Shown here one piece after another: positions 1-64,000 of a stretch of 64,000 nucleotides of DNA. Source of the DNA: Alphaproteobacteria bacterium. GTDB taxonomy: Bacteria; Pseudomonadota; Alphaproteobacteria; SP197. A program made the translations under genes and the position numbers. The stretch is taken from NCBI GenBank assembly GCA_965228895.1, contig OZ245842.1, positions 1,088,001-1,152,000 on the forward strand. Reading direction: 5' to 3'. Positions within the stretch are counted from its first letter, which is position 1. Every line of letters begins with the position of its first letter. The notes under the pieces are model-generated. The model did not search any database. It had not been told where the DNA came from and worked only from the letters and a program-made list of their open reading frames with translations.

Positions 1-376
1 CGGTGACCTCGACCTGCGGGTTGCTTTCGGCGAACCGGCCGAGGATGCGCGGCAGGAAGGTTGCGCCGTACTCCGCCAGAATACCGATGCGGACCGTCCC
101 ATCGATCGGCTGCCGATCGAAGTTGGCCCTGACACGCTCCAGATGAGCGAGGATCGGCCGGGCGTCTTCCAGGAGTTTCTCGCCGGCTTCGGACGGGCGT
201 ACCGCGCCGTCACCGCGCAGCAGAAGCGGTGTTCCCGCGATCTCCTCCAGCCGCTTCATCTGCATGCTGACGGCCGATTGCGTGCGGCCGATCTGGCGGG
301 CTGCAAGCGTGAAGCTGCCGGTATCGATGATCGCGACGAAGGTTCGCAACAGATCGCTTTCGAACTGACCAGGCAT
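1..376 (-). CDS. LysR-family transcriptional regulator (5' part, runs off window edge)
   Basis: Manual minus-strand translation from ATG at 376: MPGQFESDLLRTFVAIIDTGSFTLAARQIGRTQSAVSMQMKRLEE, a typical LysR HTH; not in ORF track. Confidence 0.9.
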   Translation of the reverse strand, partial: MPGQFESDLLRTFVAIIDTGSFTLAARQIGRTQSAVSMQMKRLEEIAGTPLLLRGDGAVRPSEAGEKLLEDARPILAHLERVRANFDRQPIDGTVRIGILAEYGATFLPRILGRFAESNPQVEVT

Positions 377-386
377 CCTGCCGACC

Positions 387-403
387 CATCAAGGCAGTTG
401 ATG
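387..403. promoter_or_regulatory. LysR recognition box
   Basis: Dyad CATCAA-N5-TTGATG containing T-N11-A between divergent LysR and TauE genes. Confidence 0.6.
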
Positions 404-493
404 ACATGATCAAAGCTATTCGTTTGGCTGATGTCCTGCAACTGGCGACAATGCCGCCACGGAAGACATCGCGGAGCGTTAGAAGGGCGAACC

Positions 494-1255
494 ATGGTGG
501 CGGATCTGCTTTCGGCAACGGGCCTTGATGCCGGCACGTTGACCTTCTGTGTCCTCGCGGTTCTCGCCGGTGCCTACCTGAAAGGCTACACCGGTTTCGG
601 CGCCTCGATGCTGTGGGTCACGAGCCTGTCGTTGGCGCTGCCGCCGCTCAGCGTCGTGCCGATGGTGCTGATGTTCGAAGTCGTGACCAGCGTGGTTCTG
701 CTGCCGCAGATCTGGAAGGACATCCGGTGGAAGTCGATCCTGACGCTTCTGATCGGTGTCTGGATCGCGACGCCGCTGGGCATCTACGGGTTATCGCACC
801 TGCCGGCCGATCCCATCAGGATCGGCCTGGCGATCGTCGTGTTCGCCGCCGCCATACTGATCCTGCGTGGCTTCGCCTTGAAGCAGGAGCCCGGCCGCGC
901 CGCGACGCTCGGCGTCGGCGCTATGGCCGGCGTGCTGAACGGCAGCATGGGGATCGTCGGCCCGCCGGTGATCCTGTTCTATTTTTCCTCACCCATCGGT
1001 GTCGTCGCCGGGCGCGCATCCATCGTCGCATTCTTCATCGGGACGGACGCGGTCGGCGCAGCTATGTTCGCCAGCCAGGGATTGGTGGGCAGCGAGGTTC
1101 TGTGGCGCACGGTGATCTTTCTGCCGGTGCTCGTCATCGGCGTGCTGGTCGGCCATCGGGGTTTCGTCAAGACCGATGTCGAGACCTTCAAGCGGGTCGC
1201 GCTGTTCGTCCTGATGGCGCTGTCGGGGGCGCTCGTGGTGCGCGCCCTGATCTAG
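494..1255 (+). CDS. Sulfite exporter TauE/SafE family membrane protein
   Basis: Multi-TM protein with KGYTGFG and GIVGPP motifs; start moved to MVADLL. Confidence 0.8.
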   Translation: MVADLLSATGLDAGTLTFCVLAVLAGAYLKGYTGFGASMLWVTSLSLALPPLSVVPMVLMFEVVTSVVLLPQIWKDIRWKSILTLLIGVWIATPLGIYGLSHLPADPIRIGLAIVVFAAAILILRGFALKQEPGRAATLGVGAMAGVLNGSMGIVGPPVILFYFSSPIGVVAGRASIVAFFIGTDAVGAAMFASQGLVGSEVLWRTVIFLPVLVIGVLVGHRGFVKTDVETFKRVALFVLMALSGALVVRALI

Positions 1256-1312
1256 GGCGTTCCCGCCTTAGTCGACATCACCAGCCCGCGTGAGCGGGGA
1301 ACAATCTAGCCC

Positions 1313-1771
1313 TTAGGCCGCTTCGCCAGGCTCCGCTGGTTTGACGATGAGCGACGTGCCTTCGACCGCCGTCACCTCGACCTGGGTGCCGGCCGGTGTA
1401 TCCGGCCCTCTGATTTTCCACGTCGTATCCGCGACGGTCAGCTTGCCGACGCCGTTGACGATGGCTGTCTCAAGCGTGAAGACACGGCCGACATACTGGG
1501 TGCCCCGGCGGTTGAGCGCGGGCTGATCGGTCGGTTGGTTGATGTTCGGTTTGAAGTGACGCCAGGCAAAGACCGAGGCGATCGACAACAAGACCCAGAT
1601 GAGAACCTGGATCTCCCAGCTCAGGCCGGGTGCCAGCACCGCGATAAGGCCGGTGACGCCGGCCGCGGCCGCCATCCACAGAAAGAAGTAGGTGCCGGCG
1701 ACCGTCAGCTCGAGAATGATCAGGACGGCGGCGATGACCCACCAGTGCCAGAAGAATAGCGCCTGAAACAT
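1313..1771 (-). CDS. NfeD-like (YbbJ) membrane protein
   Basis: N-terminal TMs (WWVIAAVLIILEL), LNRRG motif, OB-fold C-terminus; next to SPFH genes. Confidence 0.9.
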   Translation of the reverse strand: MFQALFFWHWWVIAAVLIILELTVAGTYFFLWMAAAAGVTGLIAVLAPGLSWEIQVLIWVLLSIASVFAWRHFKPNINQPTDQPALNRRGTQYVGRVFTLETAIVNGVGKLTVADTTWKIRGPDTPAGTQVEVTAVEGTSLIVKPAEPGEAA

Positions 1772-1782
1772 CGCTTAGGTCC

Positions 1783-2844
1783 TCATTCCCGTGGTCCCCA
1801 GGGGTCGCGCGTTGCGGTCGGGCGCGACGACGACGGCACGCTTGAGGTCGGCTCGCGTACCGGTGTCGTGCCGGGCCGTGGTACCTTCCGTTCGGTGACC
1901 GTCGGGCTTGTGTTGCCGCCGGCGCCTCCGGATCCGCCAAACGCCTCGCGGGCGATTTCCGCGAGCCCGCCGACGGCGCCGATGACATCCGCCGATTCGA
2001 CCGGCAGGAACAGGATCTTCTGGTTCGGCGCGTCGGCGAACTGGCCGAGCGCGTCGACATAACGCTGAGCGATGAAGTAGTTCACCGACTGGGTGTTACC
2101 GGCCTCGATGGCGGCGGAAACGTCATGGGTCGCCTTGGCTTCGGCCTTGGCCTGGCGTTCGCGCGCTTCGGCGTCGCGGAACGCGGATTCGCGCCGGCCC
2201 TCTGCCTCCAGGATAGCGGCCTGCTTTTCGCCTTCGGCACGCAGGATCTCCGACTGGCGGTCGCCTTCCGCGTCCAGGATAGTCGCGCGCTTGTCGCGTT
2301 CGGCCTTCATCTGGCGCGCCATCGAGTCGACGAGGTCGCGCGGCGGATCGATGTTCTTGATCTCGATGCGGGTCACCTTGACGCCCCAAGTCGACGTCGC
2401 CTCGTCGACCACACCCAAAATGGCGCTGTTGATGCGATCGCGCTGGGAGAGCAGTTCGTCGAGGACCATCGACCCCATGACCGTACGAATATTGGTCATG
2501 GTGAGGTTCAAGATCGCATGCTCCAGCCGGTTGACCTCATAGGCGGCTTTGGCCGCTTCGAGCACCTGAAAGAACACCACGCCGTCGACCGCGACCATGG
2601 CGTTGTCTTTGGTGATGATCTGCTGCTCGGGCACTTCCAGCACCGTCTCCATCATGTTCATGCGCGAACCGATCCGTTCGACGAACGGTGTGATGATGTG
2701 GAGGCCCGGGCGCAGCGTCTTGGTGTAGCGGCCGAAATACTCGACCGTGTATTCGCTGCCCTGGGGCACGGTCTTGACCGCCATGACGACCAGAATGATG
2801 ACCAGGATAACGAGGACGAGGGCAAAGATGGCAATGCCTTCCAT
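1783..2844 (-). CDS. SPFH/band-7 protein (QmcA/YbbK-like), copy 2 with Pro/Thr-rich tail
   Basis: ITKDNAMVAVD, WGVKVTRIEIK, QMKAERDKRA motifs. Confidence 0.93.
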   Translation of the reverse strand: MEGIAIFALVLVILVIILVVMAVKTVPQGSEYTVEYFGRYTKTLRPGLHIITPFVERIGSRMNMMETVLEVPEQQIITKDNAMVAVDGVVFFQVLEAAKAAYEVNRLEHAILNLTMTNIRTVMGSMVLDELLSQRDRINSAILGVVDEATSTWGVKVTRIEIKNIDPPRDLVDSMARQMKAERDKRATILDAEGDRQSEILRAEGEKQAAILEAEGRRESAFRDAEARERQAKAEAKATHDVSAAIEAGNTQSVNYFIAQRYVDALGQFADAPNQKILFLPVESADVIGAVGGLAEIAREAFGGSGGAGGNTSPTVTERKVPRPGTTPVREPTSSVPSSSRPTATRDPWGPRE

Positions 2845-2847
2845 GGC

Positions 2848-3777
2848 TCAGCCCTCCCTCGGGTCGTGATCGGCGGCCGCCTCGGCGAGCCGGGCGATGC
2901 CGTCAATCGATTCGATGACGTTGGAGGCCTCCATGGGCAGGAACAGGACCTTCTCGCTGGGCGAATGGGCGAAGCGGGCGACCGCGTCGACATACTTCTG
3001 GGCGACGAAGTAGTTGACGGCCTGCAGGTTGCCTTCGGCGATAGCCTGGGACACATCGTGGGTCGCCTGGGCTTCTGCCTCGCCCAGACGTTCGCGCGCT
3101 TCGGCGTCGCGGTATGCGGCTTCGCGCCGGCCTTCGGCTTCCAGGATCGCCGCCTGCTTCTCGCCTTCCGAACGCAGGATCTGGGCTTGGCGCACGCCCT
3201 CGGCGTCCAGGATGGTGGCGCGTTTATCGCGTTCGGCTTTCATCTGGCGCGCCATCGAGGCGACCAGATCGGTCGGCGGCTGGATCTTCTTGATCTCGAT
3301 GCGCGTCACCTTGACGCCCCAAGTCGACGTCGCCTCGTCAACAACAATCAGCAGCTTGGCGTTGATCCGATCGCGGTGGGAGAGCAGCTCATCCAGATCC
3401 ATCGAACCCATGACCGTTCGGATGTTGGTCATGGTGAGGTTCAGGATCGCCATCTCAAGATTGGTCACCTCATAGGCCGCTTTCGCCGCCTCCAGGACCT
3501 GAAAGAAGATGACACCGTCGACCGCGACCATGGCGTTGTCGCGTGTGATGATCTCCTGCTCGGGAACGTCGAGCACGGTTTCCATCATGTTGACCTTCTG
3601 ACCGATGCGATCCATCACCGGAACGATGATGGAAAGCCCGGGCCGCAGCGTGCGCGTGTAACGGCCGAACCGGGTCAGCGTGTATTCGAAACCCTGACGC
3701 ACGGTGACCACCGACATGGCCACCAAGATCAACATCAGGACAACCAGGACCACAATGAAGATGGCCAAGCCGCTCAT
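2848..3777 (-). CDS. SPFH/band-7 protein (QmcA/YbbK-like), copy 1
   Basis: Same SPFH motifs; tandem paralog. Confidence 0.93.
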   Translation of the reverse strand: MSGLAIFIVVLVVLMLILVAMSVVTVRQGFEYTLTRFGRYTRTLRPGLSIIVPVMDRIGQKVNMMETVLDVPEQEIITRDNAMVAVDGVIFFQVLEAAKAAYEVTNLEMAILNLTMTNIRTVMGSMDLDELLSHRDRINAKLLIVVDEATSTWGVKVTRIEIKKIQPPTDLVASMARQMKAERDKRATILDAEGVRQAQILRSEGEKQAAILEAEGRREAAYRDAEARERLGEAEAQATHDVSQAIAEGNLQAVNYFVAQKYVDAVARFAHSPSEKVLFLPMEASNVIESIDGIARLAEAAADHDPREG

Positions 3778-3813
3778 TTACGCCCCCTAGGCGGATAATC
3801 CCCCGCGATCCCC

Positions 3814-4974
3814 TTACTCGCGGTCATAGTTTCCCACGAGCCGGGGGCCGACGACAATGTTGTCCTCATCGTCGGATTCCAGCTCCAATTCCGCGATACG
3901 GCCGACCTTGGTGGTGATCTTGTCGGTCGATGTGCGGACCTCGCGCACGGTGTTGTAGGCGGTTTCGAAGTTGCGTTGCAGCTTGTCCACACGATCGCCC
4001 AGGCGGTTGACGTCCTGCAGCATCTTCATCAACTCCTGCTGGATCAGGCCCGCCTGTTCGCGCATGCGCGCATCCTTCAGCACCGAGCGGATGGTGTTGA
4101 GCAGCGCCATCAGCGTTGTCGGCGACGCCAAGAAGACGCGCAGGCGGAAGGATTCGGTGACGACATCGCCGAAGCTCGCGTGGATCTCCGCATAGACGGC
4201 TTCGCTGGGGATAAACATGATCGCCTGATCGGCGGTCTCGCCGACCACGATGTAACGTGCGGCGATGTCCTTGACGTGCTTCAGGACATCCTGACGGAAC
4301 TGGCGTGCCGCACGCTCGCGGTCTTCGCGGTTCTCCGCGGCCCTGAGGCGCTGGTAGCCGTCCAGCGGGAACTTGGAATCGACGCCGATCGAACCCGGCG
4401 GGTTGGGCAGCATGAGCAGACAATCGACTTGACGGCCGTTGCCCAGCGGCGCCTGAAACGCGTAGTCGTCGGGCGCCATAATGTCGCTGACGATATCGTT
4501 GAGCTGAATTTCGCCGTAGGCGCCGCGGCTTTGTTTGTTGGAGAGGATCTGGTTCAGCGTCGCCATGTCGTTGCCCAGATGCTCCATGCGTTTCTGGGCC
4601 TCGTCGATGACCGCCAGGCGCTTCTCCACCTTGCCCATGGTCTCGAGCGTCTGCTTGGTCGATTCCTGGAGCGAGTTGCCCATGCGTTGCTGGATCGAAT
4701 CGAGCCGGTTGTTCAGCTCCTTGGTCAGCCGTAACTCCTGTTGGTGCAGGCGCTCACCGAGCGCCGTCTGCGCCGCCGTATTGGCCTCCGAGAGCTGGGC
4801 CAGACGCTCGGTCAGTCCGGCTTGCCCGGCGGAAACCGTGGCGATGGTTTCGGCCAGGTCCCGGGCGGTCGCGCCGTCATCGGAACGGCCGCGTGTGGCC
4901 ATAATGACCACCCACGGGATAGCGGCGCCGACCGCGATCGCGGCGGCGATAATGACGAGGGTGAGTGTATCCAT
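3814..4974 (-). CDS. rmuC: DNA recombination protein RmuC
   Basis: N-terminal TM, coiled coil, RGAYGEIQL, VDSKFP, MFIPSEAVY, SPTTLMALL motifs. Confidence 0.93.
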   Translation of the reverse strand: MDTLTLVIIAAAIAVGAAIPWVVIMATRGRSDDGATARDLAETIATVSAGQAGLTERLAQLSEANTAAQTALGERLHQQELRLTKELNNRLDSIQQRMGNSLQESTKQTLETMGKVEKRLAVIDEAQKRMEHLGNDMATLNQILSNKQSRGAYGEIQLNDIVSDIMAPDDYAFQAPLGNGRQVDCLLMLPNPPGSIGVDSKFPLDGYQRLRAAENREDRERAARQFRQDVLKHVKDIAARYIVVGETADQAIMFIPSEAVYAEIHASFGDVVTESFRLRVFLASPTTLMALLNTIRSVLKDARMREQAGLIQQELMKMLQDVNRLGDRVDKLQRNFETAYNTVREVRTSTDKITTKVGRIAELELESDDEDNIVVGPRLVGNYDRE

Positions 4975-5107
4975 GAACCTCCTGCGCGCCGGTGGCTTGA
5001 ACCAGGGCCGTGCTTGGCCTACCTAGACACCGGTGGCCGGCAGTATAGTCCGCCGACCGCGAAGGTGCGATAAATCAACACGATACATCAACAGGTTGAC
5101 GCGTTTC

Positions 5108-5632
5108 ATGGCCCTCTTGCCCATCATCGTAGCGCCGGATCCCCGGCTCAAGGTTATCTCCAGTTCCGTCGAGACCGTCGACGACGGCATACGCACACTG
5201 ATGGAGGACATGCTGGAGACCATGTACGACGAACCGGGTATCGGGCTCTCGGCGATCCAAGTCGGCGTGCCCAAGCGTATCGTCGTGGTCGATGTGGCCA
5301 AACAGGACGAGCCGCCGGCGCCGCTGCGCCTGGTCAATCCCGAGATCATCTGGCACTCCGACGAGCGCGCGGTCTATGAGGAGGGCTGTCTCTCCTTGCC
5401 CGACCATTACGCCGAGGTGACCCGGCCGGCTTCGATCAAGCTGCGCTATCTCGACGAGACCGGTGCGGAGCAGGAGATTGACGCCGACGAGATTTTGTCA
5501 CGTTGCATCCAGCACGAGATCGACCATCTGGACGGCATCCTGTTTGTCGACCACCTGACGGCGGTCAAACGAAGCATCATCTTGCGCAAGCTGACCAAGC
5601 TGAAGAAATCTAAGCTCAGGGAGTCGGCCTGA
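5108..5632 (+). CDS. def: Peptide deformylase
   Basis: GIGLSAIQ, EGCLS, QHEIDHLDG motifs. Confidence 0.97.
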   Translation: MALLPIIVAPDPRLKVISSSVETVDDGIRTLMEDMLETMYDEPGIGLSAIQVGVPKRIVVVDVAKQDEPPAPLRLVNPEIIWHSDERAVYEEGCLSLPDHYAEVTRPASIKLRYLDETGAEQEIDADEILSRCIQHEIDHLDGILFVDHLTAVKRSIILRKLTKLKKSKLRESA

Positions 5633-5648
5633 CGGCCGAACCGCAATT

Positions 5649-6572
5649 ATGTCTGGCCTGAAGCTGGCGTTTCTCGGTACCGCGGATTTTGCGGTGCCGG
5701 CGTTGAAGGCGCTGGCCGAGACGGATCATGAGATCGTCACCGTTCTTACCCAGCCGCCCAGACCCGCTGGGCGCGGGCGCAAGGAACGGCCGACACCAGT
5801 CCATACGTGTGCCGAGGAACTGGGTCTGACGGTGTCCACGCCAACCAGCCTGCGCGATGCGGGCGAGCAGGCCACGTTCGCCGCACTTGGTATGGATGCC
5901 GCCATCGTCGTGGCCTATGGCCTTATTCTGCCGGCGCCGATCCTCGAGGCGCCGCGTCTGGGGTGCCTGAACATCCATCCGTCGCTGCTGCCGCGCTGGC
6001 GCGGCGCTGCGCCGGTCGCGCGCGCCATCTTGGCCGGCGATCAGGAGACCGGCGTCAGCATCATCCAGATGGACGAGGGCCTCGATACCGGCCCCATCCT
6101 GACCCAGCAGCGTGTCGCCATGCCGCCCCGCGCGACGACGGGTGGGTTCGAGGCCGACTTGGCGGCACTGGGTGCCCAAATGCTGATCGAGACCTTGGAC
6201 GGTCTCGCAGCAGGCAGTATCGGCGCGGTGCCGCAGGGCGAGGACGGCGCGACCTATGCCCACAAGTTCGCCAAACAGGACGGGCATATCGACTGGGCCC
6301 GGCCGGCCGAGGAGATCGATCGCCAAGTGCGTGCCTTTTCGCCCTGGCCCAGCGCTTGGTTCGACCTGGACGACGGCACGGTGCGGGTACACGCAGCAGA
6401 CCCCGTCGACCGGTCGGGCGAACCGGGCACGCTTCTGGAGAACGGTTTTACCGTCGCCTGCGGCGAGGGCGCGCTGTCGCTGACGAGGGTGCAGCGCGCC
6501 GGCAAGGCCGCGATGGACGGTGCGGATTTCCTGCGCGGCGCCAGGCTGGCGCCGGGAACGGTCCTCGGCTGA
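5649..6572 (+). CDS. fmt: Methionyl-tRNA formyltransferase
   Basis: [24 protein letters not shown]; follows def. Confidence 0.97.
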
Positions 6573-6576
6573 ACCG

Positions 6577-7332
6577 ATGCCGCGTTACAAACTGACCCTT
6601 GAATATGACGGCACCGGTTATGTCGGCTGGCAGCGCCAAACGAACGGCCCGTCCATTCAGGCCGCGCTGGAGGACGCCGTGGCGGCGTTTTGCGGCGATG
6701 ACGTCAGGACGACCGCCGCGGGCCGCACCGATGCCGGCGTTCACGCGCTCGGCCAGGTCGCCCATGTCGATTTGACCAAGGACTGGCCGGCGGAGACAGT
6801 GCAGGGCGCGCTGAACCAGCATCTGAGACCCCAGCCAATCGCCGTGCTGGCGGCCGAACAAGTGAGCACCGATTTCAATGCGCGGTTTTCCGCGGTCGAG
6901 CGGCGTTATCTCTACCGCATCATCTGCCGCCGCGCGCCGCTGGCGTTGGATCGTGGCCACGCCTGGCCAATCGGCCGGGACTTGGACGCTGAGGCCATGC
7001 ACGAGGCAGCGCAGGTCTTGGTCGGGCGTCACGACTTCTCGACCTTTCGCGACGCTCAGTGCCAGGCGGCATCACCGGTCAAGACGTTGGATGCGATTGC
7101 GGTCACGCGCGATGGTGAACGCATCGAGATACGCACACGCGCGCGCTCGTTCCTGCACCGTCAGGTGCGCAGCATGGTTGGATCGCTCAGTCATGTCGGC
7201 GAGGGCAAGTGGGGCCGCGACGATCTGCAAGACGCGCTGGAGGCATGCGAGCGAAGCGCCTGCGGCGTGATCGCGCCGGCCGGTGGCCTTTACCTTGCGG
7301 CGGTCGGCTATGCCGCGCTGAACAGCAGGTAG
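6577..7332 (+). CDS. truA: tRNA pseudouridine(38-40) synthase
   Basis: [34 protein letters not shown]. Confidence 0.96.
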
Positions 7333-7877
7333 GCGATAAAGATGTCGATGACGGTGCCGATAATGACCAGGGCGGCAGCAAGCGACACCGTCGTCTCCAG
7401 CGCGACACGCGCGACCAGCCAGCCGTACCAGAGTGTCACCAGAAACAGGATGAATTCGATGAAGCCGCTGATCTGTTCGCCGACAATGCCGATGCGGACC
7501 AGAACTTCGAAGACCAGGTAGACCAGCGCGACCAGTCCGCCGGCCCAGTTGCGCGCGACGATATAGGGGACATAGGTGCTGCTGTAGCCCATGGGCCGCA
7601 CGATGAGTGCCGCGACAACCGGAAAGACAACCCAGCTGGCCACATAGGCAAGGCCGCCAACGACGACGACCACGAGCAGATTGGGCGGCGCCTCCAACGT
7701 GGCGACGTGATAACCGAAACCCAGGATGAAGGTGGGCAGGGCGATGACGGCGGCGAAGAACGAGCGCCAGAAACCGTCCATGCTGGTGTCGAACCAGCCC
7801 ATGGCGTCGGCATCCATGCGGAACAGGCGCCAGGCACCGAAGAGCGACGAGGAAATCTCGGCGCGATCGGGGATCAC
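7308..7877 (-). CDS. Hypothetical multi-pass membrane protein
   Basis: About 5 TMs, GFWRSF motif; 4-bp overlap with dapE. Confidence 0.75.
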
Positions 7878-9019
7878 GGGTTGAAGTACCGTTTGAGCAC
7901 GGCGAGGTAGACGTCGGTCAGCCGCACGAGGTCGTCGACAGCGACTCTCTCGTCGACTTTGTGCATGGTCTGGCCAACCAAGCCGAACTCAGCGACCGGG
8001 CAGTAGTCCTTGATGAAACGCGCGTCCGAGGTGCCGCCGGTGGTGCTGTACTCCGGCCGCTCGCCCAACACGGCTTCGGCGGCATCGGCGATCACCACCG
8101 CGAATTCGTCCGGTTGGCGCAGGAATGACTCCCCGGACACGCTGATGTCCAGGTCGACGTCGCCGCCGGCTTCCTGGCACAGATCCTCAAGCCACGCGGT
8201 CAGCGAAGCCCCGGTATGGCGGTCGTTAAACCGGATGTTGAGACCGGCCGAAGCCTTGGCGGGAATGACGTTCGTCGCGGCGTTGCCGACATCGACCGTG
8301 GTGACGGCCAGAGTCGAGGGCTGGAAGTGTTCGCTGCCGCCATCCAACTCGGTCTTGATGACCGCATCGAGCAGGCTGACGAGACGATTGATCGGGTTGT
8401 CTGCCAAGTGCGGGTAGGCGGCGTGCCCTTGGGTGCCGTTGACGGTAATACGTGCGTTGAGAGAGCCGCGCCGGCCGACCTTGATCATTTCGCCCAGACG
8501 CGTCGGGTTGGTCGGTTCGCCGACCAGACAGGCATCGATGCGTTCGCCGCGCTCGGCAAGCCATTCGAGCACCTTGCGGGTGCCGTTGACGGCTGGGCCT
8601 TCCTCATCGCCGGTAATCAAAAGACTGATACTGACATCGTTGTCGGCTTCGGCCAGGAAACGCTCGGTCGCGGCGACAAAACAGGCGATGGCACCTTTCA
8701 TGTCGCAAGCGCCGCGCCCGACCAGATTGCCGTCTTTGAGCGCGGCATCGAACGGATCGACGGACCAGTCGGCCGCATCGCCGGGGGGCACGACATCGGT
8801 GTGGCCGGCGAAACAGAAGTTCCGGCCGGTGTCGCCGCGCCGGGCATAGAGGTTCTCGACCGGGTCGGTTCCGGGCTCCTCGAACGTCAGGCGGTGACAG
8901 GTGAAGCCAAGCCCTTCGAGCGCCCGCTGCAGCACATCCAGCGCGCCGGCATCGGCCGGCGTCACGCTGGGCCGGCGTATCATATCGGCCGCCAGGGCTA
9001 TGGCGTCGATGGCTGCCAT
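7874..9019 (-). CDS. dapE: Succinyl-diaminopimelate desuccinylase
   Basis: [29 protein letters not shown]. Confidence 0.96.
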
Positions 9020-9850
9020 TTAGCTGCGCAACAGCTCGTTGATCGAGGTCTTCGAGCGAGTCTTCTCGTCGACGCGTTTGATGATGACGGCGCAATAGAG
9101 CGACGGCGCGCCCGGGTCCTTGGCCGGCAGGGTGCCGGGCACGACGACGGAGTAGGCGGGGACGCGGCCCATGAAAATCTCACCGGACGTGCGGTCGACG
9201 ATCTTGGTCGAGGCACCGATGAAGACACCCATCGACAGCACCGATCCGGTTTCGACGATGACGCCCTCGACGACTTCGCTGCGCGCGCCGACGAAACAAT
9301 TGTCTTCGATGATCACCGGGGCAGCTTGCAGGGGTTCCAGAACGCCACCGAGGCCGGCGCCGCCGGAGATGTGACAGTCCTTGCCGACCTGGGCACAGCT
9401 TCCGACCGTCGCCCAGGTATCGACCATGGTGCCGGTGTCCACATAAGCGCCGACATTGACGAAACATGGCATCAGGACGACATCCGGCGCGATAAAGGCG
9501 GAATGACGCACGATGGCGTGGGGCACGGCGCGGAAGCCGGCGTTGTTGAAGCGGTTGGCGTCCCAGTCCTCGAACTTGTTGTCGACCTTGTCCCACCAAC
9601 TGGCGTTATAGCCTGGCGCGCCGGGAATGATTTTGTTGGGCGTCAAGCGAAACGACAGCAGGACCGCCTTTTTCAGCCACTCGTTGACGGTCCAGCCGTC
9701 GTCGCCCGGTTCGGCGACGCGGCGTTGGCCGCTATCGAGAAGCTTGAGGCTGTCCAAGATGGCATCACGGGTGTCGCCCTTGGTGCTGGGACTGACATTT
9801 GCCCGGTCTTCCCAGGCGTCGTCGATGGCCTTGATGAGGTCGTCAGACAA
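9020..9850 (-). CDS. dapD: Tetrahydrodipicolinate N-succinyltransferase
   Basis: [22 protein letters not shown] hexapeptide region, KTSINELLR; TTG start. Confidence 0.97.
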
Positions 9851-9907
9851 GCTTCCGTCTCCTTATGTCGCAAGGGCGGTCCCGAGATACCTGAGCGGTG
9901 GGCGTTG

Positions 9908-10600
9908 TCAACCGCGCGACAGCGCCGCCGCGAGATCGACCAGCCACGGCGTCAGGTCGTCGGTGATGTGGTCGATGTGACCGTCATCATGACCGTCGCT
10001 CGCCCAGGTGCTGTCGCCGCGCACCCAAACCGTGGTCATGCCAAGCGCCTTGGCGGGAACCAGGTTGCGCGCGATGTCTTCGAACATGGCCGCCGACCGT
10101 GGTGCAATGCCATGGCGGCCAACCATGCTCTCGTACACCACATGCTCGGGCTTGGGGATGTAGTCGGAGGCAACGATGTCGAAGATACCTTCGAAATGAT
10201 GGGCGATGCCAAGTCGTTCGGTGACCCGTTCGGCATGTGGCACGTCACCGTTGGTGAAGATCAGCTTGCGCCCAGGCAGCTCATCAAGTGCGCCGTCGAG
10301 CTGCGGATCCTGCGGGATGATCGCGTAGTCGATGTCATGCACATAGGCCAGATAGTCCTCGGCGTCGCAGTCGTGCAGTGCGACAAGACCGTTCAGGGTC
10401 GTGCCATGGCTTTGGAAGTAGGCCTTTTGCAGACGCCGCGCCTCGTCATGGGGAATTGCCAGCAGGCGCGCGACGTAATTGGTGATGCGCACGTCGACCT
10501 GGTCGAACAAGCCATGACGCGCGTGGTAGAGCGTGTTGTCCAGGTCGAAGACCCAGGTGTCGACATGGTCGAAATCGTCGTCGACGGGAGCGCTCGTCAT
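9908..10600 (-). CDS. Pyrimidine 5'-nucleotidase (HAD family)
   Basis: WVFDLDNTLY, FTNG, MFEDIARNL. Confidence 0.9.
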   Translation of the reverse strand: MTSAPVDDDFDHVDTWVFDLDNTLYHARHGLFDQVDVRITNYVARLLAIPHDEARRLQKAYFQSHGTTLNGLVALHDCDAEDYLAYVHDIDYAIIPQDPQLDGALDELPGRKLIFTNGDVPHAERVTERLGIAHHFEGIFDIVASDYIPKPEHVVYESMVGRHGIAPRSAAMFEDIARNLVPAKALGMTTVWVRGDSTWASDGHDDGHIDHITDDLTPWLVDLAAALSRG

Positions 10601-11517
10601 AACGTGATCTTCGTGCCGGTGCCGTCCTTGGTGAAGAGCTCCAGCAGCAGTACGTGCGGTACGCGGCCGTCAAGGATATGCGCTGCCTCGACGCCGCCCT
10701 CCATGGCATGCAGGCACGTCTCAAGCTTGGGGATCATGCCGCCCGTGATTGCGCTTGTCTTGAAAAGACGATTGGCCTCTTCGCTCGTCATCTCCGAGAT
10801 CAGTTCGCCATCACCGTTCATGACGCCGGCGATGTCGGTCAGCATGAGCAGCTTCGAGGCATTGACCGCCTCGGCGATCGCGCCGGCTGCCGTATCGGCG
10901 TTGATGTTGTAAGTCTTGCCATTGCTGCCGACACCAATCGGCGCGATGACAGGAATGGCGTCCGAACCCTCGAAAATGCGGAAGACGTCGGCATTAACCT
11001 TCTGCGGTTCGCCGACATAACCGAGGTCGAGGATCTTCTCGATGTTGGAGTCGGGGTCGCGCTTGGTGCGGCGCAGCTTACGCGCCTCGATCAGACGTCC
11101 GTCCTTTCCCGACAGGCCGATCGCCTTGCCACCGGCCTCGTTGATGGATGTGACGATATGTTTGTTGATCGAGCCGGCGAGGACCATCTCGACAATATCG
11201 ACGGATTCCTGGTCGGTGACGCGCAGGCCGTCGATGAACTCGGACTTAATGTTCATCCGTTTCAGCATTTCGCCGATCTGCGGTCCGCCGCCATGCACCA
11301 CGATCGGATTGACGCCGACCTGTTTGATCAAGACGACGTCGCGGGCGAAGTCGCTGGCCAGCTGATCGTCGCCCATCGCGTTGCCGCCATACTTGATGAC
11401 GAAGGTGTGGCCGGAGAAGGCGCGCAGGTAAGGCAGCGCCTCCATCAGCGTGCTGGCGGTGCGCAGCCAGTGCTTGGTCTCACCGATGTTTTTGTCGTCG
11501 ACTTTGCGTATCTTCAT
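10597..11517 (-). CDS. argB: Acetylglutamate kinase
   Basis: VIKYGGNAM, VHGGGPQI, NINADTAA, GGMIPK. Confidence 0.97.
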   Translation of the reverse strand: MKIRKVDDKNIGETKHWLRTASTLMEALPYLRAFSGHTFVIKYGGNAMGDDQLASDFARDVVLIKQVGVNPIVVHGGGPQIGEMLKRMNIKSEFIDGLRVTDQESVDIVEMVLAGSINKHIVTSINEAGGKAIGLSGKDGRLIEARKLRRTKRDPDSNIEKILDLGYVGEPQKVNADVFRIFEGSDAIPVIAPIGVGSNGKTYNINADTAAGAIAEAVNASKLLMLTDIAGVMNGDGELISEMTSEEANRLFKTSAITGGMIPKLETCLHAMEGGVEAAHILDGRVPHVLLLELFTKDGTGTKITL

Positions 11518-11528
11518 AACCGGGTACT

Positions 11529-12182
11529 CTAAGTCAGGGTGGGCGTATCGGCCAGCGCGGCAAACTCGGCCCGTAACTCGGCAATGCCGAGACCCTTTGC
11601 GGCACTGGTGGTGGCAATCGATGAAACTGACGCTGGGCGGCGGGCGATGGCTTCACCGATTTCGGATAGGCGGGTTTCGCGTTCGCCGGCTTTGATCTTG
11701 TCGCACTTCGTCAGGACGATTTGATAGGGCGCGGCGACGGCATCCAGAAAGTCCATGGCTTCGATATCGTTGGCCATCACCCCGCGCCGGGCATCGACCA
11801 GGAGCGCGACACGCCTGAGCGTCTGGCGGTTCTCCAGATAAAAGCGGATCGTTTCGGCCCAACGCGCCATGTCCGTCTTGCCGGCGCGGGCATAACCGTA
11901 GCCCGGCAGGTCGACCAGGCGTAGCTGGGCACCCAGGTCGAAGAAGATAACCAGGCGTGTGCGTCCCGGCGTCTGCGACGTCCGCGCCAGGCTCTTGCGC
12001 CGGGTCAAGGCGTTGATCAGCGATGACTTGCCGACGTTGGAGCGGCCGGCAAAGGCGATTTCCGGCAGGCCCGGCGGCGGCAGTTCTGCAGGCACCGACG
12101 CGGCAGCCTCGAACGCGCAGGGCTGCTCGAACAGCAGGCGTCCGCGCTCAAGCTTGGCGTTGTCGTCAGTCAATTTATTCAT
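11529..12182 (-). CDS. yihA: Ribosome biogenesis GTPase YihA/EngB
   Basis: GRSNVGKSS, DLPGYG, TKCD. Confidence 0.96.
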   Translation of the reverse strand: MNKLTDDNAKLERGRLLFEQPCAFEAAASVPAELPPPGLPEIAFAGRSNVGKSSLINALTRRKSLARTSQTPGRTRLVIFFDLGAQLRLVDLPGYGYARAGKTDMARWAETIRFYLENRQTLRRVALLVDARRGVMANDIEAMDFLDAVAAPYQIVLTKCDKIKAGERETRLSEIGEAIARRPASVSSIATTSAAKGLGIAELRAEFAALADTPTLT

Positions 12183-12206
12183 GGCCGGTCAAGGCCCAGC
12201 AATCGA

Positions 12207-13982
12207 TCAGGAAACGCCCATGCGTTTCATGATGACCCATTGCTGGGCAATCGACAGCAGGTTGTTCCATGTCCAATAGATCACCAGCCCGGCTGGGAAC
12301 GAGTTGAAGATGAACAGGAAGAAGATCGGCATCAGCATAAAGATCCTGGCCTGCATGGGATCCGGTGGTTGCGGGCTGATCTTCATCTGCAGGAACATGG
12401 TGCCGGCCATCAGCAGCGGCCACGCGCCGATCGATACCAGGGCTGGCAAGTAGTCCGGCGCAAACGGCAGCAGGCCGAAGAGGTTCAGGATCGATGTCGG
12501 GTCAGGCGCTGAGAGATCGCTGATCCAGCCATAGAACGGCGCATGGCGCATCTCGATGGTCACAAACAGGACCTTGTAGAGCGCGAAGAAGACGGGAATC
12601 TGAATCAGGATCGGCAGACAGCCGGAGGCAGGATTGACCTTCTCCTTCTTGTACATGGCCATCAGCTCCTGCTGCATCTTCTGTTTGTCGTCTTTGTAAC
12701 GCTCGCGCAGCTTCTTCATCTCCGGCGCCAGTTTGCGCATCTTGCTCATGGCCTTGTAGGACTTGTTGGCCAGAGGGAAGAAAATGGCTTTGATGCAGAC
12801 GGTCAGCAGCAGAATGGCGAGGCCAAAGTTGCCGAGCAGATCCCTGAAGAACAGCAGGACAAAGAAGATCGGTTTGGTCAGGAAATAGAACCAGCCGAAG
12901 TCGACGGCGCGGTCGAACAGCGGAATGTTCAGCGTCTCCGAATAGGAATCGAGCAGCGTGACCACCTTCGCGCCCGCGAACAGATGATCGGTGATCTCGG
13001 TCGTCCCGCCGGCGGGGATCGCGACCCCCTGGCGCAGGAAGTCCGCCTGGTACGTGTCTATGTCGCCTGACCTGAGATCGTGGACAAAGCGGCCGTCGAA
13101 GGGCTGGGTCTGATCCGGCACGAGAGCCGCCAGCCAGTACTTGTCCGTGATACCGATCCAGCCGCTGGTCGACTTGTAGTCAAGTTTGCCGTCGTCTTCG
13201 TCAATAACATCGTCATAGTCGATCTCGGTCAGGGTCTCGTCGAAAACGCCGATCAGGCCTTCATGCAGGATGTAGAAACCGAGTGTCTCCGGCGTGCCAT
13301 AGCGCTTGACCAGGCCGTAGGGAAACAGCGTGACCTGACTACCGGAGTTGTTGGTCACCGACTGGGTGAGGGTGAACATATAGTTCTCGTCGACCGATAT
13401 GGTACGCTGGAAGACCAGGCCCTCGCCGTTGTCCCAGGTCAGGTTAAGCGGCGAGCCCGGCGTCAGTTCCGTGTCCGAGGTCTGCCAGACCGTATCTTTC
13501 GTTGGAACCTTCGTGTTTTGGTCCTGGGCCAGCCAGCCGAACTCGGCCCAATAAGCGTCAGGGCCGCCGACCGGGGAGAACAGGGTCACCTCCGGCGACG
13601 AGGGATCGACCGTTTCGTGATATTTGACCAACGTCAGATCATCGAGCCTGGCTCCGGTCAGCGAGACGGAGCCGTGGAGGCTTGGCGTATTGATGTTGAC
13701 GCGCGCACTTTCTGCTAAAGCCTCATCGCGGGTCACCATGGCGTCTGGATCGGGCGTCGCAACCGACGGAATGGCGGTTTCACCGTCGCTGCCTGTTGTC
13801 GCCGTGCTGACATCGGGCAACACCGCGTCGGATTGTTCGGTCTGGGTTTCGGCCTGCTGCTGTTGCTGCGCTTCGATCAGCGCCTGCTCGCGCTCCATGC
13901 GCGGGAGCTCGTAAAGGAACTGGTAGGCGAAGAACATCACCAGGATGATCGCCATGGCAATCCATACGTTCTTTTGATCCAT
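12207..13982 (-). CDS. yidC: Membrane protein insertase YidC
   Basis: TDKYW, VDFGWF, GCLPILIQIPVF, GLVIYWTWNN. Confidence 0.97.
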   Translation of the reverse strand: MDQKNVWIAMAIILVMFFAYQFLYELPRMEREQALIEAQQQQQAETQTEQSDAVLPDVSTATTGSDGETAIPSVATPDPDAMVTRDEALAESARVNINTPSLHGSVSLTGARLDDLTLVKYHETVDPSSPEVTLFSPVGGPDAYWAEFGWLAQDQNTKVPTKDTVWQTSDTELTPGSPLNLTWDNGEGLVFQRTISVDENYMFTLTQSVTNNSGSQVTLFPYGLVKRYGTPETLGFYILHEGLIGVFDETLTEIDYDDVIDEDDGKLDYKSTSGWIGITDKYWLAALVPDQTQPFDGRFVHDLRSGDIDTYQADFLRQGVAIPAGGTTEITDHLFAGAKVVTLLDSYSETLNIPLFDRAVDFGWFYFLTKPIFFVLLFFRDLLGNFGLAILLLTVCIKAIFFPLANKSYKAMSKMRKLAPEMKKLRERYKDDKQKMQQELMAMYKKEKVNPASGCLPILIQIPVFFALYKVLFVTIEMRHAPFYGWISDLSAPDPTSILNLFGLLPFAPDYLPALVSIGAWPLLMAGTMFLQMKISPQPPDPMQARIFMLMPIFFLFIFNSFPAGLVIYWTWNNLLSIAQQWVIMKRMGVS

Positions 13983-13993
13983 GACGGCGGGCC

Positions 13994-14233
13994 CTAGTGC
14001 TTGCCCGGTGCATGGGGCACCGGGTCATAACCGTCGCCGCCCCACGGGTGGCAACGCGAAAAACGGCGAAATGCCATGACACTGCCGCGCAGGGGGCCGT
14101 GAAGCCGGACGGCATCGAGTGCATATTCCGAACAGGTCGGCAGGTAGCGGCAGGAGACCGGCGTGAAGGGCGAGATGCCAAACTGGTAGAATCGCACCAG
14201 CCCGATAATCAACCATGACGTCAGTCGCTTCAC
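13994..14233 (-). CDS. yidD: Membrane protein insertion efficiency factor
   Basis: [24 protein letters not shown]. Confidence 0.95.
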
Positions 14234-14598
14234 GCTCTTTCCCTCGACGTTCGATGGACGCGCTCCAGCGCCGTTTCAAGATCGTGGCGCAAAGCGTCAA
14301 AGGGTCGCGTCAGCATCGCCCGGCGGGCGATCATGACATAGTCCATATCGGGCGCCGCCAAGGGTACCAGGACCTCTGTGGCAAGGGCCCTTAAGCGCCG
14401 GCGCGCCCGGTTTCGTGCCACCGCGTTGCCGACCTTGCGGCTTGCGGTAAAACCGACCCGGCAGGCGCTATCGCCAGATTTGGCCGAATCGCGTGTCTTG
14501 GCCTGCAGGACGAGGCCCGGCGTTACCGCCTTGTTTCGGGCTGCCGCGACACGCAGAAAGTCGCTCCGCCGCTTGAGACGCGCAGGCCGGGGCGGCAT
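14230..14598 (-). CDS. rnpA: Ribonuclease P protein component
   Basis: [31 protein letters not shown]; start moved to MPPRP. Confidence 0.95.
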
Positions 14599-14602
14599 AA
14601 AA

Positions 14603-14737
14603 TCAGGCTGAGAGACGCTTGCGCCCTTTGGCGCGACGGCGGGAAAGGACCTTGCGGCCACCGACCGTTTGCATCCGAGACCGGAACCCGTGACGACGTT
14701 TCCGGACAAGCCGGCTTGGCTGGTAAGTCCGCTTCAC
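14603..14737 (-). CDS. rpmH: 50S ribosomal protein L34
   Basis: Manual translation from GTG: [44 protein letters not shown] (44 aa, too short for the ORF track). Confidence 0.98.
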
Positions 14738-14795
14738 CGTTTAGTCTCCACATACTTCTAGAGTTGAGAGGTTCGCCTACGCGAACAGCCGGCGC

Positions 14796-14824
14796 TGTAT
14801 AGGTGTTGGGCCTGATCGTGTCAA
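14796..14824 (-). promoter_or_regulatory. Sigma70-type promoter of the rpmH operon
   Basis: Minus strand TTGACA-N17-TATACA about 60 bp upstream of rpmH. Confidence 0.7.
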
Positions 14825-14991
14825 CGCCGCGCCGGGCCCTCGGATTGGGCCCTTTTTCGTCGTTCCCAAGTGATCACAAGCGCTTGACAGGGCCTTTCAC
14901 TTCACCCGCCGCGCCGCCATAAAGACATGAGTACCACGCGGCATCCTCGCTGCGGTAGGTTTGTATTACGCTTGGGTGCCTGGTGGACGGT

Positions 14992-15738
14992 ATGAGCGAG
15001 AAGACGGCGGTGGGGGCTGCCAAACGGTCTCCCCTTTGGAAACGCCTTCTGCCCCTGGCCTTTTTGGTCGCGGTGCTGATCGCTTTTTTTGCCACCGGCC
15101 TGAACGACTACGCCACGTTCGATACGCTGAAGGAAAACCGTGAAACGCTGTTGGCGTTCGTGCGCGACTACTTCATCTTCGCGATCCTGATCTATGTCGT
15201 CGGTTACGCGTTCTTGACGGCCGCCTCGGTGCCGGTCGCGTCGCTGGTGACCATTGCCGGCGGGTTTCTGTTCGGCAGCTATCTCGGCACCTTCCTGACG
15301 GTCCTGGCGGCGACGATCGGCGCGACCACACTTTTTCTGCTGGCGCGCACCGCGTTTGGCGAAGCGCTGCAGGAGCGCGTCGGCCCCTATATCCGTCGCA
15401 TGGAGAAGGGGTTCCAGGAAGACCAGGCAAACTACATGCTATTTTTGCGTCTGGTGCCGGTGTTTCCGTTCTGGGTCGTCAACCTGGCGCCGGCCTTTCT
15501 GGGCGTGTCGACACGGGTCTTCATGATCACGACGTTCATCGGCATCATCCCGGGCACGGCGGTCTTTACAATTGTCGGCGCTGGTTTGGGATCGGTGTTC
15601 GACCGCGGCGAGTCATTTTCGATCGACAGCGTTTTGACACCGGAGATTTTGGCAGCTCTGGCGGGACTTGGTATTCTCGCCTTGGTGCCGATTGTGGTGA
15701 AGAAGTTACGAAAGCGGCGTGCAGCGTCGTCAGAGTGA
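14992..15738 (+). CDS. TVP38/TMEM64 (VTT/DedA) family membrane protein
   Basis: ATIGATTLFLLAR, LRLVPVFPFWVVN, GIIPGT. Confidence 0.9.
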   Translation: MSEKTAVGAAKRSPLWKRLLPLAFLVAVLIAFFATGLNDYATFDTLKENRETLLAFVRDYFIFAILIYVVGYAFLTAASVPVASLVTIAGGFLFGSYLGTFLTVLAATIGATTLFLLARTAFGEALQERVGPYIRRMEKGFQEDQANYMLFLRLVPVFPFWVVNLAPAFLGVSTRVFMITTFIGIIPGTAVFTIVGAGLGSVFDRGESFSIDSVLTPEILAALAGLGILALVPIVVKKLRKRRAASSE

Positions 15739-15805
15739 GGACGCTATGCGCCATCCAAGGGGGCGGTGAGCGCACAATCTTGGCATGATGAGGAGGAAAT
15801 CTGCT

Positions 15806-16273
15806 GTGAATTGGAAGACGACCGGAGTGACCACCTGCCTGGCAACCGCCGGTTTGGTTTTTGGACTGACGGCCAACGCGGCGGAACAACCAACGGTTAT
15901 CGATCTGACCCAAACGGGCTGTCAGTTCATTGAATCGGAGAACAACGTCGATCGCGGCTTCATGCCGACCGAAAAGGCCGATTGTGAAGCGATCAACGAT
16001 GAGTCCGGCGAACAGCGTTTGTCCGAAGCCGAGCCCCTGCGCTTGAGCCCGGGCAAGTACGTCTTTCGTGTCACCAACGAAGACGTACCCTATATGCTGG
16101 GCTTCTATCTGAGAGCCGAAAGCGCGATTGAACGTCCTTTCCTGCCGTCGACTTCCGGCGGCGGCCTGCACGAGGGCGTGACCCAGGACTACGAGATTGA
16201 GCTGGAGGAAGGCGAGTACGTCTATTCGTGCCCGCTAAACACCACGCCCGACTACGTCCTGATCGTCGAATAG
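15806..16273 (+). CDS. Secreted protein, possibly cupredoxin-like fold
   Basis: AGGAGG RBS then GTG; signal peptide ending ANA-AE; GEYVYSCPLN C-terminal strand pattern. Confidence 0.6.
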   Translation: MNWKTTGVTTCLATAGLVFGLTANAAEQPTVIDLTQTGCQFIESENNVDRGFMPTEKADCEAINDESGEQRLSEAEPLRLSPGKYVFRVTNEDVPYMLGFYLRAESAIERPFLPSTSGGGLHEGVTQDYEIELEEGEYVYSCPLNTTPDYVLIVE

Positions 16274-16313
16274 GCCCGCAGGGTCCAGGTCGCATTGATC
16301 AAGGCGGTCCAGC

Positions 16314-17738
16314 ATGAGCGGTGACCGCTTTGATATCTGCGTGATCGGTGCCGGGTCTGGCGGCCTGTCGGTCGCCTATGGCGCCAGTCACATGGGCGCG
16401 AAGGTAGCCTTGATCGAGCGCGACCGGATGGGCGGCGATTGTCTGAATTTCGGCTGTGTCCCGTCAAAAGCGCTGTTGGCCGCCGGTCACGCCGCTGAGG
16501 TCGTGCGCGATCCCGAAGCCTTCGGCGTGGCTGGCCACGAGCCGGAAGTCACCTTCACCAGGGTTCGCGATCACATCAAAGACGTCATCGCGACCATCGC
16601 GCCCAACGACTCCGTCGAGCGTTATGAGGGGTTCGGCGTCCATGTCATCAGCGACCACGCACGGTTTGTCGGTCCAGACGAAATCGAAGCCGGTGGTGAA
16701 CGCCTGAAGGCGCGACGCTTCGTCATCGCCACCGGCAGCCGCGCCATGGTGCCGCCGATCCCCGGCCTCGACACCGTGCCGTTCATGACCAACGAGACGG
16801 TGTTCGACAACGGCGAGCGGCCGCAGCACTTGATTGTCATCGGCGGCGGTCCAATCGGCTGTGAGCTGGCGCAGGCGCACCGTCACCTGGGCTCCGACGT
16901 CACCGTGGTGGAGATGTTTTCGATCCTGCCCAAGGATGACGCCGACTTCGTCGATGTTGTCCGCCAGCGCCTGATAGGCGACGGCGTCAATCTGGTCGAA
17001 GGCGCCAAGGTGCAGTCGGTCGCGATGCACGACGGTCAGATCCGCGTCACCGTCGAGCGCGACGGTACAGTCGACCACATCGACGGCAGCCATCTGCTGG
17101 TCGCCGCTGGGCGCCAGCCGAACATCGAGAACATGGATCTGGAGAAGGCGGGTGTTGCCTATGAACGACGCGGTATCACCGTCGATCGGCGGCTGAGAAC
17201 GTCGAACTCCAGGATCTACGCAATCGGTGACTGCGCGGGTGGTTTTCAGTTTACCCACGTTGCCAACTATCACGCGGGCATTGTGATCAGGAACGCGCTG
17301 CTGCGTCTGCCGGCGAAGGTCAACTACAAGGCGCTGCCGTGGGTCACCTATACCGATCCCGAACTTGCCCATGTCGGCATGACCGAAGAGGAAGCGCGTC
17401 GCGAGCACGGTGATGCCCTGCGCGTCCTGACCTTTCCCTATCACGAGAACGATCGCGCCATCGCCGAGCGCGAGACGACAGGCATGGTCAAGGCCCTGGT
17501 TTCGAAGAAGGGCAAGATCCTGGGCGCGACCATTGTCGGCGCCCATGCCGGCGAGATTATTCACCCGTGGGTCCTGGCGATCAGCAGCGGCCTCAAGATT
17601 GGCGCCATGGCCCAGATGATCGCGCCCTATCCGACCATGGGTGAAATCAACAAGCGGGCGGCGGGCAGTTTCTATACGCCCAGCGTCTTCGGTCCACGTA
17701 TGAAAGCCGTGGTGCGGTTTCTGGGCCGCTTCGGCTAA
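16314..17738 (+). CDS. Pyridine nucleotide-disulfide oxidoreductase (dihydrolipoyl dehydrogenase/mercuric reductase-like)
   Basis: GAGSGG, GGDCLNFGCVPSK redox disulfide, GGGPIG. Confidence 0.9.
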   Translation: MSGDRFDICVIGAGSGGLSVAYGASHMGAKVALIERDRMGGDCLNFGCVPSKALLAAGHAAEVVRDPEAFGVAGHEPEVTFTRVRDHIKDVIATIAPNDSVERYEGFGVHVISDHARFVGPDEIEAGGERLKARRFVIATGSRAMVPPIPGLDTVPFMTNETVFDNGERPQHLIVIGGGPIGCELAQAHRHLGSDVTVVEMFSILPKDDADFVDVVRQRLIGDGVNLVEGAKVQSVAMHDGQIRVTVERDGTVDHIDGSHLLVAAGRQPNIENMDLEKAGVAYERRGITVDRRLRTSNSRIYAIGDCAGGFQFTHVANYHAGIVIRNALLRLPAKVNYKALPWVTYTDPELAHVGMTEEEARREHGDALRVLTFPYHENDRAIAERETTGMVKALVSKKGKILGATIVGAHAGEIIHPWVLAISSGLKIGAMAQMIAPYPTMGEINKRAAGSFYTPSVFGPRMKAVVRFLGRFG

Positions 17739-17788
17739 CGCGATTCCCAAACATGGCCCCGATGGGTCGTGATGGCGTACACTGGCGC

Positions 17789-19258
17789 ATGGCCAAGTCC
17801 AACATAGAGATGCCGGGATTGTGGCGCGGGCTGTCGGCGCGGTTGATCGTGCTGACCGTGACCTTCGTCATGCTGGCTGAGATCCTGATCTTCGTGCCGT
17901 CGGTCTCGCGTTATCGGCTGAACTATCTGCAGCAGCATCTGGATGCCGCCTATCAAGCAAGCTTGGTCGTGCAGGCTGCGCCCAACGGTGTCGTCTCCAC
18001 CGACCTCGCCTATGAACTCCTGGACTATGTCGGCGTCAACTCGATCGCGCTCAAGATGGAGCACGCGTCCTACCTCATGCTCGGCCGGCCACCAACGGTC
18101 GTGACCAGCTACGACCTGGATAGTGCCAGCATCTTCCAGTTGATTGTCGATGCGCTCGAAGCGATGGCCGCGCCGGAGGATGGGCCCATCCGTGTCCACG
18201 GCACGCCCAGTCGGGTGGACGGTGTGACTGTCCAGGTCACGCTTGATCCCGATGCCTTGCATCAGGCGGTGCTGGAGTTCGGCACCCGGATCCTCATTCT
18301 TTCCATCTTGATTTCTTTCATCACGGCGGGGCTGGTATTTTTGGCGCTGCAGCGTTTGATGGTGCGGCCCATCCAGCGCATGACCGAAGACCTGATCGCC
18401 TTCCGCGAAGCACCGGAAGATGTAACGCGAGGAATCGAGGTTTCGAACCGCCATGACGAGATCGGGATCGCCCAGCGAGAGTTGGCGGAGATGGAGCGTG
18501 GCCTGCGCGCCGCGTTGCGCCAGCGCGCCCGGCTTGCCGCGGTTGGCTCTGCGGTCAGCAAGATCAGCCATGACCTCCGCAACATTCTGGCGACAGCGGC
18601 GCTTGTGTCGGACCGGCTGGGTAGTTCCGAAGATCCGCAGGTTCGCCGCCAAGCACCTCTCGTGCTGGATGCGATCGATCGCGCGGTCAAGCTGTGCCAG
18701 GACACGCTCAGATTCGCGCGCGCCGACGAACCGGATTTGGACATTCAACGCTTTGAGCTGGCACCGCTGGTCGACGAGGTCATGGCGTCGCTCGGCACAA
18801 CGCCGGAGCAGGCCATTACCTGCCACAACGAGATCGATGCGTCGGTTGTCGTGCAGGCCGACCGCGACCAGTTGTTCCGTGTGATCATGAACCTCACGCG
18901 AAACGCGGTCGACGCCATGGCGCGCCAAGGCGGTGATCTGACGATTTCCGCGTCACGCGGTGATACCGCGACATCGATCGATGTGGCCGATAGCGGCCCG
19001 GGCATCCCCGATCGCATTAGAAGCCGGCTGTTCGAGGCGTTTTCGGGCGGCGCGGGCGGTACGGGTCTGGGTCTTGCCATCGCGCGCGAACTTATGCGCG
19101 CCCATGGCGGGGACCTTGTCTTGCTGGCTACCGGCCCCACCGGCAGCACATTCCGCATGACGCTACCTAGTCGAGACGCAGGCAGAAGAATTTCAGATAA
19201 GTCGACTCGGGAAGCCCGGGATGGATCGGATGATCAGGACCTGCGCCAGAGCGCCTGA
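17789..19258 (+). CDS. HAMP-domain sensor histidine kinase
   Basis: Two TMs, HAMP (DEIG), H-box SHDLRN, NLTRNA, DSGPGI, GTGLGL. Confidence 0.92.
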   Translation: MAKSNIEMPGLWRGLSARLIVLTVTFVMLAEILIFVPSVSRYRLNYLQQHLDAAYQASLVVQAAPNGVVSTDLAYELLDYVGVNSIALKMEHASYLMLGRPPTVVTSYDLDSASIFQLIVDALEAMAAPEDGPIRVHGTPSRVDGVTVQVTLDPDALHQAVLEFGTRILILSILISFITAGLVFLALQRLMVRPIQRMTEDLIAFREAPEDVTRGIEVSNRHDEIGIAQRELAEMERGLRAALRQRARLAAVGSAVSKISHDLRNILATAALVSDRLGSSEDPQVRRQAPLVLDAIDRAVKLCQDTLRFARADEPDLDIQRFELAPLVDEVMASLGTTPEQAITCHNEIDASVVVQADRDQLFRVIMNLTRNAVDAMARQGGDLTISASRGDTATSIDVADSGPGIPDRIRSRLFEAFSGGAGGTGLGLAIARELMRAHGGDLVLLATGPTGSTFRMTLPSRDAGRRISDKSTREARDGSDDQDLRQSA

Positions 19259-20366
19259 CGACCCGTCCGTCGCGCCCTGAATCCCGCAAACCCAGCCTGA
19301 TCTGCTCTAGCAGCAGATCCTCCAACACGTGATGGGAACAGCTGGCGATAGCCAGCCAGCCGTCCATGTCGACGAGCCGCGCGGCCAGCCGAGTCAGTTT
19401 GCGATAGCCCCTCGCGCCGGATTTCAGATCCTTTTTCGTGCGCACGAAGGCCGGGGGATCGCAAATCACGATATCGAAACGCTCGCCGCGATCGCGCCGC
19501 GCTTCCAGTTCACCGAAGGCATCGCCCTGGGCAAAGCTGCAGTGGCCGATCACGTTGTTTTCGTCGGCAGCCTCGCGGGCCAGGTCCAGCGCGGCCTCGG
19601 CGCGATCAACCATGGTGACCGCCCGCGCGCCCGACTTGGCGGCCGTAATGCCAAACCCGCCGGCATGGGCATAAACGTCGAGCACGCTCTGACCCTTAGC
19701 CAGGCCCGCCATGAAACGGCGGTTGTCCCGTTGATCAAAGAACCAGCCGGTTTTCTGGCCTGCGATCGGGTCGGCCAAGAAGGAGCAACCGTTCTCGACC
19801 ACACCGACAGGGCCCTTGGGATGGTCGCCGATGACGTCGACATGTTCGTCAAGCCCCTCAAGATGGCGTACCGGACTGTCGGCACGCACGATGATGGCGC
19901 GTGGCGACAGACAGTCTTGCAGTGCGGCGACCAGGTCGTCGTTCAGGCGATCCATGCCGGCGCTGTTGGGCTGCATGACGACGACATCGCCCAGCCGGTC
20001 GACGATCAGGCCGGGCAGGCCGTCAGCTTCTGCGTGAACCAGGCGATAGTAGGCGCTGGCGAACAGTGCCTCGCGCATCGCGAGCGCCGATCGGATGCGA
20101 CCAGAGAGAAAAGCCCGGTCGATCTTGGCGTTGGCGTCGCGACTCAAGAGACGCGCGGCGATCAACGAATGCGGGTTGAACATGGCGACGCCCAGAACGT
20201 CGCCGCCGTCGTTCAGGACACGCACCAGACCGCCAGGCGCCAAAGCCTTGGCGTCCTGGTCCATGGCAATTTCGTTCGAATAGACCCAGGGGTGGCCGCT
20301 CTGGGCGCGCCGCCCCATGCGGGGCAACAGCTTGATCGGCGGATAGGCGGCGTTCAACGGCTTCAT
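19167..20366 (-). CDS. RlmI-like SAM-dependent rRNA methyltransferase
   Basis: GHPWVYSNE PUA domain, EADGLPGL, GQKTGWFFDQRDNR, DPPAF. Confidence 0.9.
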   Translation of the reverse strand: MKPLNAAYPPIKLLPRMGRRAQSGHPWVYSNEIAMDQDAKALAPGGLVRVLNDGGDVLGVAMFNPHSLIAARLLSRDANAKIDRAFLSGRIRSALAMREALFASAYYRLVHAEADGLPGLIVDRLGDVVVMQPNSAGMDRLNDDLVAALQDCLSPRAIIVRADSPVRHLEGLDEHVDVIGDHPKGPVGVVENGCSFLADPIAGQKTGWFFDQRDNRRFMAGLAKGQSVLDVYAHAGGFGITAAKSGARAVTMVDRAEAALDLAREAADENNVIGHCSFAQGDAFGELEARRDRGERFDIVICDPPAFVRTKKDLKSGARGYRKLTRLAARLVDMDGWLAIASCSHHVLEDLLLEQIRLGLRDSGRDGRVVRRSGAGPDHPIHPGLPESTYLKFFCLRLD

Positions 20367-20414
20367 CTCTCGTCTGCTATGCTGGCGGCGCTGACATAAC
20401 AGGCGGGATCAGGG

Positions 20415-21182
20415 ATGGACATCGATTTCGGGCGCACGGCGGACGACTACGGAACCCATCGCGCGGGTTTCCCCGACCGGTTCTTTGACCGCATCATCGC
20501 CAGCGGCCTGGTTCAGCCCGGCCATGTTCTGCTCGACCTGGGCACCGGCACCGGCACCCTGGCGCGTGGCTTTGCCTTTCGCGGCTGCCGCGTCACCGGT
20601 CTTGATCCATCGCGTGAATTGCTCGATGAGGCGGCACGCCTGGCCGGCGAAACCGGCTTGGACATCACGTGGGTCGAGCGCACGGCGGAACGGACCGGCC
20701 AAGACGACGAAGCATTCGGTGTGGTGACGGCCGGCCAGTGTTGGCATTGGTTCGATCGGCCGCAAGCGGCCAACGAGGTACGTCGCCTGTTGCGCCCGGG
20801 CGGTCGCGTCATCATCGCTCATTTCGACTGGATTCCGCTGACCGGCAATCTGGTTGCGGCAACCGAAAGTCTGATCGAGAAACACAATCCCGCCTGGCCC
20901 TATGGCGGTCTCACCGGCATCAACCGCGAGTGGCTGGCCGATCTGGCCCATGCCGGCTTCGTCGACATGGAGACCGCGTCCTTCGACCATAAGCAGCCCT
21001 ATAGCCACGCCGCATGGCGAGGCCGCATCCGGGCGAGCGCCGGCGTGGCGGCGAGCCTGGCGCCAGATGATGTCGAAGCGTTTGACCGCGAGCTCGCGGC
21101 GATGCTGACACGCGATTTCCCCGAAGACCCTCTGTCGGTTCTCCACCGCGTCTGGTGGGTGACGGCCGTGGCTCCCGGCTGA
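20415..21182 (+). CDS. Class I SAM-dependent methyltransferase
   Basis: LDLGTGTG, AGQCWHWFD. Confidence 0.88.
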   Translation: MDIDFGRTADDYGTHRAGFPDRFFDRIIASGLVQPGHVLLDLGTGTGTLARGFAFRGCRVTGLDPSRELLDEAARLAGETGLDITWVERTAERTGQDDEAFGVVTAGQCWHWFDRPQAANEVRRLLRPGGRVIIAHFDWIPLTGNLVAATESLIEKHNPAWPYGGLTGINREWLADLAHAGFVDMETASFDHKQPYSHAAWRGRIRASAGVAASLAPDDVEAFDRELAAMLTRDFPEDPLSVLHRVWWVTAVAPG

Positions 21183-22892
21183 CTACTGGCCCAGCGCCGT
21201 GCCTTCCCGGCGTGGATCGGCGCCGCCATAGATCACGCCGTCGACGATGTGAAACCCCTGCAGCCCGGTCGTGTGCGAGCGAAGCGAAACGTCATGGCCC
21301 ATGTCCTCAAGACCGTCCTGCAGATCCGTCAGCGACGTCCCGTCTTCCAGCTCGGTCGTGCCGTTGCGGTTGACGTGATGCGGCAGTTCGATCGCGGCCT
21401 GAATGTCGAGACCCCAGTCGAGGTTGGCGATCAAAGTCTTCGCGACATAGGCAATGATACGCGAGCCGCCGACTGTGCCGACGGCCATCACCAGGTTGCC
21501 TTCCTGGTCAAGCACGATCATCGGCGCCATCGACGAACGCGGGCGTTTGCCCGGCTCGACTCGGTTGGCGACCGGCTGACCGTCGATCTCGGGAACGAAG
21601 GAGAAGTCGGTGAGTTCGTTGTTCAGCATGAATCCGTTGACCATCAAACGGCTGCCGAAGGCCTGTTCGATGCTGGTGGTCATGGAAACCGCATTACCGT
21701 CGCGGTCCACGATGCTGACGTGACTGGTGGAATAGCCGATCGTCGCGTCGGGGTCGGGCGCCCAGTGGCTGTGATCGCTCTCCGGTGGTGACCCGGCCAC
21801 CGCTTCGCCCATGCTTGATGTTGGATCGATCAGCGTCGCGCGATCAGCAAGGTAGGCTTTGTCGAGCAGGCCGGTGATCGGCACGGCAACGAAGTCGTCG
21901 TCGCCGATATAGAGATTGCGATCGGCATAGGCGAGGCGGCTTGCCTCCGACACCAGATGAACCGCTTCGAGCGACGACGGCTCGACCGACTGGATGTCAT
22001 GGTTTTCCAGCAGCAGAAGGATTTGCAGCACGGTGATCCCGCCGGAGCTGGGCGGGCCCATGCCGCAGATCCGCCAGATCCGATAGGGCGCGCAGACCGG
22101 CGGACGTTCCTTGGCCTGATAGGCGGCAAAATCGTCCAATGCGAGAAGACCGGGATTGACGGTCGTGCCTTCGACCATGGCGACGATGCTTTCGGCAATC
22201 GGCCCGTCATAAAAGGCATTGGCGCCGCCTTGGGCGATCTGGCGCAGGGTTTGCGCGTAGTCCGGGTTCACCAACCGCGTGCCGATCGGTTTTCGGTCAC
22301 CGTTGTGATCGAAGTAGAAGTGGAAGAAGGTCGGAAACCGTTCGGGCTCCTCGACCCAGTCCAGCACCTCGTAGAGGCGCGGCGAGATCGTGAACCCGTT
22401 TTCGGCGAGCCGGATAGCCGGCTCGAACAGGTCCGCCCACGGCAGCTTGCCATGACGGGCGTGGACCATTTCCAGCATTCTGACGACGCCGGGCGTGCCG
22501 ACCGGCAGGCCGCCTTGCGACGCCGTCGTCCACGACATCGGCTCGCCATCGGGCTTCAGGAAAAGGTTGGGGGTCGCCGCCAACGGCGCGGTTTCGCGAC
22601 CGTCGAACGACGTCACGGTCCGGTCATCGGCGTTATAGAACAGCAGGAACGCGCCGCCGCCGATGCCCGACGACTGCGGTTCGACCAGGCCCAGTACCAT
22701 CTGAGCCGCGATCGCCGCGTCGACCGCGCTGCCGCCGGCAACGATCATGTCGCGCGCGGCCTTTGTCGCCAACGGGTTTGCCGTCGAGGCCATGAAATCG
22801 TCGGAGACGACCGGGCTCGCCGCCCAACTGTCCTGCCGTACGAACGGCAGAACCAACAAACCGACAAGCGATAACGCGACCAAAAAACGCAT
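21183..22892 (-). CDS. ggt: Gamma-glutamyltransferase
   Basis: SSGIGGG, FDGRETAP, TSHVS autoprocessing Thr, LNNELTDFS, PRSSMAP, GADPRR; start moved to MRFLVALS signal peptide. Confidence 0.95.
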   Translation of the reverse strand: MRFLVALSLVGLLVLPFVRQDSWAASPVVSDDFMASTANPLATKAARDMIVAGGSAVDAAIAAQMVLGLVEPQSSGIGGGAFLLFYNADDRTVTSFDGRETAPLAATPNLFLKPDGEPMSWTTASQGGLPVGTPGVVRMLEMVHARHGKLPWADLFEPAIRLAENGFTISPRLYEVLDWVEEPERFPTFFHFYFDHNGDRKPIGTRLVNPDYAQTLRQIAQGGANAFYDGPIAESIVAMVEGTTVNPGLLALDDFAAYQAKERPPVCAPYRIWRICGMGPPSSGGITVLQILLLLENHDIQSVEPSSLEAVHLVSEASRLAYADRNLYIGDDDFVAVPITGLLDKAYLADRATLIDPTSSMGEAVAGSPPESDHSHWAPDPDATIGYSTSHVSIVDRDGNAVSMTTSIEQAFGSRLMVNGFMLNNELTDFSFVPEIDGQPVANRVEPGKRPRSSMAPMIVLDQEGNLVMAVGTVGGSRIIAYVAKTLIANLDWGLDIQAAIELPHHVNRNGTTELEDGTSLTDLQDGLEDMGHDVSLRSHTTGLQGFHIVDGVIYGGADPRREGTALGQ

Positions 22893-22979
22893 GACTAAAC
22901 TCCAGGGTCCGCAACGGCGGGAGAAGCGGCTATTCTTTGGGCCGGACGGGTGATTGGCAAGACGTGTGACCGGCGGAGG

Positions 22980-23414
22980 GTGTGGCCGTTGCTTTTGGGG
23001 ATTGTGATTTCCATCGTTCTCGTGCTGACGACGATCGGCATCCATTTCGAGTTCCTGCGCCGGATGCCGGCCATTGCCGAACGTATCAACGTTCGGCCAC
23101 GTCTCAGAATCCTGGTCGTGATGGTTGGCGCTTTTGTCGCGCACACCCTGGAGATCTATTTCTTCGCACTCGGCTACTGGCTGCTCGATTCGATCTATCC
23201 GCCTGAGCTGTTCGACGGCGTGTTTGACGGCGAGTTCTTGGACTACGTGTATTTTTCGGCAGCGTCCTATACGTCGCTGGGCGTTGGTGACATCTGGCCT
23301 TTGGGGCCGGTACGCATCATCAGTGGTTCAGAAGCGCTAACAGGGCTGATCATGATCGCCTGGACCGCCTCGTACACCTACCTGATGATGGGCCGGTACT
23401 GGCACCAGCGTTAG
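22980..23414 (+). CDS. Small potassium-channel-family (Ion_trans_2-like) protein
   Basis: DYVYFSAASYTSLGVGDIWP pore-loop-like segment between TMs. Confidence 0.8.
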   Translation: MWPLLLGIVISIVLVLTTIGIHFEFLRRMPAIAERINVRPRLRILVVMVGAFVAHTLEIYFFALGYWLLDSIYPPELFDGVFDGEFLDYVYFSAASYTSLGVGDIWPLGPVRIISGSEALTGLIMIAWTASYTYLMMGRYWHQR

Positions 23415-23447
23415 TGGTCCAGAGACAAAAGCTCGTTGGGAAAAGCC

Positions 23448-24452
23448 ATGACGCGTCCAGGCCCGCGCAACCTGATCACCGATGTCGACGGCATCAAGGT
23501 CGGCCACGCCGAAGATCACCACGCGCGCAGCGGCGTCACCGTGGTATTGCCGGATGCGCGCACGACTTGCGCTGTCGACGTTCGCGGCGGCGCTCCCGGC
23601 ACCCGTGAAACCGAATCGCTCGACCCAACCTGTTTGGTCGACGCGGTCGACGCGATTGTCCTGAGCGGCGGATCGGCCTTTGGCTTGGACGCGGCGTCCG
23701 GCGTCATGAGCTGGCTTGCCCAGGCTGGGCGCGGCTTCGTTGTCGCCGGCATGACGGTCCCCATCGTGCCGGCGGCGATCCTGTTCGATCTGGCGAACGG
23801 CGGCGACAAGAGTTGGGTCGCCGAGCCACCCTATCGCGCCCTTGGCCTACAAGCGGCGGATGACACGGGTGAGACGTTTGATCTGGGCAATGTGGGCGCC
23901 GGGCTGGGCGCTTCCGCTGGTGCGTTGAAGGGCGGCTTGGGCAGCGCGTCCGCCGTATCCGACGATGGGCTTCAGGTTGCCGCCCTGGTCGCCGTCAACA
24001 GTGTGGGCTCCGGTGTAATGCCCGGTACCGACACGCTGTGGGCCTGGCCGTTTGAGCAACAGGATGAGATGGGCGGGCAGACACCGCCGGTGCTTAACGG
24101 TGACCTGGCGATGGCCGGATCAATGCCGGGTCTGCCGGCGGAGAACACCACCATCGGCGTTGTCGCCTGCAACGCTCGGCTGTCCAAGGCGCAGGCCGAG
24201 CGTGTCGCCATTATGGCCCATGACGGTTATGCCCGCGCCATTCGCCCGATCCACACCCCGTTCGACGGCGACACTGTCTTCTCGCTGGCGACGGCGGCTT
24301 GGGGTCCGGATGCGGTGGATCCGGACCTCCTGCTGCTTATCGGCAGCCTGGCCGCCGATTGCATGGCGCGGGCTATCGGCCGTGCCTTGTGGCACGCCGA
24401 CAGCCTGGGCGACCTGAAAAGCTACCGCGACACGCATCGCGGCGCGGACTAA
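23448..24452 (+). CDS. P1/DmpA family peptidase
   Basis: ITDVDGIKVGH, DVRGGAPGTRET, GGSAFGL, HTPFDGDTVF. Confidence 0.92.
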   Translation: MTRPGPRNLITDVDGIKVGHAEDHHARSGVTVVLPDARTTCAVDVRGGAPGTRETESLDPTCLVDAVDAIVLSGGSAFGLDAASGVMSWLAQAGRGFVVAGMTVPIVPAAILFDLANGGDKSWVAEPPYRALGLQAADDTGETFDLGNVGAGLGASAGALKGGLGSASAVSDDGLQVAALVAVNSVGSGVMPGTDTLWAWPFEQQDEMGGQTPPVLNGDLAMAGSMPGLPAENTTIGVVACNARLSKAQAERVAIMAHDGYARAIRPIHTPFDGDTVFSLATAAWGPDAVDPDLLLLIGSLAADCMARAIGRALWHADSLGDLKSYRDTHRGAD

Positions 24453-24473
24453 ACTCGGCGCGAAGGAGGGCTC

Positions 24474-25163
24474 ATGCCGACAGCGCTTGTGACCGGGGCC
24501 AGCCGCGGGCTGGGGCTGGAGTTCGTCCGCCAGTACGCCGAAGCCGGGTGGACGGTGCATGCCGGCGCCCGCGATCCGGACTCGGCGACGCTTCTCGTAA
24601 AGGCCGCATCGCTGGGGGATGTGCATGGCCATCGCCTCGACGTCGCCAACCACGATCAGATCAGAGCACTCGCTGACAGACTGTCTGGTCAGCCGATCGA
24701 TCTCCTGATCAACAACGCCGGTCTGTGGGTCGGTGAGGACGAAGCCTATGGCCGGGTCAGTGATGACGTCTGGATGGAGGAGTTTCGCGTGCATGTCTTC
24801 GGCACGATGGCGATGTGCGAGGCCTTCGTCGATCATGTCGCGGCGAGCGACAGGAAACACATCGTCAACATCTCCAGCGGCAACGGCAGCCTGGGCTGGG
24901 ACGTCAATGTCGGCGACTACCCCTACAACACCAGCAAGGCAGCCTTGAACATGATCACCCGCAGCATGGCTGTCGACCTTGCCGACCGCGGCATCATCGT
25001 TGTCGCGTTCTCGCCCGGTTTTGTCGCGACCGATATGTCCGGGCCCGATGCGGATCTGACACCCGCCGAGAGCATCGGCGCCATGCGCCAATTGATTGAA
25101 ACGCTGAGGCCAACCGACACCGGAACGTTTCGCCGCTATAACGGCGAGACGATCCCTTGGTAG
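24474..25163 (+). CDS. SDR oxidoreductase (C-factor-like)
   Basis: TGASRGLG, NNAG, YNTSK. Confidence 0.9.
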   Translation: MPTALVTGASRGLGLEFVRQYAEAGWTVHAGARDPDSATLLVKAASLGDVHGHRLDVANHDQIRALADRLSGQPIDLLINNAGLWVGEDEAYGRVSDDVWMEEFRVHVFGTMAMCEAFVDHVAASDRKHIVNISSGNGSLGWDVNVGDYPYNTSKAALNMITRSMAVDLADRGIIVVAFSPGFVATDMSGPDADLTPAESIGAMRQLIETLRPTDTGTFRRYNGETIPW

Positions 25164-25168
25164 CCGCG

Positions 25169-25864
25169 ATGAGCAAGACCACCGTGCTTGTTACCGGCGC
25201 CAACAGGGGCATTGGCGAGGCCTTCGTGCGTCATTATGTCGACGCTGGTTGCCGCGTACACGCGTGCTGCCGTGTGCCTGAACAGGCCGTGGCGCTGCGT
25301 GATACGGCAAAGACGGGTGACGTTCTGCTGCATCGGCTCGACGTGACGGATATAGCCTCGATCCACGACCTGGCGGCCGCCATTGATGACGAACCCATCG
25401 ACATTCTGATCAACAACGCCGGCGTTGGCGGCGCTGCGCCCCAGAGCTTCGGCCACATGGACTATGACGATTGGGAGATGGTGCTGCGCACCAACGTCAT
25501 CGGGCCCTATCGGGTCGCCGAGGCCCTGGCGGACCGGGTCGCGGCAAGCGCAATGAAACGCATAGCCAACATCTCCAGCGGCATGGCGAGTTTGGCCGAC
25601 AACCGATCGGGCGGCAGCTACGCCTATCGCTCGTCCAAGGCGGCGCTCAACATGGTGGTGGTCAATCTGGCGCGCGATCTGGCCGAGCATGGCATCTCGG
25701 TGATCGCCTTGTGTCCGGGCTGGGTCATCACCGATATGGGTGGTGCGGGCGCTGAACTGACCGCTGACGAGAGTGTTGCCGGCATGAGCCGTGTCATCGC
25801 CGGCGCCGACCTGTCACGCTCCGGGCGGTTCTTTCATCACGAGGGCCACGAGTTCCCCTGGTAG
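25169..25864 (+). CDS. SDR oxidoreductase (C-factor-like), tandem paralog
   Basis: TGANRGIG, NNAG, YRSSK, PGWVITDMGG. Confidence 0.9.
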   Translation: MSKTTVLVTGANRGIGEAFVRHYVDAGCRVHACCRVPEQAVALRDTAKTGDVLLHRLDVTDIASIHDLAAAIDDEPIDILINNAGVGGAAPQSFGHMDYDDWEMVLRTNVIGPYRVAEALADRVAASAMKRIANISSGMASLADNRSGGSYAYRSSKAALNMVVVNLARDLAEHGISVIALCPGWVITDMGGAGAELTADESVAGMSRVIAGADLSRSGRFFHHEGHEFPW

Positions 25865-25899
25865 GTCGGGTTACGTCATTCTACTGACGACCGGCGCCG

Positions 25900-25964
25900 G
25901 CCCACTCCCCCCGCCCGGCCACCCCGAAGATGCTGCCATGGGTGGCCGGGCGGGGGGAGTGGGC
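25900..25964. repeat. Perfect 25-bp inverted repeat (REP-like hairpin or bidirectional terminator)
   Basis: GCCCACTCCCCCCGCCCGGCCACCC-N15-GGGTGGCCGGGCGGGGGGAGTGGGC between convergent genes. Confidence 0.85.
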
Positions 25965-25987
25965 TGGTGATGTCGCTAGAACACGGC

Positions 25988-26413
25988 TCAGACTTGAACG
26001 TCGGGTACCGGGAAGAGGGAACAGCCGTTGATGCGCCAGCTGCCGTCAGCCTGTTGTTCCATGGTGTAGACAGCAAGGAATGACGCGCCCGTTTGACCGG
26101 TGACGACGACCTCCTGGATCGTCGTCTCGCCGATCTTGCGCGGTGCTTCGAAGCTGGCGTCAATCGAGCGGTAGACTGCGGGATAACCGGTCCGGACCAT
26201 CTCCATGAAGATATCGACCGACTGGAACTTGTTCTGAATGGCCGGCGCTGCGTAACCGAACGCCTCGTTGCCGTCGTCGCGCTTGAAGGCGTCGAGCTGG
26301 CTTTCGATGACCTCGCGAATGGCCAGCGCGTCATCGCCGCTGACGTCCTCGTCGGCCTGAGCCGGCAGAACGACCATAATGGCCGCGACAAAAGAAAGGA
26401 AAAGTCGTTTCAT
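25988..26413 (-). CDS. DUF4864-like secreted protein
   Basis: Signal peptide; IESQLDAF..DD...AF.YAAP, FMEMVRTGYPAVYR, DGSWRINGC. Confidence 0.8.
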   Translation of the reverse strand: MKRLFLSFVAAIMVVLPAQADEDVSGDDALAIREVIESQLDAFKRDDGNEAFGYAAPAIQNKFQSVDIFMEMVRTGYPAVYRSIDASFEAPRKIGETTIQEVVVTGQTGASFLAVYTMEQQADGSWRINGCSLFPVPDVQV

Positions 26414-26505
26414 GATGCCCCTCCGCAGCAGTGTGTGGCGGATTTCAGGTGCCGCACACGACCTTGATACGCACCGAGGGCCCGCGCCGATCACCGGCGC
26501 GTGAT

Positions 26506-27651
26506 CTAGCGAACGTAAATGCGGACCTGGTTGACGTCGGCATCGCCGGCGGTGATCGCCGAGAGCGTCAGCCGGTCGGCCGGCAGTCCCATTTCTGAAA
26601 GCGACCGCAGGACATCTTCGGCGTTACGCTTGACAGCGCTGCTGTTGAGCGCGACCTCGCCGGCCGAACCGGCGGCAGGCGCCACGGCGACCAGATCGAA
26701 CAGCGCGCCGGGCTTGCGTTCGAGCGCCGCGCTGACCGCCTGATAGAGCGCGTCCTGATAGGCGACGTCATCATCGGCGAAGCGGATCACGACCAGCGGC
26801 TCACGGGTGGCGAGCGCGACTTCACTGGTCATGGCCGCCGGTGCCTGAAGCGTGCCCAACTGATCAAGCGCCGGGCCATAGAGACGGCCGCTGTTGATCG
26901 CCTGGGCCAGTTGGGTCAGACGCCGGCGTTCGGCGTTGACGTAGACGGTCTGGCGTTCGACCAGCGAGTTCAGGTCGTTCAGCGTGCGCTCGACGGTGAC
27001 GATCGTGCGGTTGTTTTCGTCTTCGAGCACGCCGAGCTGGCGATGGTCTTCCTCGACCGCACCGGAAAGCCGGAACGTCGCGTCGATGGCGTCGGAGATA
27101 TAGCTGGTCAGCGCCGCGTTCGACGCGACCGCGCTGTTCAGCGTGTTGAAGATCGCGACATCGTTGGCGACCTGCTCCAGCTGCGCCTGGGCGGCGTTGT
27201 ACTGACTGACCAGGACCGGATTGCCCGGCGTTGTGCCGATCTGCAGGCGCGCGGTGATCGCGGCGACGCTGGCGTAATAGCGCTGGGCGTTCTGTTCGGC
27301 GATGACGCGTTGGTTCTCATAGCTGTTGCGGTTCTGGCGCACCGAGGACTTGAGCTGCTCCAGTTCGCCCGCCAGTTCGCGGACCTTCTGGCCGACAAAG
27401 GTGCCGGTGTTGCCGAACGCGGTGTTGTCGATCTGGGTTTCGGTGACGCTGCCGACCGGCTCGACGACGATGGTGTCGTCGCTGTAGAGCACGACACTTT
27501 CGCCGTCCGCCATTTGTCCCTGCTCAGCAGCCGCCTCGCCGGCAGGATCCTCGCCGGTCAGGGTGGGAAACAGGACGGAGTCGGCGGTCTCGCAACCGGC
27601 GAGCAGAAACACGGCCCCAAAGAGCCCGATCCAACGGTGCGAGAAAGTCAT
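26506..27651 (-). CDS. Lipoprotein with long coiled coil and possible OmpA-like C-terminal domain
   Basis: Lipobox LLAGC; Ala/Gln-rich helices; C-terminal VIRF...VLRSLSEMGLPADRL...NQVRIYVR. Confidence 0.7.
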   Translation of the reverse strand: MTFSHRWIGLFGAVFLLAGCETADSVLFPTLTGEDPAGEAAAEQGQMADGESVVLYSDDTIVVEPVGSVTETQIDNTAFGNTGTFVGQKVRELAGELEQLKSSVRQNRNSYENQRVIAEQNAQRYYASVAAITARLQIGTTPGNPVLVSQYNAAQAQLEQVANDVAIFNTLNSAVASNAALTSYISDAIDATFRLSGAVEEDHRQLGVLEDENNRTIVTVERTLNDLNSLVERQTVYVNAERRRLTQLAQAINSGRLYGPALDQLGTLQAPAAMTSEVALATREPLVVIRFADDDVAYQDALYQAVSAALERKPGALFDLVAVAPAAGSAGEVALNSSAVKRNAEDVLRSLSEMGLPADRLTLSAITAGDADVNQVRIYVR

Positions 27652-27809
27652 CAGACGCAGCCTATCGCTTTGACAAGTATAGTAAAAATGCTGATCCCCC
27701 CGGATCGGCTTAAACCCCGAATGCCGATCCCCTAATGGGCCGGATACTACGCGACGGCCAGACCGGCTACAAGGTTGAATTCCCTGGCATTTCAACCTGT
27801 GCTTGGGGC

Positions 27810-27838
27810 TTGCGGGCGGGCCCGGCTTCGACTAGGTT
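27810..27838 (+). promoter_or_regulatory. Putative tRNA promoter
   Basis: TTGCGG-N17-TAGGTT 42 bp upstream of the tRNA. Confidence 0.5.
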
Positions 27839-27880
27839 CCGCCTCCGGCGAGACGGGCAGACCGCCCGCCGCCGACCGGT

Positions 27881-27957
27881 GCACCCCTAGCTCAACTGGA
27901 TAGAGCACCTGACTACGGATCAGGAGGTTGGGGGTTCGAATCCTCCGGGGTGCGCCA
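27881..27957 (+). tRNA. tRNA-Arg(ACG)
   Basis: 77 nt; acceptor GCACCCC/GGGGTGC, anticodon arm CCTGA-CTACGGA-TCAGG, T-loop GTTCGAATC, encoded CCA. Confidence 0.97.
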
Positions 27958-28013
27958 TTCTTTTCTTCCCATAGCGCAATAGCGGTTAGGCGACGGAGCG
28001 CCGTGTGACGGCT

Positions 28014-29360
28014 CTAGCCACGTTCGATGGTGAACCAGGCGGCGACGAAGGCCAGGAAGATCATGGCGGCGGTCACGGCAAAGACGAGTTCGAAACTGCC
28101 GGTTATGGCGAGCAGGGTGCCGCAAATCGCCATGCCGGCGGTGCCGCCGACTTGTTGAATGCCGCGCGCGACGCCGCCGGCCAGGCCGCGTTGTTCAGCG
28201 GTGACCGCGTTCATCACGGCACGCAGCGGTGGCGTGAAGAAGAACACGCCGGTCGCGCTCAAGACGATGAGCGGCGGCAGAAGATAGAGGTACGACACGC
28301 CGTCCGCCACTGCCGCCAGCCAGACGAAGGCAAGGCCCGAGAGTGCCAGGCCCCAAAGCGTTGGCCGGCGTGTGCCGAATTTGTCAGCAATCACGCCGGC
28401 GCGCGGCGCCGCGATCGGTCCCAACGCGACCGCTGCCAGCAACGTCGCGCCGGCGCCGAGCGGACTCATGTTCAGGACGTCTTGCAGATAGAGCGATCCG
28501 AAGACGAAGACGGACAGCTTGACGAACTGGCCCGCGAAAATCACCACGGCAGAGCCTGAGAACGTCTTGTTGAAGAACAGGTCCATGTCGACCAGGGGAT
28601 CGGCGACCCGGCGTTCCACGAATACGAAGCCGATCAAAACAACGATACCGGCAATGAGCATGATCAGGACTTTGTCGTCGCCCCAGCCCCATTCCGGACC
28701 CTGCATGACACCGCCCACCAGCGTGGCCATGCCGAGAACGAGGATGATGAGCCCGGCAGCGTCGAAGCGCGGACGCTTGGAAGCGTCGCGGGTTTCTCGC
28801 CACACGACGGCAATGATCACACCGATGGCGGCGACGAATGGCAGGTTGACCCAGAAGATCCAGCGCCACGACAACACTTCGGTCAGCAAGCCGCCGACGA
28901 ACGGTCCAGCGGCGATAAAGAACGTCGCAATCATGGAGACGATGCCGAGCGCCTTGCCACGCTCTTCTGCGGGAAACACGGTACTGATGATGGCCAGCGC
29001 CAACGGAAAGATGATCGCGGCGCCGATCCCCTGGATCGCGCGCGCGGCAATGATCCACGTGCCCGAGGTCGCGAACCCGCAGGCGAAGGATGCCAGACCG
29101 AAGATCGTCGCGCCGACAAGGAAGAGCGTGCGGATGCCGACGATGTCGGACAGTCGGCCCGCGCCGACAATCAGGCTTGCGAACACCAGCAGATAGGCGT
29201 TGACCACCCAGTGTGATGCGACCTGTGTCATGGCCAAGTCGTCACGGATGGTCGGCAGCGCGACGCCGACCACCGTCTCGTCGAGCACGGTCAGACCCAG
29301 CACGCCGCCAACGGCGAGAAGGATCCACCAGCGGCGGCGCTCAAGATCGCTTGTTGTCAT
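28014..29360 (-). CDS. MFS transporter, DHA2 (EmrB/QacA-like)
   Basis: LDETVVGVALP, WVVNAYLL, GRLSDIVG, WRWIFWVNLP. Confidence 0.88.
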   Translation of the reverse strand: MTTSDLERRRWWILLAVGGVLGLTVLDETVVGVALPTIRDDLAMTQVASHWVVNAYLLVFASLIVGAGRLSDIVGIRTLFLVGATIFGLASFACGFATSGTWIIAARAIQGIGAAIIFPLALAIISTVFPAEERGKALGIVSMIATFFIAAGPFVGGLLTEVLSWRWIFWVNLPFVAAIGVIIAVVWRETRDASKRPRFDAAGLIILVLGMATLVGGVMQGPEWGWGDDKVLIMLIAGIVVLIGFVFVERRVADPLVDMDLFFNKTFSGSAVVIFAGQFVKLSVFVFGSLYLQDVLNMSPLGAGATLLAAVALGPIAAPRAGVIADKFGTRRPTLWGLALSGLAFVWLAAVADGVSYLYLLPPLIVLSATGVFFFTPPLRAVMNAVTAEQRGLAGGVARGIQQVGGTAGMAICGTLLAITGSFELVFAVTAAMIFLAFVAAWFTIERG

Positions 29361-29591
29361 GACGCGATCAGGCGGGCGGCGTCTCGGTGTTGACCGCAGC
29401 CTCGGTTGGTAGGCTGTTGGCGAGCGCGGCGAAAAGCTTGGGCATCTCGTCCAACGCGCTTAGACAGGTTTCTAGATGTGTGAAGCCATTGGCCATGCTG
29501 TGTCCCCCTTTGGCTTAACGGCCAATCTACGGAAGTTCCGTGGTGAGTAAAACCGCACTGGTACGCCGTCTGCTGGACAAACGATGCCAAT

Positions 29592-30509
29592 TCAGTGGCG
29601 TTTGCTCTCCTGCCATGTGTCCTCTTGCGCCTGCAGCTCGGTCGTCAGCCAATCGAAGAAGGATTGCGCACCATCGGTCACGTCGCCGCGGCTAGGGCGG
29701 ACCAGATAGTAGCCTCGTCGAATGGGCACGGTTTTCTCGAAAGGCCGTACGAGGGTCCCCTTGGCCAGGGCGTCGTATGTGAGAACGTTGTCACCAAGCG
29801 CAAACCCCTCGCCGGCCTCGGCGGCTTGCAGGGCAAGGTGAATGCTGGAGACCCGTGGGCCTTTGTTGGCGGCGACATCCTTGACACCGGCCCGCTGGAA
29901 CCAGCGTTGCCACATATCTCTCGTGCTTTCGTGAATGAGGGTGAAGCCGGCAACGGCTTTGAGATCGTTGCCAAGCTCATGGCTATCGGCGAGCGTCGGA
30001 CTGCACACCGGAAACATTTCAACATCGGCGAGGCGGATGACGTCAACGTCCTCCCATTCGCCAGTCCCAAATCGAATGCCGATTTGCGCCGCGTTGCTGC
30101 GAAAGTTAACGACCTCGTTGGTCGGTTCGATGTTCAACTCGACATCGGGACAGACCGATTGAATCTCACCAAGACGCGGAACCAGCCATCGAAAGGCAAA
30201 GGCGACTTCGACGCTGACGGTGAGGGCGCACGAGGCGTCGTCTCCGCGTATCTCGCGTGTCGCGGCTAGGAGGTCGTCGAAGATAGGGGTGAGCCGCTTC
30301 AGGTAACGTCCGCCAACCTCGGTCAGTGTGACGCCCTGGGGATGGCGCACGAACAGCTCAGCGCCCAGCCATTGTTCCAGCAGCCGAACATGGCGGCTGA
30401 TGGCCGCATGGGTGACGAAGAGCTCGTTGGCAGCCCGGGTGAAACTCTCACGCCGTGCTGCGGCTTCGAAGGCCCGAAGGGCGTTCAAGGAGGGGAGGTC
30501 GCGGGCCAT
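29592..30509 (-). CDS. LysR-family regulator (GcvA-like)
   Basis: LPSLNALRAFEAAAR.ESFTRAANEL.VTHAAISRHV. Confidence 0.92.
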   Translation of the reverse strand: MARDLPSLNALRAFEAAARRESFTRAANELFVTHAAISRHVRLLEQWLGAELFVRHPQGVTLTEVGGRYLKRLTPIFDDLLAATREIRGDDASCALTVSVEVAFAFRWLVPRLGEIQSVCPDVELNIEPTNEVVNFRSNAAQIGIRFGTGEWEDVDVIRLADVEMFPVCSPTLADSHELGNDLKAVAGFTLIHESTRDMWQRWFQRAGVKDVAANKGPRVSSIHLALQAAEAGEGFALGDNVLTYDALAKGTLVRPFEKTVPIRRGYYLVRPSRGDVTDGAQSFFDWLTTELQAQEDTWQESKRH

Positions 30510-30874
30510 GCAGTAGTATAACTTTTCCTTACAGGCCCTGTCGAACAAAGCCGTTTGCGGACGTGACGGCCACTTCTCAGATTGCCCTTACACACTCTTA
30601 CACAAGGGCACGACATCCCATGAATCAGCTAGGCCCGTGGGCAGTTTTACAAGCGATCGATCTGTTGTTGGGAAAAAGCAGCCAAGATACGCCGGACGAG
30701 GCGTTCGCGTGGGGCAGGCCGCAGAGGTTCTCCGTTGGCCGCATTGTTGAGGATCAGCAGCGCAGCCTTCGTGGCCATCATGACGTGATCACCGTCGGGC
30801 GTACGCCTTCACGAAAAGGCATGCCTGAAACCAACCAATGCACCTGAGCGACCGGCCGACTTACTCACGCTTGC

Positions 30875-32125
30875 TCAAGGATGCTGGTTGGCGGCCCGTG
30901 TCATCATGGCGTGCAGCAGAACATCGCACCCGGCGGCGAGATCCTCCGGCGTCGCGCTTTCCGCTTCGTTGTGGCTGAGACCGCCCGCGCAGGGCACGAA
31001 GACCATCGATGTCGGCACTTTGCGCGCGACCATGCAGGCATCGTGGCCCGCGCCGGACACCATGTCGCGATGATCAAACCGCAGATCCGTCGCCGCCCGG
31101 CGCACGGCATCGACACAGGCGAAATCAAAAACCACCGGCGGGTTGTGCCAGATCTCCTCGATCGAGATATCGACACCGCGCTTGTCGGCGATGGCCGCAA
31201 GGTCCTGTCGAAGTAATTCACCCATGGTCTGCAGCACGTCGTCATCGGGATGGCGCAGGTCGATGGTGAAGTCGATCTGGCCCGGAATGGTGTTGCGTGA
31301 GTTGGGCGCGACCGCCAACGATCCAACGGTCGCGACGGCGTCGGGCGGGTTGTTATGCGCCATCGCTTCGACCGCGGCGATCATCGGCGCGGTTGCGGCC
31401 AGCGCGTCCCGGCGACCTTCCATCGGGGTTGAGCCTGAATGGGCATCTTGGCCGGTAACGCGAACATCGAACCATCGCTGGCCCTGGCCGCCGACCACGA
31501 CACCGATCGTCTGGCCTTCGCGCTCCAGGATCGGACCCTGCTCAATATGGACTTCGAAGAGGGCGCCGAGCGGGTGCTTGCCGCACGGTTCCTCACCGGC
31601 ATAGCCGATGCGTTTGAGTTCGCCACCCAAGGTCTTGCCGTTGCCGTCCTCGCGCGACCACGCATGGTCAATGTCGAAGAGGCCGGCATAGACGCCCGAC
31701 GAAATCATCGCGGGGGCAAAGCGTGAGCCCTCTTCGTTGGTCCACACGACGATCTCAACTGGCGCATCAGTTTCGATGCCATGGTCATTCAGCGTGCGCA
31801 CCGCCTCTAGCCCGGCGAGTACGCCATAGACTCCATCGAACTTGCCGCCATGGGGTTGGGTGTCGAGGTGGCTGCCTGTCGCGATCGGTGGCAGGTCGTC
31901 GCAGCGTCCCGGGCGTCGGGCGAAGATGTTGCCCATGTTGTCCAGCGAGATGGTGCAGCCGGCGTCCTTGCACCACGCGACGAATAGATCGCGCCCGGCC
32001 TTGTCCTCATCGGTCAGCGCCAGGCGGCAGCAGCCGCCTCCAGGCAGGGCGCCGATGGTTGCCATCTGCATCAGGCTATCCCACAGGCGATCGCCGTTGA
32101 TGTGGAGATGTTGACCGGTTGTCAT
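30875..32125 (-). CDS. Zn-dependent N-carbamoyl-amino-acid amidohydrolase (M20, beta-ureidopropionase/allantoate amidohydrolase family)
   Basis: GSHLDTQPHGGKFDG, WTNEEGSRF, EVHIEQGP, SGAGHDA, SHNEAE. Confidence 0.92.
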   Translation of the reverse strand: MTTGQHLHINGDRLWDSLMQMATIGALPGGGCCRLALTDEDKAGRDLFVAWCKDAGCTISLDNMGNIFARRPGRCDDLPPIATGSHLDTQPHGGKFDGVYGVLAGLEAVRTLNDHGIETDAPVEIVVWTNEEGSRFAPAMISSGVYAGLFDIDHAWSREDGNGKTLGGELKRIGYAGEEPCGKHPLGALFEVHIEQGPILEREGQTIGVVVGGQGQRWFDVRVTGQDAHSGSTPMEGRRDALAATAPMIAAVEAMAHNNPPDAVATVGSLAVAPNSRNTIPGQIDFTIDLRHPDDDVLQTMGELLRQDLAAIADKRGVDISIEEIWHNPPVVFDFACVDAVRRAATDLRFDHRDMVSGAGHDACMVARKVPTSMVFVPCAGGLSHNEAESATPEDLAAGCDVLLHAMMTRAANQHP

Positions 32126-32149
32126 CTTGACTGTCGTCGCGATACCAAT

Positions 32150-33043
32150 CTAAACGGGGTCGCGGCGCAGGGCTTGGGACAAGCAGTGCACACCGCCGCC
32201 ACCCAACGTGAACATGGACATGTCGGGCTCGAAGACCTCGAAGCCCAATTCACGCATCCGGTTGTTGAGTTTGGTCGCGCCCTTCATCGACAGGACCTTG
32301 CCGTTGCCCAGCGCGACGAGATTCACGCCAAGGTTCTTCGCCTCTGCGTAGTCGACATCGACAAAGTCGAAGTCGCGCGCCCTCAGCCAATCGACAACCC
32401 AGCCTTCCAGGGCATCGAGACAGGCGACAAGAAGTTTGGGCGCCAGCGGCACGACCAACCCGTCCATATGGACGAACTCGCGCGAGATCGGCGCGACCTC
32501 GACATCCCATCCCTTGTTGCGCACCCAACCGGCGACCTGTTCGGAGCCCGCCTGCTCGGAACGCTCGCCGCAATAGCCGATCAGCGCAGTACCGGGCTCC
32601 AGGATGACGAAGTCACCGCCTTCGAAATGCCCGGCGGTGACGAAGTTCCAGATCGGAATGTTGTTCTCCTGATAGAACTTGATGACGCTGACGTAGTCGG
32701 CGCGCCGGCACTTGAGCTGCATATGGCAGATGATTGCGCCCCAGGGTGTCATGGCACTGGAGTCACGGGCAAAGAAGTTGCGGTGCAGCGTCTCGTCGGC
32801 GTCCAGGTAGTGGCAGCGCACGCCCGCGTCCTCATAGACGCGCACCATCTCGGAATGTTGCGCCATGGCCAACTGCCGATCGAACGCGACACCGGTCTTG
32901 TGCGCGTTGGCAAGCGTGCGCCCAATCAGCGGCCCGGCCTCGACCCACCGGTAGAACTCCGGTTTGCCCAGCAGAACGTCCCTTAGGGGACCGTAGTCGT
33001 TGTCGATGCCCCAGCCACCGTTCGATGCCGCATGCTCTGTCAC
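32150..33043 (-). CDS. Amidinotransferase/deiminase (DDAH/arginine deiminase superfamily)
   Basis: FARDS, FEGGD, HMD, GGGVHCLS catalytic Cys; GTG start with GGAG RBS. Confidence 0.88.
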   Translation of the reverse strand: MTEHAASNGGWGIDNDYGPLRDVLLGKPEFYRWVEAGPLIGRTLANAHKTGVAFDRQLAMAQHSEMVRVYEDAGVRCHYLDADETLHRNFFARDSSAMTPWGAIICHMQLKCRRADYVSVIKFYQENNIPIWNFVTAGHFEGGDFVILEPGTALIGYCGERSEQAGSEQVAGWVRNKGWDVEVAPISREFVHMDGLVVPLAPKLLVACLDALEGWVVDWLRARDFDFVDVDYAEAKNLGVNLVALGNGKVLSMKGATKLNNRMRELGFEVFEPDMSMFTLGGGGVHCLSQALRRDPV

Positions 33044-33127
33044 AGCTTTCTCCGTTTCTGGTCTGCCAATCACCACTTGCATAGCGCCGAAGAAAGGTAG
33101 AGAAAATATCAATGAAAGTAAGTTTAG

Positions 33128-34075
33128 ATGAGTAAAACCTCACGTAATGACGCGACGTCCGGCCTTGTGCTCGCCAGGCTGGCCAAGACCGATCTGCATT
33201 TGCTCTCGGTTTTTATGACGGTGGTCGAGGCCGGCGGGTTTTCGGCCGCGCAGGTCGCCCTGAACGTGGGCCAGTCGACGATCAGCCGGCACATGGCTGA
33301 TCTGGAGGCGCGCCTTGGCATGCGTTTGTGTCAACGCGGCAGGGTCGGCTTTCGGCTGACCGACGAAGGACACATGGTCCACGGCGCGTGCCAGAAGATG
33401 TTCGGTGCGCTCGAGGAGTTTCGCACCGAGGTCGGCGCGATCAGTGGTCAGCTGGTCGGCGAACTCTCCGTCGCCGTCATCGACAACTGGGTAAGCGACA
33501 GTCGTTCGCCGTTGACCGCGGCGCTGCAGGACATCAAATCACGCGGGCCCGATCTGCACATCAACATCCATGTGTTGGCGCCCGACGAGATTGAGCTGGC
33601 CGTCCTGGACGGTCGTGTTGCTTTGGGCGTCGGTGTCTTTCACCATCACTGTCCCGGTCTGGCCTATGACGCGCTCTATGATGATCCGCTGGAGCTTTAT
33701 TGCGGGCGAGATCATCCTCTTTTCGAGAAAGCGACTAAGCGCGTGCGGCCTAGGGACCAGGAAGCCATCGACTATGTGCGCCGCGGCTATCTCGCCGAGG
33801 ACAAGATTTCACCTTTGACGGCATCGTTTCGTTCGACCGCGACGGCGCATCAGGCCGAGGGTGTTGCCTCGATGATCCTGACCGGTCTCTATGTTGGTTA
33901 CCTGCCTGTTTCGTTTGCATCGCGATGGGTCGACGATGGTTTGATGCGCAGTCTCATGCCATCGCAATTCCGCATGAACACGACAATCGAGATCGTGTCG
34001 CGCCGGTCGGCCGCCCTATCCCTTGTCGCCACGACGTTTGTCGATTCACTGAAGTCTAACGCCGCGCGCGACTAG
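33128..34075 (+). CDS. LysR-family regulator
   Basis: DLHLLSVFMTVVEAGGFSAAQVALNVGQSTIS. Confidence 0.92.
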   Translation: MSKTSRNDATSGLVLARLAKTDLHLLSVFMTVVEAGGFSAAQVALNVGQSTISRHMADLEARLGMRLCQRGRVGFRLTDEGHMVHGACQKMFGALEEFRTEVGAISGQLVGELSVAVIDNWVSDSRSPLTAALQDIKSRGPDLHINIHVLAPDEIELAVLDGRVALGVGVFHHHCPGLAYDALYDDPLELYCGRDHPLFEKATKRVRPRDQEAIDYVRRGYLAEDKISPLTASFRSTATAHQAEGVASMILTGLYVGYLPVSFASRWVDDGLMRSLMPSQFRMNTTIEIVSRRSAALSLVATTFVDSLKSNAARD

Positions 34076-34989
34076 ATCGCCGCCGCCTGATCGAAGAATG
34101 CCAGGCACTGACGTGCTACCGGTCGGTCGCGGCCACGGCGTGTCAGAAGGGCATAGAAGGGCCGGTTGAAGGCAACGGGCTCGTCGACGACCGGTACCAG
34201 AGTGCCGGCGTCGATATAGCGGTCGACCATGCCGAGCCAGCCCAATGCCAGACCGCGTCCGGCCGCGGCGGCTTCCAGTAGATAGACGTAGTTCTCAAAT
34301 CCGATATAGCGCGGCGGCGTTCGTGGCGTACCGTTCCGTTCGAACCACTCATCCCAGGTCGACCAGCCACGGTTGAGTTTTGTGAGGTCGAGCAGGGGAA
34401 GGGGCCCCCACCCGGCAGGTCCGCCGTCGAGCGTGTCGCGATGGGCCTTGGCAAAACCCGGCGAGCAGACGGGCGTCACAACCTCCCGGGCGGCGATGAC
34501 GTGATCGTCGTGCTCAACGCCGGACGCCTGGTAACCGAAGATTAGGTCGACCTGGGGATCGCGCATGACCTCCAACGTGTCGTAGTCGAAGGTCATGACG
34601 CGGATCGACGTCGCTTCGCCAACAGCGGTCTGCAAAGCTTCAAAACGGGGCAGCACAAACAGATGGGAGATCTCGTGGGTACAGGCCAGGGTCAACTGGT
34701 CGGCGCCTGATGTCTGCGCGATGGTCGCGGCGGCTGCTTGAATGCTCTCCAGGCCCGCAACGACGGCGCGATAGAACTGCTCGCCCTCGGCAGTCAACCG
34801 CAGGCGTTTTTTGTGGCGATCAAACAGGCGGGCTTTGAGCCGATCCTCGAGCCCAGAGATATGCCGGCTGATCGCCGATTGGGAGGTGTTCAGTTCCTCG
34901 GCCGCACGGCTGAAGTTGCAATGACGCGCGGCGCACTCAAAGGCCAGCAGCGCACTCGTCGAGGGGATCCATGGGCGATGCGCTATCAT
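34072..34989 (-). CDS. LysR-family regulator (GcvA-like)
   Basis: ALLAFECAARHCNFSRAAEELNTSQSAISRHI. Confidence 0.92.
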   Translation of the reverse strand: MIAHRPWIPSTSALLAFECAARHCNFSRAAEELNTSQSAISRHISGLEDRLKARLFDRHKKRLRLTAEGEQFYRAVVAGLESIQAAAATIAQTSGADQLTLACTHEISHLFVLPRFEALQTAVGEATSIRVMTFDYDTLEVMRDPQVDLIFGYQASGVEHDDHVIAAREVVTPVCSPGFAKAHRDTLDGGPAGWGPLPLLDLTKLNRGWSTWDEWFERNGTPRTPPRYIGFENYVYLLEAAAAGRGLALGWLGMVDRYIDAGTLVPVVDEPVAFNRPFYALLTRRGRDRPVARQCLAFFDQAAAI

Positions 34990-35108
34990 ATCAATTTTGA
35001 TATCAACTGCTTGTCAAAATAGCAATCAACATCTGCCCGCGGTTTGACTAGACTGCATAGCCGTTGGGACACCCGTTTGCCGGCCGCTAGCCCGGCGAGG
35101 AGACAGAG

Positions 35109-36623
35109 ATGGTCCGTCTGGTTTCATTTGATGACAAAGTCGAGGAGCGGGTCCGGTTCATCGAGGACACGCCGCGCAGCGAGATCGTCGAACGAACCGT
35201 CGCGCGCCTCGCGGCAGGCGAGGACCCGCTTGCTTTCGTGACGGCCGCCGCGCTCGCCGTCTCCCGTTCGAGCGAGCTGCCGGCTGACCACCATGGCGGT
35301 CCGGTCCATCCGATCGCCGGCATTCACGCGGTATGCGGCATGCATGACCGGCTTGAAGGCAGCGACCGCTTGTTGCCGGTGTTGCAGTGTGTCGCGCTCG
35401 CCAACAAACATGTGCATCTGCCGTCCATGGGTCCGGCTGCCATGGTCGCTTTTGACGATCTCAACCGGGATGTCGACTCCGACCGCGTCCTAGCGCGTCT
35501 TGAGAAGGCGTTGTTCGATCACGAACCGCGCCTGGCCGAGCGGGCGGTGACGCTGGCGTGTGAAAAGGCGGCGCCGGGCCAGATCATCGAAAGCATGCTG
35601 ACCCAATCGATCAAGCGGAACACGCTGGACGACCACTACTTCCTCTATTCCAGCTATGCCTGTCGTGCGCTCGATGCGATCGGTTGGCAGTACGGTCCGA
35701 TCCTGCTGCGCCCTGCCGTGCGTTACCTGGCGCGCCATCATTCGTTCTCGGCGTTCGGCGAGTTCACCCAAGATTCGATTGATGAAGGCATCGCGCTCTA
35801 TCACCGCTTTCCCGAACTGGAGGCGATGATCGACACCTACGATCTGACCGAGGATCGTATCGCGTTGACGACGGGACCCGGCGAATCCGAGTCCATCGCC
35901 GCACTGGCCGACGCGATCGGTGCGGTCGACGAGATCAAGTCGTTGCCGGAGACGATTGCCCGCGCAATGGGCGCCGGTCTGTCGCTGGAGGGCACGCTGG
36001 AAGCGATGTCGGTTGGCGGCGCGCGGGTCTTTTTGCGTTCCCATACCAACAACCCGTTCGATGTCCACATCCACACGGGAACGTCGATCCGGCGTTATCT
36101 GCTCGGTTTCCCGGAGATCAGCTTCCGCCACAAGGTGCTGGCGCTTCTCGGCTGGCCGTGGACCTATGAGATCCGCTATCTCGATGAGACGCTGTCCTGG
36201 TCCTGGCAGAGCGATGCCGGCGAACTGAGCACGAAATCCGAACACGCACTGCTGGCGGAGATCGAGGAGAGTATCCTGTCGATCGATGGCTATGACGTGA
36301 CGAAACTGGAGGTCGGTATCAACGAGTTGGTGGCGCCCGATGAGGTCCGCCATGCCGGACGGTTGGCCGAGAGCTACATCAAGGCAGGCTACGACGCCGA
36401 CACGCTGTTTCGACTGACATCGCGCCTGGTGTGCCGGGAAGACGCCAGCGAGATGCACGGCTACAAGCTACAGCAGGCGGCTTACGAACAGTTTTACGCG
36501 TGTCGTGAACCGTTGCGCTGGGTCCATGCGGTAGCCGCGGTCAAACAGGCCGCTGTCAACGCGCCGACCAAGCCGCACCAGTTCTACCCAAGGATTGCCG
36601 CGGAGCTGAAACTGGCGGCCTGA
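35109..36623 (+). CDS. Hypothetical all-helical protein with spaced His motifs
   Basis: 504-aa ORF with RBS and genome-like codon usage, divergent from LysR; family not recognised. Confidence 0.75.
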   Translation: MVRLVSFDDKVEERVRFIEDTPRSEIVERTVARLAAGEDPLAFVTAAALAVSRSSELPADHHGGPVHPIAGIHAVCGMHDRLEGSDRLLPVLQCVALANKHVHLPSMGPAAMVAFDDLNRDVDSDRVLARLEKALFDHEPRLAERAVTLACEKAAPGQIIESMLTQSIKRNTLDDHYFLYSSYACRALDAIGWQYGPILLRPAVRYLARHHSFSAFGEFTQDSIDEGIALYHRFPELEAMIDTYDLTEDRIALTTGPGESESIAALADAIGAVDEIKSLPETIARAMGAGLSLEGTLEAMSVGGARVFLRSHTNNPFDVHIHTGTSIRRYLLGFPEISFRHKVLALLGWPWTYEIRYLDETLSWSWQSDAGELSTKSEHALLAEIEESILSIDGYDVTKLEVGINELVAPDEVRHAGRLAESYIKAGYDADTLFRLTSRLVCREDASEMHGYKLQQAAYEQFYACREPLRWVHAVAAVKQAAVNAPTKPHQFYPRIAAELKLAA

Positions 36624-36722
36624 TCGGCCCGTGTATGTAACGGATCATGGTTCGTCGGTAGGTGGCTGAGCCGGCCGCTGCAGATCGGTAGGGCGTCAGG
36701 ACCGGCCAGATCGATCGCGATC

Positions 36723-36830
36723 TCAAATGCAAAAGTTGTGGATCGTCGCGACGATTCGATCTGTCGCCGTCGAGTAGACGATGGTGGCGATCGCCGCGCC
36801 AACCGCTATGCCGATGAAGAACTGCCGCAT
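36723..36830 (-). CDS. Putative 35-aa single-TM small protein
   Basis: MRQFFIGIAVGAAIATIVYSTATDRIVATIHNFCI. Confidence 0.35.
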   Translation of the reverse strand: MRQFFIGIAVGAAIATIVYSTATDRIVATIHNFCI

Positions 36831-37017
36831 CGTAGCCCCCGGCCGAGTGAAACCTGTCAATTGCATCTTATGACCGATGTTCCTTTGAATGTCTTGAACT
36901 TCACCCATGCGATTCAAATGCCGCCATCGGATGGGCATGGGGACCGTCGCGCGCTAGAGTGATGCCCGGGCGCCGTTGGGGGACATGCGGCACAAAACGC
37001 ATCGGGGCGAAGGGGCC

Positions 37018-39375
37018 ATGACAAGTTTCAATGAATTCTGGCGGCGTGTCGGCGCGCTGCTCTTTTTGGTTGCGGTTATGGCCGTTGTTACGCCTTCGAT
37101 TGCGGTCGCGCAGACATCCGATGACGGGGTCAGTGCCGAGGATGTAAGCAACCTGCCTGAGCACCTGACGCGTGCCGACGTGCGCGACCTCATGTCGCGG
37201 CTGTCGGATGACCAGGTTCGCGATCTGCTGATCCAGCAACTCGATAAGGTGGCGGATGACGAGGCTGCGGCCACGGTCGATGCCAATGCCGTCGACAGTT
37301 TCGAGAAGGGCCTTGGCCGCCTTCGCGACGGTTCTGTCGCCATGGTTGATGCCTTGCCGCGCGTCCCCACAATCTTCGGTTTCGCGATCGACCACATGAC
37401 CGCCGGCAAGGGGCCGTCCCACGTCTGGCTGGTCCTGCTGTTCCTCGCCATCATTCTGGCGGCCGGTGCGATCGGCGAATGGTTGTTTCGCCGGCTGTTC
37501 ACCAGGCTCGGCCAGTTCGCGCACGCCGGCGCGGTCGAGACAGTGGTGCAGCGCTTGTGTGTCTTTTTACTTCGCGCCGTTATCGACCTTGTGGCGATCG
37601 CGGTCTTCGGCATCGTCGCCGTCATCGTCTTTTTCATCTTCTACCAGAACCACGAGCCGACGCGCGAAGCGATGGCGGCGGTCTTCTGGGCGGTCATCGT
37701 TGTGCGTGCGATTAATGCCGTCGCGCGAGACTTTTTCTGTCCCGGCCAGCCGGCGATCCGTGCGTTGCCGCTGAGCGACACGGTTGCCACATGGGCTTAC
37801 CGGCGTCTGGTCTGGATCGCCGGCGTTATCGTTGCCGTCTGGTATTTTGGGACGCTCCTGGTCAGCTACGGCATCAACAACGATCCGGGTCTGTCGCACG
37901 CGACAGCGGCCGTCCTGACGCTCGCCGTGCTTGGCTGGGTCGTCGTGCTGGTCTGGATCGACCGGCGCACGGTGCGCGGGTTCATGTTGTCCCATGACGG
38001 TGTGGAGGATGCCGAGCCGAGCCAGGCGCGAGCGTTTCTGGCGTCCAACTGGCATGTGCTGGCGACCTGCTACATCCTCGGTCTGTGGCTGTTCACCATG
38101 GTCGAGCGGCTGATGACCGGTCAGCCACAGGGCGTGCCCGCCGTCATCAGTCTGGCCTTGCTGCCGATCGTTCCCATGATCGACTGGCTGCTGCGCGCCG
38201 GCATCAGGCGCATGTGCGAAGGCGCCGGAAAACCCGAACCCACAACGCCGGACGACGCCGAGATCGTCGAGACGCCGGACATGATCGATGCCGAGACCCC
38301 CGAAGGCATCACGGTCGAAACGATCGAACCACAGCCGCAACCGACTGTCGCCGCCGAGACGGCCGGGCAGGCGATCGAACCGGTTCTGATCCGCAACATG
38401 CGCATTGTTCTTGGCATCATGGCGATCATTTTTCTGGCCGACCTATGGGGTCTTGATCTTGAATCGTTCCTGGTCGCGGGCCTCGGTCAGCGGATTGCCG
38501 GCGCCTTCTTCGATATCGTCGTCACACTGATCCTGGCGTCGGCTATCTGGGGCATGGTGAAGGCGACAATCCGTCACTACGCGCCGGATGACGGCATTGA
38601 TGTGCAGCAGATGGTCGAAGGCGAGATCGGTGGCGCCGGTCAGTCGCGCATCCAGACCCTGCTGCCGCTGTTGCGCAAGTTCGCCCTGGTGACCCTGGGC
38701 GTCATCGTCACGCTCGTGATCCTGTCGTCGCTGGGTGTCAGCATCGGACCGTTGATCGCCGGTGCCGGCGTTGTCGGTCTGGCCATCGGCTTTGGTGCGC
38801 AGACGCTGGTGCGCGATATCCTCTCCGGCGCTTTCTTCTTGGCCGACGATGCGTTCCGCGTCGGCGAGTACATCGATGTCGGCGTCGCCAAGGGCATGGT
38901 CGAGAAGATATCGATCCGCTCGTTCCGTCTGCGCCATCATCGCGGCGCCATCAACACCATTCCGTTCGGCGAGATCCACTCCGTCATGAACTTCAGCCGC
39001 GACTGGGTGATGATGAAACTGGAAATGCGCGTTCCCTCCGACACCGATCTCGAAAAGCTGCGCAAGGTCGTCAAGAAAGTCGGCCAGCAAATCATGGACG
39101 ATCCGGAGCTCGGCGCCCATTTGCTACAGCCGGTTAAATCCCAGGGCGTGCATCGCATGGACGATGACGGTGCGTTTGTCATCCGGATCAAATTCATGGC
39201 CAAACCGGGTGAGCAGTTCGTGTTGCGCCGCGAAGTCTTTCGGCGTGTCCAGGAGGCGTTCGCCGAGAATGGCATCAAGTTCGCGCCCAAACGCGTCATG
39301 GTCGACACGCAGGGTCACGCCACCGATGCCGATGTAGCGGCAGCAGCCGTCGCCGCTGAGCCGCCGCGGGCATGA
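37018..39375 (+). CDS. Large MscS-family mechanosensitive channel
   Basis: Many TMs; GPLIAGAGVVGLAIGFGAQTLVRD, DAFRVGEYI, NFSRDW. Confidence 0.92.
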   Translation: MTSFNEFWRRVGALLFLVAVMAVVTPSIAVAQTSDDGVSAEDVSNLPEHLTRADVRDLMSRLSDDQVRDLLIQQLDKVADDEAAATVDANAVDSFEKGLGRLRDGSVAMVDALPRVPTIFGFAIDHMTAGKGPSHVWLVLLFLAIILAAGAIGEWLFRRLFTRLGQFAHAGAVETVVQRLCVFLLRAVIDLVAIAVFGIVAVIVFFIFYQNHEPTREAMAAVFWAVIVVRAINAVARDFFCPGQPAIRALPLSDTVATWAYRRLVWIAGVIVAVWYFGTLLVSYGINNDPGLSHATAAVLTLAVLGWVVVLVWIDRRTVRGFMLSHDGVEDAEPSQARAFLASNWHVLATCYILGLWLFTMVERLMTGQPQGVPAVISLALLPIVPMIDWLLRAGIRRMCEGAGKPEPTTPDDAEIVETPDMIDAETPEGITVETIEPQPQPTVAAETAGQAIEPVLIRNMRIVLGIMAIIFLADLWGLDLESFLVAGLGQRIAGAFFDIVVTLILASAIWGMVKATIRHYAPDDGIDVQQMVEGEIGGAGQSRIQTLLPLLRKFALVTLGVIVTLVILSSLGVSIGPLIAGAGVVGLAIGFGAQTLVRDILSGAFFLADDAFRVGEYIDVGVAKGMVEKISIRSFRLRHHRGAINTIPFGEIHSVMNFSRDWVMMKLEMRVPSDTDLEKLRKVVKKVGQQIMDDPELGAHLLQPVKSQGVHRMDDDGAFVIRIKFMAKPGEQFVLRREVFRRVQEAFAENGIKFAPKRVMVDTQGHATDADVAAAAVAAEPPRA

Positions 39376-39398
39376 GGCTTACGTCGCGGACGATAGGG

Positions 39399-39602
39399 TC
39401 AGGCGGCCCGCGGTGCGTTACGTGTCTGGGTGTCGGTTTCGCGGGCCAAGCGTTGGCGGGCGTCGTTGACGTAGGTCATCACGACCGTTTCGTCGATCCC
39501 GTCGCGCCGCATCACCTGTTGAATGATCGGATCGGCCAGAAGCTGGTCGATCGTCGGCTCGCCGCAAAGCATGAGGCGCTGACTGTCTGTCAACAATGGC
39601 AT
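39399..39602 (-). CDS. Small hypothetical protein
   Basis: EPTIDQLLADPIIQQVMRRDGID helical motif. Confidence 0.6.
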   Translation of the reverse strand: MPLLTDSQRLMLCGEPTIDQLLADPIIQQVMRRDGIDETVVMTYVNDARQRLARETDTQTRNAPRAA

Positions 39603-39794
39603 TCCCAATCCCCGGATGATGTCTCACCGTGTTTACCGATATAGGAGCGCCCGGTGACCTCTTTAGGGCAACACAACGACTTTTCCGTGAATATGACAGT
39701 CGTCACTCTAACGGTGATCAGGTCCTTGTGTTTGGCTCGCTAATGGCGTCATCTGGTGGTCTCAGATTAGCCCCATCAATCGAGCGCTGACGTC

Positions 39795-40241
39795 ATGGCC
39801 AACGCATTCGATCTCAACCTCATTCGTCGATGCCGGCGTGGTGTTGCCGGTCTTTCGATCGGGTTCGCCAGGGCGATCGCCGTATGCGTGGTTCTGCTGG
39901 GCTGGTCGGCGATCGACGGCCGCGCACTTGCCGATGGCTGGAACTCGATTGCTGGCGGTGATGCCACGCTAGGTCACAGACTCGTCGAAGAAAATTGCGC
40001 CAGGTGTCACGGTTCGGACCAGACAGGGCTGCTATCCGGCGGTACGACGCCGTCACAGCAGGATCTGGCTGAAATCGTGACCGATCGCCAGATTCTGGTT
40101 CGCGCCTTCTACTTCGATCGCCATCCCAGCATGCCCCGTTTTTTGTTCGGCGATTACGAGATGAACAACCTTCTCGCATACTTCGCCGAATTGCGGACCG
40201 GCAACGCCCAACAACCTTTCCCGCGTTCGTGGACCCGCTAG
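39795..40241 (+). CDS. Monoheme c-type cytochrome
   Basis: Signal-like N-terminus, CARCH heme motif, HPSMP distal Met, C-terminal NLLAYF helix. Confidence 0.8.
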   Translation: MANAFDLNLIRRCRRGVAGLSIGFARAIAVCVVLLGWSAIDGRALADGWNSIAGGDATLGHRLVEENCARCHGSDQTGLLSGGTTPSQQDLAEIVTDRQILVRAFYFDRHPSMPRFLFGDYEMNNLLAYFAELRTGNAQQPFPRSWTR

Positions 40242-40283
40242 CAGAAGCGCCGGGCGCCATGGCGACGGATTTGCACAGGCGAT

Positions 40284-40312
40284 TTGATGCGTGCTTGGCG
40301 GCAGGTTACCTT
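40284..40312 (+). promoter_or_regulatory. Promoter of repeat gene 1
   Basis: TTGATG-N10-GGCAGGT-TACCTT (17-nt spacer), 47 nt before ATG; same motif precedes gene 2. Confidence 0.65.
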
Positions 40313-40359
40313 GTGGTCGATGCCAGGGGATCAAACGCAGCCTTTCCAGGAGATTGATC

Positions 40360-41676
40360 ATGCCGAAGAAAGCGATCGACCGACTTCGACGTGAGGGTGA
40401 CGTGAAAGGCACGAAGCCTGGCAAAGAAGCGACCGGCGGCATTTTGCCAAGCGACCGGCGTGGACTGCTGTCGCGGGTCGGCGCTGGCCTGGCCCTCGCC
40501 CTGGGAGGTGCGCTCGGCAAGGTGATGTCATCGACGCCGGCCCATGCGCAAAACTACACCGGCATTACCGATAACGACTCTGGCGCAGCCCAGGACTCGC
40601 CGGGTTATGGCTCAGGTGGCGGCGATGGCGATGGCTACACCGGCATCACCGACAACGACTCAGGCGCAGCCCAGGATTCGCCGGGTTACGGCTCAGGCGG
40701 CGGCAATGGCTATACCGGCCTGTCGGACAACGATGCTGGCGCCAATCAGGATGCGGCAGGCTATGGCTCGGGCGGCGGCGATGGCTATACCGGCCTATCG
40801 GACAACGACGCTGGCGCCAACCAGGATGCGGCAGGCTATGGCTCGGGCGGCGGCGATGGCTATACCGGCTTGTCCGACAATGACGCTGGCGCCAACCAGG
40901 ATGCGGCAGGCTATGGCTCGGGCGGCGGCGATGGCTATACCGGCCTGTCGGACAACGACGCTGGCGCCAATCAGGATGCGGCCGGCTATGGCTCTGGAAG
41001 CGGCGACGGCTATACCGGTTTCACCGACAATGATCAGGGCACGTACCAGGACCAGGCTGGCTACGGCTCCGGCGGTGGTGACGGTTATACGGGCGTGACC
41101 GACAGCGATCAGGGAACCAATCAAGATCAGGCAGGTTATGGTTCCGGCGGTGACGGCTATACGGGTCTGACCGACAGCGACCAAGGCACGTACCAGGATC
41201 AGGCGGGCTATGGTACTGGCGGCGGTAGTGGTGATGGCTACACGGGCATCACCGACAATGATTCCGGTGCTGCCCAGGACGCACCGAACTACGGCACAGG
41301 CGGCGACGGCTATACGGGCGTAACCGACAGCGACCAAGGCACGTACCAGGATCAGGCGGGCTATGGTACTGGCGGCGGTAGTGGTGATGGCTACACGGGC
41401 ATCACCGACAGCGACCAGGGCACCTACCAAGACCAGGCGGGTTACGGCAGCGGCGGCGACGGCTATACGGGCATCACCGACAGCGATCAGGGCGCCAGCC
41501 AGGATGCCGAGGGATATGGCTCGGGCGGCGGCGGCGCCTACACCGGCATCACCGACAACGACAAGGGCGCGACGCAAGATGCCGAGGGTTATGGCCGTGG
41601 CGATGGCTACACGGGTATCACCGATAACGACAAGGGCGCTAGCCAGGACGCCGAAGGTTACGGCACCGGCGGCTAG
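40360..41676 (+). CDS. Tat-leader multi-repeat protein / candidate multi-core precursor A (15 cores)
   Basis: AGGAG RBS; PSDRRGLLSRVGAGLALALGG...AHA-Q leader, then 15 copies of YTGxxDxDxGxxQDxxGYG with Gly/Ser/Asp linkers. Confidence 0.85.
   Translation: MPKKAIDRLRREGDVKGTKPGKEATGGILPSDRRGLLSRVGAGLALALGGALGKVMSSTPAHAQNYTGITDNDSGAAQDSPGYGSGGGDGDGYTGITDNDSGAAQDSPGYGSGGGNGYTGLSDNDAGANQDAAGYGSGGGDGYTGLSDNDAGANQDAAGYGSGGGDGYTGLSDNDAGANQDAAGYGSGGGDGYTGLSDNDAGANQDAAGYGSGSGDGYTGFTDNDQGTYQDQAGYGSGGGDGYTGVTDSDQGTNQDQAGYGSGGDGYTGLTDSDQGTYQDQAGYGTGGGSGDGYTGITDNDSGAAQDAPNYGTGGDGYTGVTDSDQGTYQDQAGYGTGGGSGDGYTGITDSDQGTYQDQAGYGSGGDGYTGITDSDQGASQDAEGYGSGGGGAYTGITDNDKGATQDAEGYGRGDGYTGITDNDKGASQDAEGYGTGG
40555..41673 (+). 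repeat. Coding tandem repeat, 15 units of about 66-81 bp
   Basis: Units 3-6 are 75 bp; exact 88-bp duplication at 41170-41257 and 41323-41410. Confidence 0.95.
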
Positions 41677-41817
41677 GTCACAGGGGGTCGATCGCCTGGT
41701 TGATCTGTCGTGAGCGGCGTCTTGATTGCGCCCCGCCTAACCAATCGATCCACACGAATGCGTTGCAGCTAGCCCTTTTGCGTGCCGAACACCCCATCTC
41801 GGTGCCGTTCTAGCCGA

Positions 41818-41846
41818 TTGATGAGACCGGTTTGGCAGGTTAGCGT
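41818..41846 (+). promoter_or_regulatory. Promoter of repeat gene 2
   Basis: TTGATG-N10-GGCAGGT-TAGCGT (17-nt spacer), 46 nt before ATG. Confidence 0.65.
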
Positions 41847-41892
41847 ATGGGTGGGCACTGGGAGCATGGTGCCCGGTCTTTAGGGGGTATCG

Positions 41893-42765
41893 ATGTCCAA
41901 GCCATCAAATGGCCGGAAAAACGGTCGCGTTGTTGAGACGACAGAGAAATCAAAGCAAGGCACGAACGCCTTGGCGCCGAGCGACCGACGCGGCCTGTTG
42001 TCGCGGGTTGGTGCTGGCCTGGCCGTAGCGCTCGGTGGGTCGCTGACAAAGTTGGTGGCGCCATCATCCGCGTATGCTCAGGAATATACGGGCCTGAACG
42101 ACAACGACTCCGGCAGCGGTCAAGATGCCGCGGGCTACGGCACCGGCTACACCGGTGTCACCGACAACGACCAGGGTGCCTACCAAGACGCCGAAGGTTA
42201 CGGCGGCAGCAGCGGCGATGGTTATACCGGGTTGAGCGACAACGACGCGGGCAACAATCAGGACGCACAGGGCTACGGCACCGGCTACACCGGTGTCACC
42301 GACAACGATCAGGGCAGCTATCAGGATGCCGAGGGTTATGGCGGTAGTAGCGGCGATGGTTATACCGGGTTGAGCGACAACGATTCCGGCAACAACCAGG
42401 ACGCACAGGGCTACGGCACCGGCTACACCGGCATCACCGACAACGATCAGGGCAGCTATCAGGATGCCGAGGGTTATGGCGGTAGTAGCGGCGATGGCTA
42501 TACCGGGTTGAGCGACAACGATTCCGGCAACAACCAGGACGCACAGGGCTACGGCACCGGCTACACCGGCATCACCGACAACGATCAGGGCAGCTATCAA
42601 GATGGCGAGGGGTACGGCACTGGTGGCAGTGGCGGTTATACCGGCCTGAACGACAATGATTCCGGCAACAACCAAGACCAAGCGGGCTACGGCACCGGCT
42701 ACACGGGCATAAGCGACAACGACAAAGGCACCTACCAGGATGCCGAAGGTTATGGCGGCGGCTGA
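41893..42765 (+). CDS. Tat-leader multi-repeat protein / candidate multi-core precursor B (10 cores)
   Basis: PSDRRGLLSRVGAGLAVALGG...AYA-Q leader, then 10 cores alternating 21- and 25-aa units. Confidence 0.85.
   Translation: MSKPSNGRKNGRVVETTEKSKQGTNALAPSDRRGLLSRVGAGLAVALGGSLTKLVAPSSAYAQEYTGLNDNDSGSGQDAAGYGTGYTGVTDNDQGAYQDAEGYGGSSGDGYTGLSDNDAGNNQDAQGYGTGYTGVTDNDQGSYQDAEGYGGSSGDGYTGLSDNDSGNNQDAQGYGTGYTGITDNDQGSYQDAEGYGGSSGDGYTGLSDNDSGNNQDAQGYGTGYTGITDNDQGSYQDGEGYGTGGSGGYTGLNDNDSGNNQDQAGYGTGYTGISDNDKGTYQDAEGYGGG
42085..42762 (+). repeat. Coding tandem repeat, 10 units in a 138-bp higher-order dimer
   Basis: Alternating 63-bp and 75-bp units (last unit truncated). Confidence 0.95.
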
Positions 42766-42807
42766 TCGTCTGATTGGCGTTTGATAAAACGAAACATTCT
42801 CTGCGAG

Positions 42808-42828
42808 GTGGCACCGGTAAGGTGCCAC
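42808..42828 (+). terminator. Hairpin between precursor B and the JmjC gene (weak terminator or mRNA stabiliser)
   Basis: GTGGCACC-GGTAA-GGTGCCAC followed by GTTT. Confidence 0.45.
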
Positions 42829-42856
42829 GTTTGACCGGTGTGTTAGGCCGTCTGCA

Positions 42857-44044
42857 ATGACCGACACGTTACATTTCTCGCGACCTGCGGATGCCGTCGA
42901 CTACCTGCTGGCGCCCTGTCCGATCGCGCGGTTTACCGACGAGGTCTATGAGCGTACGCCGTTGATCATCCGGCGCGAGGAGCCGAGCCGCTATCGGGAT
43001 TTGCTGTCGATCGAAGCGATTGACCGCCTGGTCGCTGAGGTCGAACTGCGTGGCGATACGCTTCAGATCGTGCGCGCGAAGCCAAGAATCGCGCCACGCG
43101 ACTACACGCTCTCCAACGGCATCGTCGATCCCATCCGGTTGGCGGACTTCTACGCGGACGGCGCGACGATCATCCTGAACCAGTTGCAGCGCCTGCACGC
43201 CCCGCTGGACCGTCTGACACGGGCGTTGGAGGCTGCGTTCAGCGCGCAGTTCCAGACCAATGTCTATCTGACGCCGGCGACCGGGCAGGGCTTCCCGGTG
43301 CATTTCGACAACCACGATGTCATCGTCCTGCAGGTCGAAGGCAGCAAGGCATGGCGTCTCTATGAAGCGCCGATCCACCTGGTCTATCGCGGCGAGCGAT
43401 TCGAACCCGGCGCCTATGATCCCGGCGAAACGACCGACAGTTTCACGCTCAACGCCGGCGACGCGCTCTATATTCCGCGCGGCCAAATGCACGAGGCGGC
43501 CGGTAACGAGCATGGCCCCTCGCTTCACATCACCGTCGGCATCATCACCAAGACGTGGACCGACCTGATCCTGGAAGCGGTTGCCGGCGTCGCGCTCGAC
43601 GATCCGGACTTCCGGCGCAGTCTGCCGCTCGGGTTCGCTCATGCCAGTGCCGATCTCGACGCGATGCGCACGACATTCGACGACTTGATGGCCAGACTAG
43701 CTGACAACGCCACGATGGACCCCGCGCTGGCGGTTCTGCGCGACGACTTTGTCCGCCGACGCCGGCCCCATATCGACGGCGCGGTTCTGGCGCCACGTCC
43801 GCCGGTCGAGGCGACCACACGGCTCGTCGCACGGCCCAGCCTGGTGTGGCGCTTGGCTCAGGATGAGAAGGGGTTGGAGCTGTTGGCCAACGGGCGCACG
43901 CTGCGATTTCCCGCTGAAGACCGCGACGCGTTGGAATTGGCGCTGTCCGGTGAGCCGTTTACGGCCGGCGACCTACCAAACAAGCGAGCGCTTGAGCTCG
44001 CCCGTCACCTCGTCAACAGTGTTCTCGTGACGCCAGTGGCCTAA
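42857..44044 (+). CDS. JmjC/Cupin_4 Fe(II)/2-oxoglutarate protein hydroxylase (NO66/MINA53/YcfD-like)
   Basis: TNVYLTP..GQGFPVHFDNHDVIVLQVEGSKAWRLY, GDALYIPRGQMHEA (HxD...H triad), SLHITVG, winged-helix-like C-terminus. Confidence 0.9.
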   Translation: MTDTLHFSRPADAVDYLLAPCPIARFTDEVYERTPLIIRREEPSRYRDLLSIEAIDRLVAEVELRGDTLQIVRAKPRIAPRDYTLSNGIVDPIRLADFYADGATIILNQLQRLHAPLDRLTRALEAAFSAQFQTNVYLTPATGQGFPVHFDNHDVIVLQVEGSKAWRLYEAPIHLVYRGERFEPGAYDPGETTDSFTLNAGDALYIPRGQMHEAAGNEHGPSLHITVGIITKTWTDLILEAVAGVALDDPDFRRSLPLGFAHASADLDAMRTTFDDLMARLADNATMDPALAVLRDDFVRRRRPHIDGAVLAPRPPVEATTRLVARPSLVWRLAQDEKGLELLANGRTLRFPAEDRDALELALSGEPFTAGDLPNKRALELARHLVNSVLVTPVA

Positions 44045-44047
44045 ACC

Positions 44048-44908
44048 TTACCGGCCGGCGGTACCCGTGCCGCCGGACCATGTGGCGTCGCCGCCTTCGA
44101 AGTAGTAGGCGCTTTGCTCGTCGCTGATGCGTTGCCAGGCGGCGATCGCTTCGGGCGTCAGATCCCCCTGAGGCCGGGGCATCGGTTGAAAGTGGCCGTC
44201 TTTGTCGTGGCCGCGGACCACGGTAGCGTAGTCGCGGTCGCCCTTTGTCTGGCGCGCGCTGGGCGCGAGGAAACGCATGGCAAGACCGATGCGTCGCTGG
44301 TCGGACCGGTTGGGTTCGGAGGCATGCAGCGTCAGGCCGTGATGGATCGACATCTCGCCTGCCTTTAGCGGGCCGGCGATCGCTTGTGACTCATCAATAC
44401 CGTCGCGCACAGTCTGTCCACGGGTCAGCAGGTTGGTGTCGGCATGGGTGTCGACGTGTTCCAACAGGCCGCGTTGGTGGGACCCAGGCAGAAATCGCAT
44501 GCAACCCATTTCGCCGGTCGCCGGTGACAGCGCCAGCCAGGCGGTGAAGCTCTCCAAAGGCTCGATGCCCATGTAGCGGAGATCCTGGTGCCAGCTTATG
44601 TAGCCCGGTGTGTTCGGCTCTTTGATGATGAGGTCGCTGTCCCACAGCAGAATGTCGGGACCAATCAACGACTCCATGACGTCGACGACACGGGCGTCGT
44701 GGACCAGGTCATCGACTGGCGTGAAGACAACGTGCGCGGCAGTCCGGCGGAACTCAGCGAGCGGCAGGTCGTCGGGGGCATCCCGTTCGATCGTTTCCAG
44801 GCGTTCGCGCATGCGCGCCGCGTCGGTTTCATCCAACACGTCGACAGGCGCCAGAAATCCGTCACGCGCGAAGCTTTCGGTTTGTTCGGTTGAGAGGGAT
44901 CCCGTCAT
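44048..44908 (-). CDS. Phytanoyl-CoA dioxygenase (PhyH) family Fe/2OG enzyme
   Basis: WHQD, TAWLAL, FLPGSH, HHGLTLHASEPN, RRIG. Confidence 0.9.
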   Translation of the reverse strand: MTGSLSTEQTESFARDGFLAPVDVLDETDAARMRERLETIERDAPDDLPLAEFRRTAAHVVFTPVDDLVHDARVVDVMESLIGPDILLWDSDLIIKEPNTPGYISWHQDLRYMGIEPLESFTAWLALSPATGEMGCMRFLPGSHQRGLLEHVDTHADTNLLTRGQTVRDGIDESQAIAGPLKAGEMSIHHGLTLHASEPNRSDQRRIGLAMRFLAPSARQTKGDRDYATVVRGHDKDGHFQPMPRPQGDLTPEAIAAWQRISDEQSAYYFEGGDATWSGGTGTAGR

Positions 44909-44926
44909 GGCCGGAACCTCGTGCGG

Positions 44927-46252
44927 TTAGACGGCTGGTCCAAGCTGCAGCGGAGAGCCGTCGAAGAAGCGATTATAGCGGAATGGGTCGAGATCAACGC
45001 AGGTCGGCGCGTCCGTCACCATTTCCGAAACCAAACGTCCAGCACCCGGACCAATGCCGAAGCCATGGCCGCTGAAGCCGGTCGCGACGTAAAACCCCGG
45101 AATGTCGTCGATCGGCGAAATCACGGGAATGGCGTCTGGCGTGACATCGATCAGACCGGCCCAGGTGTGGTCGATCCGGACGTCTTCCATCACCGGAAAC
45201 GCCTGTTTCAGGTTGGCGAAGGTTTCGTCAATGATGGAGCGATCGGGCTTGGGTTCCAGGATGCGGGTGGACTCAAAGGGCGACGGCGTATCCAGCGTCC
45301 AGTAGCGCTGCGTGAAGAGCTCGCGCCAGAAGCGGCTACCGAATCGCATTCTGACGGCGTCGCGCTCTTCCTTCAGCGCCGGCAGGAATTTGCGGAAGTA
45401 GCGGAAGGCGTCGGGCACCAGGTCGAACTGGTTCAAGGCGCCGTGGGCGACCGTGTAACCGCCGTCGACCCGGCGGCGAACGGCGACCGGTTCGGACCAG
45501 AACGCGCCGTCGGTCACGTTGGGCGCCGCCGTCGTGCGCAGCACATTGTTCTGCACCTTCAACTGCGGCAGGGTCAGACCTTCGCGGCCGCACAGCAGCG
45601 ACGACCAGGCGCCGCCGGCCAAGACGACCCGCTCGCAGGCAACGCGTCCTTGTTCGGTCACCACACCGACGACCTGCCCGGCTTCGATATCGAGACCACG
45701 CACGGCGCAGTTGGTCACCACATGGGCGCCGATCCTTGCTGCCGCGCGGGCAATGGCCGGGGCCGCCTTCATCGGTTCGGCCCGGCCGTCGCTCGGGGTC
45801 GTCATGGCGCCTGCCCACTCGCCGGCCAGATCCGGCATCTTCTGCTTCAGCTCGGCAGCCGACAGAAGGTGGGTATCCAACTGGTACTGCTTGGCAAGCT
45901 CGTGCCATGTCTCGTACTGCGCCAGGCCCTTCTCGGTCTCGGTCGCGTAGACGACGCCGCCCTGAAAAAAGCCGGTGCTGTCGCCGATCTCCTGGTCCAG
46001 GCCGCGCCAGATGCGCAGCGATTCCATGATCAGCGGGATTTCCTGGTGCGCGCGACCCTGCTGACGCACGAAACCCCAGTTGCGGCTGGATTGCTCGCCA
46101 CCGATCACACCCTTTTCGCACAGCAGGACGGAGACGCCTTTTTTGGCGAGGAAATAGGTCGCCGACGTGCCGATGATACCGCCGCCGATCACCACCACAT
46201 CCACCTTGGCCGGAAGCTTGCTGCTTTCCGGACCCGGATCCACCTGAACCAT
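44927..46252 (-). CDS. FAD-dependent amino-acid/amine oxidoreductase (DAO family)
   Basis: GGGIIG, EQSSRNWGFVRQQ, WAGLIDVTPD, GFSGHGFGIGP. Confidence 0.9.
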   Translation of the reverse strand: MVQVDPGPESSKLPAKVDVVVIGGGIIGTSATYFLAKKGVSVLLCEKGVIGGEQSSRNWGFVRQQGRAHQEIPLIMESLRIWRGLDQEIGDSTGFFQGGVVYATETEKGLAQYETWHELAKQYQLDTHLLSAAELKQKMPDLAGEWAGAMTTPSDGRAEPMKAAPAIARAAARIGAHVVTNCAVRGLDIEAGQVVGVVTEQGRVACERVVLAGGAWSSLLCGREGLTLPQLKVQNNVLRTTAAPNVTDGAFWSEPVAVRRRVDGGYTVAHGALNQFDLVPDAFRYFRKFLPALKEERDAVRMRFGSRFWRELFTQRYWTLDTPSPFESTRILEPKPDRSIIDETFANLKQAFPVMEDVRIDHTWAGLIDVTPDAIPVISPIDDIPGFYVATGFSGHGFGIGPGAGRLVSEMVTDAPTCVDLDPFRYNRFFDGSPLQLGPAV

Positions 46253-46345
46253 CACCACCCCGCGCTGAACGTGAACGAGCCGCGCCTATCTTTCTCGATC
46301 CGGGATCGACAAAGCAAGGTTTCCCTTAAGGATTCGTAGCGTGGT

Positions 46346-46579
46346 TCAGCGCCCGTCCAGCATGTGGCGGAGTTCGTCGTCTTCGGGGAAACGGTGATCG
46401 GCGAACTTGGAGAACAGCAGATCGTCGCCGACGGTGATCTCAAACGAGCCGGAGCGGCCGCCCTCGATCGTCACCTCGGCGCCGTAGGTCTCTTCGAGCA
46501 GGCTTCTCGCACGGAGCGCCCTGGGCTCATAGTTTCACTGTACGCAGTATTCGATATGAACCTTGATCGGTTCGCTCAT
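46346..46579 (-). CDS. SelW/SelT/SelH (Rdx family) selenoprotein, CxxU
   Basis: Manual translation MSEPIKVHIEYCVQ(TGA=U)NYEPRA...GGRSGSFEITVGDDLLFSK...RFPEDDEL; in-frame TGA at 46535-46537 followed by a SECIS-like hairpin. Confidence 0.88.
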
Positions 46580-46737
46580 CGCGACCTCTCTTCCAACCAC
46601 ATTATCCATTTGACCATACATGGCCGCCAATAACTAGGATGTGGGCTCCTTAACCTGAAGCCAAAGCCGGATGCAGCGGTTCGCTCGAGCGACTGCTATT
46701 GCCGTTTGGGTAGGGACTATGGCGGCTTGGGCGACAA

Positions 46738-47139
46738 TCACGATGGAGCGGCGTCTATCATCTCGATCAACTGAATGAGATTTCCGCAAGTGTCATCGAA
46801 AACCGCCATGCGAACAGGACCTGCATCCATCGGTTCCTGAACAAACTCTACGCCCTGCTCGCCCAACCTTTTCCGCTCTGCATCAAGGTTCTTAACCTGA
46901 AAAGAGTGCGCGGGAATGCCATCGGAAACCAGCGCATCTTTGTAGGGTTTCACTGCCGGATGATCGCTTGGCTCAAGTAGCAACTCCGTTCCTTCGGGGT
47001 CTTCGTTGGATACGACCGTCAGCCAGCGATTTTCACCCAATGGAATATTGTTCTTCACCGTGAATCCGAGGACATCAGTATAGAATTTCTCTGCTTTGTC
47101 TTGGTTATCGACAAAGATGTTAGTCACATAGATTTTCAT
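46738..47139 (-). CDS. VOC/glyoxalase family protein
   Basis: DQDKA.KFYTDVLGF-type N-terminus, RWLTVVS, FDDTCGNLIQL. Confidence 0.9.
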   Translation of the reverse strand: MKIYVTNIFVDNQDKAEKFYTDVLGFTVKNNIPLGENRWLTVVSNEDPEGTELLLEPSDHPAVKPYKDALVSDGIPAHSFQVKNLDAERKRLGEQGVEFVQEPMDAGPVRMAVFDDTCGNLIQLIEMIDAAPS

Positions 47140-47444
47140 GTGTTTTTTCCGCTTCGTTTGTATCTACTGAGCCACGATGCAGCTGCGAGATGATCTTCGT
47201 TGATGGTCAACGAATGTGCTTTCGTTCGCCCCTTCCATGATGTTTCGATCAATCCGGCTTTCTCCAAGACATCGAGATGCTGAGAAACCGTCTGACGGGA
47301 CAAGGCAACACCATCCTCCGCGACTGATGCGGCGCATACCTCAAACAATGACTGACCTGGCTGCTGACTCAGACGGTCGATGATGCGACGTCGGGTGCTG
47401 TCAGAGAGAGCCTTGAAGATGAGGTCAAGCTGATCATCTGTCAC
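47136..47444 (-). CDS. ArsR/SmtB family regulator
   Basis: IFKALSDSTRRRII, SRQTVSQHLDVLEKAGLI; GTG start. Confidence 0.88.
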   Translation of the reverse strand: MTDDQLDLIFKALSDSTRRRIIDRLSQQPGQSLFEVCAASVAEDGVALSRQTVSQHLDVLEKAGLIETSWKGRTKAHSLTINEDHLAAASWLSRYKRSGKNT

Positions 47445-47454
47445 GATGACCTAT

Positions 47455-47474
47455 ATGCAGTAATTTTACTGCAT
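47455..47474. promoter_or_regulatory. Palindromic operator (probably for the ArsR protein)
   Basis: ATGCAGTAA-TT-TTACTGCAT 10 bp upstream of the arsR-like start. Confidence 0.7.
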
Positions 47475-47620
47475 GTCAAATCTGATCGAAAAGCGATCAC
47501 CTGACCAGAGCAGTGCAATGTCAGCAAAGTCCGCGCTGCCGACCTACAACGTCAATTGATCAGCCTCGGATGGTTTGCCGAAAGCAGTCATCCACTCTTG
47601 GTCGTTTGTGAGTACACACC

Positions 47621-50038
47621 CTAGCCGCGCAACCTCTCGTTTGCCGGATCGAACAAGGGCTCGGGTTCCACTCGGGCCGGGCGCATATCACCCAGGATCT
47701 CGATCGCGAAACCGTCGGCGGTGACGTCGACATCCGGATTGAGGTAGGCGAGCGCGATGCTTTTGTCGACCACATGGCCATAGCCGCCCGACGAGACGAC
47801 GCCGGCGACCTCGCCGTTCAGCAGCACCGGTTCGTTAGCCCAGCAGTCGGCGTCGTCGGCGTCGACGGTCATGGTGACGAGTTTCCAGCGCAGGCCCTGG
47901 TTATGGCTCGCGATCAAACCGGCGCGGCCGATGAAGTCGCCCTTGTCCAGCTTGACGAACCGGTCGAGGCCGGCCTCGAAGGGCGTGGTGTCGGCGGTGA
48001 ACTCCATGCCCCAGCGCCCGTAGCTCTTCTCGAGCCTCAGGCTATCGAGCGCCCGGCCACCGGCGAGCGACAGGCCCATATCGGCGCCGGCCTTCCGCAG
48101 GGTGTCGTAGACATGCATCTGGTATTCGGCGGGCATGTGGAGCTCGTAGCCGAGATCGCCGGTGAACGAGACGCGCATCACCCGGCACGGCGCCATGCCG
48201 ACATCCATGTCGCGGGCGGTCATGAAGGGCATGGCCTCAGCAGATACGTCGTCGCGGGTCACCGCGGACAGCAGGTCGCGCGACAGCGGCCCGGCGATCG
48301 CCAGACCGGCGCGTTCCGTTGTCTCCGAGCGAATGGTGACACCGGAGGGCGGCATGTGCTCGTCCCACCAGCGGCGGTGGAAGCGCTCGGCGGTGCCGCC
48401 GCCGACCACATAGAAGCACTCCGGCCCCAGCCGTGTCAGGGTGAAATCGCCGATGATGCCGCCCTTGGCGTTCAGCATCGGCGCCAGCACCATGCGCCCG
48501 GTCTTCTGCGGTATGCGGCAGGCGAGCACGCGGTCCAGGAACGCTTCGGCGCCCGGGCCTTCGACCAGGTATTTGGCGAAGGTCGAGATCTCCAGCATGC
48601 CGACGCCCGCGCGCAGCGCCCGGCATTCCTCGCCGACCGGTTCGAACCAGTTGGGGCGGCGGAAGCTCAGGATGTCGCGGCCTTCGACGCCGTTCTTGGC
48701 GAACCATAGCGGCCGCTCGAAGCCATAGGCCGAGCCGAACACCGCACCTTCTTCCTTGAGCCGGTCATAGACCGGCGAGGTGCGTAGCGGCCGTCCCGCC
48801 GGACGTTCCTCGGCCGGGAACGCAATGGCGAAGCGCATGCCGTAGTTCTCGGCCGACTTGACGAGGGTGTAGCTCTTGGTCGCCCATTCGCCGAAACGCG
48901 CGACATCCATCGGGAAGAGATCGAGCGGCGGGCTGCCTTCGACGATCCATTCGGCGAGTGCCCAGCCGACACCGGCGCTTTCCGAAAAGCCGGGGATCAT
49001 GCCGCAGGCAACGAAGTGGTTGCTCAGCCCCGGCATCGGCCCGATCAGCACCGTGCTATCCGGTGAATACATCATGGGCCCATTGACGACGCGCTTGATG
49101 CCGGCATTGGCAAAGCACGGCACCAGCGCGATCGCCGCTTCCATATTGGGCATCATACGTTCGATGTCGTCGGGCAAGAGCTCCTGGGCGAAATCCATCG
49201 GCGTGCCGTCGATCGACCAGTGGCGGCCGTGGCGTTCGTAGGCGCCGAGCAACAGGCCGTCGCGTTCCTGGCGCAGATAGAACTCGCCGTCCTGGTCGCG
49301 GGTCAGCGGAATTTCGAAATCCAGCGCGGCGACTTCCGGTACCGTCTCGGTCACCACGTATTGATGCTCCATGGGCACGAGCGGCAGGCGGTAGCCGGCC
49401 ATGGCGGCGACCTCGCGGGCCCAAAGGCCGGCGACATTGATGACGATCTCCGCGTGCACCGTGCCCTTGGGCGTCGCGACATCCCAGGTGCCGTCCGGGC
49501 GCTGCGACAGGGCTTCGACCGGGCACTGGCGTTCGATCGCCGCGCCGCCCATACGCGCACCCTTGGCAAAGGCGTGGGTGACGCCACTGGGATCGACATG
49601 GCCGTCGTCGGGACCGTACATGCCGCCCAAGACCCGCTCGGTATCGACGAGCGGGTTGATCTTTTTGATGTCCTCGACGCCGACCATCTCCAGATCGATG
49701 CCCAAATAGCGGGCACGGGCGCGTTGGACCTTCAGCTCGTCCAGGCGGTCCTGACTGGTCGCCAGATAAATGCCGCCGCAGCGGTGCAGCCCGACCGACT
49801 GCTCGGTCTCTTCTTCCAGCTTGCTGTAGAGCTTGAGCGTGTAGTCATGCAGCCGCGCGATGCTGGCATTGGCGTGCATGGCGTGAATGTTCGCGGCGGC
49901 ATGCCAGGTCGAGCCGGCGGTCAGCTCGGCGCGTTCCAGGAGCATGATGTCCGACCAGCCGAGTTTGGTCAGGTGGTAGAGGATGCTGCATCCAAGAACG
50001 CCGCCGCCGATGACGACGGCTCGGGTTTCGGTTTTCAT
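47621..50038 (-). CDS. GcvT-family FAD oxidoreductase (dimethylglycine/sarcosine dehydrogenase-like)
   Basis: GGGVLG, TAGSTWHAA, RVSFTGDLGYELH, SLRLEKSY. Confidence 0.92.
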   Translation of the reverse strand: MKTETRAVVIGGGVLGCSILYHLTKLGWSDIMLLERAELTAGSTWHAAANIHAMHANASIARLHDYTLKLYSKLEEETEQSVGLHRCGGIYLATSQDRLDELKVQRARARYLGIDLEMVGVEDIKKINPLVDTERVLGGMYGPDDGHVDPSGVTHAFAKGARMGGAAIERQCPVEALSQRPDGTWDVATPKGTVHAEIVINVAGLWAREVAAMAGYRLPLVPMEHQYVVTETVPEVAALDFEIPLTRDQDGEFYLRQERDGLLLGAYERHGRHWSIDGTPMDFAQELLPDDIERMMPNMEAAIALVPCFANAGIKRVVNGPMMYSPDSTVLIGPMPGLSNHFVACGMIPGFSESAGVGWALAEWIVEGSPPLDLFPMDVARFGEWATKSYTLVKSAENYGMRFAIAFPAEERPAGRPLRTSPVYDRLKEEGAVFGSAYGFERPLWFAKNGVEGRDILSFRRPNWFEPVGEECRALRAGVGMLEISTFAKYLVEGPGAEAFLDRVLACRIPQKTGRMVLAPMLNAKGGIIGDFTLTRLGPECFYVVGGGTAERFHRRWWDEHMPPSGVTIRSETTERAGLAIAGPLSRDLLSAVTRDDVSAEAMPFMTARDMDVGMAPCRVMRVSFTGDLGYELHMPAEYQMHVYDTLRKAGADMGLSLAGGRALDSLRLEKSYGRWGMEFTADTTPFEAGLDRFVKLDKGDFIGRAGLIASHNQGLRWKLVTMTVDADDADCWANEPVLLNGEVAGVVSSGGYGHVVDKSIALAYLNPDVDVTADGFAIEILGDMRPARVEPEPLFDPANERLRG

Positions 50039-50205
50039 GGGGCGAGGGGGCTCTCTTTGGTTTGATCGCGTTATGCTGCCGCAGTCGCGGGCCCACGCAT
50101 AGCCCAAAGCCGCCCTGAAGTGCCCAAACGCGCCAAAGAGATTTCCTCTCGGCCCCGATCTGCTCTAAAGCTGGAGGGTCGATCCAATCCACCCGTTCCT
50201 ATGTG

Positions 50206-51420
50206 ATGCCCGATAAGCCGCACGCGATAGCCAGCGAGGATGCGCCGCCGACGCCGGCACGGCGCCCGCTGCTGATCATCCTGATCCTGGTCGCGGCGAT
50301 GGGGCCGCTGGCGCTGCAAATCCTGGTACCGTCCATGCCGGGGCTGGTCGAGGTCTTCGCGCAGCCCTATCACATCGTGCAGCTCTCTTTGATGCTGTTC
50401 CTGATCGGGTTGGCGGTGGCACAGCTTGTCTACGGGCCGCTGTCAGACCGGTTCGGCCGCCGCCCGGTCATGCTGGCGGGAATCGGAATCTATCTGGTCG
50501 GCACGCTGGTCTGCATGATCGCGCCGACGATCGAGGTCCTGCTGGCCGGACGTGTCATGCAGGCGGTCGGCGGCTGCGCCGGCATGGTGCTGAGCCGGGC
50601 GATCGTCCGGGACCTCTACGAGCGTGACAGGGCGGCCAGCATGATCGCCTATATCACGGTCGCCATGGTCGTCGCGCCGATGATCGGTCCGATCATCGGC
50701 AGCACGCTCGACCTGTGGTTCGGCTGGCAGGCGGTGTTCGGCTTTGTGCTCGCCTATGGCGTCCTGGTCATGAGCGTGTGCCTGTTCGGCCTGCACGAGA
50801 CCTTGAAGTCGCGCGCCGTGTTGTCGCGCAGCGCGGACCTGATCGGCGGGTTCGGTTACCTGCTGCGTTCGCGCGCATTCCTGGGCTACAGCCTGCAGGT
50901 CAGTTTCACGTCCGGCACCTTCTTCAGCTTCCTGGGTGGCGCCGCCTATGTCGTTGTCGATGTCCTGGGCGGCACGGCGGTCGACTACGGCATATGGTTC
51001 CTGGTCATTTCGGCGGGGTACATGTCCGGCAACTTTGTTGCCGGGCGCATCACGCCGCGCGTCGGCTCCGACCTGATGATCACGTTCGGTACGCTGATTT
51101 CGATGCTGGGTACGATCGTACTTCTGGTCGTGACGCTGGCCGGCGGACTGACCATTGCGTCCCTGTTCATCGTTTGCATCAGCGTCTCGTTCGGCAACGG
51201 ATTTGCCATGCCCAACGGCTTCGCCGGTGCGGTCAGTGTTGACCCCAATCGCGCCGGCGCCGCGTCGGGACTGTGCGGTTTCATGCAGATGACCATCAGC
51301 GCCGCCATGATGCGCTTTGTCGGCGTCTGGCTGGACGAAACTGCGCTGCCCATGGTGGCGATGATGCTGACCGGCGCGATCCTCGCTTTTCTCGTTCATC
51401 AATGGGGCACGCGACGCTGA
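50206..51420 (+). CDS. Bcr/CflA family MFS efflux transporter
   Basis: QLVYGPLSDRFGRRPV, RAIVRDLY, APMIGPIIG. Confidence 0.9.
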   Translation: MPDKPHAIASEDAPPTPARRPLLIILILVAAMGPLALQILVPSMPGLVEVFAQPYHIVQLSLMLFLIGLAVAQLVYGPLSDRFGRRPVMLAGIGIYLVGTLVCMIAPTIEVLLAGRVMQAVGGCAGMVLSRAIVRDLYERDRAASMIAYITVAMVVAPMIGPIIGSTLDLWFGWQAVFGFVLAYGVLVMSVCLFGLHETLKSRAVLSRSADLIGGFGYLLRSRAFLGYSLQVSFTSGTFFSFLGGAAYVVVDVLGGTAVDYGIWFLVISAGYMSGNFVAGRITPRVGSDLMITFGTLISMLGTIVLLVVTLAGGLTIASLFIVCISVSFGNGFAMPNGFAGAVSVDPNRAGAASGLCGFMQMTISAAMMRFVGVWLDETALPMVAMMLTGAILAFLVHQWGTRR

Positions 51421-51485
51421 CAGCCCCGACCGGCGCCCTTATGATGCACCGCAACATAACCCTGTGAGATGGTGGCGAGGTGGCG

Positions 51486-52460
51486 ATGAAGGCTGTGAGG
51501 TGTGTTGAACTGGGCGGGCCCGACAAGCTGACGATCCAGGATTTACCCGTGCCGGAGCCCGGTGTGGATCAGGTCCGGCTCAAGGTCGCCGGTTGCGGTG
51601 TCAACTTTGCCGACTCCCTGATCATCCAGGGCAAGTACCAGCATAAGCCGGACCTGCCTTTTACGCCTGGCATGGAGGTTGGCGGCACGATTACCGCGAT
51701 CGGCGCTGGTGTTGAGACGCTCAAACCCGGCCAGACGGTGATCGGCATGACGGGAACCGGCGGGTTCGCCGAGGAGGTCGTGTGTCCGGCACGCGATGTG
51801 ATGGTCTGCCCTGACGGCCTGGATCCGGTCATCGCGGCATCGCTGCCCGTGGCCTACGGCACGGCCCATCTTGGTCTCGATCACCGTGCCCGCCTGCAGC
51901 CCGGCGAGACGCTTCTGGTGCATGGTGCCTCCGGCGGCGTCGGGCTGGCCGCGGTCGAGGTCGGCAAGGCCATGGGCGCCACGGTCATCGCCACGGCGAG
52001 CAGCGCCGACAAGCTTGCGATTGCCCGGGAGCACGGCGCCGATCACCTGATCAACTATGCGGACGGCCCGTTCAAGGATGAGGTCAAGGCGCTGACGGAC
52101 GGGCGCGGCGCCGATGTCATCTTCGATCCCGTCGGCGGCGACGTCTTCGATCAATCCCTGCGCTGCATCGCTTGGGAGGGCCGTTTGCTGGTCGTCGGGT
52201 TTGCCTCCGGCCGTATCCCCGAGGCGCCGGCCAACCTGACCCTGGTCAAGAACATGGCCATCATGGGGGTTTTCTGGGGCGCCTACCGCGAGAAGGATCC
52301 GGCGGTCATGACCGCCTCGTTCGCGACGTTGTCGGACTGGCTGATGGCCGGAAAGTTGAGACCGTTGGTGTCGAAGACCTACGGACTCGACGACACCGCC
52401 CAGGCGATCACCGATTTGATGGAGCGCCGAGCGAAGGGCAAAATCGTCGTGACGCCCTAG
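51486..52460 (+). CDS. NADPH:quinone oxidoreductase (MDR family)
   Basis: GVNFAD, PFTPGME, HGASGGVG, VGFASG. Confidence 0.9.
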   Translation: MKAVRCVELGGPDKLTIQDLPVPEPGVDQVRLKVAGCGVNFADSLIIQGKYQHKPDLPFTPGMEVGGTITAIGAGVETLKPGQTVIGMTGTGGFAEEVVCPARDVMVCPDGLDPVIAASLPVAYGTAHLGLDHRARLQPGETLLVHGASGGVGLAAVEVGKAMGATVIATASSADKLAIAREHGADHLINYADGPFKDEVKALTDGRGADVIFDPVGGDVFDQSLRCIAWEGRLLVVGFASGRIPEAPANLTLVKNMAIMGVFWGAYREKDPAVMTASFATLSDWLMAGKLRPLVSKTYGLDDTAQAITDLMERRAKGKIVVTP

Positions 52461-52483
52461 ACCGTCTCGTTAGCGGCGGCCTT

Positions 52484-53296
52484 CTAGCCGCGATCAGGCC
52501 ACGCTGCGATGATCGCGGACAACAGGGCGCTGACATCCTCGGCGGCAGCTGCGGCCGTTTCCATGACTTCTTCGGCGCTGGGCGGTGTGTCGACCAGGCC
52601 TGCTGCCATATTGGTCATCAGGGAGAGGCCGAGGACACGCAGGCCCGCCTGGCGCGCGGCGATAACCTCCTGCACCGTCGACATGCCGACGGCATCCGCC
52701 CCCAGGGTGCGAAAGGCGCGGATCTCCGCCGGCGTCTCGAAGCTGGGCCCGGTTACCGCCAGATAGACGCCTTCGGCGAGCGGCACGTCGTGCGCGCGAG
52801 CGACGCGGTGCGCAAGCTGACGTAGCTCGCCGTCATAGGCGTCGTTCATCGGTACAAAGCGTTCGCCGTGGGCGGGGTCGTGGGGGCCGGCCAGCGTGTT
52901 CGCGCCCTGCAGATTGATGTGGTCGTTGATCACCATGATTTGGCCCGGCGGCGTCTCGGGGTCGAGCGATCCCGCTGCGTTGGTGACGATCAGGCCCTGG
53001 CAGCCGAGGTCGGCGAGCGTGCGGATGGGAACGGCGAGTTGGGTTGGAGCGACGCCTTCATAGAGGTGGGCGCGGCCGTTGAGGCAGACGACCGCGCGCC
53101 CGCCGATCGCGCCCAGGACCAGTTCGCCCGGGTGGGTCTGGTTGGTGCAGAGAGGAAATCCATCGAGCTCGCGATAGGGAATGCGGACGATGGATTCCAG
53201 GTGTTCCGCGAAACCGGCGAGGCCCGAACCCAGGACAAGGCCGATCTCAGGGACAAGGCCTGTCGATCGATCGCGTATCTGTTCGGTGGCCCTCAT
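52484..53296 (-). CDS. Purine-nucleoside phosphorylase (trimeric XapA/PunA type)
   Basis: [33 protein letters not shown]. Confidence 0.93.
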
Positions 53297-53775
53297 TCCC
53301 CGCCGAGGCGTTCCGCGACAGGCCGCGCATAGTGCAGCTCGGTATCCCAGGGAAAGTGAATCCAGGTGTCCTGGCTGACCTCGGTCAAAAACAGGTCGAC
53401 CAGCGGCCGGCCTTCCGGCTTGGCGTAGACGGTGGCAAAAAACGCCTTGGGCAGCATGTCGCGGACGACGCGGGCGGTCTTGCCCGTATCGACGAGGTCG
53501 TCGATCAGGAGCGTGCCTTCACCGTCGCCAACGACGCCCTTCAAGATGCTCATCTCGCCCTGGTTTTGATGGTCGTAGGACGCGATGCAGACGGTGTCGA
53601 CCAGACGAATGTCGAGCTCGCGCGCGACAATCGCCGCCGGCACCAGGCCGCCGCGCGTGATGGCGACAATGCGCGACCATGACCCCATGCCGTTCAGACG
53701 CCACGACAGGGCGCGCGTATCGCGGTGCAGCTGGTCCCAGGAAACGGCGAAATTTTTGTCCGGCGGCATGTCCAT
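53293..53775 (-). CDS. gpt: Xanthine phosphoribosyltransferase
   Basis: [38 protein letters not shown]. Confidence 0.95.
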
Positions 53776-53925
53776 GACCGCCTGTGTAGCGTCCCGCGCA
53801 CCGAGTCGTAAAGGTGCTGGGCCAGTTTGATCGGCGACCGCCACGAATCTGCTTTTCCCGGCCCGCATTTGGTGAAACGTTTCGAGTCTTAAGAGGCTGG
53901 GAAGACACCGGAAGGGCATTGAGCC

Positions 53926-54906
53926 ATGAGCGAACAGGCGCTATCGGCCCAGCCGCGCGACGAAACGGTCAAGGGCATCGTATTCCTGCTGGTCGCGATC
54001 GCCATTTTCTCGATCCAGGACGTGATCGTGAAAGAGATGAGCGATACCTATCCGGTGTTGGAGTTCGTCTTCGTTCGCTCGGCCGCGTCGCTGTTGCCGG
54101 TCGTTCTGCTGGTTTGGCTTGAGACACGCGGCAAGGGATTCAAGACCCAGAGGCCCTGGCTCCACACGATACGCGGCCTTGTTATGGTGCTGGCCTATAC
54201 GAACTACTACCTCGCCGTTGCCTCGATGCCGCTGGCGGCTGCCGTGGCGGTGTTTTTTGCCGGTCCGCTTTTTGTCACCGCGATTTCCGGTTTGATCATG
54301 CGCGAACCGGTCGGGCCGCGACGCTGGACGGCCGTGATTTTCGGTTTCATCGGCGTCTTGGTTATCGCCCGGCCCGGATTCGGTGTGTTCGAGTTGGGGG
54401 CCGTCTTCGCGGTCTTTTCGGCGCTCTGCTATGCGGTCGGCATGGTGATCACGCGGCAATTGGGACGCACCGACAGCGGCGCCGCCATGGTGCTGTCCCA
54501 GTCGCTTGTCTATTTGATCGTGGCGGGTATCGCCGGTCTCGCCATGCAGGATATTGCCGTCGAGCACGATGCCCACGCGGGCATTCAGTTTTTGCTGCGC
54601 GGCTGGGTCATGCCCGACTGGGAGGGCATTGGCCTCATGGTCTTGTGTGGCCTGATCGCGACGGTCGGATTCTACGGCATCGCCCAGGCCTACCGAATAG
54701 GCGCTTCCAGTGCTGTCGCGCCGTTCGAGTACAGCGGCATCCTGTGGGGCACGTTCTGGGGCTTTGCCATCTGGACGGAGGTGCCCGACTTTTGGACCGT
54801 GGTCGGCATCATCATCATTGTCGCCAGTGGCATCTACGTACTGCGTCGCGAGGCTCTCGTCGGACGCAAGGTCGTTACCGGGCGCAGTTTGCGTAACCGC
54901 ATGTAG
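53926..54906 (+). CDS. DMT/EamA family transporter
   Basis: About 10 TMs, [15 protein letters not shown]. Confidence 0.88.
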
Positions 54907-54918
54907 CAGGGATCTGCT

Positions 54919-55596
54919 CTAGGGCAGGCGAAACGCTTCGGGTACAAAGAAGATGTGGTCATCGCCTTGGACGTGTGCGGCAAGGTGACATGTGATGCAG
55001 TACTCGACGCGCTTGGCGCCGTCGCCCAGGGTCTGGCCATAGACCGTGCCGTCGGCCAGAACCAGCGTGTAGCGCCAGTTGCCGGAGACGTAGTTGAAGC
55101 CATCGTCCATCTTTTCCATGATGAACAGCGGTCCGGCTTCGACCACACCGTCCTCGGTGACGGTGAAGCTGTCTTTGACCAGGACCGATCCCGCCGGCAA
55201 GACGCCTGCGTCCTCGTAGAGGCCGTATGCATCCGCCTTGGCGTTTGCATAGTTGTTGACGAAACGCTGTCCGTGGGTTGCCGAACGGTAGGGCGCGGTG
55301 TTGAACCGCTGCCACGACCGGTACATCGTTGCGATGTCGAGCGGCGACATCGAGAGCACCGCCTCCATGCCGGGCGTCAGTTCATCATAGATCGCTTGAG
55401 CTTCCGGTCCACTCAGCGTCGCCGGATCGGTAACGCGGCTGTGCCGGCGTGGTTCGTCGGGATCGCCGCTGAAGTCTGAATCCGAGTACTGGATCGTGCT
55501 GCTGTCCTGCGCGGTCACGTCGACCGTAACCTGTAAAAAAACCAGGGTACCCAGGACGACCATGACTTGGCGCAAAAGCACGGTGGTTGACCTCAC
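54919..55596 (-). CDS. Cytochrome P460/c'-beta family protein
   Basis: SATHG.RFV, PAGSVLVKD, FIMEK, GNWRY, C-terminal CITCH. Confidence 0.8.
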   Translation of the reverse strand: MRSTTVLLRQVMVVLGTLVFLQVTVDVTAQDSSTIQYSDSDFSGDPDEPRRHSRVTDPATLSGPEAQAIYDELTPGMEAVLSMSPLDIATMYRSWQRFNTAPYRSATHGQRFVNNYANAKADAYGLYEDAGVLPAGSVLVKDSFTVTEDGVVEAGPLFIMEKMDDGFNYVSGNWRYTLVLADGTVYGQTLGDGAKRVEYCITCHLAAHVQGDDHIFFVPEAFRLP

Positions 55597-55749
55597 GAGG
55601 ACAGAGCGCCCACGACCACAACGATAGCGCGTTTACCGTTCACATAGGCTTCAACGCTTGGTAAGCGGCCCGTGACATCACGTTCGTGTGTACGAGACCC
55701 TTGACGCTCACAATCCGTGCGCCATGCTGCCGCCAGCTAGTGCGAGGAG

Positions 55750-56682
55750 ATGACCATGAGCGAACGGCCGAACGAACGCGTGGCCTATTTCAACGGCGAG
55801 ATCGTACCGGAAAGCCATGTGGTCGTGCCGTTCCGTGACAGAGGTTTCCGTTGGGGCGATGGCGCGTTCGACACCGAGCGCACGGTCAACGGCAAGATCT
55901 TCAAACTGCGGCCGCACATCGACCGCCTGTTTCGTTCGCTGCGTTACCTCAGGATCGAGATCGACGAAACGCGTGACGAAATCGCCGCGGCGACCGAGGA
56001 GGTGGTCGCCAGGAACCTGTCGCTGTTGCCGGAAGGCGAAGACTACTGGGTCTACCAAAACGTCTCGCGTGGCGCCGACTGGATCGGCGACGAACCGAAC
56101 CTGCGCAAGGGTCCGACCGTGATCGTGCATGTCCAGCCGCTGCCGCTGCGATCGCGCGCGGCCCTGTTTCGCGACGGCATTGAATTGATGGTGTCGCCGA
56201 TCCGCCGCACGCCGCCGGAAGCGCAAAGCCCGCGCGCCAAGCTGACCAACTACATCAACGTCACGCTGGCCGACATGCATGTGAAGTCGCAGAACCCGCA
56301 AGCCTGGGCGGCACTGCTCGACGTCAACGGCAATCTGAACGAAGGCACCGGACAGAACATGTTTCTGGTGCGCGACGGCGGGTTGCTGACGCCGCGCGGC
56401 GAAATGGTGCTGGAGGGCGTCAGCCGTCAGACGGTGTTCGAACTGGCCGAGACATGCGGCATTCCCGTGCGCGAGGCTGATCTCGACCTGTTCGATGCCT
56501 ATACGGCGGACGAGGCCTTTCTGTCATCGACCAGCCTGTGCATTTGCCCGGTCAGAAGCGTCGACAACCGGCCGCTCGCCAACCCGGCCATTCCGGGACC
56601 GGTCACGCGACGCCTGATGGATGCTTACAAGGACCTGCTCGACTTCGACTTTGAACAGCAATACCTGCAGTTCCTAAACTGA
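55750..56682 (+). CDS. Class IV PLP aminotransferase (branched-chain/D-amino acid type)
   Basis: DRGFRWGDGAFDT, AKLTNY, EGTGQN, LEGVSR, ADEAFL. Confidence 0.88.
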   Translation: MTMSERPNERVAYFNGEIVPESHVVVPFRDRGFRWGDGAFDTERTVNGKIFKLRPHIDRLFRSLRYLRIEIDETRDEIAAATEEVVARNLSLLPEGEDYWVYQNVSRGADWIGDEPNLRKGPTVIVHVQPLPLRSRAALFRDGIELMVSPIRRTPPEAQSPRAKLTNYINVTLADMHVKSQNPQAWAALLDVNGNLNEGTGQNMFLVRDGGLLTPRGEMVLEGVSRQTVFELAETCGIPVREADLDLFDAYTADEAFLSSTSLCICPVRSVDNRPLANPAIPGPVTRRLMDAYKDLLDFDFEQQYLQFLN

Positions 56683-57060
56683 CGTGTCGTCCTCGTCAGG
56701 ATCTTCTTCGTCATCCATGCCTGCCGGTGCGTTGGTGACGTAGATGTCGCCGTCCTTTTCGACCAGCAGGATGTCGCCTTCGATGCGATCGTCCGCGTCG
56801 GCGGCTTCGTTCAGCAGGAACCATACGGTTGCCGTCGCGGCGATCTGCGCTTCCAGGATGTTCTCGTCGATCAGTTCCTCGCCGATCCGGACATTGGCGC
56901 TGAGCATCGCGAGCGCCTTTTCGAACGCCTCGTCCAGGTCCGTGTCACCGCCGGAGAGATTGCTGGCGACGGTCTGGTAGTGCAGGTCGTCGACTTCGAA
57001 CAGGAAGGTCTCGCGACCTTCGTCGTCATCACCGAGGTTATAGTAAACGCGACGTGACAT
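56674..57060 (-). CDS. Acidic hypothetical protein
   Basis: 128-aa Asp/Glu-rich ORF with genome-like codon usage. Confidence 0.65.
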   Translation of the reverse strand: MSRRVYYNLGDDDEGRETFLFEVDDLHYQTVASNLSGGDTDLDEAFEKALAMLSANVRIGEELIDENILEAQIAATATVWFLLNEAADADDRIEGDILLVEKDGDIYVTNAPAGMDDEEDPDEDDTSV

Positions 57061-57085
57061 ACGCTTTGCCTAACGCTGGCCTAGT

Positions 57086-57736
57086 CTAAGGTGCGGAGTC
57101 GGACGACTGCGCGAACGAGATGGCGGGCATCACGTCATCCGGTGACCAACCGCCCACCCAGTCGTCGAGCGCCACGATCTCCGGCGGGACGCCATTGCCG
57201 TGGAACCATGAGTCGACGACATAGAGTTCGCCGGCGTCGACCTCGGCCAGGACGGCAGTCGTGTGCGGCCAGCCGTTGATGAAGAAACCGCGCGACACCG
57301 GGACACGGGGTTCGTGCCAACGCAGCAGCCCGGCTTCCTTCAGCATCACGAGATAGGTCGTCGTGTTGATCGTCTCGTCGATGCAGTCCTGCTGACCGGC
57401 TTCGCCGAACCCTTCAAACGTGCCGCCGACGTCTTCACCGGTCGGGGTCTTTTCGCCGACCGCCAGCTCGATGCCCGCAATCACCTCGGCGATAAGCCGA
57501 CGTTCCTCGGCGGCGCTTTCCGGCGGCTCCTGAAGCGGCGCCACCAGGTCATCCCATTCCCGCGTCAGGCTGACTCGCTCACTCAGCCGGCAGCCATAGC
57601 CGTGGCAAACGTTGAAGTTCGATGGCTTGGGGTCTTTGGCGGTGTGGCGTGCCAGATATTCCTCCGCCGGCCGTGACGTGGTCACGCAGGCGGTCAGCGC
57701 CAGGGCGCACAGGAATAGCGGAATGAGACGTATCAT
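57086..57736 (-). CDS. Hypothetical lipoprotein
   Basis: Lipobox LTAC; CHGYGC, QDCIDE, WPH, VDSWF motifs. Confidence 0.75.
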   Translation of the reverse strand: MIRLIPLFLCALALTACVTTSRPAEEYLARHTAKDPKPSNFNVCHGYGCRLSERVSLTREWDDLVAPLQEPPESAAEERRLIAEVIAGIELAVGEKTPTGEDVGGTFEGFGEAGQQDCIDETINTTTYLVMLKEAGLLRWHEPRVPVSRGFFINGWPHTTAVLAEVDAGELYVVDSWFHGNGVPPEIVALDDWVGGWSPDDVMPAISFAQSSDSAP

Positions 57737-57811
57737 GGGAAACCGCTGAAAACCGCCTTTTTTGGAGTGCCCGGGGGCGCCGATGCTAGGCCGCCCGACC
57801 GGACGACGCAA

Positions 57812-59185
57812 TCAATGAAAAAACTCCTTCAAAATCCTCAGCGCATAACGACTCTGAAACCTCGCCTTGCGCAACGCCGGCAGGCTGAACCGCGGTAGGG
57901 GCTGTGTCATGGTCGCCGGGATGGCGGCATTGGAACGTCCGCCGATCAAACCGGCGATGGCGCGGCCCGACCAGGTCGCCATGGCGACGCCGTTGCCGTG
58001 ATAGGCCAGGCTATAGAAAACGCCGGGGTCATCCTTGACTTCGCCCAGATGCGTCATGCGGTCGGCGGTCAGGCAAACAAAGCCGCGCCAGGTGTATTCG
58101 AAATCGACATCGCGCCAGGCCGGAAACATGGTGGCGACGCGACGTTTTAGAAAGGCCGCCCAACGCTGCCCCGAACCGGGCGAACCCGACATGCCGCCGG
58201 CCCCGCCTAAGATCAGGCGCCGGTCGGGCAGGACGCGGAAATAGCTGAACATGGTTCTCGTGTCGTAAAGCGGTTCCTCAGACGACCATTGATGCGCCGC
58301 GAGTTCGTCATCGTTGAGCGGGCGGGTGGCGACGATCTGCGAAATCAGCGGCAGCAGGCATCCATCGAATGCCGGATGAAGCTCGTCGCGGGTAAAGCCG
58401 TTGGTCGCGACCAGGACTTTCGGCGCCGTCACGCTGCCGCCGGGCGTCAGCAATCGGTGTTGGCCGCCTTCGCGCCGCCAGCCGGTCACCGGGCTTCGGC
58501 CATGAATGATGGCGCCGTGACGCTGAGCGAGTCGGGCGAGTTCGCGGGCGTACTTCATCGGATGCAGGCCGAAGCCGAATGGGAACAGCATGGCGCCGTG
58601 GACCGCCGGACCGCGATAGCCGCGTTCGTAGAAGGCGTCGGCCGACAGCAGTTCACAGTCGAAACCGCCCAAGCGCTGCCACTTGGCGACTTCGTCTTCG
58701 AGATCATCGTTGGCGCGCGGCGTATGGGCGATGCAGAACTCACCGTTGCCCTGGCGATCGATCGCAAGCCCTTCGGTTGCCGCGAGGTCACCGACCAGTT
58801 CGATCGACGCGCGCTGAGTGTCGATGTTCTGGCGCGCGATGTCGGCGCCGAACTTGTCGGCGATCTCGCTTGCGCCGAGGCCTGCGCCGCCGAAACAACA
58901 ATGGCCGCCATTACGCCCTGACGCACCCCACCCGGGAACACCGGCTTCCAGAACACGCACCGACATCTGGCTGTCGCGCAGCAGATGATAGGCGGCGGAA
59001 AGCCCGGTATAGCCGCCGCCGATAATCGCGACGTCGCAAACCTCATCGCCGTCGAGCGGATTGCAATCGGTTACGGGATCGCCTGCGCTGGCTTCCCAAT
59101 AGCTGCCCACGGCCGCGTCGCGGTCGTACATGACGTCGTGATACATGGGGACCTCTATCGTGTAGAGCGCGGCGAGGTCCTGCAT
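57812..59185 (-). CDS. FAD-binding oxidoreductase (gamma-glutamylputrescine oxidase-like)
   Basis: SYWEAS, GGGYTGLSAA, GASGRNGG, ATNG, YHGNGV. Confidence 0.85.
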   Translation of the reverse strand: MQDLAALYTIEVPMYHDVMYDRDAAVGSYWEASAGDPVTDCNPLDGDEVCDVAIIGGGYTGLSAAYHLLRDSQMSVRVLEAGVPGWGASGRNGGHCCFGGAGLGASEIADKFGADIARQNIDTQRASIELVGDLAATEGLAIDRQGNGEFCIAHTPRANDDLEDEVAKWQRLGGFDCELLSADAFYERGYRGPAVHGAMLFPFGFGLHPMKYARELARLAQRHGAIIHGRSPVTGWRREGGQHRLLTPGGSVTAPKVLVATNGFTRDELHPAFDGCLLPLISQIVATRPLNDDELAAHQWSSEEPLYDTRTMFSYFRVLPDRRLILGGAGGMSGSPGSGQRWAAFLKRRVATMFPAWRDVDFEYTWRGFVCLTADRMTHLGEVKDDPGVFYSLAYHGNGVAMATWSGRAIAGLIGGRSNAAIPATMTQPLPRFSLPALRKARFQSRYALRILKEFFH

Positions 59186-59228
59186 AACCCATCGTGCAGC
59201 CAGCGGCTACGCGTCAGGCGCGGCCAAG

Positions 59229-59256
59229 AAAAAAGGGGCCGGCGAACCGGCCCCTT
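59229..59256 (-). terminator. Rho-independent terminator
   Basis: GGGGCCGG-TTCG-CCGGCCCC-TTTTTT on minus strand. Confidence 0.85.
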
Positions 59257-59296
59257 GAAGTTATGCGTGAACAGGGAGGACGCTCATGAAGAGCTT
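59229..59296 (-). ncRNA. Candidate small RNA with anti-SD motif
   Basis: 5' hairpin GCTC-TTCAT-GAGC, single-stranded GTCCTCCCTG, UUCG terminator; promoter-like ATGCAC-N16-TATGTT upstream. Confidence 0.5.
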
Positions 59297-59415
59297 CCAC
59301 AGAACATAAGGATCCCTTGGGGGTGTGCATGTGACTGCCGTCACGTTTCCCGCCATTTGCTGAAAACCGCCCTTTTTCGTCGCTTTGGGCGGTCGAGCCT
59401 TGCTAGCTTTCGGCC

Positions 59416-60321
59416 GTGATGTTTAATCCCCTCGCGTTTCTGAGCTCTGTCGGCCTTGTTTGTGGCAGCGACTCGGTCGCTGAACCCCTGGCCGGCGGTT
59501 ACTGGAACCAGGTGTTTCGCGTCCGTGGCGATGGACGCGACCTCGTCGTTAAGCATTTTGGCGGTTCATCGGTGGAGTCCAGTCTGTTTCCGGTGCTCCC
59601 GGACGACGAGGCGCGAGCACTCGAAGTGCTCGCCGGCCGCGGCGTGGCGCCGGATCCCGTGGGCTACTTTCCGGCCGGCGAGGATCACGGCCCGGTCCTG
59701 GTCTATGCGTTCTTTGCCGGGCAGATGTGGGACGGCGATGTGGCCGAGGCGGCTGACGTGCTGCGGCGCATCCACAGCGTCGACACAGCAGGGTTTCGCC
59801 AAATGCCCGCATCGCCGTCGGCGATTCTGAACGATGCCGACCGCCTGCCCAAACCGCCTGACAATGATGAAGCTTGGCGGCAGTTGGGAGAAATGCGCCC
59901 TATCGTCACGGTCGATGAGCCACCGCCCAAACGTGTTCTGGTCCACGGCGACTTCAGTGCCGGCAACATGATCGCGGGCCCGGACGGCGTGCGGTGCATC
60001 GACTGGCAGTGCCCGGGCATGGGCGATGCTGCGGAAGACCTGTGGAGTTTTCTGTCGCCGGCGTTCCAGCTCCTCTACGACCGCCAGCCCATTGACACCG
60101 TTGCCGTCGCGCGCTTCCGGCAGGCTTATGGCGACGCCGGCGTTCTGGCCAGGCTCGACCTGCTGGGGCCGTATCTATCCTATCGGTTCGCCCATTATTG
60201 CTGCTTCAGGACCCATCAACTGGTTGATGTCGATCCGGCGGGAAGCGAGCGCTACGCGCGCGCAACCGCGGCGGAACTCGACGTTCTCGTCGGCCATCAA
60301 GAGATGTCCAAAAAGACCTAA
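59416..60321 (+). CDS. Aminoglycoside/choline kinase-like phosphotransferase
   Basis: GGYWN, VVKH, LVHGDFSAGN, IDWQ. Confidence 0.85.
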   Translation: MMFNPLAFLSSVGLVCGSDSVAEPLAGGYWNQVFRVRGDGRDLVVKHFGGSSVESSLFPVLPDDEARALEVLAGRGVAPDPVGYFPAGEDHGPVLVYAFFAGQMWDGDVAEAADVLRRIHSVDTAGFRQMPASPSAILNDADRLPKPPDNDEAWRQLGEMRPIVTVDEPPPKRVLVHGDFSAGNMIAGPDGVRCIDWQCPGMGDAAEDLWSFLSPAFQLLYDRQPIDTVAVARFRQAYGDAGVLARLDLLGPYLSYRFAHYCCFRTHQLVDVDPAGSERYARATAAELDVLVGHQEMSKKT

Positions 60322-60848
60322 ACGTCGACTTCTTCGTAGTGAAAGGTCATGCGCAGTTCGCCCGCGGTGTTCGCCACGGTCGCCAGGCAGGCGTGGGCGC
60401 GGCGTTCGGGTACAAAGACGGCGAACCGGGTGATGTAGCGGTCGCCATCGCCGCCCGGCAGCCGTTCTGAGTTCATGCGAACGATATTGGCGCCGAACTG
60501 ACCGAAGACTTCGGACATGCGTGCGATCAGGCCCGGCCGGTCTTCGCCACTGAGTTCGACGCGATGGGTGATATGGCCGCTTTCGGCATGCACCGGTCCA
60601 AGCTCGAAGCCGGTCACCGAAATCTTGCTTTCTTTCATGCCTGGCATGGCCTTCAGCTCACGCTCGATGTCGCTCAGCTTGTGCTGTTCCGGCACGTCGG
60701 CCAGGCAGGTGAACTCCGCCATTTCGCCCAGAACCGCAAAGGTCGTGTCGCCAAGGTTGACCTCCAGGTCGAACAGGCGGCCGGCGACATCGGCGATCAT
60801 GCCCTGCCGATCAGGGCCGATAACGGAAATCAAAGCGTTTTTTGCCAT
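60318..60848 (-). CDS. GcvR-like double ACT domain protein
   Basis: ISVIGPDRQGMIA and LSGEDRPGLIA ACT motifs. Confidence 0.85.
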   Translation of the reverse strand: MAKNALISVIGPDRQGMIADVAGRLFDLEVNLGDTTFAVLGEMAEFTCLADVPEQHKLSDIERELKAMPGMKESKISVTGFELGPVHAESGHITHRVELSGEDRPGLIARMSEVFGQFGANIVRMNSERLPGGDGDRYITRFAVFVPERRAHACLATVANTAGELRMTFHYEEVDV

Positions 60849-60919
60849 GGTGTCTCGCTGATTTTGTGCTCGCCCACACAATGCGGCAAAGCCGGGGGCA
60901 AATGAAGCCCCATGCGACG

Positions 60920-62371
<1,452 letters not shown>

Positions 62372-62543
62372 GCGGCCGGGAACCTAAAAGACCGCACACA
62401 GGTTTGTGAAGCCCGCGCCCCGGTTTTGCCACGAACCGAACTTAAATCGAGCGGGAAGGTGGCGCGACCTATGGACGTGCCCAAATTCATACCCGGTACG
62501 CCATCCACCGCGATGCCGGGTCAAACAAGATCTTGGAGGAAAC

Positions 62544-63941
62544 ATGCGCGTACGTTCAGCCTTTCTGACGGCGCTGGTCATCGTGTTTGGCGTAACCGGT
62601 GCCACGGTTGTCCGAGCCGATTCAGTCCTACCGTTTACCAATGCCGAAGGCGAGCCGACCCTGGCGCCGATCATCAAAGAGATCGGCCCGGCCGTCGTCA
62701 ACATTGCAACCGAGGGCACGGTCAAAGGCGGTGCCGAAAATCCACTGCTTGATGATCCATTCTTTGAACAGTTCCTGCCCAACGCGCCGCAAGGCGAGCA
62801 GCAGGGTCGACCGGCGAACAGCGTCGGGTCCGGCGTCATCGTCGATGCCGACAAGGGCTACATCATCACCAACCATCACGTCATTCAGCATGCCGACAAG
62901 ATCTATGTCACGCTGACCGACCGCCGCCAGCTCGAAGCCGAGCTTGTCGGTTCCGATCCCGAGACGGACATTGCCGTGCTCAAGGTCGAGCCGATGGCAT
63001 TGACCAACCTTGAAATCGGCGACTCCGACCGGCTTGAAGTCGGCGACTTCGTCGTTGCGATCGGCAACCCGTTTGGCCTGGGTCAGACCGTGACCATGGG
63101 TATCGTCAGCGCGGTCGGGCGTAGCGGACTGGGCATCGAAGGCTACGAGGACTTCATCCAGACCGACGCATCGATCAACCCCGGTAACTCCGGCGGCGCG
63201 CTGGTGACGCTTTCCGGTCAGGTTATCGGTATCAACACCGCGATCTTGGGCAGCTCGGGCAATATCGGTATCGGCTTTGCCATTCCGATCAACATGGCCA
63301 CCAACATCATGGACCAGATCATCGAACACGGTTCGGTGCAGCGCGGTCTTTTGGGTGTGAACATCCAGGACCTGACGCCTGATCTGGCCGGTGCTCTCGG
63401 TGTCGACGCCAACGGCGGTGCGCTGGTCGCGCGCGTCTTCCCCGAGTCCGCGGCTGCGGCTGCCGGTGTTGTCGAAGGCGACGTGATCACCCAGGTCAAC
63501 GGCGACGATGTTGCCGACGCCAGCGACCTGCGCAACGCGATCGGCCTGATGCGGGTTGGCGAGACAGCCGATCTGACGATCCTGCGTGACGGCAAGGAAG
63601 TCGATATCTCCGCTGTCATCAAGCCGCGTGCCGAAGCCGAGGTGGCCTCGATCGAGGCGCCGGCTGAGGTTGCCGAGGGTCCGTCTCTGGCAGGCGCGAC
63701 GTTTGGCCCGATCGATCCGATGCTGGGTTATCCCGACGATGTCGTCGGTGTCCAGGTCCTGTCGGTCGAACCCAACAGCGATGCTTTTCGCGCCGGCCTG
63801 CGCGAGGGCGATGTGGTGACCGAGATCAACCGCAAACCGGTTGCCGATATCAAGGAACTGATGGCCCAAGCCGACGAGGCCGGCGAGGAACTCCTGCTGC
63901 ATGTGCGTCGCGGCGAGGCGGCCTTCTACGTCCTCATCTAG
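62544..63941 (+). CDS. DegP/DegQ (HtrA) periplasmic serine protease with 2 PDZ domains
   Basis: TNHHV, DIAV, QTDASINPGNSGG, two PDZ segments. Confidence 0.95.
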   Translation: MRVRSAFLTALVIVFGVTGATVVRADSVLPFTNAEGEPTLAPIIKEIGPAVVNIATEGTVKGGAENPLLDDPFFEQFLPNAPQGEQQGRPANSVGSGVIVDADKGYIITNHHVIQHADKIYVTLTDRRQLEAELVGSDPETDIAVLKVEPMALTNLEIGDSDRLEVGDFVVAIGNPFGLGQTVTMGIVSAVGRSGLGIEGYEDFIQTDASINPGNSGGALVTLSGQVIGINTAILGSSGNIGIGFAIPINMATNIMDQIIEHGSVQRGLLGVNIQDLTPDLAGALGVDANGGALVARVFPESAAAAAGVVEGDVITQVNGDDVADASDLRNAIGLMRVGETADLTILRDGKEVDISAVIKPRAEAEVASIEAPAEVAEGPSLAGATFGPIDPMLGYPDDVVGVQVLSVEPNSDAFRAGLREGDVVTEINRKPVADIKELMAQADEAGEELLLHVRRGEAAFYVLI

Positions 63942-64000
63942 TTTCCGGGGGAAGAAGCCCGGCGTTCACTGGGACACCTCATGTAACCCTTGGCGGGCGG

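Follow-up and report, generated by a model that had tools for sequence, protein, structure and literature searches.

Two neighbouring genes, A and B, encode repeat proteins with putative Tat leaders, and a gene for a NO66-like JmjC oxygenase follows them on the same strand. Comparison with other bacteria supports treating the repeat proteins and the JmjC gene as one functional unit, and places the pair in a broad two-gene module, of which it is a divergent member, free of Arg and very acidic. We favour, with moderate confidence, the explanation that A and B are substrates of the adjacent enzyme, hydroxylated in the cytoplasm, exported by Tat and kept as intact envelope proteins; what we infer here is that the enzyme acts on A and B, with what chemistry and at which residue, that Tat is used and what function the proteins finally serve. 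The stretch of DNA that we analysed (the window) comprises 64,000 nt of contig OZ245842.1 of assembly GCA_965228895.1 (positions 1,088,001-1,152,000, forward strand). All coordinates are window positions, and the features discussed are:

40284..40316, + strand: promoter-like block 1, TTGATG-N17-TACCTT, from the alignment of upstream regions, 76 bases before ATG 40360 (gene A)
40360..41676, + strand: gene A, putative Tat-leader protein, 438 aa, 15 repeat units
41818..41850, + strand: promoter-like block 2, TTGATG-N17-TAGCGT, from the same alignment, 75 bases before ATG 41893 (gene B)
41893..42765, + strand: gene B, putative Tat-leader protein, 290 aa, 10 repeat units
42808..42828, + strand: perfect 8-bp stem-loop in the spacer between B and the JmjC gene, in the MFE and centroid folds
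42857..44044, + strand: NO66/MINA53-like JmjC (ROX-type) Fe(II)/2OG oxygenase, 395 aa, predicted to be cytoplasmic; PF08007, 90 bits

The ORF list of the window gives the three genes as 40291..41676, 41893..42765 and 42857..44044, all on the plus strand. ATG 40360 is the likely start of gene A and GTG 40291 probably is not, since AGGAG lies 7 bases upstream of ATG 40360 and the G001 orthologue starts with M-I-M-PKK. A regular expression for the core noted in the preliminary description recovered the copy numbers given there (A, 15; B, 10), with units of the form YTG[ILVF][TSN]D[NS]DxGxxQDxx[GN]YG. Linkers of 2-8 Gly, Ser or Asp residues separate the units, and the arrays are visible at the DNA level with periods of 63-153 bases (Tandem Repeats Finder). 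The mature parts carry a net charge of -0.155 (A) and -0.167 (B) per residue, and in A Arg is confined to one linker. This unit pattern is far from chance: when the 5.53 Mb genome was screened for stop-to-stop ORFs of at least 45 aa, only A and B contained at least three units (2 of 69,040). Gene B and its same-genus orthologue differ by 30, 23 and 97 bases at codon positions 1, 2 and 3, with 84 synonymous and 39 non-synonymous changes among 290 codons. Judged by their sequences, A and B are real genes.

No Pfam family matched A or B at E 0.01 or better, the repeats had no match among Pfam, NCBIfam or PDB entries, and seven relatives of A and B yielded no repeat family at E 0.1 or better. Nor did we find a description of the repeat family in the literature searched, in agreement with the first impression that it belongs to no described family. 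Known calcium-binding repeats (RTX, TSP type 3, EF-hand) were considered and rejected, as no family model matched and there was no relative in the PDB. The AF2 model of protein B was of low confidence (pLDDT 44.5) and gave no confident folded state to explain the use of Tat.

The leaders of A and B are near-identical, share SDRRGLLSRVGAG...LGG and end in AHA|Q or AYA|Q. This arrangement is readable in both proteins, neither of which matched the Tat-signal model TIGR01409 at E 0.01 or better; two of seven relatives scanned (P0007 and L039) passed this model. Since the leaders of A and B reached none of the NCBIfam models at E 0.01 or better, their assignment to Tat depends on the SDRRGLL motif together with the relatives. 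The genome itself contains tatC (176.9 bits), and we infer that A and B use the Tat pathway. A promoter common to both genes had been proposed along with the common leader. The leader was confirmed, and a duplicated block with the consensus TTGATG-N17-TA(C/G)C(T/G)T does lie upstream of both genes; as a consensus promoter scan returned 0 sites, we describe the block as promoter-like.

A profile of the wider repeat family (A2) matched gene A with an E-value of 8.3e-23 and gene B with 8.8e-23. The candidate new system of the preliminary description does not stand alone: the two genes are a divergent offshoot of a family that counts 752 representatives at 50% identity. Its usual unit is [ST]G[IVL]TDSDxGxxADPxGxGRG, in which the Arg of G-R-G (unit position 19) is 96% conserved and position 17 varies (R, N, Y, Q, H). 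The window units keep G-Y-G. Like some other variants, among them the ESTDSxDQTGGE units of L053, they have no Arg; Asp is the sole side chain common to every unit variant seen. Cys-bracketed units occur in 48 of 141 relatives, and in some relatives the repeats are fused to PG_binding_1 (P0002, P0004) or Trypsin_2 (P0262). The database label of the family is at most 'twin-arginine translocation signal domain-containing protein'. Of the forms seen, that of the window's genus is the most extreme, with 15 units, no Arg and a Tyr-rich composition.

The JmjC gene begins 91 bp after B (spacer 42766-42856) and its ORF translation has no hydrophobic N-terminus, as previously noted. The protein matches PF08007 (JmjC_2) with 90 bits (cut-off 22, E 1.1e-25). 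H149, D151, K164 and H212 are invariant in an alignment of 18 JmjC sequences, and the motifs align with PHYDD, EGRKLW and PRGFIH of NO66, from whose residues we take the roles of the Fe(II) triad HxD...H and of the 2OG-binding basic residue. By this alignment, H149/D151/H212 is the predicted Fe(II) triad, with K164 for 2OG. PDB profile matches were far stronger to the eukaryotic NO66 (2.7e-46) and MINA53 (1.5e-41) than to YcfD (about 1e-4), and the AF2 model (pLDDT 82.1) had NO66 as its top Foldseek match (E 9.4e-28, about 450 aligned columns). Both comparisons agree with the earlier assignment to the NO66/MINA53/YcfD group. Strands extend to residue 230 of the model, residues 234-302 are helical, and residues 323-393 make up a beta-beta-beta-alpha-alpha domain, so that the enzyme is predicted to have the three-domain ROX layout, with a DSBH, a helical dimerisation domain and a winged helix at the C-terminus. 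This layout, which is described in PMC4295552, is shared with NO66 and MINA53 of eukaryotes and YcfD/RoxA of bacteria, as are PF08007 and the HxD...H triad with Lys. The known targets of those enzymes are ribosomal proteins, in which a single His or Arg is hydroxylated, whereas the partner in the window is a predicted exported, Asp-rich multi-repeat protein.

Among 85 loci holding relatives of the window JmjC, 46 had an ORF with at least three units within 2.5 kb, against a background of 0.002 such ORFs per 6.2 kb of the genome from which the window comes. Such a neighbour was present at 38 of 50 loci with a JmjC score of at least 440 bits, at 6 of 14 with 300-440 bits and at 2 of 21 below 300 bits. 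The repeat ORF lay upstream on the same strand at 35 of the 46 linked loci and was convergent at 9. The adjacency spans several alphaproteobacterial orders and recurs in Gammaproteobacteria and Myxococcota. When the JmjC sequences are placed in a tree, the window's clade falls with 54 others on one side of a split supported at 99%; of these 57 rows, 44 have a neighbour with at least three units, and six more have clear Tat-leader (T/S)DSSDQSGR repeats. The two rows with no neighbour, L089 and L220, belong to genomes with a repeat gene at another place (L102, on a different contig of the same MAG, and L117 in G063). Since kin are not independent, these pairing counts overstate the number of independent events.

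Co-occurrence across genomes, put forward in the preliminary description as a check on the pairing, was borne out: all ten tested genomes in which a repeat gene is unlinked have a member of the JmjC subfamily elsewhere (at least 322 bits), and among the genomes of 61 relatives the repeat profile and JmjC scores of at least 600 bits are each confined to the same three, those of the three species of the window's genus. Adjacency is not obligatory, since a DNA-pattern search gave 78 repeat loci, 50 of them with no JmjC within a block of 8 kb or shorter. As had been remarked for the window, there is no dedicated protease or transporter nearby: the 60 JmjC loci and 45 repeat loci compared showed no conserved protease, transporter or additional maturase beside the pair, and across lineages JmjC is the only neighbour family that is conserved. 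Because the gene pair recurs in many bacteria, the JmjC enzyme probably modifies the repeats before export.

In the mechanism we propose, hydroxylation would take place in the cytoplasm: with Fe(II), 2-oxoglutarate and O2, the enzyme would modify at least one residue in every repeat unit. The likeliest target would be Asp, namely the D in the ...D-x-x-G... half or the D/N position within T-D-x-D; we favour Asp because no other side chain is common to all unit variants. None of NO66, MINA53 and YcfD (His or Arg) or of PhaI and BipG (ornithine) is known to hydroxylate Asp. The hydrophobic stretch [ST]-G-[IVL]-T may be a recognition strand built into each unit, which could dock on the C-terminal winged-helix (RRE-like) domain of the enzyme; fusions of RRE-like folds to PF08007 domains are reported in PMC12710340. 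The modified protein would leave via the Tat pathway, its signal peptide would be cut after AHA or AYA, and the mature protein would remain uncut in the cell envelope, where its acidic loops would form a polyvalent array, probably one that binds cations. The fusions to PG_binding_1 and Trypsin_2 and the lack of a conserved protease or transporter suggest an intact protein; the cutting of the product into peptides, considered earlier, looks less likely in view of these fusions. More tentatively, the module may represent a widespread, undescribed envelope class in which an enzyme of the NO66-type JmjC group, whose known targets are ribosomal proteins and the ornithine of RiPPs, repeatedly places beta-hydroxy-Asp in Tat-exported repeats and the product binds or buffers metal in the periplasm; as part of the same tentative reading, the product would be an encoded poly-(alpha-hydroxycarboxylate) polymer for Fe3+, Ca2+, Mn2+ or lanthanides. 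If A and B are indeed substrates of the enzyme, NO66-type oxygenases would gain their first bacterial non-ribosomal protein substrate, the family of 752 representatives would become defined, and a two-gene minimal system that places many hydroxyls on a secreted protein would offer a handle on cytoplasmic modification coordinated with Tat export and could lead to encoded metal-binding polymers.

It is unlikely, in our estimate, that the enzyme modifies the repeats at another target or by other chemistry, be it at the Arg of G-R-G, at Tyr, Asn or Thr in the window, or by a different 2OG-oxygenase reaction. ROX enzymes are known to act on Arg or His (PMC4295552), and the highly conserved Arg at position 19 could be the usual target; the variability of position 17 and the G-Y-G retained in the window would also fit. 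However, the window clade has an intact enzyme though its units have no Arg, which is missing from further variants such as those of L053 as well.

We consider it improbable that A and B are multi-core RiPP precursors, with the JmjC enzyme modifying the 19-aa cores and an unlinked protease releasing hydroxylated peptides such as siderophore-like chelators. Many near-identical cores with variable linkers, a common leader and a modifying enzyme next door would be expected of such precursors, the Cys-bracketed units of relatives could yield cyclic peptides, and PF08007 enzymes do function in RiPP pathways, PhaI (PMC8784127) and BipG (PMC12707348) being reported to hydroxylate ribosomally made peptides. 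But the Gly/Ser/Asp linkers of A and B have no obvious cleavage motif, the proteins are long, the fusions in relatives fit a protein module, and no dedicated protease or exporter that would release a small peptide is conserved beside the pair in the 60 JmjC and 45 repeat loci. PhaI (phaeornamide) and BipG (biphenomycin) resemble the window system in that a JmjC_2 enzyme and a ribosomal precursor share a cluster. They act on ornithine in a single core, the precursor leader is NHLP-type or short, and the clusters are multi-enzyme, with arginase, protease and transporter, whereas the module studied here has a Tat leader, 3-15 repeats and two components only.

That the genes are coincidental neighbours, a housekeeping ribosomal oxygenase beside unrelated envelope proteins, is very improbable: relatives of the enzyme are annotated as 'ribosomal protein L16 Arg81 hydroxylase' or 'NO66' and no second ROX-type gene was found in the genome (next match 29 bits), but the conserved pairing across distant lineages, by adjacency and by genome co-occurrence, and a patchy distribution unlike that of a housekeeping enzyme argue against a ribosomal protein as substrate.

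FIH (factor inhibiting HIF) is a JmjC hydroxylase of Asn, Asp or His in many ankyrin-repeat copies, and an FIH Asp-substrate complex was among the PDB titles of our Foldseek matches. It is of the Cupin_8 type and only a distant match to the window model (E about 1e-7, TM 0.35), and its substrates are folded cytosolic repeats, whereas the window repeats are predicted to be exported. Bufferins carry a single core and a Sec signal, and an MNIO/DUF692 enzyme with a partner protein gives them Cys-derived modifications. A cytoplasmic iron enzyme, a precursor with an export signal and a periplasmic metal-binding product are described for them (PMC12452194); their enzyme superfamily is unlike the window JmjC, which is accompanied by a Tat leader and many units. 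In the His-Xaa-Ser repeat protein HxsA, too, repeats are presumably modified many times by co-encoded enzymes (radical SAM maturases), and P0002 matches TIGR03979 (HxsA) via its C-terminal peptidoglycan-binding domain; repeats, enzymes and chemistry are all unlike those of the window, and the likeness is one of logic only. CinX makes beta-hydroxy-Asp on cinnamycin. AspH is reported to beta-hydroxylate Asp in calcium-binding EGF domains (PMC6817910). Both are 2OG oxygenases whose Asp-rich target loops bind cations or are closed by disulfides, but they are of folds or families other than JmjC_2, and we found no sequence relation of either to the enzyme or the repeats.

The spacer between B and the JmjC gene has a fold z-score of only -1.31 as a whole; its predicted stem-loop may act as an attenuator or as a stabiliser of the mRNA 3' end.

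In the ORF listing of the window, two genes for leader-bearing, Asp-rich repeat proteins (A and B) and a JmjC gene are all co-directional:

40360-41676 (+): gene A, repeat protein (an alternative upstream GTG at 40291 is the less likely start)
41893-42765 (+): gene B, repeat protein
42857-44044 (+): JmjC gene, NO66/MINA53-like PF08007 oxygenase

The preliminary description had reported a 19-residue core in both repeat proteins, and a regular expression counted the claimed 15 copies in A and 10 in B. The units are separated by short Gly/Ser/Asp linkers, and the arrays were also detected at the DNA level (Tandem Repeats Finder). The leader that the two genes were said to share was recovered as well, and, for the shared promoter, a candidate block. 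The leaders are closely related (...SDRRGLLSRVGAGLA.ALGG..., ending in AHA|Q or AYA|Q), and a block TTGATG-N17-TA(C/G)C(T/G)T precedes A and B, 76 and 75 bases before their ATGs. A consensus promoter scan returned 0 sites and left this block, a putative promoter, unscored. Terminator-like matches on the + strand were weak, and the 91-bp spacer between B and the JmjC gene holds a perfect 8-bp hairpin. Comparison of B with its sister-species orthologue gave 30, 23 and 97 base differences at codon positions 1, 2 and 3, respectively. Purifying selection acts on the genes in the frame as annotated. Antisense open frames over the arrays (40795-41577 and 42064-42867, both on the - strand) are long, but they are not genes and can be attributed to how repetitive and GC-rich the coding sequence is. 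Once mature, both proteins are strongly acidic (net charge per residue -0.155 for A and -0.167 for B), with Tyr at about 9-11% and scarcely any Arg or Lys. An AF2 model of protein B had weak strands at each YTGxTD, at a pLDDT (44.5) too low for claims about the fold.

A word-indexed search with B retrieved just 10 proteins, among which a related unit, TG[IV]TDSDxGxxADPxGxGRG, stands behind RRSFL-type leaders. We then used a profile made from 16 proteins with this common unit (A2), which gave E-values of about 1e-22 for A and B. In a search of 1.84 billion representatives it matched 752 proteins at E <=1e-3, 443 of them at <=1e-10. By sequence, the repeats of A and B form a divergent offshoot of a wider family that has no name. 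Of 141 distinct repeat ORFs collected around the loci, 130 have a twin-arginine motif, and these carry 3-13 units each. Among 420 long-form units extracted from these ORFs, the free positions of the unit proved strongly conserved: Gly 2 (89%), Ile, Val or Leu at position 3, Thr 4 (94%), Ala 12 (84%), Pro 14 (80%) and Arg 19 (96%). The window's proteins are extreme relative to this family: A has the most units seen (15), and the window units are Arg-free, with G-Y-G-S/T where the family has G-x-G-R-G and Gln before the third Asp where it has Ala. Units are bracketed by Cys in 48 of the 141 relatives, which suggests that each unit forms a loop.

The repeats have no model in Pfam or NCBIfam, where the only matches were to the Tat signal, for some relatives, and to a PG_binding_1 domain at the C-terminus of two proteins (P0002, P0004). 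No chain in the PDB was related to them, their ESM Atlas neighbours were exclusively unnamed Pseudomonadota clusters, and the sole NCBI name found for the family was 'twin-arginine translocation signal domain-containing protein'. JmjC protein hydroxylases are already known, as are PF08007 enzymes in RiPP pathways (PhaI, BipG) and modified peptides bearing signal peptides (bufferins). Neither the repeat family, which had not been recognised as a described one at the outset either, nor its pairing with a JmjC enzyme was found in Pfam, NCBIfam, the PDB or the main texts of openly accessible papers. In the same sources, no bacterial NO66-type enzyme was found with a protein substrate other than a ribosomal one.

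The JmjC protein matched PF08007 (JmjC_2) with 90 bits. A profile of the window protein and 17 relatives, compared with the PDB, matched human NO66 at 2.7e-46 and MINA53 at 1.5e-41, YxbC of B. subtilis at about 2e-21 and YcfD of E. coli at only about 1e-4. H149, D151, K164 and H212 are invariant in the alignment and line up with the NO66 motifs that bind metal and 2OG. In the AF2 model (pLDDT 82.1), a double-stranded beta-helix is accompanied by a helical domain and, at the C-terminus, a beta-beta-beta-alpha-alpha domain. This predicted layout is the three-domain arrangement described for ribosomal oxygenases in PMC4295552, and Foldseek ranked NO66 chains first (E 9.4e-28). As claimed, the protein has no signal peptide. 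We found no second ROX-type gene in the window's genome.

A single-protein locus search with the JmjC enzyme gave only one close relative (92% identity), and an alignment search was needed. We scanned one genome per species and kept the best 80 of 571 confirmed relatives; genome searches added 8 further loci. Of these 88 loci, 85 were scorable, and 3 without a profile match on an ORF of at least 200 aa were left out. In the window's 5.53 Mb genome, A and B were the only ones of 69,040 ORFs with at least three units, and this criterion is specific. The class 'Tat motif plus at least 10% Asp' was rejected as non-specific (381 ORFs in the same genome, 0.43 expected per 6.2 kb). Counting was therefore restricted to ORFs with at least three units and to cases read by eye. 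Related genomes are among the loci counted, so that independent events are fewer than the figures suggest:

JmjC loci, by score, with an ORF of at least three units within 2.5 kb
At least 440 bits: 38 of 50 loci
300-440 bits: 6 of 14 loci
Below 300 bits: 2 of 21 loci
All scores: 46 of 85 loci

Among the 46 linked loci, the repeat ORF lay upstream on the same strand in 35, was convergent in 9 and otherwise placed in 2; most were no further than about 170 bases from the JmjC gene. No protease or transporter, neither of which the preliminary description had seen adjacent, and no second enzyme was conserved beside the pair. Taxonomically, the pairing reaches across Caulobacterales, Sphingomonadales, Hyphomonadaceae/Maricaulaceae, Rhodobacterales, Gammaproteobacteria and Myxococcota. 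Brevundimonas denitrificans NBRC 110107, Parasphingopyxis lamellibrachiae DSM 26725 and Oceanicaulis alexandrii ac9 are among the carriers that are harmless and can be cultivated. We placed 84 near full-length enzymes, including those of the window and two genus relatives, in a tree (quick maximum-likelihood search, midpoint root, no outgroup). A branch with 99% support united the window's clade with 54 other enzymes, and 44 of the 57 rows of this group had a neighbour with at least three units. In six gammaproteobacterial rows the Tat-leader proteins had a unit, (T/S)DSSDQSGR, that is shorter; two rows had flanks too short to judge, and the genomes of the two remaining rows carry a repeat gene elsewhere.

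The search was also run in the other direction, with a DNA pattern matching the common unit. It returned 78 new repeat loci, and in 28 of these the block (<=8 kb) also encodes a JmjC homologue. The remaining 50 blocks had no other neighbour in common. The JmjC subfamily was encoded elsewhere in 10/10 genomes sampled from these 50 (322-654 bits). Co-occurrence across genomes, proposed earlier as a check, also held among 61 genomes related to the window's: A2 matches and JmjC matches of at least 600 bits fell in the same 3, all of the window's genus, and nowhere else.

We infer that the JmjC enzyme and the repeat proteins are an enzyme-substrate pair. The enzyme would modify the repeat proteins in the cytoplasm, before export, since it is cytoplasmic and requires O2, Fe(II) and 2OG. 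Twin-arginine leaders, together with tatC in the window's genome, point to export via Tat. Asp is the sole side chain common to every unit variant seen (TDSDxGxxADPxG, TDSDPSDPxG, TNSDPGDRPG, TDSSDQSG and the window's TDNDxGxxQDxxG), and ...D-x-x-G is the most constant half of the unit. For these two reasons beta-hydroxy-Asp is the favoured product. Two points count against Asp: the characterised relatives target His, Arg or ornithine, and the Arg of G-R-G is 96% conserved in the common form and absent from the window's units. Cation binding by the Asp triads is plausible. The conserved hydrophobic residue of the otherwise polar unit may, as a speculation, pair with the RRE-like C-terminal domain of the JmjC protein; RRE-like folds fused to PF08007 domains are noted in PMC12710340. 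The net charge of the JmjC protein (-13 for the window's; median -18.5, range -29 to -5, in 44 relatives with ordinary repeats) gave no useful sign of charge co-evolution, and a complex prediction for JmjC, Fe and residues 1-131 of protein B (score 0.02) speaks neither for nor against binding. Cutting of the cores into peptides had been named as an alternative. Fusions of the repeat module to PG_binding_1 (P0002, P0004), Trypsin_2 (P0262) and an unannotated, globular C-terminal domain of about 190 aa (P0153, P0234) argue instead for an envelope protein module.

Several genes flank the three in the window. A PhyH-family Fe/2OG dioxygenase (44048-44908 (-); PF05721, E 3e-31) is convergent with the JmjC gene, 3 bases separating the stop codons; it is kept in both sister species (L010, L011) and not beside JmjC relatives of other lineages. 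Directly upstream of gene A lies a small c-type cytochrome (39795-40241 (+); CxxCH, weak Cytochrome_CBB3 and Cytochrom_C matches), kept within the genus (L010, L012). Both were dropped as parts of the system, their conservation being confined to the genus. A 799-aa mechanosensitive channel of the MscS type (36976-39375 (+)), whose N-terminus carries a long extension, shows synteny across the genus.

Of the 130 RR-bearing repeat ORFs, 12 have a conserved 'TL(T/S/N)D-x-(D/E)-I' box located 3-25 residues ahead of the twin arginines; these come mainly from Myxococcota and Rhodobacterales members (loci L022-L179, e.g. L079, L112, L125, L126, L130, L142, L154, L158). This box could be a recognition element. 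The window's family also contains a second, more distant JmjC clade at 267-297 bits (L232, L231, G001:C111:19795-20961, G002:C15:66321-67499), which the window's genome does not have. In L232, this JmjC gene is preceded by a small ORF (1164-1466 (+)) with an 'LALTDEQIV' box, RRRVLG and a very acidic Asp/Glu tail. In Actinoplanes/Paractinoplanes (L094:5378-5923, L097:5666-5962), an ORF free of a Tat motif precedes a JmjC relative of about 35% identity. It has an 'L(N/S)DDDIT' box and three copies of GPADGGANPGGHDGGADGSAE, and may represent a different substrate type for the JmjC family. Finally, a Steroidobacteraceae MAG has a Tat-leader ORF directly upstream of a JmjC relative (L062:5465-5896), with about nine DPDKV[KRQ] units and an 'LTDDQIT' box.
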